This document shows, piece after piece, positions 1 through 37,156 of a stretch of DNA of 37,156 nucleotides; within the stretch, counting starts at the first letter, position 1; every line of letters starts with the position of its first letter. The notes under the pieces are model-generated. The model had not been told where the DNA came from. It worked only from the letters and a program-made list of their open reading frames with translations, and ran no database searches. Source of the stretch: a virus (lineage: Duplodnaviria > Caudoviricetes); the IMG/VR virus record IMGVR_UViG_3300021185_000297, positions 1-37,156 of that record. The stretch is one strand, 5' to 3'. The translations under genes were made by a program, and so were the position numbers.

Positions 1-4
1 ACTA

Positions 5-265
5 ATGCAAGAAGTGATTGATGCTGTAAAGGATTTTGGATTTCCTATTGTCGCCGCAATGGGAATGCTTTATATGATTTACTTTGTGTGGAAAACTATC
101 ACCACAAAGATTGAATCGTCATTAGAGGAAACTCATATGACATTGATTGGTCTTATTGACCGAATCAGAATGTTAGATAATGATATCATTCGATTGCAAC
201 AGAAGTTAGATACTGCGATTGAAGTGAAAGGAATAGAGGAAAAAGAAGATGCGAAAGAAAATTAG
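5..265 (+). CDS. Small membrane protein, N-terminal TM helix plus coiled coil (YvrJ-like), first visible gene of the curli cassette
   Basis: FGFPIVAAMGMLYMIYFVW hydrophobic segment, then heptad-like LIDRIRMLDNDIIRLQQKL; overlaps the csgF start. Confidence 0.6.
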   Translation: MQEVIDAVKDFGFPIVAAMGMLYMIYFVWKTITTKIESSLEETHMTLIGLIDRIRMLDNDIIRLQQKLDTAIEVKGIEEKEDAKEN

Positions 266-704
266 TGTAATATCGATATTGATGGTACTTATTCTATTGA
301 GCGCCGAAACTGCGGCTGCACCTATAGAACATAAGTTTAAGAACCCATCTTTTAGTGGTGTGAATACTTCCGCACACTATCTCACGATTGAGAACCAAAC
401 GTTCAATCGTAAGAAAGCGATAAAGGAAGAAATAAAGATGTTGCAAGAGCAACTCGAAAGAGATGCAGAGAATACTACCCTTGCCAAATTTATTAGGAAT
501 ATGGAAAGTCGGATATACTCGACTCTTTCAAGACAAATAGTAGACAGTATGTTCGGAGAGAATCCGTCCATGACTGGGTCTTTTAACATTGAGGGTACAG
601 GTGTATCTTACGTCAGAGATGGCGATAGCGTGGAGTTAACAATTACAGATGAAAATGGCAATACGACTGTTATCCGTATCCCTCTTGGGGATTTTGGTAT
701 CTAG
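249..704 (+). CDS. csgF: Curli assembly protein CsgF (type VIII secretion)
   Basis: Sec signal peptide, then mature N-terminus HKFKNPSFSG matching the CsgF F-x-NP-x-F-x-G motif; MESRIYSTLSRQIVDSMFGE and G-S-F-x-I strands; adjacent to csgG. Confidence 0.85.
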   Translation: MRKKISVISILMVLILLSAETAAAPIEHKFKNPSFSGVNTSAHYLTIENQTFNRKKAIKEEIKMLQEQLERDAENTTLAKFIRNMESRIYSTLSRQIVDSMFGENPSMTGSFNIEGTGVSYVRDGDSVELTITDENGNTTVIRIPLGDFGI

Positions 705-1458
705 TTGTGCGTCAGTAGACGGACTTAAGATACCAGCTGTCGAAAAACCGACAGTACAGAAGACATTATTAGAACAAGAACTAATTAATGTACTTCCGCC
801 AGTAAGGAAACCAACTGTAGCTGTATATCAGTTTACAGACCAAACGGGACAGAAAAGACAGAATAGTGGAGGAGGTACTTCCTTCAGTAGTGCAGTAACC
901 CAAGCGCCAGGCGCTTATTTGGTTCGTGCATTAAAATTAGCGTCTAGAGGCAGTTTTTTTACTGTCGTAGACAGGACATTATTGGATTCGCTCACTCGTG
1001 AACGTCAATTGATTCGACAGACTAGACAATCATATGACGGAGAGGGAGCTAAAAAGTTACCAGCGCTTACATTTGCTGGTATGATTATTGCAGGTGGTAT
1101 TGTAGGTTACGATACATCTGTGGAAACTGGGGGTGCGGGTGCTAGATATCTTGGCATCGGCACCAGTAAACAATATAGTATTGATACTGTGACGGTGAAT
1201 ATCCGTCTAGTGTCAGTAGCAACGGGTGAAGTATTGCTTGATGTGATATCAACAAAGACTATACTTTCAACCGCCAATGGAGGGGATGTGTTCAAGTTCA
1301 TTGAACAGGGTACAGAACTGGTAGAAATAGAAAGTGGAGTAACCAAAAATGAGTCCGTTTCGATTGCAACTCAACGTGCAATTGAGGCGGGAGTTCTAGG
1401 ACTTATCGAAGCGGGAGCTGAGAGAGGGTTTTGGAAATTTGTAGATGTAAGGGGATAA
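649..1458 (+). CDS. csgG: Curli secretion channel CsgG (outer-membrane lipoprotein)
   Basis: Lipobox LVSSC; CsgG motifs VAVYQFTDQTGQ, FSSAVTQ, LTRERQLIRQTR, GGIVGYD, TGGAGARYLGIG, VTVNIRLVSVATGEVL, NESVSIA. Confidence 0.93.
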   Translation: MKMAIRLLSVSLLGILVSSCASVDGLKIPAVEKPTVQKTLLEQELINVLPPVRKPTVAVYQFTDQTGQKRQNSGGGTSFSSAVTQAPGAYLVRALKLASRGSFFTVVDRTLLDSLTRERQLIRQTRQSYDGEGAKKLPALTFAGMIIAGGIVGYDTSVETGGAGARYLGIGTSKQYSIDTVTVNIRLVSVATGEVLLDVISTKTILSTANGGDVFKFIEQGTELVEIESGVTKNESVSIATQRAIEAGVLGLIEAGAERGFWKFVDVRG

Positions 1459-1480
1459 TCTCTTACACTATTTAAAAAAA

Positions 1481-1506
1481 TAAGGAGGCCTTCTTAAGGA
1501 AGGTTT
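1481..1506 (+). promoter_or_regulatory. Shine-Dalgarno TAAGGAGG followed by a hairpin in the leader of the curlin-like gene
   Basis: TAAGGAGG at 1481-1488; AGGCCTTCT-TAA-GGAAGGTTT (1486-1506) can pair; ATG at 1515. Confidence 0.5.
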
Positions 1507-1514
1507 AAAAGCAT

Positions 1515-2267
1515 ATGACAAAGCAATATAAAATAGGTTTATCTTTGTTAATGACTTTTATAATGGCACCCCACGCAAGTGCGGACAACGAGATATATAT
1601 CGACCAAGTTGGTGGAACATCTACTATTGTTATTGAACAAGATGGGTCAGGCAACGTAGTTGGTGGTGATGCATCGCAATTAGCTGCTGGAGCCCCATCA
1701 AAGTTTCTCCTCAATGGCGATAACATAAACTTTAATTCTGTATTCTCAGGTAGTACTAACAAACTATTTGGTGGAATATATGGTGATGGTACTGTAGTAG
1801 ATTTAGATGTTGTAGGTTCTTCGAACACTTTAACATTTGAAGTAGACCCCGACAATGTATATGGTGCGGGAAGTGGAGATTTCCAAATCGATATCTCAGG
1901 TGGTAATAACACTATCGATTGGGGATTTGGTAGAAACGATGCAGCTTCGAATGCAGACGTTGACATGATTCTAGACGGTGATTTCAATACAGCTAACATA
2001 TCGGTAGATGTATCTGACATAACATTGGATTGGGACATTGCAACAAGTAACTCAACACTTGACTACACAGCAACAGGGTATGATGGACATACTGCAACCA
2101 TAACTGGTGATGGTGATTACATGAATTTGGATTTAATCCAATCAAGTACTCTATCAGCAGATACAATAGAGATAGAGTTTGACGGCAATGGTACATCAAC
2201 ATCTAATTCGGTTATTTGTATTCAGCAGTCTGATTCTGGCACCGCTACAAGCAACTGCGGAAACTAA
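1515..2267 (+). CDS. Secreted curlin-like (CsgA/CsgB-type) beta-solenoid repeat protein
   Basis: Signal peptide ending ASA; NEIYIDQVG, IVIEQDGSGN, LDVVGSSN, IDISGGNN, MILDGDFN repeats with alternating hydrophobic residues; G/N/D/S-rich; directly after csgG. Confidence 0.72.
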   Translation: MTKQYKIGLSLLMTFIMAPHASADNEIYIDQVGGTSTIVIEQDGSGNVVGGDASQLAAGAPSKFLLNGDNINFNSVFSGSTNKLFGGIYGDGTVVDLDVVGSSNTLTFEVDPDNVYGAGSGDFQIDISGGNNTIDWGFGRNDAASNADVDMILDGDFNTANISVDVSDITLDWDIATSNSTLDYTATGYDGHTATITGDGDYMNLDLIQSSTLSADTIEIEFDGNGTSTSNSVICIQQSDSGTATSNCGN

Positions 2268-3315
2268 ATCGGATGATGTTGGTTCAGTCAACAAAGCAGT
2301 TGGTTGGAGACAAATAGTACGAGAACAAAATAACATCGAACCCACTATGGGAGAAGATGTAATATCCAAAGACGACCTTCGCACAGGGCAAGGTCGTATG
2401 GAAGTTAAATTTGTTGATGACAGCAAATTGCGTATGACCGAGCATACTCGTATCGTAATTGATAATGTAGTATTTGATGATGACCCAAGTAAGTCTGAGC
2501 TTGCAATGACCTTTGCACAAGGGACTGCAAGATTTGTATCAGGTCAACTCGGAACAATTGATAAAGAAAACATAAGACTCAAAACCCCTAGTGCATCAAT
2601 AGGGATTCGTGGGACTGACTTCACCGTCACGGTGGATGAATTTGGAAGTACCCTCGTGGTACTTCTGCCTGATGTAGACGGTGTATCTTCGGGTGAAATC
2701 ATCGTATCTACCATGACAGGTGAAGTCGTTCTTAACAAACCCTTTGAGTCTACAAGAGTGAGTGTTGCAGAATCAGACCCCTCTACACCCTCTATTCTCA
2801 ACCTCTCTCTTGATATGTTGAACAATATTATGATTATTAACCCACCCAAAAAAGAACTTGCATTCGATGACATATATGGAATCACTAAGAATGGTGAGTC
2901 CACAAACATTCTTGATATCGACTTCCTAGACGATGACTTTGGATTGAGTGAAGATGCACTCGCAGTTGATGAGTTAGAATTTACTGAACTTGATATCGAT
3001 TATCTAGATGTCGAACTGTTAGAAGATGTACTTGATTCATTCGTTGATATAACAGAAGATTTACTCAAAGAGAAAGAAACCTCTTCGGGTCGATTAACTC
3101 TGTCTGGCACAGAAGAAGGATTCGACACAGTCACCCAAGTAGCTACACTAGTTGAAGGTGATAAGGTAGAGTTCCGAAGGGAAGTTGCAGATAGAGCACA
3201 AGTATCTGTTGACCAAGATTCAGAAGCTACAGTCACTATGGAACAGGATGGTAAGTTACTAGAACCCATTATGTTAAATGGTGGTGGAGAAACTACGATA
3301 TTAATAGTGCAATAA
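2188..3315 (+). CDS. Secreted FecR-domain protein with acidic linker and beta-rich C-terminus
   Basis: Signal peptide; FecR-type motifs DDLRTGQGRMEVKFVDDSKLRM, GTARFVSG, TPSASIGIRGTDF; start at ATG 2188 (TTG 2179 is an alternative). Confidence 0.85.
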   Translation: MVHQHLIRLFVFSSLILAPLQATAETKSDDVGSVNKAVGWRQIVREQNNIEPTMGEDVISKDDLRTGQGRMEVKFVDDSKLRMTEHTRIVIDNVVFDDDPSKSELAMTFAQGTARFVSGQLGTIDKENIRLKTPSASIGIRGTDFTVTVDEFGSTLVVLLPDVDGVSSGEIIVSTMTGEVVLNKPFESTRVSVAESDPSTPSILNLSLDMLNNIMIINPPKKELAFDDIYGITKNGESTNILDIDFLDDDFGLSEDALAVDELEFTELDIDYLDVELLEDVLDSFVDITEDLLKEKETSSGRLTLSGTEEGFDTVTQVATLVEGDKVEFRREVADRAQVSVDQDSEATVTMEQDGKLLEPIMLNGGGETTILIVQ

Positions 3316-3324
3316 ATAACAGCT

Positions 3325-5154
3325 ATGAAAACATGGCACGTACTTATAACATTGGGGTTAATGGTTGGACTTAGGTTCCTTGACCCTTTCCTATTAGAGA
3401 GTGTAAGACTCTCATACTTCGATTCACTACAACGGACACAAGATGTATCTGTATCAGAACAGATTGTGTTGGTTGATATTGATGAGAAAACCCTTGACCA
3501 ATTTGGTCAGTATCCTATCCCCCGTAAAGTAATGGCAGATGAAATCGATAAGGTCGATGGTAGTCTTATTGCGTTTAATATCTTGTTCTCAGAAGAAGAC
3601 AGAATGGGTGGTGATGAGTATTTCGCAGATATCCTAGGATGGAAAAACTCGGTGGTTGCAATCGCACCATCTAATAGAACCAATACAGACTATAGACCAC
3701 CCCGTATCGGTACTGCGACATTTGGTGATAGAGATGCAGAAGACTTTCGTCCTGTACTAGATGGAATGTTGTTTGCTCAACCTGTTATCCATGATAACGC
3801 AACAGGATATGGTACGATATCATCCACACAAGATGTTGATGGTATTGTGAGACGTACTGCATTGGTAGAGAACTTTGATGGTAGATTGTATCCCGCATTT
3901 GCACTAGACATATTAAGAGTTGCAGCTGGAGATACTTCTTATCAGATATCTACAGATGACTACGGTATCAAGTTTGTTCGCATACCACAGTTTAAGAATA
4001 TTACAACTGATACTACAGGTAATATCACTATTGCATACTGGAATCAATTCAAGAGATATTCGTTTACAGAACTGGATACTATACCTAAAGGTAGTATCAT
4101 TATTATAGGTGCAACATTCGAAGGTTCTAATGTAGTATCCACACCGATGGGTTCTATGTATCCCCACGACATTCAGGCAAACATAATCAAGACTATGATT
4201 GACGGTGTCGTTTTAAAGCGACAGTCCGAGTATATAGTTTACGAGATTCTTCTTACTGTCATACTAAGTGTCATACTATTACTACTCTTGAAGTATGCAA
4301 GTATTATGATATCAGGAGTGTCATACTTTGTCATACTCGGTGGTCTTGTTACGGGTACGACTTGGTTATTTAAAAATCATTTTGTTCAACTAGACCCAAC
4401 CTTTGCGATTGGTACATTGACCATGATATTCGCACATGGGTCATTCGTACAATTCTACACACAGTTTAAAGCCAAACAAATGATTAAGGGACAGTTTGGT
4501 ACATACCTTTCACCCGACCTTGTTGACCAACTGGCTAATGACCCCGACCTTATGAAGTTGGGTGGTGAGAGAAAAGAGATGACGTTCCTATTCATGGACA
4601 TATGTGGATTTACCCCCATAAGCGAGCATTATAAGAATAACGATGACCCCGAAGGATTGGTAGAACTGATTAATAATTATTTAAATGAGATGACTAATAT
4701 TATTCTAAATAATGGAGGAACAATTGATAAATACATGGGTGACTGTATTATGGCATTTTGGAACGCACCATTACCGTGTGACAATCATGCCGAGATGGCA
4801 GTTAAATCAGCAATTCAAATAGAAGAAAAAACGAATGAACTTAGACGAAAATATCAAGAACAGGGTCTACCCCCCATCAATGTCGGCACTGGTATTAATA
4901 CAGGTGATTGCATTGTTGGGAATATGGGGAGTGAGTCACGTTTTGACTACTCGGTCATTGGAGACGCAGTTAACCTCGCAGCCAGACTTGAAGCAACCGC
5001 TGCTCGAGGAGAATACCTTGAATACAAGACCATCTACTCTAGTAACACAATGGAACAACTTACCACTATTGAGTCGAGACCAATAGGGGAGATTAAGGTG
5101 AAGGGTAAAGAAGAGATGATAGAAATATTTACTTTTAACAAAGAGGATATATAA
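3325..5154 (+). CDS. CHASE2-domain membrane adenylate cyclase (class III)
   Basis: CHASE2 motifs IVLVDIDEKTL-GQYPIPR, ILFSEEDR, DVDGIVRR; three TM helices; cyclase motifs FMDICGFT, IDKYMGDCIMAFW, GNMGSESRFDYSVIGDAVNLAARLE, VKGK. Confidence 0.95.
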   Translation: MKTWHVLITLGLMVGLRFLDPFLLESVRLSYFDSLQRTQDVSVSEQIVLVDIDEKTLDQFGQYPIPRKVMADEIDKVDGSLIAFNILFSEEDRMGGDEYFADILGWKNSVVAIAPSNRTNTDYRPPRIGTATFGDRDAEDFRPVLDGMLFAQPVIHDNATGYGTISSTQDVDGIVRRTALVENFDGRLYPAFALDILRVAAGDTSYQISTDDYGIKFVRIPQFKNITTDTTGNITIAYWNQFKRYSFTELDTIPKGSIIIIGATFEGSNVVSTPMGSMYPHDIQANIIKTMIDGVVLKRQSEYIVYEILLTVILSVILLLLLKYASIMISGVSYFVILGGLVTGTTWLFKNHFVQLDPTFAIGTLTMIFAHGSFVQFYTQFKAKQMIKGQFGTYLSPDLVDQLANDPDLMKLGGERKEMTFLFMDICGFTPISEHYKNNDDPEGLVELINNYLNEMTNIILNNGGTIDKYMGDCIMAFWNAPLPCDNHAEMAVKSAIQIEEKTNELRRKYQEQGLPPINVGTGINTGDCIVGNMGSESRFDYSVIGDAVNLAARLEATAARGEYLEYKTIYSSNTMEQLTTIESRPIGEIKVKGKEEMIEIFTFNKEDI

Positions 5155-5161
5155 TACTATG
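5144..5161 (+). promoter_or_regulatory. AGGATATATAATACTATG motif (probable late-type promoter running into a start codon)
   Basis: Identical 18-mer at 32050-32067; core ATATATAATACTAT also at 31313. Confidence 0.5.
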
Positions 5162-5260
5162 AAGAAAATGAATTGGTTTAAAAGATGGAAGTTCAAAGTC
5201 AAGATGTGGTGGGAACTACGGAAAGCGAAGAAAGACGACCCGTATATTTACGAGGAATAA
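5159..5260 (+). CDS. 33-aa basic/aromatic peptide (MKKMNWFKRWKFKVKMWWELRKAKKDDPYIYEE)
   Basis: Read from sequence, below the ORF-track cutoff; fills the gap between cyclase and carbamoyltransferase. Confidence 0.6.
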   Translation: MKKMNWFKRWKFKVKMWWELRKAKKDDPYIYEE

Positions 5261-5268
5261 CAGATTTC

Positions 5269-6693
5269 ATGTATCTAGGTTGGAGTGAGGGCTTCCATGA
5301 TGCGGGAGTATGTGTTATTGATAATGATGGACACATTGTATTCGCAACACACAGTGAAAGATTCTCAAGAAAAAAACACGACAAGTATATTGGGTATGAC
5401 CTAAAGTCATATATCAATGGTATGTGGAGAGATGATATCGTCCACAAGGCATTCTTCGAGAAACCAATTCTTAAGAAGACTCGACAGTTTTATGCGGGTC
5501 AATACGGGAATGTGTTTAAGAAAAGGTTCCTAACATGGAAACCTGATTCCGTACATCCACACCACAAATCACATGCAGCTGCAGCGTTTCAAACATCGCC
5601 TTATGATGAAGCGGTAACTGTCGTAGTTGATTCTATTGGTGAATGGGACTGTACTACTATATGGAAGTGTTATTATGACAAGAAGGGTAACGCACAATAC
5701 AAGAAAGTGTATAGTGATAAGTACCCAAATAGTATTGGACTATGGTATTCCGCATTGACCAAATACGTAGGACTCAGACCTTTAGATGAAGAATATATCT
5801 TTATGGGTATGGCTGCGTTTGGTAAGGCAACCAAGAAATGTGTAACGGCAGTTGAAAGACTTCTTAAATATGCGAATAATCATAGGGGTATTCCTGAAGG
5901 AACATTAGATTTCCCCGATGCAGATATAGCTGCATCCGCACAAAAAGTACTTGAAAACAAATTGATGGACATCTTTGAGATAGCATCTATGTATTCAGAC
6001 AACGTCTGTTATGGTGGTGGAGTAGCATTGAATTGTGTTGCGAATACAAAGATACAGAAGAGACATCCAAGTCTGTGGATTATGCCGAATCCAGGCGATG
6101 CGGGTGGTTCATTAGGAGCAGCTGCTCTTGCATATGGTGGAAAGGTACACTGGAATGATGCGTTTCTAGGACGTGACATTGATGCATCAACTTTACCCCA
6201 CAAACTTGCAGACGAGATTGTAGAAGAATTAGAGAAAAATGGAGTTGTCGGAGTTGCGGTAGGTAGGTCAGAGTTCGGCCCAAGAGCATTGGGTAATAGA
6301 AGTCTACTTGCTGACCCCCGTGGTAAAGACGCAAAGGATAGAGTAAATGGAATCAAGAAGCGACAAAAATTTAGACCCTTCGCCCCTGTCGTATTGGAAG
6401 AACATGTTGAAGAATATTTTTATTGTCATAGTTCTCGTTATATGTCTTTTGTGTATAGGTCTAGGAGAAATGATGTACCAGCAGTTATCCATAGAGACGG
6501 GACTGCTAGAGTTCAAACCGTACCATATAACTCACCTTCCATCATTCGAATTGTTTTAGAGAAATGGTACGAACGAACTGGGTGTCCTATTCTTCTCAAT
6601 ACAAGTCTTAATATACGAGGAGAGCCTATGGTTGATACTGTAGGTGATGCACACAGATTCGAAGTTAAATATGGAGTAAAGGTTGTCTATTAA
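5269..6693 (+). CDS. Carbamoyltransferase, NodU/CmcH/TobZ family
   Basis: FHDAG, HHKSHAAAAF, DSIGE, EFGPRALGNRSLLADP, FRPFAP, LLNTSLN; start moved to ATG 5269 (GAGGA upstream). Confidence 0.93.
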   Translation: MYLGWSEGFHDAGVCVIDNDGHIVFATHSERFSRKKHDKYIGYDLKSYINGMWRDDIVHKAFFEKPILKKTRQFYAGQYGNVFKKRFLTWKPDSVHPHHKSHAAAAFQTSPYDEAVTVVVDSIGEWDCTTIWKCYYDKKGNAQYKKVYSDKYPNSIGLWYSALTKYVGLRPLDEEYIFMGMAAFGKATKKCVTAVERLLKYANNHRGIPEGTLDFPDADIAASAQKVLENKLMDIFEIASMYSDNVCYGGGVALNCVANTKIQKRHPSLWIMPNPGDAGGSLGAAALAYGGKVHWNDAFLGRDIDASTLPHKLADEIVEELEKNGVVGVAVGRSEFGPRALGNRSLLADPRGKDAKDRVNGIKKRQKFRPFAPVVLEEHVEEYFYCHSSRYMSFVYRSRRNDVPAVIHRDGTARVQTVPYNSPSIIRIVLEKWYERTGCPILLNTSLNIRGEPMVDTVGDAHRFEVKYGVKVVY

Positions 6694-6838
6694 ACACCTA
6701 AAAGACGTGAACATGTCATATATCAAACATCTATTACACGCATGGAGAATGGCATTCATTCTAATTGTGCATGGAATCTTACCGTGGGTATGGAAGACCA
6801 AGGTATCAGACGAGATAAAGAACTACGAAGAAATGTGA
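6683..6838 (+). CDS. Small His-containing membrane-associated protein (DUF6356-like)
   Basis: TTG start after GGAG; HLKDVNMSYIKHLLHAWRMAFILIVHGILPW pattern. Confidence 0.6.
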   Translation: MSIKHLKDVNMSYIKHLLHAWRMAFILIVHGILPWVWKTKVSDEIKNYEEM

Positions 6839-6852
6839 CAGTTGTGTGACAA
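6835..6852 (-). promoter_or_regulatory. Pho-box-like 11-bp-period direct repeat
   Basis: Minus strand reads TTGTCACACAACTGTCAC, close to the PhoB consensus CTGTCAT-A(A/T)A(T/A)-CTGTCA(C/T). Confidence 0.45.
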
Positions 6853-6856
6853 ACCT

Positions 6857-6884
6857 TATAAATAGATATGAGGTAATATAAATA
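6857..6884 (+). promoter_or_regulatory. Tandem T4-type late promoters
   Basis: TATAAATA at 6857-6864 and 6877-6884. Confidence 0.65.
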
Positions 6885-6964
6885 TGAAACAAATATATAA
6901 AAAAATGCACAAACTAATGAAATCAGGAAGAATACATAAAGTTTGGGATTTAATGAACGGATAA
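6884..6964 (+). CDS. 26-aa basic peptide (MKQIYKKMHKLMKSGRIHKVWDLMNG)
   Basis: GAGG upstream; downstream of a late promoter; fills the gap. Confidence 0.45.
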   Translation: MKQIYKKMHKLMKSGRIHKVWDLMNG

Positions 6965-6969
6965 AGAAA

Positions 6970-7737
6970 ATGTGGCAAATTTGGGATACCTTTGAACGCA
7001 AGTGGAGAAAACAAGCACTTGCATCAACACAGATAATCTGTTGGTTATCTTTAATACCTATGGTAATGTACGCATCAATAAGTCAGTGGGTCGCTTGTTT
7101 GGTGTTATGGCAATGTATGACCATTGCGGGTACATTAGGATATCATAGAGTATTCTCCCACGGACATTGGAAAAATTGTCCCGCATGGGCTCGAAGTTTC
7201 TTTGTACTCTTCGGGTCATTAGGGTTTATCGGCCCTGCTATCCCATTTGCTGCTGTCCATCATGAACATCACAGACATACTGATACTGAGAAAGACCCAC
7301 ATTCCGCACAATTCAAAGGTCACTTTTGGACTTACGTAACCCCTCAACTTGCACCCTTCAGTTTGAAGTATCTTGTAGGTGAAGGGAAGACACACTTCAG
7401 AAAACTTATCAAAGACCCTATCCTAGGATTCCAAGAGAGGTTCTATTGGTTCATCGTATTAGGATGGATTGCAATATTGCTCTTGACAACTCGTGACCCA
7501 TTTAGTATAATATATGGCTTGCTTGCTCCTGCTGGATTACTGAAGTTGTTTTCGAATCTACTCTTCGGATATTCACACAGAGGCGGTAAACCACATAATG
7601 ACTTTTGGTTAGGAATGTTAACTGCTGGTGAAGGATTCCACAAAGAACACCACGATAGACCTTGGGAGGTTCGCAACCACAAGTGGGATATCAGTGGTTG
7701 GATTATAGAAAAATTTCAGGTAGATGTTCCCTCGTAA
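6970..7737 (+). CDS. Membrane fatty acid desaturase (delta-9-like)
   Basis: His boxes GYHRVFSH, HHEHHRHTD-KDPHS, GEGFHKEHH; TM segments; WDISGWII C-terminal motif. Confidence 0.92.
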   Translation: MWQIWDTFERKWRKQALASTQIICWLSLIPMVMYASISQWVACLVLWQCMTIAGTLGYHRVFSHGHWKNCPAWARSFFVLFGSLGFIGPAIPFAAVHHEHHRHTDTEKDPHSAQFKGHFWTYVTPQLAPFSLKYLVGEGKTHFRKLIKDPILGFQERFYWFIVLGWIAILLLTTRDPFSIIYGLLAPAGLLKLFSNLLFGYSHRGGKPHNDFWLGMLTAGEGFHKEHHDRPWEVRNHKWDISGWIIEKFQVDVPS

Positions 7738-7895
7738 TGATTGTATGTGTTTGTAAAGCAATCAGTGAGAAAGACCTAAAAGAAAACCCCAAACTACAAT
7801 CTCTTGTAGGTACTGGATGTGGGAAGTGTCTCTATGGCCCCCCATGGCAGTGCATCCTTCCCCCCGAAAAAAAACTTCAAAATAATTCAAAATAA
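7737..7895 (+). CDS. Bfd-like [2Fe-2S] ferredoxin
   Basis: MIVCVCKAIS...VGTGCGKC matches the Bfd CxC...CGxC pattern; TAATG coupling to the desaturase. Confidence 0.75.
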   Translation: MIVCVCKAISEKDLKENPKLQSLVGTGCGKCLYGPPWQCILPPEKKLQNNSK

Positions 7896-7898
7896 CGC

Positions 7899-7927
7899 TT
7901 GCCTTTCTCTGCCCTTGTTGTTATAAT
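7899..7927 (+). promoter_or_regulatory. Early sigma70-type promoter
   Basis: TTGCCT-17bp-TATAAT, extended -10 TG, A-rich upstream tract. Confidence 0.75.
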
Positions 7928-7933
7928 AAGTGT

Positions 7934-8089
7934 ATGTTAAATGAGAAAGAAAAAGATATTTCCTGTCCTGAGTGTTGCGGTAACGGTTACGACCTTGACG
8001 TGATGAACGAGACTGGAGATGAAGAGGATTGTTGGCAGTGTTGTGGTACTGGTACTACAACGGGTGAAGATTGGTATCCCAATTTTTAA
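7934..8089 (+). CDS. 51-aa acidic DnaJ-type zinc-finger peptide
   Basis: CPECCGNG and CWQCCGTG are two CxxCxGxG repeats; absent from the ORF track. Confidence 0.6.
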   Translation: MLNEKEKDISCPECCGNGYDLDVMNETGDEEDCWQCCGTGTTTGEDWYPNF

Positions 8090-8112
8090 TTCACTTATTC
8101 TGAAAATAATGC

Positions 8113-8141
8113 TTGACAATTCTTGCCCCATTTGATATAGT
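8113..8141 (+). promoter_or_regulatory. Early sigma70-type promoter
   Basis: TTGACA-17bp-TATAGT with extended -10 TG. Confidence 0.8.
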
Positions 8142-8174
8142 GTATAAGTAAATTAATTGAGAGGAAAATATATT

Positions 8175-8429
8175 ATGATTACATCAAAACTAAAACAGGA
8201 ACTTCTAGCCCTGAACTCTGTATCGGAGTTGAATGAAGTAATTGCTTTCGCAAGGGAAGCAGTGTCAATGCAAACTAAGGCGGCGATTACAGTCGGTTCT
8301 AAAGTTTATGTTGTTCAAAAGACCAAGAAAACTCTTGGTGAAGTTGTCAAAGTAAATATCAAGAAGGCGATTGTTATGTTGCCTGAAGGTAGATACTCTG
8401 TCCCATTAGCAATGTTGGAGGTGGCGTAA
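8175..8429 (+). CDS. Hypothetical early protein with SH3/KOW-like C-terminal barrel
   Basis: GAGGA RBS; ITVGSKVYVV...GEVVKVNIKKAIV pattern. Confidence 0.7.
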   Translation: MITSKLKQELLALNSVSELNEVIAFAREAVSMQTKAAITVGSKVYVVQKTKKTLGEVVKVNIKKAIVMLPEGRYSVPLAMLEVA

Positions 8430-9400
8430 TGAGTCATGAAGTAGAGATTGTAAACGGTCAAGCACAAATGGCGTATGCTGGTGATGTGCCTTGGCATGGA
8501 TTGGGGACTGCGGTCTCCAATGATTTGACCCCTAACCAAATGATGGTTAAAGCGGGTCTTGATTGGTCTGTGGATAAAGTTCCAACCTACGCAAAAGTAG
8601 GTGATGTGGAAGTTCCTACAGGTCAGGAAGCACTAGTAAGGTCTTCGGACAATAAAGTGTTGACTCAGGTTGGTAAGAACTGGCATCCTGTACAGAACGA
8701 AGAGGCGTTTGAATTCTTCTCTGAGTACTGTATGGCTGGTGACATGGAAATGCATACCGCTGGTTCACTCAAAGAAGGTAAGATGACTTGGGGACTTGCA
8801 AAAGTCAAAGAGTCGTTTGATGTTCTTGGTGATGACCAAGTGGATTCATTCCTATTGTTCTCTAACCCTCATGAGTACGGTAAGTCTATTGATATTAGGT
8901 TTACTCCAATTAGGGTTGTATGTAACAATACATTGTCTATGGCACTTGCAAGTGTAAAGAACACTGGTGTGAAGTTGTCTCACAGAAAAATGTTTGACGC
9001 TGATATGGTTAAAGAACACATGGGTATTGCACACGATAAGTTTGCACAATACAAAGATGTGTGTCAGTTCCTTGCGTCCAAGCAGTTCTCTGCTGAAGCA
9101 TTGATTCAGTACTACAATGAAGTCTTCCCTAGAACTTACAAGGGTAAAGAAGAAATCGAAGTAAAAGATTTCCTTGACTTGACTTCTAACGGTCAAAAGG
9201 CTTATGAAGTTCTTGAGACACAACCTGGCGCTAACTTTGCGAAGGGTTCATGGTGGCAAGCACTTAACAGTGTAACCTACTTAACTGACCACGAGATGGG
9301 TAGAGAAGTTGATTCAAGATTGACCTCTGCATGGTTCGGTGCAAACCAAACTAGAAAAATCAAAGCGGTTGAGAAAGCAGTCGAATTTGCGACTGCATAA
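8429..9400 (+). CDS. DUF932 family (TIGR03299-like) phage/plasmid protein
   Basis: PWHGLG, AGLDWSV, VQNEEAFEFF, TAGSLKEGK, TPIRVVCNNTL, WWQALNSVTYLTDH. Confidence 0.88.
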   Translation: MSHEVEIVNGQAQMAYAGDVPWHGLGTAVSNDLTPNQMMVKAGLDWSVDKVPTYAKVGDVEVPTGQEALVRSSDNKVLTQVGKNWHPVQNEEAFEFFSEYCMAGDMEMHTAGSLKEGKMTWGLAKVKESFDVLGDDQVDSFLLFSNPHEYGKSIDIRFTPIRVVCNNTLSMALASVKNTGVKLSHRKMFDADMVKEHMGIAHDKFAQYKDVCQFLASKQFSAEALIQYYNEVFPRTYKGKEEIEVKDFLDLTSNGQKAYEVLETQPGANFAKGSWWQALNSVTYLTDHEMGREVDSRLTSAWFGANQTRKIKAVEKAVEFATA

Positions 9401-9403
9401 GGA

Positions 9404-10024
9404 GTGAACGTGGAGAATATTAATTATGAACCACTTCTACCAGTAGGGTTCTTGATGGGGAGATTGGATACGTCCAGTCTTCCTATGCAAGAAATGATTG
9501 ACTATTTGGTAGAGAATAAAGCTAATGCTGGTCATTCTGGCAACCATGATGTTTCGTCACATACACAAGCGGAGGATATTGTTATCTCCGATAATGTGGA
9601 TTGTTTCCAAGAACTTATGGGCGTCATCGATGAAGGTATGGAGAACTTTACTAAAGGTCAGGTCGAGATTGAAAACATATGGGGACAGGTGCAAGACACG
9701 GGACAGTGTACTGCCTATCATGCCCATACAGACCCATACAGACGGCCTGATGGAAAAGATTTGTCGTTTGTATTTTATCTACAAGCAGACGAAATGAGTG
9801 GACACCTAAAATTTCCTATAGAGGTACATGGTGTTGACTATGGTAAAACTGTGGTTCCTAATACGGGTGGGATTGTAATCTTCCCCGCACATTTACCACA
9901 TTATACATATAAGAATGCTTCCGATAGTCCTAGGATTGTCGTGAGTGGTAACTATAGGGTAAAGGGATTTAAACAGTACAGACCCCAACCCAAGAAACAA
10001 GGAAGTAGTAATGAAACAAAGTAA
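9404..10024 (+). CDS. Putative 2OG-Fe(II) oxygenase
   Basis: HAH, LSFVFYL, IVIFPAHLPH, RIVVSGN motifs. Confidence 0.8.
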   Translation: MNVENINYEPLLPVGFLMGRLDTSSLPMQEMIDYLVENKANAGHSGNHDVSSHTQAEDIVISDNVDCFQELMGVIDEGMENFTKGQVEIENIWGQVQDTGQCTAYHAHTDPYRRPDGKDLSFVFYLQADEMSGHLKFPIEVHGVDYGKTVVPNTGGIVIFPAHLPHYTYKNASDSPRIVVSGNYRVKGFKQYRPQPKKQGSSNETK

Positions 10025-10688
10025 TCATGCAAATGCATATATGAAATCACCACGATATCAAGAATATCGAGAACAGATGTTAGCTAAAGGTGGATTTGAA
10101 GACGATTGGGACAGACAAGTAAAGTTAGGTGATAACTTACTAGACCAAGAAAAATTCTTTTCGCATCGTATCAATGATGGTGGTATCATGTCATTCGAAA
10201 CACGTGAAGATGGTGAATGGAAAACCGTCTCATTAAATGACATCTTGAAGGATAGACGAGTAGTAATCTTCGGATTGCCAGGCGCTTTCACTCCAACATG
10301 TACTACTCAACAATTACCCAACTTTGAATTGAACTATGAGAAGTTTACTGAAGACCGTGCTATTGATGAAATTTATTGTCTATCAGTAAATGATACCTTT
10401 GTAATGAATGCGTGGTTCGAAAATTCATTCATCGAGAAGGTGAAACCCATTCCTGATGGGAATTGTGAATTATCGATGGCATTGGGCCTAGATGTTGATA
10501 AATCATCTTTAGGTTTCGGTAGAAGGTCATGGAGATACGCAATGGTCGTTAATAACGGCATTGTTGAAATCCTTCAGATTGAAGACGGTTTCCCTGCCAA
10601 TAAAGACAACCCCGACCCATATGAAGTTTCTGCACCTCAGAACATCCTATCTCTCTTGGATGCTCACTACGATTTAAATATCGATTAG
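10011..10688 (+). CDS. Peroxiredoxin (Prx5/redoxin family)
   Basis: FGLPGAFTPTC, SVNDTFVMNAW, PDGN, GRRSWRYAMVV, DPYEVS. Confidence 0.93.
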   Translation: MKQSNHANAYMKSPRYQEYREQMLAKGGFEDDWDRQVKLGDNLLDQEKFFSHRINDGGIMSFETREDGEWKTVSLNDILKDRRVVIFGLPGAFTPTCTTQQLPNFELNYEKFTEDRAIDEIYCLSVNDTFVMNAWFENSFIEKVKPIPDGNCELSMALGLDVDKSSLGFGRRSWRYAMVVNNGIVEILQIEDGFPANKDNPDPYEVSAPQNILSLLDAHYDLNID

Positions 10689-10700
10689 GTGCAAACCCCC

Positions 10701-10754
10701 GTGGGGACTACCCCTTTCTCTCTCAATTAATAGGTAGTCCCCACATCTTTTTTT
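10701..10754 (+). terminator. Intrinsic terminator-like hairpin with a 20-nt loop (possible sRNA)
   Basis: Perfect 12-bp stem GTGGGGACTACC/GGTAGTCCCCAC followed by a T run. Confidence 0.75.
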
Positions 10755-10767
10755 AAAAACCCTTATA

Positions 10768-10780
10768 AATCAAAGACTTG
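10768..10780 (+). promoter_or_regulatory. IHF consensus site
   Basis: AATCAAAGACTTG matches WATCAANNNNTTR; A/T tract upstream; just 5' of an early promoter. Confidence 0.4.
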
Positions 10781-10796
10781 TTATGAAAGAAAGTGC

Positions 10797-10825
10797 TTGA
10801 CATTTTCTGCCCCATATGCGATAAT
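10797..10825 (+). promoter_or_regulatory. Early sigma70-type promoter
   Basis: TTGACA-17bp-GATAAT with extended -10 TG. Confidence 0.75.
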
Positions 10826-10860
10826 GGTTTTGTAATTGAGATTAAAGAGAGAGCTTTGTT

Positions 10861-11280
10861 ATGGCGATATATATGTGTGTTGAGGGTGGTAAGAAACACC
10901 AAAAAGAATTGACCGAACAAGTCGTGTATGCAGTAACTAAGAAGTTAATGCCTCGACTGAAGAACTTAGAAATAGACATCAAATTAGACCCACGTCTCAG
11001 TGAGAAAACTGGATGTGAAGGATTTTGTCTCCAAGTCGATGACCGACAGTATGAGTTGGAGATAGATAGTAATCTTGGGTTACGTGACTTCGTTACTACT
11101 ATAGTACACGAAATGGTTCATGTAAAACAAGGTGTACGTGGGGAGTTACGTGAACTCATGGGTAAACAATACTGGAAAGGTCGTGTTTGCAACAAAGAGT
11201 ACATGGAACAACCTTGGGAAAAGGAGGCATATCGCCTTCAAGATAAACTAGCGACATGGGTGTGGGAGAATGTTCTATGA
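10861..11280 (+). CDS. Zincin-like metallopeptidase-domain protein
   Basis: TTIVHEMVHVKQ (HExxH) plus QPWEKEAY distal Glu. Confidence 0.8.
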   Translation: MAIYMCVEGGKKHQKELTEQVVYAVTKKLMPRLKNLEIDIKLDPRLSEKTGCEGFCLQVDDRQYELEIDSNLGLRDFVTTIVHEMVHVKQGVRGELRELMGKQYWKGRVCNKEYMEQPWEKEAYRLQDKLATWVWENVL

Positions 11281-11441
11281 ACACCAACGATGAACGGACA
11301 ATGTTAGAAGTTGAGATTGCATGGTTAGAGAAAGACTTAAACAATGCAGAACAAAACGACAACGAGCCAATGGTCAGGAATCTGTCCAAACGACTCGAAT
11401 CATTGTACGAAAAGTTGACTGAACTCAAAAATAGTGCTTGA
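11277..11441 (+). CDS. Small coiled-coil hypothetical protein
   Basis: ATGA overlap, GGAG RBS, helical heptad pattern. Confidence 0.6.
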   Translation: MNTNDERTMLEVEIAWLEKDLNNAEQNDNEPMVRNLSKRLESLYEKLTELKNSA

Positions 11442-11466
11442 CAAAACCTGTTCTTGTTGTTATAAT
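11438..11466 (+). promoter_or_regulatory. Early sigma70-type promoter
   Basis: TTGACA-17bp-TATAAT with extended -10 TG. Confidence 0.85.
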
Positions 11467-11499
11467 GAGTATGTTGAATTGATTTGAAAGGTTTATATT

Positions 11500-12135
11500 A
11501 TGGTTAAAATTGCGGATTCAAGTTTGTACAATCTCTATTGTATCAAACATGCACAGAAACAGAATCGAGGTGCCAAGGGTACTACCGATTCTGAACGTAA
11601 GAAGTGTTACCGTTCTGAATGGGCATTTCAATCTGCAATGGAATTGAAGGGTAACCCCATTCCTACATTTGCTAATCTTTCTGAAGCACAGAAATTTGCG
11701 AAGAAGATTTACAAATCTAAGACATGGTACAAGCTCTTTGCGGAAAGTGGGGAACAAGATTTTATGAATCTGTTCCTCTCTGCCCGTAAACCTGAAGTTC
11801 AATTGAAAGCACGTTCCACTGGTCGTGGTACGTCAGGATTCACTAATGGACATAGTGTTACTCTTGATGCAAAGTGTGGTATGGATGCATACACCTTGAT
11901 TCACGAGTTGACTCACTGTCTTGGTCACATGCACCACGGACGTTCGTTCCGAAAAGCATTAGTACGCATGGTAGGAACATTCCTCGGTGCGGAGTATAAA
12001 AAGGAACTCAAAGCTCAGTTTAAGAAAAACAAACTGAACTGTGGTGAAGCACGTAAACCAATGTCATTTGAGAATTGGGTTGCTTCACGTAATCGCATGA
12101 AGGAGATGCGTGATAAAATGGAAAATGGAAAGTAA
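11500..12135 (+). CDS. HExxH metallohydrolase/peptidase-like protein
   Basis: LIHELTHCL...HHGRSF (HExxH plus HG-x-x-F, SprT/TIGR04338-like). Confidence 0.72.
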   Translation: MVKIADSSLYNLYCIKHAQKQNRGAKGTTDSERKKCYRSEWAFQSAMELKGNPIPTFANLSEAQKFAKKIYKSKTWYKLFAESGEQDFMNLFLSARKPEVQLKARSTGRGTSGFTNGHSVTLDAKCGMDAYTLIHELTHCLGHMHHGRSFRKALVRMVGTFLGAEYKKELKAQFKKNKLNCGEARKPMSFENWVASRNRMKEMRDKMENGK

Positions 12136-12448
12136 AGAATTGTTTAAACCTAAACCGAATGATTTCTCACCCGAAGAGGTAAAGAACTCCAATAGGATTC
12201 AGAAGTCTGCAACTCCGAAGTATACTCTTGACTGGTATATCAAATGGATTGCGTCTGCTATGTTATTGGTCGGAATGTCTATGAGAGGGATTGCAGAGTT
12301 GATTGTATTCGACTTGACAATCTCTGCCTTAGGTGTTACTCTATGGTTATGGGTAAGTATATTATGGAAAGACCGTGCGTTGATTGTTGTGAACTCTGTC
12401 GGTCTCTTGTTATTGATTCGCAACCTTATAGGAGTGTTGTATGTTTGA
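12125..12448 (+). CDS. Small multi-TM membrane protein (DUF6552-like)
   Basis: LDWYIKWIAS...WLWVSILWKDRALIVVN; three hydrophobic segments. Confidence 0.7.
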   Translation: MESKELFKPKPNDFSPEEVKNSNRIQKSATPKYTLDWYIKWIASAMLLVGMSMRGIAELIVFDLTISALGVTLWLWVSILWKDRALIVVNSVGLLLLIRNLIGVLYV

Positions 12449-13115
12449 ACACGTGAAAACAGAACTTAAAGAAATGGATGCTGTCACTACCGAAACTGGT
12501 AGACAGTATAAGACCCCCGATGGAATTAAACTACCATCAATTACTACCGTCCTCTCAATACTGAGTCGTGACGGTATCGCCGCATGGCGTAAGAAGGTAG
12601 GTGATGCGGAAGCAAACCGAATCTCTTATCGTGCATCTACTCGTGGTACTGCGGTTCACGAGATTCTAGAAAAGTATATCGACAATGAACCTGATTTCAA
12701 AGAAGGTTATACACCCGATATCATCCAATCATTCCTTGCAGTAAAGGACATACTTGATACTCGTATCGGTAAGGTCTATGCACAAGAAGCTCCACTCTAC
12801 TCTACCCATTTGGGTATTGCGGGACGTGTTGACTGTGTTGCAGAGTTCGATGGACAACTATCCATCATTGACTTCAAGACTTCAATGAAAAAGAAACCTA
12901 CTAAGTTCGTAACCAACTACTTCATGCAAGAGTCGGGTTATGCTGTTATGTGGGAAGAACGTACAGGAATGCCAATCACACAACTTGTGACAATCATTTC
13001 GGTGGACAATGATGAACCTCAAGTGTTTATTGAACATCGTGATAACTGGATTAACAGTCTAAAAGATACAATTAAACAGTATAATGAAGAAAACTCTAGT
13101 GCAGTTTTGTTATAA
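12441..13115 (+). CDS. PD-(D/E)xK exonuclease (Cas4/RecB-like, common in T4-like phages)
   Basis: PSITTVLS, RGTAVHE, QEAPLYS, AGRVDC, IIDFKTS, YFMQESGYA. Confidence 0.88.
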   Translation: MFEHVKTELKEMDAVTTETGRQYKTPDGIKLPSITTVLSILSRDGIAAWRKKVGDAEANRISYRASTRGTAVHEILEKYIDNEPDFKEGYTPDIIQSFLAVKDILDTRIGKVYAQEAPLYSTHLGIAGRVDCVAEFDGQLSIIDFKTSMKKKPTKFVTNYFMQESGYAVMWEERTGMPITQLVTIISVDNDEPQVFIEHRDNWINSLKDTIKQYNEENSSAVLL

Positions 13116-13118
13116 ATA
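13111..13118 (+). promoter_or_regulatory. T4-type late promoter
   Basis: TATAAATA ahead of the internal-protein cluster. Confidence 0.8.
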
Positions 13119-13155
13119 GAAGGGTAAACTTTTAATTTGTAACAATGGGATAACT

Positions 13156-14445
13156 ATGTTTAGTTTTGCAAGATTCTTGTCAGAGGAAATTGAAGTATCA
13201 GATTTTCCCGCTGATGTATTCGGCGACATACCTGTAGAAAAGAAATCATCTAATAGTAAGACAACTGTACTTGTTGCACGTTCGAATGATAGGCTTACTG
13301 ACCGTGACGAACTGGTACGTAATTTAAAACAGGCAGGCATCGATGCAGAAGTCCGAGAGAAATCAGGACAGTCAGTTGACCCCATTCATATCGACAAAGG
13401 GTTCGATACTAAAGTAATCATATTAGTTAAACCTAAGTCGGGTGGTATTGGTGAGACAACTCTCAATGCATCCATTACTGAACTGTTCCCCGCAATCGCA
13501 TGGGAAAAGAATTTCAACGTTGGAACTAACATCGAAAAGTTCTATGACTTCTTATTAGAACAAGACCCTACCAAATTAAAGTGTGTACAGAAAGCAGACG
13601 CAAAGGCGGCTATCGAAACTATTCAAAAAGCATCCGAATCATCCAAGTTCTCAGAGAAGATGTTGAACGCAATGGGTGTGTACAAATACCTACAGGATGA
13701 AAACAAAAGTAAACCTATCAAGACAGTCTACTGGGGATATCGTGCAAAACCTAAAGGTGTTCCAAAGAACCATCCTGGCGATATCTTTTTAGAATTCCAA
13801 GACGGTGAGATGTTAGGTGTATCACTCAAAGCGGGTGGTAAGAAAACCAAAGAACCCAAACTCAATACATACGTCAATCCTATCTTCGATGCTTTCAAAG
13901 ATAGTGGTGTAAAGAAACTCAGAAAAGACTTGCATGACAAAGTGTATTCTAAGATTGAAGGAATGCCTGATGCACGTTCTTATGATGGTTCAAAGAGACG
14001 TGATACCGCAAAAGCCCTTCTTGACCTATCAAAGAAAGATAATAAAAGGTACGAACAACTCTATGACCAACATCTAGAAGTATGTCGTGGTGCGGTCATT
14101 GACCTATTCAATAAAAACAAAGATAAGACATTGGACTACATTCGTTCAGCAATCCTAAGAGATGCTCCCGATGTTCCTACTAAGGTAATCAAGGCGGTCA
14201 AAGATGACTTCGAAGAGATTACTGCTAATGATGAACTTGGTGTATTTCTTCCTATGGTGAAGTTCATAAAAGCTTACCCATCAAGAACATCAAAACAGAA
14301 TTGGTTCCTTGAATTAAAATCAAAAGATGATACTATCAGTATGGAGATGGCAATTCGAACCAACAAAGCAGGAAACGCTGGTCAGAAAAAACTAGGACAG
14401 TTCTTTAATCTTGCAGTAAAATATAACTCATTGAAAACATCATGA
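13156..14445 (+). CDS. Probable virion-internal protein with a restriction-endonuclease-like motif
   Basis: N-terminus MFSFARFLSEE (capsid-targeting-like); ASITELFP...HPGDIFL...GVSLK resembles the E...D...(S/E)xK nuclease core. Confidence 0.6.
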   Translation: MFSFARFLSEEIEVSDFPADVFGDIPVEKKSSNSKTTVLVARSNDRLTDRDELVRNLKQAGIDAEVREKSGQSVDPIHIDKGFDTKVIILVKPKSGGIGETTLNASITELFPAIAWEKNFNVGTNIEKFYDFLLEQDPTKLKCVQKADAKAAIETIQKASESSKFSEKMLNAMGVYKYLQDENKSKPIKTVYWGYRAKPKGVPKNHPGDIFLEFQDGEMLGVSLKAGGKKTKEPKLNTYVNPIFDAFKDSGVKKLRKDLHDKVYSKIEGMPDARSYDGSKRRDTAKALLDLSKKDNKRYEQLYDQHLEVCRGAVIDLFNKNKDKTLDYIRSAILRDAPDVPTKVIKAVKDDFEEITANDELGVFLPMVKFIKAYPSRTSKQNWFLELKSKDDTISMEMAIRTNKAGNAGQKKLGQFFNLAVKYNSLKTS

Positions 14446-15053
14446 TAAACATGCAACTCTATGACCAAGATTTTGTCAATCCGTTGCCTCATGTATTTGA
14501 TGGTATTGCGGTAATGACACCACCTAAGAATGCGTCTTCACTCATTAATCTCTACTATGGTAGAGAGTGTGGTAGATTGACGTGGCTTGAAGCTGAGTAC
14601 AAAGAGTCTATTGCAATTAAACGTGACCCCATCGATAGATGGTGCGGTGCAATGAATCAACAACGTTGGAGACTCAAACGTCTAATGTCAAATTTTGAGA
14701 TGCTTACTGATAAAGATGTTGAATTTTGGAATCAAAATCCTAATGATATAGTGAAACTTCACGCACCAAAGGATAGTCCAATAAGAAACATATCTGAGTT
14801 TTGTTCTCAGTTTGATTGGGCAGGTTCTACAAAAGAATATGATGCGGTCTACTACTTACATCAAGTAGATGATGTGATAGAAAACGTACTAAAACTAGCA
14901 ACCTATAAGGGTAATCCTATGGGTGAGGTGTATCGACACGACAGTAAGAAAAAAGATATCGAATTAGTTTCAGTTTTCGACTTGACAGAAGAATCAAAAA
15001 AGATTATAATGGAACAAATATATCAAGACGACTACAAATATGGTTGGGTGTAA
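14442..15053 (+). CDS. Sulfotransferase-like protein
   Basis: PPKNASS (5'-PSB-like) and KRDPIDRW (3'-PB-like) motifs. Confidence 0.65.
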   Translation: MINMQLYDQDFVNPLPHVFDGIAVMTPPKNASSLINLYYGRECGRLTWLEAEYKESIAIKRDPIDRWCGAMNQQRWRLKRLMSNFEMLTDKDVEFWNQNPNDIVKLHAPKDSPIRNISEFCSQFDWAGSTKEYDAVYYLHQVDDVIENVLKLATYKGNPMGEVYRHDSKKKDIELVSVFDLTEESKKIIMEQIYQDDYKYGWV

Positions 15054-15722
15054 TGGAACATTTTAAAACATTTATAACAGAACAAAAGAATACTCACATG
15101 ACTCATATTGAGGACAAGGTTCTCTATGGTGGTGTGAAGGGTACACGAGAAGCAATCTTTGCTCTTCGTAATCTACGTGATATGTTAGGTGGAGTTTCTT
15201 CATCTAAACTATCAACTAAGTGGGATGGTGCCCCTGCCGTTTTCTGTGGTCAAGACCCAAGAGACGGTGAGTTCTTTGTTGCGAAGAAGGGTGTGTTTGC
15301 AAAGAGTCCCAAGGTCTATAAGACTGACGAGGAAATCGATGCGGACATGTCAGGTGACCTCGCAACCAAAATGAAACTTGCTCTTAAGCATCTTCCTGAA
15401 TTAGGAATCAAAGGTGTTATACAGGGTGACTTTCTATTCGGTGGTGGAGACGTAGAGACTAAGACTATTGATGGTCAGAAGTATACTACCTTCCATCCTA
15501 ATACTATAATATATGCAATACCTTATGACCAAGCTGCGGAAGTACGCAAGTCAAAAATGGGTGTTGTATGGCACACTACATATAAGGGTAAAGATTTTGA
15601 ATCGATGAAGGCATCTTACGGTGTTGACGTATCCAAGTTCAAGAACTCAAAAAATGTATGGTCACAAGACGCCATGTTGCGTGATGTGAGCGGTGCAACT
15701 ATGTCCAAACAGGAGACAAAAG

Positions 15723-16025
15723 ATGTTAACAAATATTTATCAATCAGTGGTACAATTTTTCAAAAGATTGCTGGGTCAACCCTCAGACAACTCGAAGGTA
15801 ACAAAGACCTCGCCACGCAAATCGAACAGTACGGGAACAAGTTCGTCCGCCAAGGGCAAATCATCCCCGACTCGAAAAGGCACGTCAAAGGCCTCATCAA
15901 GTGGATTAGAGAAAAGTACCAAAAAGAAATCGACAGTAAAAAGAGCGCCAAAGGCAAAGCCAACTGGGAAGCAAAGCAAAAAGACATCCTCAGTTTCTTC
16001 AGTGAAAAAAACCAAAAAAACTTAG
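15723..16025 (+). CDS. Putative overprinted (+1 frame) 100-aa Lys/Ser/Thr-rich basic protein with an amphipathic N-terminus
   Basis: AGGAG at 15711-15715, ATG 15723; host-frame third positions switch to C/A across this interval. Confidence 0.65.
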   Translation: MLTNIYQSVVQFFKRLLGQPSDNSKVTKTSPRKSNSTGTSSSAKGKSSPTRKGTSKASSSGLEKSTKKKSTVKRAPKAKPTGKQSKKTSSVSSVKKTKKT

Positions 16026-16074
16026 TGATGATGTTTGATTTGCAAAAAAATATGGTTTTTGCAAAGTTAAAACT

Positions 16075-16082
16075 TATAAATA
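16075..16082 (+). promoter_or_regulatory. T4-type late promoter (intragenic)
   Basis: TATAAATA about 200 nt upstream of ORF 16276. Confidence 0.6.
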
Positions 16083-16275
16083 AATTAAACAGCATTAGTA
16101 ACATTGATGCATTTGTACAGACCAAACAAGGTTACAAAGTCACAGGTGCAGAAGGATTTGTTGCTATTGAGAATTAGGTGGTGATGCGGTCAAATTGGTT
16201 GACCGTTTAGAGTTTTCGTATAATAACTTCAGTCCTGATGTACTGAAGGGATGGGATAAACCAAAGAGGTAACGT

Positions 16276-16656
16276 ATGTCCAAACCAATTGGATTTAAAA
16301 ATTTTCTAGAATCTTCGGACGAGTTCGTTGAAGCTATGACGTTGCAACAACGTCAAAAGGCAAAACAACGAATGAAAAAACTCGCACCTAAGATTAAAAT
16401 TGCGAAAGCAAAGGCAGCGAAGAAAGTCGCATCTATGGATGTACTGAAGAAACGTGCCAGACTTGCTGCTCGTAATAAACTCATAAAGAAACTCACCAAA
16501 GATGTCCCCAAGGCAGACCTCTCTTTTGCACGTAGAGCAGAGATAGAGAAGAAGGTCGCAAAGAAAGCAGGCGCAATAGAGAAGATTGCAAAGAAACTTC
16601 TGCCTCAGATTCGTAAAAAAGAAATGTCTAAAAAACGTGGTGGTGGTGAAAAGTGA
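16276..16656 (+). CDS. Very basic probable internal head protein
   Basis: GFKNFLE N-terminal motif; K/R/A-rich helical body; GAGG RBS. Confidence 0.7.
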   Translation: MSKPIGFKNFLESSDEFVEAMTLQQRQKAKQRMKKLAPKIKIAKAKAAKKVASMDVLKKRARLAARNKLIKKLTKDVPKADLSFARRAEIEKKVAKKAGAIEKIAKKLLPQIRKKEMSKKRGGGEK

Positions 16657-17975
16657 TTAAGAATTTTAAAGACTATTTGACTGAAGAGACCAAAGAGGTC
16701 TACTTCACATTTGGGAGGATGAATCCCCCTACAATTGGACATGGTAAAGTCTTGGACACTATTGCAAAGAAGGCTAGTGGTGCGGACTGGAAAGTCTATG
16801 TATCACAATCTACTGGTGCAAAAGACCCCCTATCATATTCAGATAAAATCAAACACTTACGTAAGATGTTCCCAAAGTTTGGTCGCAACATCATTGTCGA
16901 TAAGAAAGTAAAGAACGTATTCGATATTGCATCTGCGGTATATGACCAAGGATACAAACGTATCACTATGGTAGTGGGTGATGACCGTGTACGTGAGTTT
17001 GATGTTCTATTGAACAAATACAACGGTAAAAAGGCAAGACACGGATTCTATAACTTTGAGTCAATCAAAGTAATCTCTGCGGGTCGTAGAGACCCTGATG
17101 CAGAAGGTGTTGAAGGAATGTCTGCATCTAAACAACGTGCGAACGCAAAAGAGAATGATTATCAATCGTTCACTCAAGGTGTTCCTAAAAGTATGTCCGA
17201 TAAAGATACACGGAAGTTATTTAACGATGTTCGAAAAGGATTGGGTCTCAAGGAAGAGGTTTCTTTTAAAAGGCATGTTCAACTTCAAACTGTTTCCAAA
17301 ACAAGAGAAGAGTTTGTCAAGGGTGAACTGTTCGAACTTGGTGACTCTGTTGTTATCAAAGAAAGCGAAGAGGTCGGTGTTGTAACTGTCTTGGGTGCAA
17401 ACTACGTTATAGTAGAAATGACTGACGGTAAGAAACTCCGTAAGTGGTTAGATGCAGTAGAGTTAGTTGAAGCAAAGGCACAAGACCCTGACATCAAAGA
17501 TAAAGAAGGTACTCAACCCGCACGTTATCATGCTGGACTCAAGAAGTCTACCAAAGACAAACGTGATGCACACTTCAAGAAACATGGGAAGAAAGCAGAC
17601 GATGATGATTCCGCCTATAAACCCGCTCCTGGCGATGCGACAGCGAAAACGAAACCGTCCAAGTATACCAAAGCATTCAAAGACATGTACGAAGAAGGTG
17701 GAGCAGGAGACTGGGGTACAGACAAACTTCGCAAGAAGTATGAAAAAGACACACCATCCATCGAAGAGGATGCTGGTAAAAGTTTGAAAGATAAGTCTGA
17801 TAAATCAGGCATATCTGTTGCAACATTAAGAAAAGTATATAATCGTGGTGTTGCCGCATGGAAGACTGGTCATAGGCCAGGCACTACTCCACAACAGTGG
17901 GGACATGCAAGGGTTAATGCATTTATAGTCAAAAAGAAAAAAGGTGGGTTAAACCACGATAAGGATTTAGCGTAA
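16653..17975 (+). CDS. HxGH nucleotidyltransferase (phage cytidyltransferase-like) with C-terminal appended modules (DUF5824-like)
   Basis: FTFGRMNPPTIGH, VVGDDRV, SAGRRDPDAEGVEGMSASK; C-terminal YNRGVAAWKTGHRPG-QQWGHARVNAF; N-terminus MIKNFKDYLTEE. Confidence 0.85.
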   Translation: MIKNFKDYLTEETKEVYFTFGRMNPPTIGHGKVLDTIAKKASGADWKVYVSQSTGAKDPLSYSDKIKHLRKMFPKFGRNIIVDKKVKNVFDIASAVYDQGYKRITMVVGDDRVREFDVLLNKYNGKKARHGFYNFESIKVISAGRRDPDAEGVEGMSASKQRANAKENDYQSFTQGVPKSMSDKDTRKLFNDVRKGLGLKEEVSFKRHVQLQTVSKTREEFVKGELFELGDSVVIKESEEVGVVTVLGANYVIVEMTDGKKLRKWLDAVELVEAKAQDPDIKDKEGTQPARYHAGLKKSTKDKRDAHFKKHGKKADDDDSAYKPAPGDATAKTKPSKYTKAFKDMYEEGGAGDWGTDKLRKKYEKDTPSIEEDAGKSLKDKSDKSGISVATLRKVYNRGVAAWKTGHRPGTTPQQWGHARVNAFIVKKKKGGLNHDKDLA

Positions 17976-19099
17976 TGAAAACACTTCAACAAATACTCGA
18001 ATATGGTGGCCCAAAGATTTCTCGAAAGGATTATCTGAAACAAGATGATTTTAAACCCCATATGATGTATGACCCTGAGACAGGTAAAGGTTACAAGGCA
18101 GAGAAACCTGAAGACCATGAACGCATGAAGAAGATGGGTTACACCCATGACAAACCTGAACTTGAAGAAGGTCGTATGAAAGAACTTCATGGTTATATCG
18201 ACAAGGGTATGTCTGCACAACAGATTGCGAAGAAGATGAAACTTGATGTCAAAACAATAAAATCATTGATGGACGAAAGTGTTAATGAATCAAAATCCTC
18301 AACGGGTTATGACCTGTATCATAAAACATTTAGTGGTGCTATGCAACATTCTTATGCATTTGCTAAGAAGAAGTTTGGTATCGAAGTAGACCCTGATGAG
18401 ATTGACAATAAGGTCGCAATGGGGCCTAAGAAACCATCCAAAGGTAAAACCAATTCATATCGTCTGAAAGGAAAAGATGGTAAGAAAGGTATTCAAGTAC
18501 AAGTAGCAAACCTAGATAACAAACGATACGAGTTAAATATGTATAAAGAGTCCGTACAACTAGACGAGTCTGTAATCGATGATGTAAAAGACATTGTTGC
18601 GAAGAAACAGGCAAAGAAAATCCAAGGTGTCATGGTTGATATGTTCACCGCATCCGCTATCTCACAGATTTATGACAAGGTAAACGATACCAATAAAGCA
18701 AAGATGGAAAAGTTAAAGATTACCAAACTTGCTGACCTTGCATTCAAAATCATGAAGAAAGAAGAAATCAAAGAAGGTGCAAGGGATGATGCAAGACGAG
18801 CTATGTCTGCTGACCCCGACTTCAAGGACAAAGATAGTAAGGATATCAAAGCGACTGACGATGACCGTAAAGCTGCGGACAAGAATCCTATCATTCAGTT
18901 ACGTAGAATCTCAGACTTACCCAAAGGTGGTAAGATGGAATTTAAAGATAAGAAGACTGCCAAGATTAGTCAAGCAGATGCAAAGAAAGCCCTACGTGGA
19001 TTCAATGCAATGCGTAAAGCGAAGGATAAGGTTAAGTACACCGATACGGTTGGTAAGTCTCTCGCAGACCTCAAAAGAATTCTAAAGATTATTCGATGA
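17975..19099 (+). CDS. Modular Lys-rich probable internal head protein
   Basis: MKTLQQILE N-terminus; short modules bounded by LEE/VNE/LDE/IKE. Confidence 0.7.
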   Translation: MKTLQQILEYGGPKISRKDYLKQDDFKPHMMYDPETGKGYKAEKPEDHERMKKMGYTHDKPELEEGRMKELHGYIDKGMSAQQIAKKMKLDVKTIKSLMDESVNESKSSTGYDLYHKTFSGAMQHSYAFAKKKFGIEVDPDEIDNKVAMGPKKPSKGKTNSYRLKGKDGKKGIQVQVANLDNKRYELNMYKESVQLDESVIDDVKDIVAKKQAKKIQGVMVDMFTASAISQIYDKVNDTNKAKMEKLKITKLADLAFKIMKKEEIKEGARDDARRAMSADPDFKDKDSKDIKATDDDRKAADKNPIIQLRRISDLPKGGKMEFKDKKTAKISQADAKKALRGFNAMRKAKDKVKYTDTVGKSLADLKRILKIIR

Positions 19100-19521
19100 T
19101 TAAGTTCGACACATTTTCTATCATCTATGAGAAGGCGGTTTCTGTTCAACAACAGAAGTTGATGGCACTCGCATATAAGTATAAGAAAGGTGAACTGGAA
19201 GACGATAAGGTATCCGATGTTGTCAAGAAACTTGCGGGAGAGATGTCAGAGAAAGACCTCGAAGATTTCGCAAAGACTAAACACAAAGGACTACCCGATA
19301 AGGTAGAAGAAGGTACTCTCCAAGAACTTAGGACAACTTTAGTTACTGGTGATAGTGAGGGATTAGATTTCATTCTAAAAGACTTAAAGAAGAAGATGTA
19401 TAATGATATACGTCACAATAAATTAAAGTTTGTTAATGGTATTGCAAAATTTGTTAATATCAAAATTGATAAAGATAAACAACAAAAGGGGAGAATGGCT
19501 ATATCGCCACTCGGAAAATAA
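19096..19521 (+). CDS. Protein with a DUF3008-like module
   Basis: AVSVQQQKLMALA...MSEKDLEDFAKTKHKGLP. Confidence 0.65.
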   Translation: MIKFDTFSIIYEKAVSVQQQKLMALAYKYKKGELEDDKVSDVVKKLAGEMSEKDLEDFAKTKHKGLPDKVEEGTLQELRTTLVTGDSEGLDFILKDLKKKMYNDIRHNKLKFVNGIAKFVNIKIDKDKQQKGRMAISPLGK

Positions 19522-19757
19522 TGAAATCATTCAAGACACTTCAAAACGAAATCAATATCGGAAAACAAAAGAGACCACCTGCTACAAAGAAGGTGCAACT
19601 CTATGGTTCTGAGATTAGTGGTTTAAAGAATGCAAAAGGTAGACCGTTTACAGCAAAACCACAGGTTTCAGGTGGTAAGTTGGTATACAGGGTTACCGAT
19701 GAGTTTGGTTCTTTCACTACTCTTAACTTAAAAGCATTTGCGAAGATGTTTGCCTAA
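19521..19757 (+). CDS. Small basic hypothetical protein
   Basis: TAATG coupling on both sides; MKSFKTLQNE N-terminus. Confidence 0.7.
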   Translation: MKSFKTLQNEINIGKQKRPPATKKVQLYGSEISGLKNAKGRPFTAKPQVSGGKLVYRVTDEFGSFTTLNLKAFAKMFA

Positions 19758-20260
19758 TGAAAAAGTTTAATGATTACTGTGTATGTGATGACTCACCTTT
19801 AGTGGAGAGTAATATATATCGTGTTGGTTCAGAGAAGTACTTTGAGTATTTCCGTGAAGCACGAGAAAAGTACTATGCGGGTGAATTAGACATCCTACCA
19901 TCCGAAGTGGATATTATGGAATCAGACCTTGGTGAGTTCGATACATTCAATGAAGAGAATGTTGCACTGGATTGTATCTTCGAAGAAGAACAACCTGAAC
20001 TCAATAAACCTAAGAAGGGTGGGTCAAAGAAATACTATGTGTATGTCAAAGGGCCAGACGGAAAGGTTAAAAAGATTTCTTGGGGTGATACAACTGGACT
20101 TAAGGTTAAGTTGAATGACCCTGCCGCACGTAAATCATTTGTTGCTAGACACAAGTGCGAAACCAAGACCGATAAAATGACTGCGGGATATTGGGCGTGT
20201 AGATTACCTCGTTATGCAAAACAACTAGGATTGAGTGGAGGAGGAAACTTCTTTTGGTAG
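19757..20260 (+). CDS. Conserved phage protein (DUF6321-like C-terminal domain)
   Basis: KKYYVYVK...ISWGD...ARKSFVARHKC...AGYWAC. Confidence 0.7.
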   Translation: MKKFNDYCVCDDSPLVESNIYRVGSEKYFEYFREAREKYYAGELDILPSEVDIMESDLGEFDTFNEENVALDCIFEEEQPELNKPKKGGSKKYYVYVKGPDGKVKKISWGDTTGLKVKLNDPAARKSFVARHKCETKTDKMTAGYWACRLPRYAKQLGLSGGGNFFW

Positions 20261-20523
20261 TACCTTGTAGGGAATTGGTATTTACTAATGGGGACTTATT
20301 ACGAATATTTACCCCTGACGTACAAGAAGAGAATTTAGTTTGGCACAGAGATAAGACCAAACGCACAATAAACGTTATGGAAAGTGGTAAGTGGAAACTC
20401 CAAATGGATAACTGCAAACCATTTGAATTAGAAAAAGGGATGGTCTACGACATACCAAAAATGGTATATCATAGATTAATAAAAGGTCAACATGACCTTG
20501 TTTTAAGAATAAAGAACTTATAA
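20254..20523 (+). CDS. Small cupin-like hypothetical protein
   Basis: LVWHRD...WKLQMDN...IPKMVYHRLIKG; GGAGGA RBS, TTG start. Confidence 0.65.
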   Translation: MVVPCRELVFTNGDLLRIFTPDVQEENLVWHRDKTKRTINVMESGKWKLQMDNCKPFELEKGMVYDIPKMVYHRLIKGQHDLVLRIKNL

Positions 20524-20526
20524 ATA
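20519..20526 (+). promoter_or_regulatory. T4-type late promoter
   Basis: TATAAATA upstream of 20564. Confidence 0.8.
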
Positions 20527-20563
20527 ACAGTAACAATTTTATACATCTTATGGGATTTTAAGA

Positions 20564-20848
20564 ATGGCAACAGGAACACAGGCGGCACGTCTAGACCGCA
20601 TCGAAGAAAAGATAGACAATCTGTCTGATGCAATGGTCTCACTCGCACGTGCGGAAGAGAAACTGATTGCTATTGAAAAGAATAATCATACGAACTTCGA
20701 GAGAATGAATCGATTCTCACAAAAGTTAGATGATATAGAAAGAAAGGTCGAAGAGAATGCCCATACCGTGGGTGTTATAAACAAACTATTTTGGATACTA
20801 ATCGCAGCGGCAATCGCTGGTATTATGTCCGCAATTTGGATGAACTAG
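20564..20848 (+). CDS. Coiled-coil protein with a C-terminal TM helix (XhlA/holin-like architecture)
   Basis: RLDRIEEKIDNL heptads; LFWILIAAAIAGIMSAIW terminal TM. Confidence 0.7.
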   Translation: MATGTQAARLDRIEEKIDNLSDAMVSLARAEEKLIAIEKNNHTNFERMNRFSQKLDDIERKVEENAHTVGVINKLFWILIAAAIAGIMSAIWMN

Positions 20849-20857
20849 GAGAAACTA

Positions 20858-22030
20858 ATGAAAACATCTGATATAAAAAGACTGGGTGAAGCATACCAAG
20901 CGGTTCTAGAATCATCCAAAGAAGAATCAAAAGCACAGTTCGTTGCTGCTGCTCGAGCTGCTAAAAAAGAAGGTAAGAAAGAGTTTATGTTTGCGGGTAA
21001 GAAATTCCCTGTTACTGCAAAGGAAGTTGAGGAAGCTGAGAAGTCTTTAAAGGCATCTAAACTTGACCCTGTAGATGACAAAGCAAATGATAAGAAATTC
21101 AAAAACCGTAAAGACAAAGACATCGACAACGATGGTGATGTAGATGACTCTGATGAGTATCTACACAACAGACGTGCCAAGGTCGATGATGAGATTGACG
21201 GTGGTAAGAAACCTGCTAAGAATGCAAAGAAAGAATCGGTTGAAGTTGACGAAGCACGTCAAATGAAAGACCCTAAGAAAGACTCTATGGTCTCTAAGGG
21301 TGGAAAGACAATCGTAATCGATAAGTCAAAAGAAAAAGAATACCTCAAGAAAGGTTGGACTCTTGCCGAAGAAGACGAAGGTGAAGAAGAAGAACCTAAG
21401 AAGAAAGAAGTCAAGAAACCTGTCCCTGCTAAAGACGTGAAGAAAGACGAAGAAGAGAAGGGTGACGATATCTCTGACGAAGAGGAAGACGGTGATGGTG
21501 AAACTGAAGCTGAGAAAGACGAAGATGAAGCTGAAGAGAAACCTGCTGACAAGAAGAAGGATGACAAGAAGAAAGAGGGCAACCCCCATACTTCAGACAA
21601 GACTCCTGAAATCTCTAAGATTGAAACTGTCAAGAAAGAATCCTATTCTAGTCAATTCGAAGAAATGTGGGCTGCTGTTGCAGAACTAAACGAGAAACGT
21701 AAAGAGTCTCAAGGTGCAACTGAACCCGAAGCAATCGACTCAAAAGAATCAAAAGGTTCTAAAGAGTTTGCTGCTAAACATAAGGTTGAGAAAAAGAAAC
21801 CTGAAGACGTAGGTGAGAAACCATTCAAGGAACAACGTTCTTTAGTTGATATGGCACGTGACGTTCTTGCGGGTAAACAATCATTCGATGAGATGAAAGG
21901 TCAAATTGACGCTACAGGTGACGAACCTAAAGGTGACGAACCTAAAGGTGATAAGAAAAAGAATCCATTCGATGGTCGTACAACTGAAGCCAAGAAGTTC
22001 TTAGAACGTATGTCTAAGAGGAGAGGTTAA
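20858..22030 (+). CDS. Highly charged low-complexity protein, probable prohead core/internal protein
   Basis: AGGAG RBS; E/D/K-rich; KLDPV...DIDNDGDVDDSDEYL motif; many hydrophobic-x-E sites. Confidence 0.7.
   Translation: MKTSDIKRLGEAYQAVLESSKEESKAQFVAAARAAKKEGKKEFMFAGKKFPVTAKEVEEAEKSLKASKLDPVDDKANDKKFKNRKDKDIDNDGDVDDSDEYLHNRRAKVDDEIDGGKKPAKNAKKESVEVDEARQMKDPKKDSMVSKGGKTIVIDKSKEKEYLKKGWTLAEEDEGEEEEPKKKEVKKPVPAKDVKKDEEEKGDDISDEEEDGDGETEAEKDEDEAEEKPADKKKDDKKKEGNPHTSDKTPEISKIETVKKESYSSQFEEMWAAVAELNEKRKESQGATEPEAIDSKESKGSKEFAAKHKVEKKKPEDVGEKPFKEQRSLVDMARDVLAGKQSFDEMKGQIDATGDEPKGDEPKGDKKKNPFDGRTTEAKKFLERMSKRRG
21916..21951 (+). repeat. 15-bp tandem repeat (2.4 copies) encoding GDEPK
   Basis: AGGTGACGAACCTAA twice, then AGGTGA. 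Confidence 0.85.
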
Positions 22031-22290
22031 TGATAACATTACTAGGTACTCAAGTTGCATGTGGTACAACCACAGGTGCTGCCTCTACATTCGGTGATTC
22101 GAATGCAGTAAGACTATTCAATAGTGGTACTGCGATTCGTTTGGTCACGTTGGAAAAAGCAGATGGTACTGATATTGGTACTATCTCTTTGAACGCAAAA
22201 GCGGAGATAACATTACGTAAGTCTCCAACTGATAAAATCTTTGCTGCCTCTGCCGAAGTACTCGGTGTTGCGGTTGGATTTACATATTAA
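22030..22290 (+). CDS. Small beta-rich protein, probably virion structural
   Basis: G/A/T-rich beta pattern; GGAGAGG RBS; late cluster. Confidence 0.6.
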   Translation: MITLLGTQVACGTTTGAASTFGDSNAVRLFNSGTAIRLVTLEKADGTDIGTISLNAKAEITLRKSPTDKIFAASAEVLGVAVGFTY

Positions 22291-22302
22291 AGAGGAAATA
22301 TA

Positions 22303-22653
22303 ATGGCAAAACTACAAGCACCAGCATGGTGTGAAAATGCAGTCCCTACCCGAAACGGATGGGAAGACCCTATCACAGGCGAACTATACGCAAGTGGTGG
22401 ATTCACACAAGCACAGATAGATGAATTCTATGGTAATCTACATGTACAGGCAGAAGCTGAGTGGAATCAACTTAATGAAGTACCTACTTCAACAGTTGAA
22501 ACACTTATTGAAGCACCAGTACATGAGAAATCACTCGAAGAGATGTCCAAACTTGAATTGGAAGCTTTGGGTAGACAACATGGTATTGAGTTAGACAGAC
22601 GCAAGAACAAGACCACTCTTATTAGTAGAGTTATGGGCGTACTTAAAGACTAA
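22303..22653 (+). CDS. Hypothetical protein with a C-terminal helix-extension-helix (Rho-N-like) motif
   Basis: LEEMSKLELEALGRQHGIELDRRKNKTTLI. Confidence 0.7.
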   Translation: MAKLQAPAWCENAVPTRNGWEDPITGELYASGGFTQAQIDEFYGNLHVQAEAEWNQLNEVPTSTVETLIEAPVHEKSLEEMSKLELEALGRQHGIELDRRKNKTTLISRVMGVLKD

Positions 22654-22666
22654 ACCTTTTGTCGGT

Positions 22667-22693
22667 GGGGGAGAGATATCCCCCTTATAGATA
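22667..22693 (+). promoter_or_regulatory. GC hairpin followed by late-promoter variant TATAGATA
   Basis: GGGGGA-GAGATA-TCCCCC (22667-22684); TATAGATA 22686-22693; ATG 5 nt later. Confidence 0.5.
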
Positions 22694-22698
22694 ACTAT

Positions 22699-23067
22699 AT
22701 GATGAAATTGACAAAAGACAATATTGTACTTTATGCCGCTAAACACTATTACAATCCTACATGTATTGATAGTGAAGAGTTCTTTGAAGACTTAAAGCGG
22801 TTTAGATATATTAAGAGACTTCTTAATCGTTATAACGATAGTGGGGTATTATCAGAAAGACTTATATTAAACCACCTAATAGTCATCTTTAATGTCTTTG
22901 GAAATGAGGCTGGATTAGATATGTTGGAACTTCGAGTTGAAGTGGATTACTGGAATGTAATCAAACCATTTCTAATTTTCTTGAACGTCATTGACAATAC
23001 TATGTACACGAACATAGAGATGGACAAGAAAGTAGTAGAGGCATTACGGGAAATTAGGAACGCATAA
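22699..23067 (+). CDS. Conserved T4-like phage hypothetical protein
   Basis: YAAKHYYNP-C...EF-EDLKRFRYIKRLL...ERLILNHLIVIFNVFG, recognised as typical of aquatic T4-like phages. Confidence 0.75.
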   Translation: MMKLTKDNIVLYAAKHYYNPTCIDSEEFFEDLKRFRYIKRLLNRYNDSGVLSERLILNHLIVIFNVFGNEAGLDMLELRVEVDYWNVIKPFLIFLNVIDNTMYTNIEMDKKVVEALREIRNA

Positions 23068-23068
23068 T

Positions 23069-23662
23069 ATGGGACTTTTAAAATCAGCAACAGACCTTGT
23101 ATTCACAATAAGGTTTCTAAAATTACTTGTAACACCATTTGAGAAACTTGGTGCATTTAAAGCTGGTATCATCGATAAGGATGGTAAGAAGAACCCCGAC
23201 TTTAACACCCTCAAAACAGATGACCGTGAAGCATATAGGACACACTATACTGCATTCATTAGACTAGTCATCAACATCAAACGAATCATGGCAAAAGCTC
23301 CTGGCGGTCAATCTGCGATTGCACGTTATGGTGCCGCACTCTTACTCATTAAAGAACATGGAGAACTATCCGATAAAGAACTCATGAAGATTCATGATGC
23401 AACGGGTATTGATGCAATGAACCTTATTGCGGAAACAAGTGAGTGGTTTGTTATGGATGATGGTGGTTTAGGGCCAGGCATATATCGTATGTTAAACGAT
23501 ACCATGACTACTGACTGTGATGACATTGTAAAAAAACATGACAAGATTCGTGTAGTCGAATCACAACCCAAGGGTACTGTATTGGGTGTACCTATCTATG
23601 AGGCTATACACATGAATTCGAAAAGAACTGTGTATATCTCTACAGGAGAAATAAGCAGATGA
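23069..23662 (+). CDS. Conserved T4-like phage hypothetical protein
   Basis: RFLKLLVTPF...AFKAGIIDKDG...YTAFIRLVINIKR. Confidence 0.75.
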   Translation: MGLLKSATDLVFTIRFLKLLVTPFEKLGAFKAGIIDKDGKKNPDFNTLKTDDREAYRTHYTAFIRLVINIKRIMAKAPGGQSAIARYGAALLLIKEHGELSDKELMKIHDATGIDAMNLIAETSEWFVMDDGGLGPGIYRMLNDTMTTDCDDIVKKHDKIRVVESQPKGTVLGVPIYEAIHMNSKRTVYISTGEISR

Positions 23663-23853
23663 AGAAATTCAGAGACTATAGTGAAGATGCAACCTCGGTT
23701 GGTTCTGTAGCAGGACTAACAGGTGAACCACCTGTACATCTAAAGAAGAAAAAGAAAGAGGACATCAACGTCCTTAAACGATTCATTGAGAACCGTGATG
23801 AGAGCGCACGTAAGATGCGTGAGAATATTAAGAAGAGGACTGATAAATGCTAA
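23659..23853 (+). CDS. Small basic protein with a capsid-targeting-like N-terminus
   Basis: MKKFRDYSED; AGGAG RBS; ATGA overlap. Confidence 0.65.
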   Translation: MKKFRDYSEDATSVGSVAGLTGEPPVHLKKKKKEDINVLKRFIENRDESARKMRENIKKRTDKC

Positions 23854-24311
23854 GTGGATTATTAGGTAGTGTGTTAGGATTTGGGGGTTCAGTTGTACCC
23901 GCAATCACAGACCACTTTAAAACAAAGGCAAACAACAAATTTGAATTACAAAAGATGGAGAAGATGGCGGAACTACGTGCCGCTGGATTTGACCACGAGA
24001 TGAAGATGTTCGAGACGCAAGCTGCGGACAAGGAACATGACCGTCTAATTCAACACGACATTTCAATTAACCAAGGGACTGGATTCATTGCGGGTCTACA
24101 GAAGTCTGTACGACCTATCATTACATACTGTTTCTTTGGATTATTCTGTGCAATCGAAATTACCCTACTCAGGGAAGCACTCAATAGTGGTACATCCATT
24201 GCGGACTCATTAGGACTACTGTGGGATGGTGATACCAAAGCAATCTTTGCTGCTATCATATCCTTTTGGTTTGGGTCTCGTGCTATAGATAAGTCTCGCA
24301 AAAATAAATAA
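23847..24311 (+). CDS. Holin-like membrane protein (3TM/GTA-holin-like)
   Basis: SVRPIITYCFFGLF and AIISFWFGSR motifs; hydrophobic N-terminus. Confidence 0.65.
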   Translation: MLSGLLGSVLGFGGSVVPAITDHFKTKANNKFELQKMEKMAELRAAGFDHEMKMFETQAADKEHDRLIQHDISINQGTGFIAGLQKSVRPIITYCFFGLFCAIEITLLREALNSGTSIADSLGLLWDGDTKAIFAAIISFWFGSRAIDKSRKNK

Positions 24312-24320
24312 ATTTTTTGC

Positions 24321-24349
24321 TTGACTTTATATGCCTCTTGGTATATAAT
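24321..24349 (+). promoter_or_regulatory. Early/middle sigma70-type promoter for the nrd genes
   Basis: TTGACT-17bp-TATAAT. Confidence 0.75.
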
Positions 24350-24430
24350 CACACTTAATATTAGAAATGAAAGTACTGTAAGTTATAAGTATACTTACAG
24401 GACAATTTATTACATGGGCAATGGATACAG

Positions 24431-26419
24431 ATGACGATAAAAATAGATAAGAAAAAGGATGACCTACTCGCCTCATATGCAGTAGGAATGTTAAAGGACT
24501 TCTACCTAAAAGACCACGAAAAATCACCACAAGAAGGATTTGCCAGAGCAGCAAAAGCTTGGTCTAAGTATAAGGACGAAATGGATGAAGAACTCTCAGA
24601 ACGTCTTTATAGTTATGTTAGTAATAAGTGGTTTATGTACGCTAGTCCAGTACTTAGCAATGCCCCGAATGGAGAGTCTAAAAAAGATAAGGGGATGCCA
24701 ATTTCTTGTTTCCTTACTTACGTCCCTGATACTCTTGAGGGTCTCATATCTCATAGTTCTGAGTTACGTTGGCTTAGTGTTTATGGCGGGGGTGTCGGGG
24801 GTCATTGGTCTGACGTGCGAACCGTGTCTGACATTGCTCCAGGCCCAATTCCCTTCCTTCACACAGTAGATGCAGACATGATTGCTTACCGTCAAGGTAA
24901 GACACGTAAAGGTTCATATGCCGCATACATGAGTGTGCATCATCCCGACCTAATGGAATTCTTAAACATCCGTATTCCTACGGGTGATGTGCAACGTAAA
25001 GCATTGAACATTCATAACGCAATTAATATTACAGATGAGTTCATGCAGGCGGTTATCAACAATACCGATTATGAACTACGTGACCCTAAGAACGATGAAG
25101 TAAAAGATACTGCAAATGCACGTAAGGTATGGGAGAGAATTCTAGAAGTTAGATTTAGAACAGGTGAACCCTATCTAAACTTTATTGATACCGCAAACAA
25201 ATCATTACCTCAGAACCTAAAAGACTTGGGTCTAAAGATTCATGGGTCAAACCTATGTAACGAAATTCACTTACCGACAGATGCAGACAGAACTGCGGTC
25301 TGTTGTTTATCATCACTAAACTTGGAGTATTACGATGAATGGAAAGACACGACTATTGTCCGTGATATTGTTAGGATGCTTGACAACGTCTTGCAGTACT
25401 TTATCGATAACGCCCCCGATACCATTTCAAGAGCGAAGTACTCTGCTGAAAGAGAACGAAGCATTGGCTTGGGTGCAATGGGATTTCATTCCTTATTGCA
25501 AAAACACGGTGTCGCTTGGGAGTCGGAAAAAGCAAGAGAAATCAACAAAGTTGTGTTCCAACACATCAACGAACAAGCAGTTGCAGAAACAGAACTACTC
25601 GCAGAAGAACGTGGAGAGTATCCTGATGGGATTGGTACGGGAAGAAGAAACTCCCATCTCATAGCGATTGCCCCGAATGCATCCAGTGGTGTCATTCTAA
25701 GTACAAGTCCATCTATTGAACCATTGAAAGCAAACGCATATACACATCGTACACGTGCGGGTTCATTCTTGGTCAAGAACAAATACCTCAGTAAACTATT
25801 AGATGAGAAGGGTAAGAACACTGATTCTACTTGGACATCTATTATTACTGCAAAGGGTTCTGTACAACATCTACCATTCTTCACTGAAGGTGAGAAAGCA
25901 ATCTTTAGAACTGCGGATGAACTAGACCAAATGTGGTTGGTCACCCATGCAGCTGAACGTCAAGAGTTTATCTGTCAAGGACAATCCGTTAATCTATTCT
26001 TCCCTAGTGGTGCAGATAAGTCATATGTTAATATGGTTCACTTTAATGCATGGAAAAAAGGACTTAAAGGTCTGTATTACCTAAGAACAGAATCAAGTTC
26101 TCGTGCAGAGAATGTATCCGAGAAGGTAGAACGTGTCGCACTATCACAAGACAATCGTAGTATCATCTATGGTAAGAAAGATTGTCCGTTTTGTGCAATG
26201 GCAAAAGAAGAATTAAAACTTAGAGGTATTGTGTATGATTACATTGACCTCGAAGATATTGGCAAGACTGCCAAAGAGGTGACAGGTCGTAATGTTAAAA
26301 CAGTCCCCCAAATCTATATCGAAGGTGAATATGTAGGAGGTTATGATGAACTTATGACATACCTAGATGCAAATTCAGATACAGATGATGGAGAGGAATG
26401 TAAAGCGTGCGAAGGTTAA
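24431..26419 (+). CDS. nrdA: Class I ribonucleotide reductase alpha subunit, no ATP cone, with an embedded C-terminal glutaredoxin domain
   Basis: ASPVLSN, PISCF, GSNLCNEI, VCCLSS, IAPNASS, KGLYY; then CPFC...TVPQIYI-GEYVGGY; terminal CKACEG. Confidence 0.96.
   Translation: MTIKIDKKKDDLLASYAVGMLKDFYLKDHEKSPQEGFARAAKAWSKYKDEMDEELSERLYSYVSNKWFMYASPVLSNAPNGESKKDKGMPISCFLTYVPDTLEGLISHSSELRWLSVYGGGVGGHWSDVRTVSDIAPGPIPFLHTVDADMIAYRQGKTRKGSYAAYMSVHHPDLMEFLNIRIPTGDVQRKALNIHNAINITDEFMQAVINNTDYELRDPKNDEVKDTANARKVWERILEVRFRTGEPYLNFIDTANKSLPQNLKDLGLKIHGSNLCNEIHLPTDADRTAVCCLSSLNLEYYDEWKDTTIVRDIVRMLDNVLQYFIDNAPDTISRAKYSAERERSIGLGAMGFHSLLQKHGVAWESEKAREINKVVFQHINEQAVAETELLAEERGEYPDGIGTGRRNSHLIAIAPNASSGVILSTSPSIEPLKANAYTHRTRAGSFLVKNKYLSKLLDEKGKNTDSTWTSIITAKGSVQHLPFFTEGEKAIFRTADELDQMWLVTHAAERQEFICQGQSVNLFFPSGADKSYVNMVHFNAWKKGLKGLYYLRTESSSRAENVSEKVERVALSQDNRSIIYGKKDCPFCAMAKEELKLRGIVYDYIDLEDIGKTAKEVTGRNVKTVPQIYIEGEYVGGYDELMTYLDANSDTDDGEECKACEG
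24585..24869 (+). CDS. Candidate nested (+1 frame) 94-aa membrane protein inside nrdA
   Basis: TAAGGA 8 nt before ATG 24585; open for 94 codons; atypical GGG/GGC codons in the nrdA frame. Confidence 0.3.
   Translation: MKNSQNVFIVMLVISGLCTLVQYLAMPRMESLKKIRGCQFLVSLLTSLILLRVSYLIVLSYVGLVFMAGVSGVIGLTCEPCLTLLQAQFPSFTQ
25335..25664 (+). CDS. Candidate nested (+1 frame) 109-aa lipoprotein inside nrdA
   Basis: GGAG 7 nt before ATG; MNGKTRLLSVILLGCLTTSC has a basic n-region, h-region and lipobox-like Cys. Confidence 0.42.
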   Translation: MNGKTRLLSVILLGCLTTSCSTLSITPPIPFQERSTLLKENEALAWVQWDFIPYCKNTVSLGSRKKQEKSTKLCSNTSTNKQLQKQNYSQKNVESILMGLVREEETPIS

Positions 26420-27117
26420 TAACGTTCGGTGATAGTTTTGTTGAAGGATATGTAAAAAAGGGTGACAACGAGGAAAAGTCTTTTACAGATTTCCTTGGTG
26501 AAAGTCTAGGCATAGAATCAATAAATCAAGGTAAACGTGGAAATAGTGACTTTGTTATTTCATATGACGTGCTTCGTTATATAAATAACAGACCTACTAT
26601 GAACTTGTCTAAGGATTGTGCTTTCCTCATTTCGTGGTCAGGATGGAGACGAGGATATAAAACAAAAATAGAAGATGGACAAATTGAACTTTATGGTGGT
26701 GTAGAAAAACGTCTACATTCAGAAGCTGCGTTGGGATGTGCTCAGGTGCATAAACACCAAGTAGAGTTATCACAATATGCAATGGTGGGTTTCTTGACGG
26801 CTATGAAGATTCCATTTCTGTTCACTAACTCGTTTCAGGACTTGAAGAAAGTGCAAACAGATTACCCTTGGCGATTACCTTGGGAACATTACATTGAAGG
26901 TGAGTCTGACAACAATACCATTCAAGATATATTGAAAGGTACGTGGTTGAAATCACAAGGTAAACGGAAAGTGCTTGGCAGGAATCATCGTAGTAATTCG
27001 GTGCAAATAGAAAAGAAATACGGAGACTTAACACATGCGTGTGGTCATCCAACTAGGGCGGGTCATGAATTGATTTCAAAAACCCTAGAACCATATATAA
27101 AAGAACTAATTAAATAG
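26407..27117 (+). CDS. SGNH/GDSL hydrolase-like protein
   Basis: TFGDSFVEG (block I), NQGKRGNS (block II), GHPTRAGH (block V). Confidence 0.78.
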   Translation: MRRLITFGDSFVEGYVKKGDNEEKSFTDFLGESLGIESINQGKRGNSDFVISYDVLRYINNRPTMNLSKDCAFLISWSGWRRGYKTKIEDGQIELYGGVEKRLHSEAALGCAQVHKHQVELSQYAMVGFLTAMKIPFLFTNSFQDLKKVQTDYPWRLPWEHYIEGESDNNTIQDILKGTWLKSQGKRKVLGRNHRSNSVQIEKKYGDLTHACGHPTRAGHELISKTLEPYIKELIK

Positions 27118-27125
27118 GAGAAGAG

Positions 27126-28088
27126 ATGTCATTATTGGACTTTAGCAAAACATACAAACCTTTCCAATATCCTTGGGCGGTAGAACTAACAAAGAAACAT
27201 GAAGAGATTCATTGGATTGAGGACGAAGCTGAATTGTCCGAAGATGTACAAGATTGGAGAACCAAACTCTCAGACGGTGAGAAAGAATTTATTACACACG
27301 TACTACGATTGTTTACACAGTCAGACGTACAGGTAGGAGAGAACTACCACGAGTTACTAATCCCTCGTTTTAAGAACAATGAAGCACGTAACATGTTGTC
27401 ATCGTTTGCAAACCGTGAAGGTGTACACCAACGTGCATATGCATTGTTGAATGATACACTGGGATTGCCTGATGAAGACTTCCACGCATTTCTAGAATAC
27501 AAAGAGATGTCAGATAAGATTGACTTCATGAAAGAAGGTAACATCAATACTCATACAGGACTTGCACTTGCATTGGCTCAATCTGTGTTCAATGAAGGTA
27601 TGTCTGTATTCGCATCATTCGTGATGTTGTTGAACTTCCAACGTTTCGGTAAGATGAAAGGTATGGGAACAATTGTAGAATGGTCTATCCGTGATGAGAC
27701 ATTACACGTACAAGGTAACGCAAAGTTATTCCGTACATTCTGTGATGAACATCCTCGTGTAGTTAATGACGAACTAAAATCTAAAATCTATCAGATGTCT
27801 AAGAATGCAGTTAAACTAGAGGACAAGTTTATCGACCTTGCATACAATTCTACAGAAATTCAAGGACTAGAAAAGGATGATGTGAAGGCATATATCCGAC
27901 ACATTGCAGACCGTAGACTATTGCAACTAGGTATGAAACCTAAGTTCAAACAGAAAGATAATCCCTTACCTTGGTTAGACTGGGTACTAAATGGTGCATC
28001 TCATGATAACTTCTTTGAGAAGAGAGTTACTGAGTATAGTGCTGCTGGTATGTCAGGTGACTGGAATTGGGATGAGGTGGCTGCATAG
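27126..28088 (+). CDS. nrdB: Class I ribonucleotide reductase beta subunit
   Basis: FTQSDVQV, REGVHQRAY, NEGMSVFASF, WSIRDETLH, NFFEKRVTEY. Confidence 0.96.
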   Translation: MSLLDFSKTYKPFQYPWAVELTKKHEEIHWIEDEAELSEDVQDWRTKLSDGEKEFITHVLRLFTQSDVQVGENYHELLIPRFKNNEARNMLSSFANREGVHQRAYALLNDTLGLPDEDFHAFLEYKEMSDKIDFMKEGNINTHTGLALALAQSVFNEGMSVFASFVMLLNFQRFGKMKGMGTIVEWSIRDETLHVQGNAKLFRTFCDEHPRVVNDELKSKIYQMSKNAVKLEDKFIDLAYNSTEIQGLEKDDVKAYIRHIADRRLLQLGMKPKFKQKDNPLPWLDWVLNGASHDNFFEKRVTEYSAAGMSGDWNWDEVAA

Positions 28089-28231
28089 TGGAACAGTTTA
28101 CTTACGCATTGGAATGTATCATATGCGAAGTAGAAACTGAAGTGACTGTGCTTGACATAGACGAACGACCCTTACATTGTCCTATGTGTGGGTCAGAAGT
28201 AGAAGATATAGAATTACTGGATGAAGACTAA
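28088..28231 (+). CDS. 47-aa acidic zinc-ribbon protein
   Basis: GTG start after GAGG; CIIC...CPMCG; fills the gap exactly. Confidence 0.7.
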   Translation: MEQFTYALECIICEVETEVTVLDIDERPLHCPMCGSEVEDIELLDED

Positions 28232-28546
28232 ATGACAAACGACCTAGGAAGAAAGATTCTCGCTTTCTTTATTTTTATTATATTCTTTTGGATGTGGCCG
28301 TATAGGTTATTTACCAAGAAGAACAACTGTTACTTTTGGACACTCGAAAAACTCATAACTACAGGTGGACATGTCAACTGGTACAAGTCCGCACTGTGGT
28401 ATGGGTATCACTGTACATGGGTTGATGAAGATGGTCAAGAATGGGAATATACATTACCCAAGATGAGAAGAACATCCCTACTTAAAGTTATGTGGTACAA
28501 CGGAGTAGTCCGTAAATTCACTTCAAGGAACAACCACTTCCTATAG
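28232..28546 (+). CDS. Hypothetical protein with an N-terminal TM helix
   Basis: ILAFFIFIIFFWMW; abuts the upstream stop. Confidence 0.65.
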   Translation: MTNDLGRKILAFFIFIIFFWMWPYRLFTKKNNCYFWTLEKLITTGGHVNWYKSALWYGYHCTWVDEDGQEWEYTLPKMRRTSLLKVMWYNGVVRKFTSRNNHFL

Positions 28547-28559
28547 TCCTATATACTGT

Positions 28560-28973
28560 ATGGACTGGACATACAATAACGAATCATTTGACCCCACCGA
28601 AGAGTTTCTCTCAGATTATCAGGGATTCGTATATGAACTTGAAGAACTCTCTACTGGTAAGAAGTATATCGGTAAGAAGTTCTTTTGGTCTGTCCGTAGA
28701 CTTCCCCCTCTCAAAGGTGCGAAACGCAAACGAATAGTAAAGAAACAATCCGACTGGAAGGACTACTATGGTTCGTCCGAAACGGTAAAAACCCTCGTAG
28801 AAGGGGGTCAGGGGTTCGCCAGACGCATCCTAAGACTATGTTCTACTAAAGGGGAGTGTTCATACTATGAAGCCAAACTACAATTCGAATATGATGTCCT
28901 ACTCAGGGACGATTACTATAACGAGTTCATTGGGTGCAAAATCCACTCGAAGCATATACGAAAAAGTTCTTAA
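28560..28973 (+). CDS. GIY-YIG family endonuclease
   Basis: GFVY...GKKYIGKK, YYGSS, YYEAK, YYN. Confidence 0.85.
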   Translation: MDWTYNNESFDPTEEFLSDYQGFVYELEELSTGKKYIGKKFFWSVRRLPPLKGAKRKRIVKKQSDWKDYYGSSETVKTLVEGGQGFARRILRLCSTKGECSYYEAKLQFEYDVLLRDDYYNEFIGCKIHSKHIRKSS

Positions 28974-29001
28974 AACCCCTTTTCTTATTCCAAAATAGTC
29001 T

Positions 29002-29030
29002 TTGACTTATCCTGCCAAACATGTCATAAT
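29002..29030 (+). promoter_or_regulatory. Early sigma70-type promoter
   Basis: TTGACT-17bp-CATAAT with extended -10 TG. Confidence 0.75.
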
Positions 29031-29061
29031 ACACTTGTATTGAGAATGAGAGGTGAGAGAG

Positions 29062-29229
29062 ATGTTCGAGGTTGGTGAGAAAGTTTGGGTCAAGTGTGTT
29101 GGTACTGAGTGTTGGGTTGCTGGTGTTGTCACGGGAATGACCCCCAAACGAATCCGAGTCTACAATGAGGTTCGTTGTCTTGAAGGTTTGTACGCTCCCC
29201 AAAATGTTCAGAAGCCAGAAAAAAAATGA
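29062..29229 (+). CDS. 55-aa SH3-like early protein
   Basis: GAGG RBS; MFEVGEKVWVK...GVVTGMTPKRIRV. Confidence 0.7.
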   Translation: MFEVGEKVWVKCVGTECWVAGVVTGMTPKRIRVYNEVRCLEGLYAPQNVQKPEKK

Positions 29230-29248
29230 AATTAATTGAAAAAAACGC

Positions 29249-29280
29249 TTGACATTTCCTGCCACGCTTGTTATTATAAT
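29249..29280 (+). promoter_or_regulatory. Early sigma70-type promoter
   Basis: TTGACA-17bp-TATTAT (overlapping TATAAT) with extended -10 TG. Confidence 0.75.
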
Positions 29281-29307
29281 AACATAATGAAGAAAGAGAG
29301 AGAAATT

Positions 29308-29625
29308 ATGAAAAATCAAAAACTAGTGTTTGACGGTGGATATCCTAACAACGATGAAAAAGGTCAATTCATTGAATACCTAATGGCGTTCTATGGTAAA
29401 GACCCTAAATGGGATGCGGTTTACAAAGATGCCCAAATGGGTGTCGTGGACGCATATGAGTGTATGGAAGAATACCTTAATGGTGATTATCCTTGCATCG
29501 AAGAGAACTGGACTACTGATGCCTACGGTATCAAAGTTCCTACTCACCTTTGGGGTGGTGGAGACACTGTCGATAGAGAGAAGGTTTTTGAAATATATTT
29601 TAACAAGTGCGAGGAGGTTGCATAA
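29308..29625 (+). CDS. Hypothetical early protein
   Basis: Purine-rich leader after the promoter; WGGGDTVDREKV motif. Confidence 0.7.
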   Translation: MKNQKLVFDGGYPNNDEKGQFIEYLMAFYGKDPKWDAVYKDAQMGVVDAYECMEEYLNGDYPCIEENWTTDAYGIKVPTHLWGGGDTVDREKVFEIYFNKCEEVA

Positions 29626-29957
29626 TGGGAATAAACGTAGACATTTATAAACACGGTAATTACGACTGCACCAATGGTGGTGAGTCAAGTTACGCAAAAG
29701 GTTTCTGTGTGGTAAACGCAGAAGGGCCATTCGAACCCAGTGAGGACTATCCGTCCGCAACACTGGTAATGGCAGAACCTATCGGTGGTAGGAAGATACT
29801 TAGGTTGATTCCGACTCAAAAGTTGAATAACAACATGACCATGTTCGGTGGGAACTATGCGGGTGGTTCAGACTCAAGGTTCTCAAGACTTTGTGATGAA
29901 CTACTTGGTGGTTCGTTCTACGGTGCTGTTGCTATCCACGATAGGGTGGAAGGATGA
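29625..29957 (+). CDS. Hypothetical early protein
   Basis: GAGGAGG RBS; DCTNGG...MFGGNY...SDSRF...AVAIHDRVE. Confidence 0.75.
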   Translation: MGINVDIYKHGNYDCTNGGESSYAKGFCVVNAEGPFEPSEDYPSATLVMAEPIGGRKILRLIPTQKLNNNMTMFGGNYAGGSDSRFSRLCDELLGGSFYGAVAIHDRVEG

Positions 29958-30082
29958 GTAAAGGATACAAAAAGGGTACTCTGTTACAGGAGTACTTCTT
30001 GAACCCGCACTTCAAACCGACTGAAAAACAGTTGAAAGAAATCGAACTTATTTTGAAAATAACGCTTGACAAAACCTGTTGA
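29954..30082 (+). CDS. 42-aa hypothetical peptide
   Basis: ATGA overlap; runs up to the next promoter. Confidence 0.45.
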   Translation: MSKGYKKGTLLQEYFLNPHFKPTEKQLKEIELILKITLDKTC

Positions 30083-30094
30083 GTATGTAATAAT
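30066..30094 (+). promoter_or_regulatory. Early sigma70-type promoter
   Basis: TTGACA-17bp-AATAAT with extended -10 TG. Confidence 0.7.
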
Positions 30095-30127
30095 GTATTT
30101 GTAATTGAGATTTAGGAGAAAGAAATT

Positions 30128-30547
30128 ATGGCGTATGTAAGTCAAGAAAATAAGAAAAAGTTAGCGGTTGGAATCAAAGCCGTTTGTAAGAAATATGGAT
30201 ACAAAGTAAGTTTGGGTGTTCAACACCACAGTACTTTGGTTGCCAAAATCAAAGGTGCAGAAGACATCATGGAAGAATACTGTGAGGTTCAGATGCAACC
30301 TCAGAAGGTCTTAGAGAGGGAAAACAGACACTACACGTTTAGCCCTGTCGAAGTAATGGAAGAAGCTAAGAAGTGGGGACACAGAGTCAACGAATACTGG
30401 ATTCCCGAAAACTACGGTGAGAAAGGTATTGCCTTCTTGACTGAATTGAAAGGTGCTATGGAAGGTGAAGACTTCTTCTGTGAAGATGATGCGATGACTG
30501 ACTACTTCCACAGAAGTCACTATATTGAAATGAGTTTGTACGCTTAA
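30128..30547 (+). CDS. Hypothetical early protein
   Basis: AGGAG RBS; MAYVSQE...VQHHSTL...DAMTDYFH. Confidence 0.75.
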   Translation: MAYVSQENKKKLAVGIKAVCKKYGYKVSLGVQHHSTLVAKIKGAEDIMEEYCEVQMQPQKVLERENRHYTFSPVEVMEEAKKWGHRVNEYWIPENYGEKGIAFLTELKGAMEGEDFFCEDDAMTDYFHRSHYIEMSLYA

Positions 30548-30558
30548 TTAGAAAGGAA

Positions 30559-30717
30559 ATGGATAATATGGAATTTTATTTTGAAATGTTGAATGAGTTG
30601 CGTGAGAGCGGAACGATGAATATGTTCGGTGCGCCCAAGTGGTTGCAAGAGAACTTTGGTTTGAGTAAAACTGAGGCACGTGAAGTCTTCATGGCTTGGA
30701 CTGAGAGTTTCGGATGA
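30559..30717 (+). CDS. 52-aa hypothetical protein (LRESGxxNMFGA motif)
   Basis: Read from sequence; AAGGA RBS; ATGA overlap with the next gene. Confidence 0.7.
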   Translation: MDNMEFYFEMLNELRESGTMNMFGAPKWLQENFGLSKTEAREVFMAWTESFG

Positions 30718-30902
30718 GCGCCGTACCTGAGTTCGTAGAGAAGAAAGCAGAAGCAATCACCGAGATGATTGCTGTCTGTAAGAAGCAATTGGTTGAACAA
30801 GTCAAGAACGGAGAAGACGAAGCTGCGTATAACACTGAGTGGTTACTCAACGAGTACGAAGAACAGTTGATGGAATTGCGTTCTTATTACTACCCTAAGT
30901 AG
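30714..30902 (+). CDS. Small acidic helical protein
   Basis: ORF in operon context. Confidence 0.65.
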   Translation: MSAVPEFVEKKAEAITEMIAVCKKQLVEQVKNGEDEAAYNTEWLLNEYEEQLMELRSYYYPK

Positions 30903-30918
30903 TATCAAAGGAGTGGTT

Positions 30919-31272
30919 ATGAAAGCAGGAAAAATTTGGGGACAGACTGAACTCATTCATGCGAATGGGGTTTTGGAGTTTCACCGTATTGAATTCAAGA
31001 AAGGATTCAAGTGTTCGGAACACTTACATGAATATAAGTGGAATGGATTCTATTGTGAACAAGGACAGATGATTGTTCGTGTATGGCAAGACGGTGACCA
31101 AGATGGTCTTGTCGATGAAACAATTCTGAAGGCGGGTGAGTTTACACAGGTAAAGCCAGGTAAAGTTCACCAGTTTGAAGGGTTATCGGACGGTGTCGCA
31201 TTTGAGTTATATTGGGCAGAGTTCAATCATAACGACATTGTACGTAGAACGGTTGGTCAGAAATCAACCTAA
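30919..31272 (+). CDS. Cupin-domain protein
   Basis: CSEHLHEYKWNGF...VKPGKVHQFEG...FELY; AAGGAG RBS. Confidence 0.82.
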   Translation: MKAGKIWGQTELIHANGVLEFHRIEFKKGFKCSEHLHEYKWNGFYCEQGQMIVRVWQDGDQDGLVDETILKAGEFTQVKPGKVHQFEGLSDGVAFELYWAEFNHNDIVRRTVGQKST

Positions 31273-31282
31273 AATAAATCTA

Positions 31283-31310
31283 AAAAAGGTGTCTGTAGAG
31301 ATGCCTTTTT
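31283..31310 (+). terminator. Intrinsic terminator, possibly bidirectional
   Basis: AAAAAGGTGTCT-GTAG-AGATGCCTTTTT inverted repeat. Confidence 0.65.
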
Positions 31311-31340
31311 GCATATATAATACTATAGAGGAAAGATATT

Positions 31341-31769
31341 ATGGAAAAAGAAGTTTTCGAACTTTTTGAAGATTTTCAAAAACTAACAAAGAAGGCAGAT
31401 AAGATTAAATTCCTTCGAGAAACAGGGGACAAGTGTCCCGCATTTAAAGACGTTATTCGTGGTGCATTCGACCCACGACTTAAATTCGTATTACCGTCAG
31501 GTAAACCACCCTACACCCCTAATAGGCCCGAAAGTGTGCCATCAAGTCTACGTAGAATGCATCGACAGTTCGGTGACTACGTTGAGGGTGCCCGAAGTTC
31601 AGCACAACCTCAATGGAAGATTGAGAGAAGTTTTTTACAGTTATTGGAGAGTGTCTTTGCTGAAGATGCATTGATAGTTATTGACATGGTCAATAAGAAA
31701 TCTCCATCAAAAGGATTGACCAAGAAGTTGGTACAGGAGGCGTTTCCGAGTATGTTACCTTCCGCCTAA
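31341..31769 (+). CDS. Conserved T4-like phage protein (DUF6433-like)
   Basis: GAFDP...LPSGKPPY...ERSFLQLLESV...GLTKKLVQEAFP. Confidence 0.7.
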   Translation: MEKEVFELFEDFQKLTKKADKIKFLRETGDKCPAFKDVIRGAFDPRLKFVLPSGKPPYTPNRPESVPSSLRRMHRQFGDYVEGARSSAQPQWKIERSFLQLLESVFAEDALIVIDMVNKKSPSKGLTKKLVQEAFPSMLPSA

Positions 31770-31818
31770 TTTCTTCACTTCGTTATGAGTTTAACAACCA
31801 TTAACTAAGGAGACGTTT

Positions 31819-31992
31819 ATGCCGTATAATCAGATAGAACGGTTAAAGAATGATAAAAGAGAACTGGACAATTATATTTACCGAATGAAGAAAAAAGGTA
31901 AAGATAATCTCGTCAAAAAGTTGTCTGAAAAACAAGCATTCTTGTCAGCCTCTATCGAACAATATGATGAGATTATTCAACAATCAGCATAA
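31819..31992 (+). CDS. 57-aa helical hypothetical protein
   Basis: TAAGGAG RBS; read from sequence (MPYNQIERLKNDKRELD...). Confidence 0.7.
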   Translation: MPYNQIERLKNDKRELDNYIYRMKKKGKDNLVKKLSEKQAFLSASIEQYDEIIQQSA

Positions 31993-32013
31993 ATAAGGAA
32001 GGTGATACTATCT

Positions 32014-32037
32014 CGGAGGGACGCTTGCGTCCCTTCG
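32014..32037 (+). terminator. Stable hairpin with a CUUG tetraloop (terminator or processing/stability element)
   Basis: CGGAGGGACG-CTTG-CGTCCCTTCG; weak U tract. Confidence 0.5.
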
Positions 32038-32064
32038 TCATTTATAAACAGGATATATAATACT

Positions 32065-32304
32065 ATGCCAACGTATGATTTTTTAAATAAGAAGACCGAA
32101 GAGGTCGAAGAACATGTTATGAAGATGTCAGAATATGATGACTTCGTAAAGGATAATCCGCATCTTCAAAGACAGTTCACCGCACCCGCCCTGATATCTC
32201 AGGCACAAGGGAACATCGTAGGACAAACATCCACTGACTGGCGTGACCATTTGAAACGCATCAAGAAACAGAGTGGCCGCAATAACACAATTAAGACCTT
32301 TTAA
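32065..32304 (+). CDS. FmdB-like small protein lacking the zinc-binding cysteines
   Basis: MPTYDFLN...E...NPHL N-terminal pattern; TAATG coupling to phoH. Confidence 0.65.
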   Translation: MPTYDFLNKKTEEVEEHVMKMSEYDDFVKDNPHLQRQFTAPALISQAQGNIVGQTSTDWRDHLKRIKKQSGRNNTIKTF

Positions 32305-32981
32305 TGACTAGACCTCAGATATTACGTATCGACCACCTTAATACCTTTGACCCCCTAACAGAAAATCAGAAGACATCCTTCGATGCATGGAAAGATGGTA
32401 ATCATCTTATGATGTATGGTACTGCGGGAACAGGTAAGACTTTTCTTGGAATTTACTTTGCACTCGAAGAGGTCATGAATAAATCGACCCCTCTTGATAA
32501 AGTTGTTATCGTAAGAAGCGTTGTACCAACTAGAGAGATAGGATATTTGCCTGGCACTCTCGAAGAAAAACTATCAGCTTACACTGCACCCTATATTCCT
32601 ATCATGTCAACATTGTTTGATGATGGTAGTGCGTTTGAGAAACTAATAAGACAAGACGTATTAGAAATCATGTCTACATCTCACATTCGTGGATTGACAT
32701 TAGATGATACCATTGTTGTTGTTGATGAATGTCAGAACCTTACGTTCCACGAACTTGATTCCATAATAACAAGGTTGGGTCGCAACTCAAGAATCATCTT
32801 TGCGGGTGATTACAGACAATCCGATTTTACTAAAGAAAATGATAAAAAGGGTATTATGGACTTTATAAATATCATCGAACAACTGAAAAACTTTAGTTGT
32901 GTCGAGTATAATTGGAAAGATATTGTACGGAGTGATTTCGTAAGAGACTATATCATGACCAAAGAAATGTTAGGATACTAA
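32304..32981 (+). CDS. phoH: PhoH-like ATPase
   Basis: GTAGTGKT, IGYLPG, IRGLT, VDECQN, ITRLG, GDYRQSD, DIVRS. Confidence 0.95.
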   Translation: MTRPQILRIDHLNTFDPLTENQKTSFDAWKDGNHLMMYGTAGTGKTFLGIYFALEEVMNKSTPLDKVVIVRSVVPTREIGYLPGTLEEKLSAYTAPYIPIMSTLFDDGSAFEKLIRQDVLEIMSTSHIRGLTLDDTIVVVDECQNLTFHELDSIITRLGRNSRIIFAGDYRQSDFTKENDKKGIMDFINIIEQLKNFSCVEYNWKDIVRSDFVRDYIMTKEMLGY

Positions 32982-32982
32982 A

Positions 32983-33447
32983 ATGAAACTAAGTAAAAAT
33001 TTCACACTCAAAGAGTTTACTAAGTCATCGACTGCGACTCGTTTGGGTATAGACAACACACCTCAAGACGAACACCTCGTAGCTGCGAAGGCACTGTTCG
33101 AGAATTGCGTACAGAAGGTTCGGGAACACTGGGGTATCACACGTATCAGTTCGGGATATAGAAGTCCCGCATTGAATGAAGCAATCGGTGGTTCTACTAG
33201 GTCACAACATAGTAAAGGTCAAGCAGTTGACTTTGAATGTGATGGTACGGATAACCTAGAGGTCGCAAAATGGATTAGAGATAATCTAGACTTTGACCAA
33301 GTCATCTCTGAGTTCTATGTAGACGGTGACCCAACATCGGGTTGGATTCATCTATCTTACGTAAGTCCTGAAGAGAACCGCAATAAGTGTTTGACTGCAA
33401 GACGTGTGGATGGTAAGACTCAATATAGTTTGGGACTGCCTGAATGA
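32983..33447 (+). CDS. Peptidase M15A family Zn-peptidase (probable endolysin)
   Basis: LSKNFTLKEF, SSGYRS, SQHSKGQAVD, WIHLSY. Confidence 0.88.
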   Translation: MKLSKNFTLKEFTKSSTATRLGIDNTPQDEHLVAAKALFENCVQKVREHWGITRISSGYRSPALNEAIGGSTRSQHSKGQAVDFECDGTDNLEVAKWIRDNLDFDQVISEFYVDGDPTSGWIHLSYVSPEENRNKCLTARRVDGKTQYSLGLPE

Positions 33448-34304
33448 ATAATGTGATATTCCAGTATATGATTACTGGAGATGATTGTGATTCAAGAGGG
33501 CCAATTAATGAAATTCCTAATAGGTCTAGGTCTGCGGTTTATCGTGAAGTCGCAGATTTGTCCGCACACTCGTTTAAGAAGTATGCAAACAAACTAGGTG
33601 CGACCCACCATTACTCAAAGAAACAAGTAACGACTGCGGGAATATCAGGACACACCGTTCTATTATTCGAAGTACTGCGACTTGTTTATGATGAGATGTA
33701 TGATGAGTTCGATAACCTACTCTTTGCAGATACCGACATCGTGTGTAATACCGAAGAAGATATCTTTGAAATGCACGTGCAAAGTGGGAAAGATGTATCG
33801 GGTATTATGGAATCCAGTATTCATATTTCACGAGGTATGAACGGTGATAAGTTAGAGTACCCATATGCAAGTTGGGATGATGCTGACCCCCAATACGAAT
33901 TGATTTGTTCTAAGTACAAGCGACTGGGATATCCCGTGGTTCCTGTAGAAGAAGAAGGTGTCAGGCCTTCACGTGTACATATAATGAATACGGGTGTACA
34001 TGTATGGACAAGAGAAGCACGACTCAAAGCTCGAAAACTGTTTGACCCTTGGTTAGACTATATGAAAGATGGGGAAGAACATAAAGACCCATTTTGGTTG
34101 AACAATGACCAACCTTATATTTCCGCTCAATTAGTAAAACATGGATTGAGTATTAACCATATCAACCAAACATGGAACGATTCACCCCCGCACTATAGAC
34201 AATGGGAACACTGGAAAGACCAAAACTTCCTACATTATACAGGTGGATTCGGTAAGAAACATTTCCTTGCCGACTACGATGCGGGCAAATTTAAATATAT
34301 TTAA
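33444..34304 (+). CDS. Glycosyltransferase, GT-A fold (GT8/GT34-like)
   Basis: LFADTDIV (DxD), MNTGV, NDQPY, WN, FLHY. Confidence 0.8.
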   Translation: MNNVIFQYMITGDDCDSRGPINEIPNRSRSAVYREVADLSAHSFKKYANKLGATHHYSKKQVTTAGISGHTVLLFEVLRLVYDEMYDEFDNLLFADTDIVCNTEEDIFEMHVQSGKDVSGIMESSIHISRGMNGDKLEYPYASWDDADPQYELICSKYKRLGYPVVPVEEEGVRPSRVHIMNTGVHVWTREARLKARKLFDPWLDYMKDGEEHKDPFWLNNDQPYISAQLVKHGLSINHINQTWNDSPPHYRQWEHWKDQNFLHYTGGFGKKHFLADYDAGKFKYI

Positions 34305-34307
34305 TGC

Positions 34308-34336
34308 TTGCCAAATCATGTTAAACTTGTTATAAT
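34308..34336 (+). promoter_or_regulatory. Early sigma70-type promoter
   Basis: TTGCCA-17bp-TATAAT with extended -10 TG. Confidence 0.75.
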
Positions 34337-34372
34337 ACCAACATGATGAAAGAAAAAGTAAAAGGAAAAAAG

Positions 34373-34954
34373 ATGTTAGACCAATATCATAACGTAATTC
34401 TCACGGATGCAGACGGAGTTCTGTTGAACTGGGGTTATGCATTTGATGTATGGATGACTGAGAAAGGTTACATCGCCGAGAACAAACTGGAATATGACGT
34501 AGGAAAAATCTACGGTATTACTAGACAAGAATCAAAGAAACTAGTCAGAGAATTCAACGAGTCTGCCCATATGGGTTTTGTGCCTCCGTTAAGAGATGCA
34601 ATACAGTATGTTAGAAAGTTGCATGAAGAACACGGTTATGTGTTTCACCTGATTACGTCAATGAGTAAAGACGAGAACGCACAAAAGCTAAGAACAATGA
34701 ACATTCAGAAGTTGTTCGGTGAGACTGCATTCACCAAGTTCATTTACCTAGACTGTGGTGCAGACAAGGATGAAGTCCTTGCACCTTATGAAGGTACTGG
34801 ATATACTTGGGTTGAAGACAAGGTAGAGAACGCCGAGGCGGGTGCTAAAGTTGGACTAGATAGTATTGTAATGGAACATGGTTACAACATGGACTGTGAG
34901 GACTTTCCTCTCATGAAAGGTTGGAAAGACGTGTACGAATACTTAGTAGGATAA
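34373..34954 (+). CDS. HAD-superfamily hydrolase, T4 gp30.2-like / 5'(3')-nucleotidase-like
   Basis: ILTDADGVLLNW, ITS, KD, WVEDK; AAGGA RBS. Confidence 0.85.
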   Translation: MLDQYHNVILTDADGVLLNWGYAFDVWMTEKGYIAENKLEYDVGKIYGITRQESKKLVREFNESAHMGFVPPLRDAIQYVRKLHEEHGYVFHLITSMSKDENAQKLRTMNIQKLFGETAFTKFIYLDCGADKDEVLAPYEGTGYTWVEDKVENAEAGAKVGLDSIVMEHGYNMDCEDFPLMKGWKDVYEYLVG

Positions 34955-34960
34955 CATGAT

Positions 34961-35626
34961 ATGGGTGAACCCAAAGCCCCCGATGTACATTGGTTAAAGA
35001 ACCCACCGTTTTATCGGAAGTATACACTACAGTCTCAAAGAGAGGGTGTAAACGATAAGGCGTGGATTAATCACAGAAACCAATTACTACTTGCAAATAT
35101 AGGCAAGTTAATATCTGATAAAGGTATCTTGGCAGATACAGGTCAGTGGATTGACTGTGACTTCACAGGATTCGCCAAGATGACCTACACAGACTACCAC
35201 GTCAAAGAAGATGATTACCGCACCAATCGTATCTACAGTACATCAATCAAACAAGAATGTCAACCCTATTTAAACCACTATGCGAGTTTATGGGGGTGTC
35301 GTAACTTTAATGTACAAGGTATATGGTTCGCACAATATCAAGACGGTGCAGAGTTTGGATGGCATACTCACGAAGGGTGTAACGCATCCGCTATATACAT
35401 GGTAGAGTTGCCAGGCGGTAATACAGGTGGTACAGAGTTTCATGGTATCAACTGGAAAGAGACACTTGCAGAAGGAGACCTCTTCTGTTTTCCCGCAATG
35501 GTTCCTCACCGTAGTCCTACTATTAACGTTGGACGTAAGACAATCATAGGACTTAATGGCAATATAAATAATTGTCCAAGCAACCTACATGAATTAGAGG
35601 GTAAAAATGGAAGAAGAAAAAATTAA
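34961..35626 (+). CDS. Putative 2OG-Fe(II) oxygenase
   Basis: WFAQY...WHTH, GGTEF, EGDLFCFPAMVPHRS, KTII. Confidence 0.8.
   Translation: MGEPKAPDVHWLKNPPFYRKYTLQSQREGVNDKAWINHRNQLLLANIGKLISDKGILADTGQWIDCDFTGFAKMTYTDYHVKEDDYRTNRIYSTSIKQECQPYLNHYASLWGCRNFNVQGIWFAQYQDGAEFGWHTHEGCNASAIYMVELPGGNTGGTEFHGINWKETLAEGDLFCFPAMVPHRSPTINVGRKTIIGLNGNINNCPSNLHELEGKNGRRKN
35563..35570 (+). promoter_or_regulatory. T4-type late promoter
   Basis: TATAAATA upstream of 35607. Confidence 0.65.
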
Positions 35627-35930
35627 ACAATATCATCCCGCCGACTCAAACGGTGATGGTACTGTATCAAAAGAAGAACATGATATGTATCTTGAGTTCA
35701 AGAGAAAAGAACTTGATGACCAAGATGCAATGCGTGATGCACAACGTAAAATGGCATGGTTTGCATTAGGTGGTATGTTACTATACCCATTTGCAGTAAT
35801 CATAGCAAACCTAGTCGGATTGGACTCAGCGTCTAAAATCCTAGGTGATATGGCAGCTACATACTTTGTATCTGTTGCAGCTATTGTTGCCGCATTCTTT
35901 GGAACTCAAGCATACTCTAAGAGTAAGTAA
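35607..35930 (+). CDS. EF-hand-loop two-TM membrane protein
   Basis: DSNGDGTVSKEE canonical 12-residue loop; two hydrophobic helices. Confidence 0.75.
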   Translation: MEEEKIKQYHPADSNGDGTVSKEEHDMYLEFKRKELDDQDAMRDAQRKMAWFALGGMLLYPFAVIIANLVGLDSASKILGDMAATYFVSVAAIVAAFFGTQAYSKSK

Positions 35931-36739
35931 TGGAAAAGATTAGATGGCGAGGAACTCACGGAGTGGGTGACTTTATGCAAGCGCTTAATGTGTGCCATCG
36001 ATATTCTTTTGATTACAAGAAGTCCCCTGTCAATCTTGAGATGCACTGGGAACATGGGCCCGAATTCCTGTATCATCCTAAAGACCCTGAGACGGTTATC
36101 GAAAGGATGAGAAAGATACATGAGATGTATCATGAGAATAATCGTGTAGTAGTCACCCATGTATTTGATTCAAAAGAATTCTACTATGCACCCGAAGATT
36201 CTGAACTAAAGGTTAAGAGACGATTCGAGTTTGATTCGGAACGTTATGACGGTACAGGTTCACCCCCAAACGATTGGTGTTTCCACCCCCACGAACACAT
36301 CGCCCCTCAAAAGAAGATTGTGATATGGACGCCACACTATAACAGAGAACAACCAAGAAGATGGAAAAGATGGTTGACAAGTGATGATTGGTATGGTATA
36401 ATAGAGCTGCTTCGCTGGAAGGGTTGGATACTACAAGAGTTAACATACAGAACTCCAATAATGGAAGCTTATAAACACATACAAGAATGTAGGTTTATAG
36501 TATCCTATGATGGAATGTGGCATTACATGGGTAGAAACTTTAGTAAACCACATTTGATTCCTAGTAAGGAAGGTGTTACTACTTATAACACACCTAATGC
36601 GGTTAAACTCAAGTCTAGAGATGAGATGGTAGAATACTTCATCGATGATGATGGATTAGGTGATAGACTAGACAAGTTAAATAAACCTGCTAGGACATTC
36701 CGCAGACAGTTGGAAAAAGAATTGAGTGTAAAATTATGA
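35930..36739 (+). CDS. Glycosyltransferase-like protein (GT-B, GT9-like)
   Basis: HGVGDFM N-terminal motif; HIQECRFIVSYDGMWHY...KP. Confidence 0.6.
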   Translation: MEKIRWRGTHGVGDFMQALNVCHRYSFDYKKSPVNLEMHWEHGPEFLYHPKDPETVIERMRKIHEMYHENNRVVVTHVFDSKEFYYAPEDSELKVKRRFEFDSERYDGTGSPPNDWCFHPHEHIAPQKKIVIWTPHYNREQPRRWKRWLTSDDWYGIIELLRWKGWILQELTYRTPIMEAYKHIQECRFIVSYDGMWHYMGRNFSKPHLIPSKEGVTTYNTPNAVKLKSRDEMVEYFIDDDGLGDRLDKLNKPARTFRRQLEKELSVKL

Positions 36740-37156
36740 AGATTGATAGAGCGGTAATTGAAATTAATGGTGGGTGTAACTACTCATGTACTATGTGTCC
36801 TCAAGATATGAGAACAGGTGGGCGTGATAAGAGATTCCTACGTAAGATGAACCTATTAGAGTTTGAGAATAACGTAGCTGATTGTGCAAAACATGGACTC
36901 AACGTAGTTAACCTAGAAGGTAGTGGAGAACCCACACTGAATAGAAACCTACCTGAGTATATTAAGATTGTTAAGAAGTATGGTGCTAAGTGTTTCATGT
37001 TCTCTAATGGATTCCGTATGCACGGTGACTTCATGAAAAAATGTGTTGATGCGGGATTAGACTTCTATAGATTTTCTTTTATTGGTTATAACCCTGATAA
37101 ATACAAGGAGTGGATGCATAATACTCAAGGTGGTAACTTCGATTTCATTTGTAAGA
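36736..37156 (+). CDS. Radical SAM protein (truncated by the window end)
   Basis: ATG 36736; IEINGGCNYSCTMCP (CxxxCxxC), GSGEPTL, FSNG; open to the window edge. Confidence 0.9.
   Translation, partial: MKIDRAVIEINGGCNYSCTMCPQDMRTGGRDKRFLRKMNLLEFENNVADCAKHGLNVVNLEGSGEPTLNRNLPEYIKIVKKYGAKCFMFSNGFRMHGDFMKKCVDAGLDFYRFSFIGYNPDKYKEWMHNTQGGNFDFICK

Follow-up and report, generated by a model that had tools for sequence, protein, structure and literature searches.

We describe a stem-loop at the end of an early operon in an uncultured marine phage, the 20-nt loop of which is complementary, well beyond chance, to the leaders of the phage's own early genes. The window, by which we mean the whole stretch of DNA analysed (37,156 nucleotides), is a 37-kb fragment from an uncultured virus record and is ~25% complete, with ~75% of the genome missing. 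Its source appears to be a marine T4-like myovirus, judging by gene content (nrdA/B, phoH, peroxiredoxin, exonuclease and 2OG-Fe(II) oxygenases) and by nucleotide matches to Melnitz, C48C1 and cyanophages; the runs that contain the window sequence are marine. Antisense pairing of the loop with the early leaders, as predicted from their complementarity, is well supported computationally. The reading that we tentatively prefer, with somewhat less than even confidence, is that a 3'-end RNA carrying this loop would pair with early leaders and damp early translation in trans. Recognisable middle promoters are absent from marine T4-like relatives according to the available part of one account (PMC9004378), and the switching-off of early genes is described as partly understood even for T4 in the available part of another (PMC3014915).

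A probable terminator hairpin closing an early operon

The features of the operon and of its 3' end are listed below in window coordinates, with predicted duplex energies in kcal/mol.

7899 to 7927, plus strand: sigma70-type early promoter ahead of the operon, with a leader predicted as a target of the loop (-13.2)
8113 to 8141, plus strand: sigma70-type early promoter for the operon with the hairpin at its end
10011 to 10688, plus strand: peroxiredoxin gene, last of the operon, upstream of the hairpin
10673 to 10680, plus strand: TTTAAATA within the peroxiredoxin ORF, rejected as a late promoter
10689 to 10754, plus strand: 3' UTR of the peroxiredoxin gene; predicted span (~66 nt) of a putative processed RNA
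10701 to 10744, plus strand: 12-bp stem-loop (from the fold and the terminator filter), probably the intrinsic terminator of the early operon in which the peroxiredoxin gene is last
10713 to 10732, plus strand: 20-nt unpaired loop, with a CCUUUC core (as in the R1 family of relatives, see below) and an extension complementary to TAATTGAGAGA leaders
10748 to 10754, plus strand: U7 tract in the sequence, 3 nt past the stem

An earlier note on this DNA had reported a perfect 12-bp stem presenting a 20-nt loop and followed by a T run, and all of these are present: the arms (10701-10712 and 10733-10744) form 12 perfect pairs, 8 of them G-C, and ATC separates the stem from the T7 run. Folding of 10673-10760 gives -25.4 kcal/mol with a z score of about -4.5 (-4.48 to -5.0), a value equalled by 0/200 shuffles. 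The hairpin is the sole one in the window that passes the terminator filter, and it shares with the intrinsic terminators of this phage group a GC-rich stem and a U run at the end of an operon. It differs from them in its loop, which at 20 nt lies outside the 3-8 nt expected of intrinsic terminators; the majority of intergenic terminators from 13 related records carry 3-6 nt loops (for example UUCG or GAAA), in agreement with the earlier remark that terminator loops are usually much shorter. The U run also begins slightly farther from the stem than in a canonical terminator, and a consensus terminator scan did not call the hairpin.

The same note had placed a near-consensus late promoter, TTTAAATA, directly before the hairpin and had proposed a late-expressed RNA on that basis. 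This box sits in the last codons of the peroxiredoxin gene, and across 22 genomes (the window plus 21 relatives) it is only 3.1-fold enriched upstream of genes relative to antisense-coding sequence, as are other AT-rich variants, compared with 230-fold for TATAAATA; a late promoter at 10673 is therefore rejected. There is no NATAAATA box in 7800-10760, neither a TATAAATA box nor a validated variant of it stands just upstream of the hairpin as it would for a T4-type late-promoter transcript, and we found no promoter belonging to the hairpin RNA itself. The hairpin closes a run of abutting genes (8175, 8429, 9404 and 10011) behind the sigma70-type promoters at 7899 and 8113, and probably represents the terminator and 3' UTR of this early operon rather than a late-promoter RNA; late expression from a promoter of its own is not supported.

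We read the hairpin RNA primarily as a 3' UTR that is already transcribed early, and, given its position under early promoters, any timing would come from accumulation of a stable 3' end or from late read-through. Late boxes do occur farther upstream, at 6857 and 6877, with no strong terminator found between them and 10701, and transcription from them could read through to the hairpin. Four metatranscriptomes partly cover the region at a depth of 2-4 and leave 10622-10809 uncovered; they consist of assembled contigs and are uninformative on expression. At the other end of the peroxiredoxin ORF, window positions 10011-10190 encode an N-terminal extension of ~55 residues ahead of the Redoxin domain that is unmatched in most relatives.

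Complementarity of the loop to early leaders

In addition to the leader of the promoter at 7899, six predicted target leaders were located in the window.

8151 to 8168, plus strand: top predicted target (-17.9), overlapping the Shine-Dalgarno sequence of the gene at 8175, in the hairpin's own operon
10832 to 10853, plus strand: next early leader (9 bp, 4-nt bulge, 7 bp; -16.5), with its promoter at 10797-10825 and gene start at 10861
11486 to 11491, plus strand: GAAAGG Shine-Dalgarno sequence of the early gene at 11500, the weakest predicted target (-11.3), with its promoter at 11438-11466
29041 to 29062, plus strand: leader of the early gene at 29062 (-16.5), with its promoter at 29002
29296 to 29305, plus strand: leader of the early gene at 29308 (-15.4), with its promoter at 29249
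30101 to 30121, plus strand: leader of the early gene at 30128 (9 bp, 4-nt bulge, 7 bp; -17.2), with its promoter at 30066

All five matches to the loop complement that the earlier note had quoted were recovered, at 8152 (12 nt), 10833, 30102, 29054 and 29296. The seven early leaders, a set curated by hand, pair with the loop at a mean of -15.4 kcal/mol, compared with -6.8 for the 48 other gene starts of the window (AUC 0.97), and this early mean was reached by 0/1000 mononucleotide-shuffled and 1/1000 dinucleotide-shuffled loops; the predicted enrichment of early leaders over shuffled controls was thus borne out. When duplexes were ranked over 57 window gene starts, the best four were all early leaders behind sigma70-type promoters. 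With leaders collected automatically, a set lacking some promoters and containing a doubtful one, the AUC was 0.87, and the window loop scored against 152 early leaders and 300 other starts of relatives gave 0.75, with 1/150 shuffles equal. The early leaders of the window are predicted to be nearly unstructured, and net binding after target opening amounts to -7.7 to -16.5 kcal/mol for all seven, in a model that leaves the strain of pairing by a closed loop outside its scope. As a check on selection, each intergenic hairpin loop of 6-32 nt was scored against the early leaders of its own genome: the window loop averaged -14.6 (z -5.8), and the best among 412 loops in 20 other genomes reached -9.4. 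The loop therefore has what is expected of a trans-acting base-pairing sRNA, an accessible seed whose complementarity to the initiation regions of its targets goes beyond chance. In two contigs (L279 and L320), the loop complement was also matched exactly over 20 nt, before a reductase-like gene of another phage; this match came out of a selected pattern search and we put it down to chance.

In the mechanism that we tentatively propose, host RNA polymerase would start at the promoters at 7899 and 8113 and transcribe the operon, and its message would decay to a very stable 3' hairpin of ~45-66 nt that accumulates on a scale of minutes. The early leaders, with almost no structure of their own, would be bound by the open loop of this hairpin in or immediately before the Shine-Dalgarno region, so that ribosome loading would be blocked and early translation held down by a negative feedback that sets in with a delay. 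From the computed structure, position, complementarity and accessibility of the hairpin we predict that transcription terminates there, that the 3' fragment is released or persists, and that it pairs with the leaders and represses them. A decoy for a leader-binding factor, which the earlier note offered as an alternative, agrees poorly with the orientation of the loop: RNA from the coding strand has the leader's complement and not a sense copy of it.

The ranking of targets also raises the possibility that the loop acts mainly in cis, pairing with the leader of its own transcript (8151-8168) as soon as transcription of the operon is complete or, in read-through RNA, with the next leader (10832-10853). 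In favour of it, the hairpin's own operon supplies the top-scoring leader (-17.9) and the third-ranked one is 100 nt downstream; the 3-nt displacement of the U tract makes read-through plausible, and no strong terminator was found between the late boxes at 6857 and 6877 and position 10701. We nevertheless regard action mainly in cis as improbable, as distant leaders at 29-30 kb match equally well (-15.4 to -17.2) and would not be needed for it.

Another explanation would place the function in DNA or in a protein site, the element being either an inverted operator copy that loops to 10833 across an IHF-like site or a minus-strand sense decoy. A 13-mer that we take to be IHF-like lies between the two copies at 10768-10780, at a distance of 29 nt before the -35 box at 10797, and RegA, an RNA-binding repressor, is present in 5/5 relatives tested. 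This explanation is very improbable in our judgement: relatives have the IHF-like site at the same promoter without an upstream inverted copy, no minus-strand promoter was called in 10744-11098, no minus-strand U tract follows the stem, and a DNA site would have no need to fill a hairpin loop exactly. In either orientation the 13-mer was found at 7/326 promoter-like sites, against ~1.6 expected, mostly at the promoter of the same gene in relatives.

The small CxxC-rich ORF at window positions 7934-8089 starts almost at the predicted transcription start, so that the usual purine-rich leader is read as codons; G056, the closest relative, shares this arrangement.

Distribution of the hairpin and the R1 family of relatives

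Searches recovered the exact hairpin from just two contigs, the near-identical L092 and L445, in which stem and loop are identical and the adjoining promoter spacer differs; the L445 contig reaches ~30 kb farther upstream. Homologues were sought by four pattern scans of viral contigs and two peroxiredoxin-anchored searches (80 viral and 80 metagenome loci). The scans returned 7, 2, 76 and 23 stretches, with the hairpin in one near-identical contig alone, and identities in the anchored searches drop from 99-100% straight to 60% or less. No such loop lies behind the gene in the distant viral peroxiredoxin loci among those listed, nor in relatives with the same peroxiredoxin-sprT junction. With stem and loop unchanged in the two contigs, the window hairpin shows no covariation of its own. 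Rfam has no match to the window at gathering scores, and a search of 11 loci at E<=1 returned nothing apart from tRNAs; cultured phages gave no meaningful match to the window hairpin or to the R1 hairpin described below, and the titles and abstract openings of the papers listed in literature searches contain no description of such a hairpin in T4-like phages. Lack of conservation of the loop was named in the earlier note as grounds for abandoning its proposal, and the loop is indeed unconserved beyond near-identical contigs. Of the trans-acting silencer put forward there, the complementarity to early leaders beyond chance is retained here, while late expression and wider conservation of the loop are not.

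So narrow a distribution is what would be expected if an ordinary terminator had received an inverted piece of an early leader in its loop, through recent recombination or a template switch, and were inert, its complementarity merely reflecting where it came from. In keeping with such a copy, the hairpin is known from one narrow population only, other peroxiredoxin-sprT junctions are without the loop, promoter-leader cassettes are visibly shuffled between genes, and the leader motif occurs in relatives without the hairpin. We still consider an inert copy, the main rival to the preferred reading, rather unlikely. Contiguous leader matches reach at most 12 nt in the window and at most 15 nt in the T4-like relatives examined, although a perfect source copy may lie in the ~75% of the genome that is missing; the loop fits the leaders as a consensus would, two-part matches at 10833 and 30102 included; it begins with the CCUUUC core of the conserved R1 family; and its 20 nt come at a cost to terminator stability.

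The R1 family, which we defined by a covariance model, consists of hairpins with YCCUUUC loops behind a 70-residue gene between the sliding clamp (gp45) and clamp loader (gp44) genes. An R1 hairpin is present at 60 of the best 80 of 588 loci for the small gene (58 at 47-62 bits and 2 at ~23 bits), a sample that is redundant and skewed to the query's kin; the model was built from 24 of the 60. The remaining loci have a plain terminator or no hairpin, and two are cut by contig ends. Examples are L325:1145-1215, L330:1705-1770 and L380:1723-1799, with 57 further loci (G012, G038, G051, G053, G055 and G058), and several loci have two such loops in tandem. The stems vary while the loop stays constant: 6/10 pairs are changed on both sides in an independent as well as in a model-fitted alignment, and covariation in the latter is 0.40, compared with at most 0.15 in slid controls. 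R1 is an undescribed family with no match in Rfam. It is a better supported object than the window hairpin, and the existence of an analogous conserved family in relatives makes a functional RNA plausible.

Leaders of R1-bearing phages show a corresponding tendency. GAAAGG or AAAGGA occurs in 16/54 early leaders of six R1-bearing genomes and in 2/51 of five R1-less ones, a contrast that amounts to roughly a single evolutionary event because the five R1-less genomes form one clade. Scored against the early leaders of their own genome, R1 loops showed a strong preference in G051 (AUC 0.90), a complete genome in which early leaders carry GAAAGGAG, none in G053 (0.52) and a weak one in G038 (0.57-0.63).

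The window hairpin resembles R1 in lying directly after a stop codon, with a CCUUUC loop, a U run and then a sigma70-type promoter, and in its G-rich stem, the GTGGGG/CCCCAC outer stem of L363, L365 and L368 being shared with it. Unlike R1, which has a loop of 8-10 nt in the order gp45, small gene, gp44, it stands behind the peroxiredoxin gene; the gp44 region lies outside the window. Against the R1 covariance model it scores 11.3 bits (E 0.081) in the wrong register, compared with 47-62 bits for most members.

The loop of the relatives, UCUCCUUUC, presumably resembles the 16S rRNA 3' tail of many bacteria, and this likeness would suit an RNA directed mainly at host messages or at a general ribosome-binding step, with the match to phage leaders secondary. 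For the window hairpin we hold this to be most improbable, as its loop has no CCUCC core and most of the loop length matches the phage-specific leader motif.

Other arrangements occur at the R1 site. In L402:1712-2240, L403 and L404, and in G057 and G059, a peroxiredoxin gene lies between gp45 and gp44, and the peroxiredoxin gene and an R1 hairpin could have moved together; no hairpin follows the peroxiredoxin gene in L402 and L404. G036, G041, G043 and phage C48C1 (L636:2714-2800) have another long-stem, multi-loop element there, in each case with UCAUAAUGU, and this element shows no clear preference for early leaders (AUC 0.47-0.69).

Lineage pattern and comparison with known regulators

Over the part that it has in common with the window, G056 is 84-91% identical; at the gp44 site it has a plain terminator, with R1 absent. 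In a fast tree of ten partly missing markers, from which two duplicate records were left out, G056 groups with the window among R1-bearing lineages, the exact sister being unsettled. AATTGAG is found in 4/13 early leaders of the window-G056 lineage compared with 1/54 in R1-bearing genomes, and the leader of the 8175 gene reads GAAAGGAAA in the R1-bearing G051, G058 and G012 and TTAATTGAGAGGAAA in the window and G056. This lineage pattern fits the loss of an old R1 hairpin and the use of a retargeted one, the replacement being pieced together across two fragments (G056 stops short of the peroxiredoxin region and the window short of gp44) in which leaders are shuffled between genes. The window element has the appearance of a lineage-specific version of the R1 hairpin, whose anti-Shine-Dalgarno loop is shorter. 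The leader motif does not need the RNA, since TTGAGAGAG is common in the near-complete relatives G021, G036 and G043, where no matching hairpin was found.

A broader proposal, which we consider conceivable though doubtful, is that marine T4-like phages shut off early translation not with a RegB-type nuclease but with antisense RNAs borne on terminators, and that this lineage swapped its gp44 hairpin for a retargeted one as its leaders changed. The predicted outcome would be the same as for T4 RegB, the inactivation of many early mRNAs at their ribosome-binding regions; RegB, however, is a protein that cuts GGAG, in the available text of PMC3014915, and the window element is predicted to act by RNA pairing. 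A search of five relatives with PF10715 (RegB) gave no match, and the control was silent too, so absence does not follow from it.

Among bacterial RNAs, the closest parallel is with the alpha-r14/cuckoo sRNAs, such as NfeR1 of Sinorhizobium meliloti, which in the part of PMC10746234 available to us combine a pyrimidine-rich loop motif with variable stems and predicted pairing at the translation initiation regions of many mRNAs, and in which anti-Shine-Dalgarno loops silence targets (PMC10746234). Tandem loops, as in several R1 loci, are a further likeness. The window hairpin differs in being phage-encoded, in having no promoter of its own and in a loop that matches a phage leader motif. Cuckoo RNAs are expected to have at least two hairpins with CCUCCUCCC in the loops and to match Rfam; the window has a single hairpin, its loop contains CCUUUC and CUCUCUC but neither CCUCCUCCC nor CCUCC, and it has no Rfam match.

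The proposed route of production has a parallel in the lytic Pseudomonas phage PAK_P3, where, as far as the available text goes, RNAs derived from 3' UTRs accumulate during infection, and ncRNA1 and ncRNA2, like the RNA proposed here, have no start site of their own and are processed from 3' UTRs; unlike it, they are given no early-leader targets in that text (PMC10914365). The portion of a 2025 review of phage sRNAs that was available describes no such class-wide silencer (PMC12197685).

What is particular to the window hairpin is that its target motif is a phage leader and not the Shine-Dalgarno sequence, together with the apparent swap against the conserved R1 family. If the preferred reading is true, one motif common to a whole class of leaders would let a terminator loop silence them all, a timer that needs no protein, and the hairpin would show how an R1-like RNA gets retargeted. 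The R1 family, larger, conserved and without an Rfam model, is the better-supported object in its own right.

Two minor observations were made along the way. In G053:126096-126459, regA was matched as two pieces in different frames. In an unrelated phage group, contigs of 12-16 kb (L614, L615, L621, L625 and L632, at ~1501-1544) have a large hairpin loop containing CCUUUCUCU.

Follow-up and report, generated by a model that had tools for sequence, protein, structure and literature searches.

The DUF6267 gene in a virus record of IMG/VR displays a stretch that is poor in codons ending in T, and the question raised by this locus is whether the stretch marks a second gene, read in the +1 frame of the first. 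The whole stretch of DNA analysed, 37,156 nucleotides in length, is called the window here. It is a fragment of the virus record and shows the gene content of a T4-like marine phage, including ribonucleotide reductase, PhoH, an exonuclease, a cytidyltransferase and 2OG-Fe(II) oxygenases. DNA near-identical to the window is found in seawater metagenomes. The nested frame had been proposed in an initial annotation; its signals, its distribution, the selection that acts on it and its possible function and origin are reported below.

The nested open reading frame

The host gene (DUF6267, phrog_455) is situated at positions 15053..16271 on the + strand. Within it and on the same strand, a Shine-Dalgarno (SD) sequence, AGGAG (15711..15715), is found 7 nt before an ATG that opens a 100 aa open reading frame, 15723..16025, with the stop TAG at 16023–16025. 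The frame is +1 relative to the host gene, which starts at 15053, and its assignment is based on frame, conservation and codon bias. The SD, the ATG, the 100 codons and the peptide described in the initial annotation are all present in the sequence. Codons 3–17 (15729..15773, + strand) encode a predicted amphipathic helix whose hydrophobic face needs T at host position 3, and a T-poor, C-rich stretch at 15780..16022 (+ strand) corresponds to a predicted disordered tail of Ser, Lys, Thr and Pro.

Open +1 runs of more than 100 codons are found in 4 of 28 open reading frames of the window, the host gene included, the longest being 119 codons. Thus an open +1 run is not rare in the window, and it is the codon bias together with conservation that carries the case. 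T at host position 3 shows a minimum of 5/80 codons in the host gene compared with 13–25/80 in 27 other long open reading frames. Over the nested stretch 5 of 81 host codons end in T; when the host codons were redrawn at random among synonyms 20,000 times, following the codon usage of the window, the mean was 22.2 (sd 3.4) and the minimum 9. In 47 of these draws the +1 frame was open over the same 100 codons, and in 2 it was open with an SD and ATG.

The bias had been described as a shift from T-ending to C- and A-ending codons. The loss of T stands and so does the gain of C (0.51 vs 0.17 in the non-carriers defined below), but A is not raised overall (0.30 vs 0.32) and is favoured only within Lys, Glu and Gln codons, with 0.77 inside the stretch vs 0.62 outside. 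The described return to normal codon usage 3′ of the nested stop is confirmed in the window. In nested codons 1–13 the bias is reversed and T is enriched. The third position of a host codon is the second of a nested codon, and T at that place encodes a hydrophobic residue; the enrichment is what the hydrophobic face of a helix needs.

Conservation in homologous loci

Three scans with host proteins, in which the nested frame was not used as a query, yielded 129 distinct homologous genes; two of the three queries came from carriers of the nested frame, so near relatives are favoured in this set. Of the 129, 14 are T-poor, and every one of these has an ATG and an open frame of 86–100 codons. The nested gene therefore has a narrower distribution than the host frame, and since most relatives are without it, it is dispensable. 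Addition of the matches of the nested alignment gave 148 distinct host genes; four loci that are only partial were omitted, as were L041 and L230, the copies belonging to the window itself. The frequency of T at host position 3 (T3) is bimodal in these genes: 31 are at 0.12 or below, none falls between 0.12 and 0.16, and the rest are centred near 0.3.

The T-poor genes are termed carriers here. L192, with a T3 of 0.18 and an intact start and frame, was put among them by hand; seven loci with <50% identity were omitted from the carrier and non-carrier counts, and L232 was too short for the tree. All 32 carriers have the ATG and the open frame and 31 have the SD with the ATG (GGAG or GAGG), although 18 of the 32 came from searches with the nested protein as query, a bias in favour of such tests. 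The 109 non-carriers include 38 with the ATG, 11 with SD and ATG, and 7 with an open +1 frame. Carriers reach down to 57–60% host identity to the window, and a metagenome scan with the nested profile gave 30 loci, all 30 in the +1 frame of DUF6267. Conservation of the SD, ATG and open frame had been suggested in the initial annotation as a check on the gene, and it is borne out in the carriers. Homologues that keep the bias and lack the SD or ATG, or that have stops in the frame, were named there as the case against the gene; they were looked for and not encountered.

Most carriers outside the window's clade display a +1 stop directly 5′ of the nested ATG. Entry by frameshift from the host frame was also considered and is unneeded given this stop.

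Several related loci show only part of these features. In the closest relative (92%), at L001:3677-3970, the ATG used in the window is gone; the frame begins two codons further on, and the shared SD is 13 nt away. The T loss in L001 is weaker than in the window, and the locus may represent start-codon turnover or early decay. Eight intermediate loci (L251, L259, L260, L088, L186, L106, L108 and L120) combine an ATG with 67–87 open +1 codons, and their T loss is weak or absent. Some of them carry the N-terminal helix, and they may be proto-genes or decaying copies. In three true RNA runs no contig covers the nested ORF, a result that is limited to contigs and proves nothing.

Selection on the +1 frame

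Over nested codons 90–100, T3 is 7/99 in the long forms of the nested gene compared with 43/121 in short forms that have already stopped and 236/823 in non-carriers. Thus the end of the bias tracks each member's own stop, and the bias belongs to the +1 frame. Seven host codons (TTA, CTA, TTG, CTG, ATA, GTA and GTG) yield stops or Tyr, Cys or Trp in the +1 frame. They occur 0 times in 1260 codons of the carriers' core, compared with 515/4900 outside it and 374/4725 in the core of non-carriers. At many Leu, Ile and Val codons of the host a single synonymous change would suffice to place a stop right behind the helix, and none is used in the core, which indicates that tail length is kept. The ratio of host synonymous divergence in the core to that outside is 0.53 (0.34–0.75) in 11 carrier pairs and 0.97 (0.85–1.09) in 39 non-carrier pairs. 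The constraint on synonymous sites that the initial annotation had proposed to look for is thus present, with divergence halved in carriers only.

T is found at 5–6 of 6 helix-face codons in 19/20 carriers vs 5/75 non-carriers, the six codons having been chosen after the T enrichment of the N-terminal codons had been seen; the retrieval of 18 of the 32 carriers through the nested protein favours this comparison too. Synonymous constraint at the helix codons is not different from that in non-carriers (0.65 vs 0.79). Between the window and L001, 21 of 27 differences change the nested residue, and pNN/pNS at host position 1 is 0.52 (0.25–0.97) in carriers vs 0.72 in non-carriers. Among four runs there is a single variant inside the ORF; in this one case the host residue is altered and the nested residue is kept. 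Constraint on the nested frame at the level of residues appears weak, and selection is mainly on composition, which is the expectation for a disordered tail.

The bias might have a cause other than a +1 gene, such as an antisense ORF, an RNA structure, codon choice for expression level, or chance. The in-register antisense frame is open over the core in 19/20 carriers vs 8/75 non-carriers, and the +1 frame itself is open in 7/109 non-carriers too. However, the openness of the antisense frame follows from the loss of TTA and CTA, and this frame has no ATG in 20/20 carriers, shows no shared SD and start, and has ends that vary from 66 to 271 codons. Folding is no better than that of shuffled sequences (z-score = −0.93) and there is no Rfam match. 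Antisense ORF, RNA structure and Rfam family were rejected as causes of the bias. That the bias tracks the +1 stop also argues against a cause outside the +1 frame, as does a survey of 494 long ORFs in the window and 7 other records, where a T-poor stretch is combined with a long +1 frame only at DUF6267 loci. An explanation without a +1 gene is thus considered highly improbable. The nested +1 frame, as predicted from sequence, is in all probability a real gene, and the overprinted gene is very likely translated into a protein of 80–100 residues. The predicted gene displays the features by which overprinted genes are recognised: a start of its own, conservation, a narrower distribution and synonymous constraint.

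The host gene and its operon

DUF6267 is present in 468 phage records. The host protein has 406 aa in the closest relative, but the window copy of the gene ends early, at 16177. Since the contigs of six runs have one extra base near 16170 and relatives have ~406 aa, the early stop is an assembly error, a base missing near 16170, and the gene is no pseudogene. The full-length gene (~406 aa) keeps the last ligase-type motif. A model of the L001 homologue (pLDDT 84.5) suggests an RNA-ligase-like protein; the top six rows of the structure comparison are RNA ligases (Z 7.2–8.4, rmsd 4.0–4.4, 174–195 aligned), with a Z near 8 being the comparison tool's caution line. Foldseek gave no match to the host model at E up to 0.001. 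Residues K56, D58, G125, D126, E367, G368 and K381 are invariant in 49 sequences; ATP-dependent RNA/DNA ligases with the nucleotidyltransferase fold have a KxDG motif and further motifs downstream of it.

The nested ORF overlies host residues 224–324. These lie inside an all-helical insert, ~219–346, that evolves 1.7-fold faster than the rest of the host protein, in carriers and non-carriers alike. Distant DUF6267 homologues (L035, L036, L037 and L040) extend to 540–650 aa. L035 and L036 are probably fusions with a cytidyltransferase, because their C-terminal words resemble the cytidyltransferase of the window.

The host gene is part of an operon at 13156–19757 that also includes the cytidyltransferase and a very basic 126-aa protein. 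The gene starts of this operon resemble T4 capsid-targeting leaders. Those at 13156, 15053 and 16653 match the capsid-targeting pattern, and those at 16276, 17975 and 19521 are similar without a match; the pattern is our own, is based in part on general features of such leaders, and misses some likely operon members. A T4-type late promoter consensus, TATAAATA, is found at the operon head (13111..13118, + strand), and a second one is situated within the host gene, just 3′ of the nested stop (16075..16082, + strand). The consensus at the second site is shared by 15/18 carriers and 71/74 non-carriers. In the window 8 of 8 matches to the consensus are on the + strand (chance expectation 2.5), and they presumably act as late promoters as in T4.

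There is also a perfect sigma-70 consensus, TTGACA-17-TATAAT, at 14982..15010 (+ strand), 43 nt 5′ of the host ATG and within the 3′-terminal part of the preceding ORF. L001 and L002 have this site too. With at least 11/12 matches it is seen in 3/18 carriers and 2/74 non-carriers and is not general among carriers. In the window's clade it would add early expression to an otherwise late, capsid-tagged DUF6267 gene.

The predicted protein

The AlphaFold model of the nested protein shows a single helix at residues 3–17 (pLDDT ~75) and no other structure. The hydrophobic moment of the helix is 0.65 in the window and 0.63–0.83 across 36 peptides, and its charge is +1 to +4. None of the 36 peptides has a transmembrane-grade segment (highest 19-residue Kyte-Doolittle value 0.77) and none has a Cys. 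The tails consist of 22% Ser, 21% Lys, 15% Thr and 10% Pro, and the net charge is +13 to +27 in 33 clear members. Conservation in kind is confined to the first ~13 residues, and neither the sequence nor the length of the tail is constant (80–100 aa). The amphipathic N-terminal helix and the K/S/T-rich tail of the initial annotation are thus supported by prediction, from the AlphaFold model, the moment and the disordered tail.

The non-carriers separate cause from effect in this composition, as their passive +1 frame is hydrophobic and selection in the carriers has reversed this. Hydrophobic residues amount to 0.057 in carriers vs 0.325 in the passive +1 frame. Lysine is 0.198 vs 0.091 passive and is higher in 10/10 lineage pairs, and arginine is halved. 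Net charge is 0.207 in carriers vs 0.152 passive, so about three quarters of it is already present in non-carriers; of the 10 lineage pairs, 7 show a higher net charge in the carrier, 2 a lower one and 1 a tie. The suggested selection for a hydrophilic Ser/Thr/Lys protein therefore holds for low hydrophobicity and the gain of lysine, but for the most part not for the basic charge. Going by these frequencies, the basicity is mostly inherited from the host frame, whose helices are Lys/Glu-rich, and what is selected is lysine over arginine and the lack of hydrophobic residues.

The protein had also been described as histone-H1-like. Tails of histone H1 and of HC1/HC2 are lysine-rich, low-complexity and disordered, as is the tail here, but the nested protein is without a globular domain and is Ser/Thr-rich, not Ala-rich. 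The likeness extends to composition and not to family: a Pfam search of 23 members, with E up to 0.1, gave no match to H1, HC1 or HC2. Repeats of S/T-P-x-K/R are an H1 tail motif; they show no excess here, with 21 observed vs 24.6±4.5 in shuffled tails. Histone H1, a spanin or lipoprotein, a T4 30.3′ homologue and a capsid-tagged protein were each ruled out by tests.

Searches of Pfam, PHROGs, NCBIfam and PDB sequences gave no usable homologue of the nested protein outside the DUF6267 locus, and tblastn against phage records gave no match. The Atlas returned only unnamed clusters at 0.78–0.82, under the Atlas lead threshold, and no named cluster. In two protein sets of billions of sequences (searched in part by word index, at near lengths only) the family is absent save for one chimera, which indicates that gene callers miss it, as the initial annotation had held. 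The chimera, P0001, is a 202-aa database protein in which the DUF6267 N-part is joined to the nested frame. It is a single record and probably represents a contig frameshift, although it may be the product of a programmed shift. The nested profile found only the DUF6267 locus in two of five non-carrier records and nothing in the other three. A composition filter for a stand-alone analogue, applied to three non-carrier records (65–88% complete) with the last 859 bases of G003 excluded, gave none and returned one acidic 45-aa ORF.

Possible function

A weak amphipathic helix that continues into a long, disordered and lysine-rich chain would most simply serve to anchor a polyanion at the inner membrane. 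In the mechanism proposed here, tentatively and by analogy, the nested ORF would be translated via its own ribosome-binding site on the mRNA that also carries the host gene. The N-terminal amphipathic helix would lie in the host inner membrane, as in Noc, and the disordered Lys/Ser/Thr/Pro tail, to judge from the doubling of lysine, would bind nucleic acid. The protein would thus form a small membrane-to-DNA tether during infection, and might help to stage DNA for replication or packaging. By prediction the helix fits the criteria of Noc and of MinD-type membrane-targeting motifs, being short, with a basic-flanked hydrophobic face and no transmembrane span.

In Bacillus subtilis Noc, as described in the cited part of PMC4331003, a conserved N-terminal amphipathic helix of ~15 residues is followed by a variable part, and the short helix together with DNA binding recruits DNA to the membrane; the same membrane-DNA coupling is predicted here. 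However, DNA binding by Noc involves a folded ParB-type body and specific sites, whereas the nested protein has only a disordered tail and shows no homology to it. T4 proheads nucleate at the inner membrane, according to the section cited from PMC5694885, which with the late-promoter operon makes a role in DNA staging plausible.

Amphipathic helices can bind protein as well as membrane. The product of a real gene might accordingly bind a host defence or division target, or the ligase-like enzyme, through its helix and have the tail as a soluble spacer. Such a function would agree with conservation in kind that is limited to the first ~13 residues, with the variable tail, with the largely passive charge, and with a patchy presence over the tree that fits an accessory, host-dependent role. 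It is a serious rival but is nevertheless judged rather unlikely, since the easy stops are avoided in the core (0/1260), so that tail length is kept, and lysine is up in all ten lineage pairs.

The membrane tether can also be compared with a virion-internal DNA-neutralising protein, that is, a late-operon product whose helix docks on the prohead core and which is packed with the DNA. The operon with its late promoter consensus would suit such a protein, as would the capsid-targeting-like motif found in 81/91 host N-termini and three window operon genes. In T4 heads the only contacts with DNA phosphates seen in the cited part of PMC3012670 are made by lysines of internal proteins, which fits the preference for lysine over arginine here. 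However, the motif is found in 0/36 nested N-termini. T4-type propeptides have 10–20 residues and are cleaved after Glu, as given in the cited section of PMC5694885, but a Glu within the first 15 residues is found in only 1/36 nested peptides, and this function, although a serious rival too, appears unlikely.

The frame might also be translated for regulation, by ribosome traffic on the host mRNA, with the peptide selected only to be harmless. Selection that is mostly compositional, with hydrophobic residues at 0.057 vs 0.325, and the weak constraint on residues are what this would give. Harmlessness, however, needs neither the hydrophobic helix face that is kept (19/20 vs 5/75) nor the raised lysine, and no gene start is found near the nested stop; regulation of this kind is therefore very unlikely.

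Rz1 is nested in Rz, the o-spanin being encoded with a lipoprotein signal and a Cys inside the i-spanin gene. A lysis gene or lysis helper of this type, or like the Sgl genes, would have a precedent for +1 embedding, as 21/33 active Sgls are embedded in the rep +1 frame in the part of PMC7693330 cited here. The absence of a transmembrane segment and of Cys in all 36 peptides argues against it, and the host gene encodes a ligase-like enzyme (DUF6267), no spanin. Lysis is scarcely probable, and the membrane-to-nucleic-acid tether is the function tentatively retained.

Comparison with other overprinted genes

The initial annotation cited T4 gene 30.3′ as a precedent. In arrangement this is so, since 30.3′ is nested in 30.3 in the NC_000866 annotation and, like the present ORF, is small and basic and translated internally, out of frame with the T4-type phage gene around it, but the sequences are unrelated (E = 12). 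The 30.3′ product has 75 aa of ordinary composition, is not low-complexity, and lies in a different host gene. No primary paper on the nesting of 30.3′ was found in a search that had most subscription literature outside its scope.

Viral overprinted accessory genes, in the passages of a review cited here (PMC8227390), show a restricted distribution in an older family, a disordered product and the +1 frame, as the nested gene does. Those passages cover small eukaryotic viruses of <30 kb, whereas the present phage has ~150 kb. They describe de novo +1 proteins as enriched in hydrophobic residues, and here these are depleted (0.057 vs 0.325 passive). The sgl genes of ssRNA phages, as presented in the cited part of PMC7693330, likewise occupy the +1 frame of an enzyme gene, in its less conserved parts, and their repeated de novo origin is documented there. 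They differ in showing little mutual similarity and occupying many sites, whereas the nested gene is found at the same site with the same design, and its protein has no transmembrane segment. The C proteins overprinted on P in the Sendai group belong to an animal RNA virus, have a folded helical C-terminus and show no homology to the nested protein; in the section cited, one origin with subsequent loss is the authors' preferred account (PMC3934983).

Among large dsDNA phages, overprinted genes with good support are rare. No publication on the nested gene, and none for 'DUF6267', was found at title level, most subscription literature being outside the scope of the search. The nested gene is accompanied by ~110 homologues without the overlap and by several intermediates; the review, in the part cited, calls for comparison with the 'pre-overlapping region' (PMC8227390). 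The dip in T3 is a signature that offers a cheap screen for further hidden genes.

Origin

In a host tree built from columns outside the overlap the carriers fall into six separate pure groups, which corresponds to 6 gains, or to 11 losses after one gain. The AU test rejects carrier monophyly outside the overlap (p = 0.0008) and does not reject it inside (p = 0.21); it was done after a first tree had been seen and with the carrier group defined by codon bias. The scatter of carriers over the host tree makes repeated birth possible. Carriers are situated near the base of the tree, which would also agree with a single old origin followed by many losses, or with recombination. In our judgement one old origin with many losses has close to an even chance, repeated de novo birth at the same site is rather doubtful, and recombination as the source of the scattered carriers is unlikely.

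The start in the window's clade is mostly two codons upstream of that in other carriers and has a different SD codon pair; L001, the closest relative of the window, uses the common start. The window's overlap is equally close to other carriers and to mid-distance non-carriers (0.57 and 0.57). Little relic bias is seen in 16 sister non-carriers (index 0.26, −0.78 to 1.23), in a range that includes the prediction of loss.

Repeated birth is favoured by the rejected monophyly outside the overlap, by the 6 gains set against 11 losses, by the differing start and SD codon pair of the window's clade, by the equal distances of its overlap and by the scarcity of relic bias. In this scenario the conserved helix of the host would already spell an amphipathic helix in the +1 frame. 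Separate lineages would each add a start signal, clear the downstream frame by synonymous changes and converge on one design. L251, L259, L088 and L106, which show the start and helix with a short hydrophobic tail, would then be proto-genes underway. If the origin was repeated, the locus would offer naturally occurring replicates of a gene birth de novo.

Other features of the window

The closest isolated relative of the host gene is that of phage C48C1 (66%), a non-carrier, which shares the gene order with the window. A 203-aa ORF at 14442–15053 is missing from the corresponding place in C48C1. Family searches gave no match to this ORF, and two short words in it resemble what we take to be sulfotransferase PAPS-binding motifs. 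At 2179–6693 there are consecutive genes for a FecR-domain protein, a CHASE2 adenylate/guanylate cyclase and a carbamoyltransferase, which is a phage-borne block for signalling and modification. The ribonucleotide reductase large subunit at 24431–26419 has a glutaredoxin domain fused at its C-terminal end.
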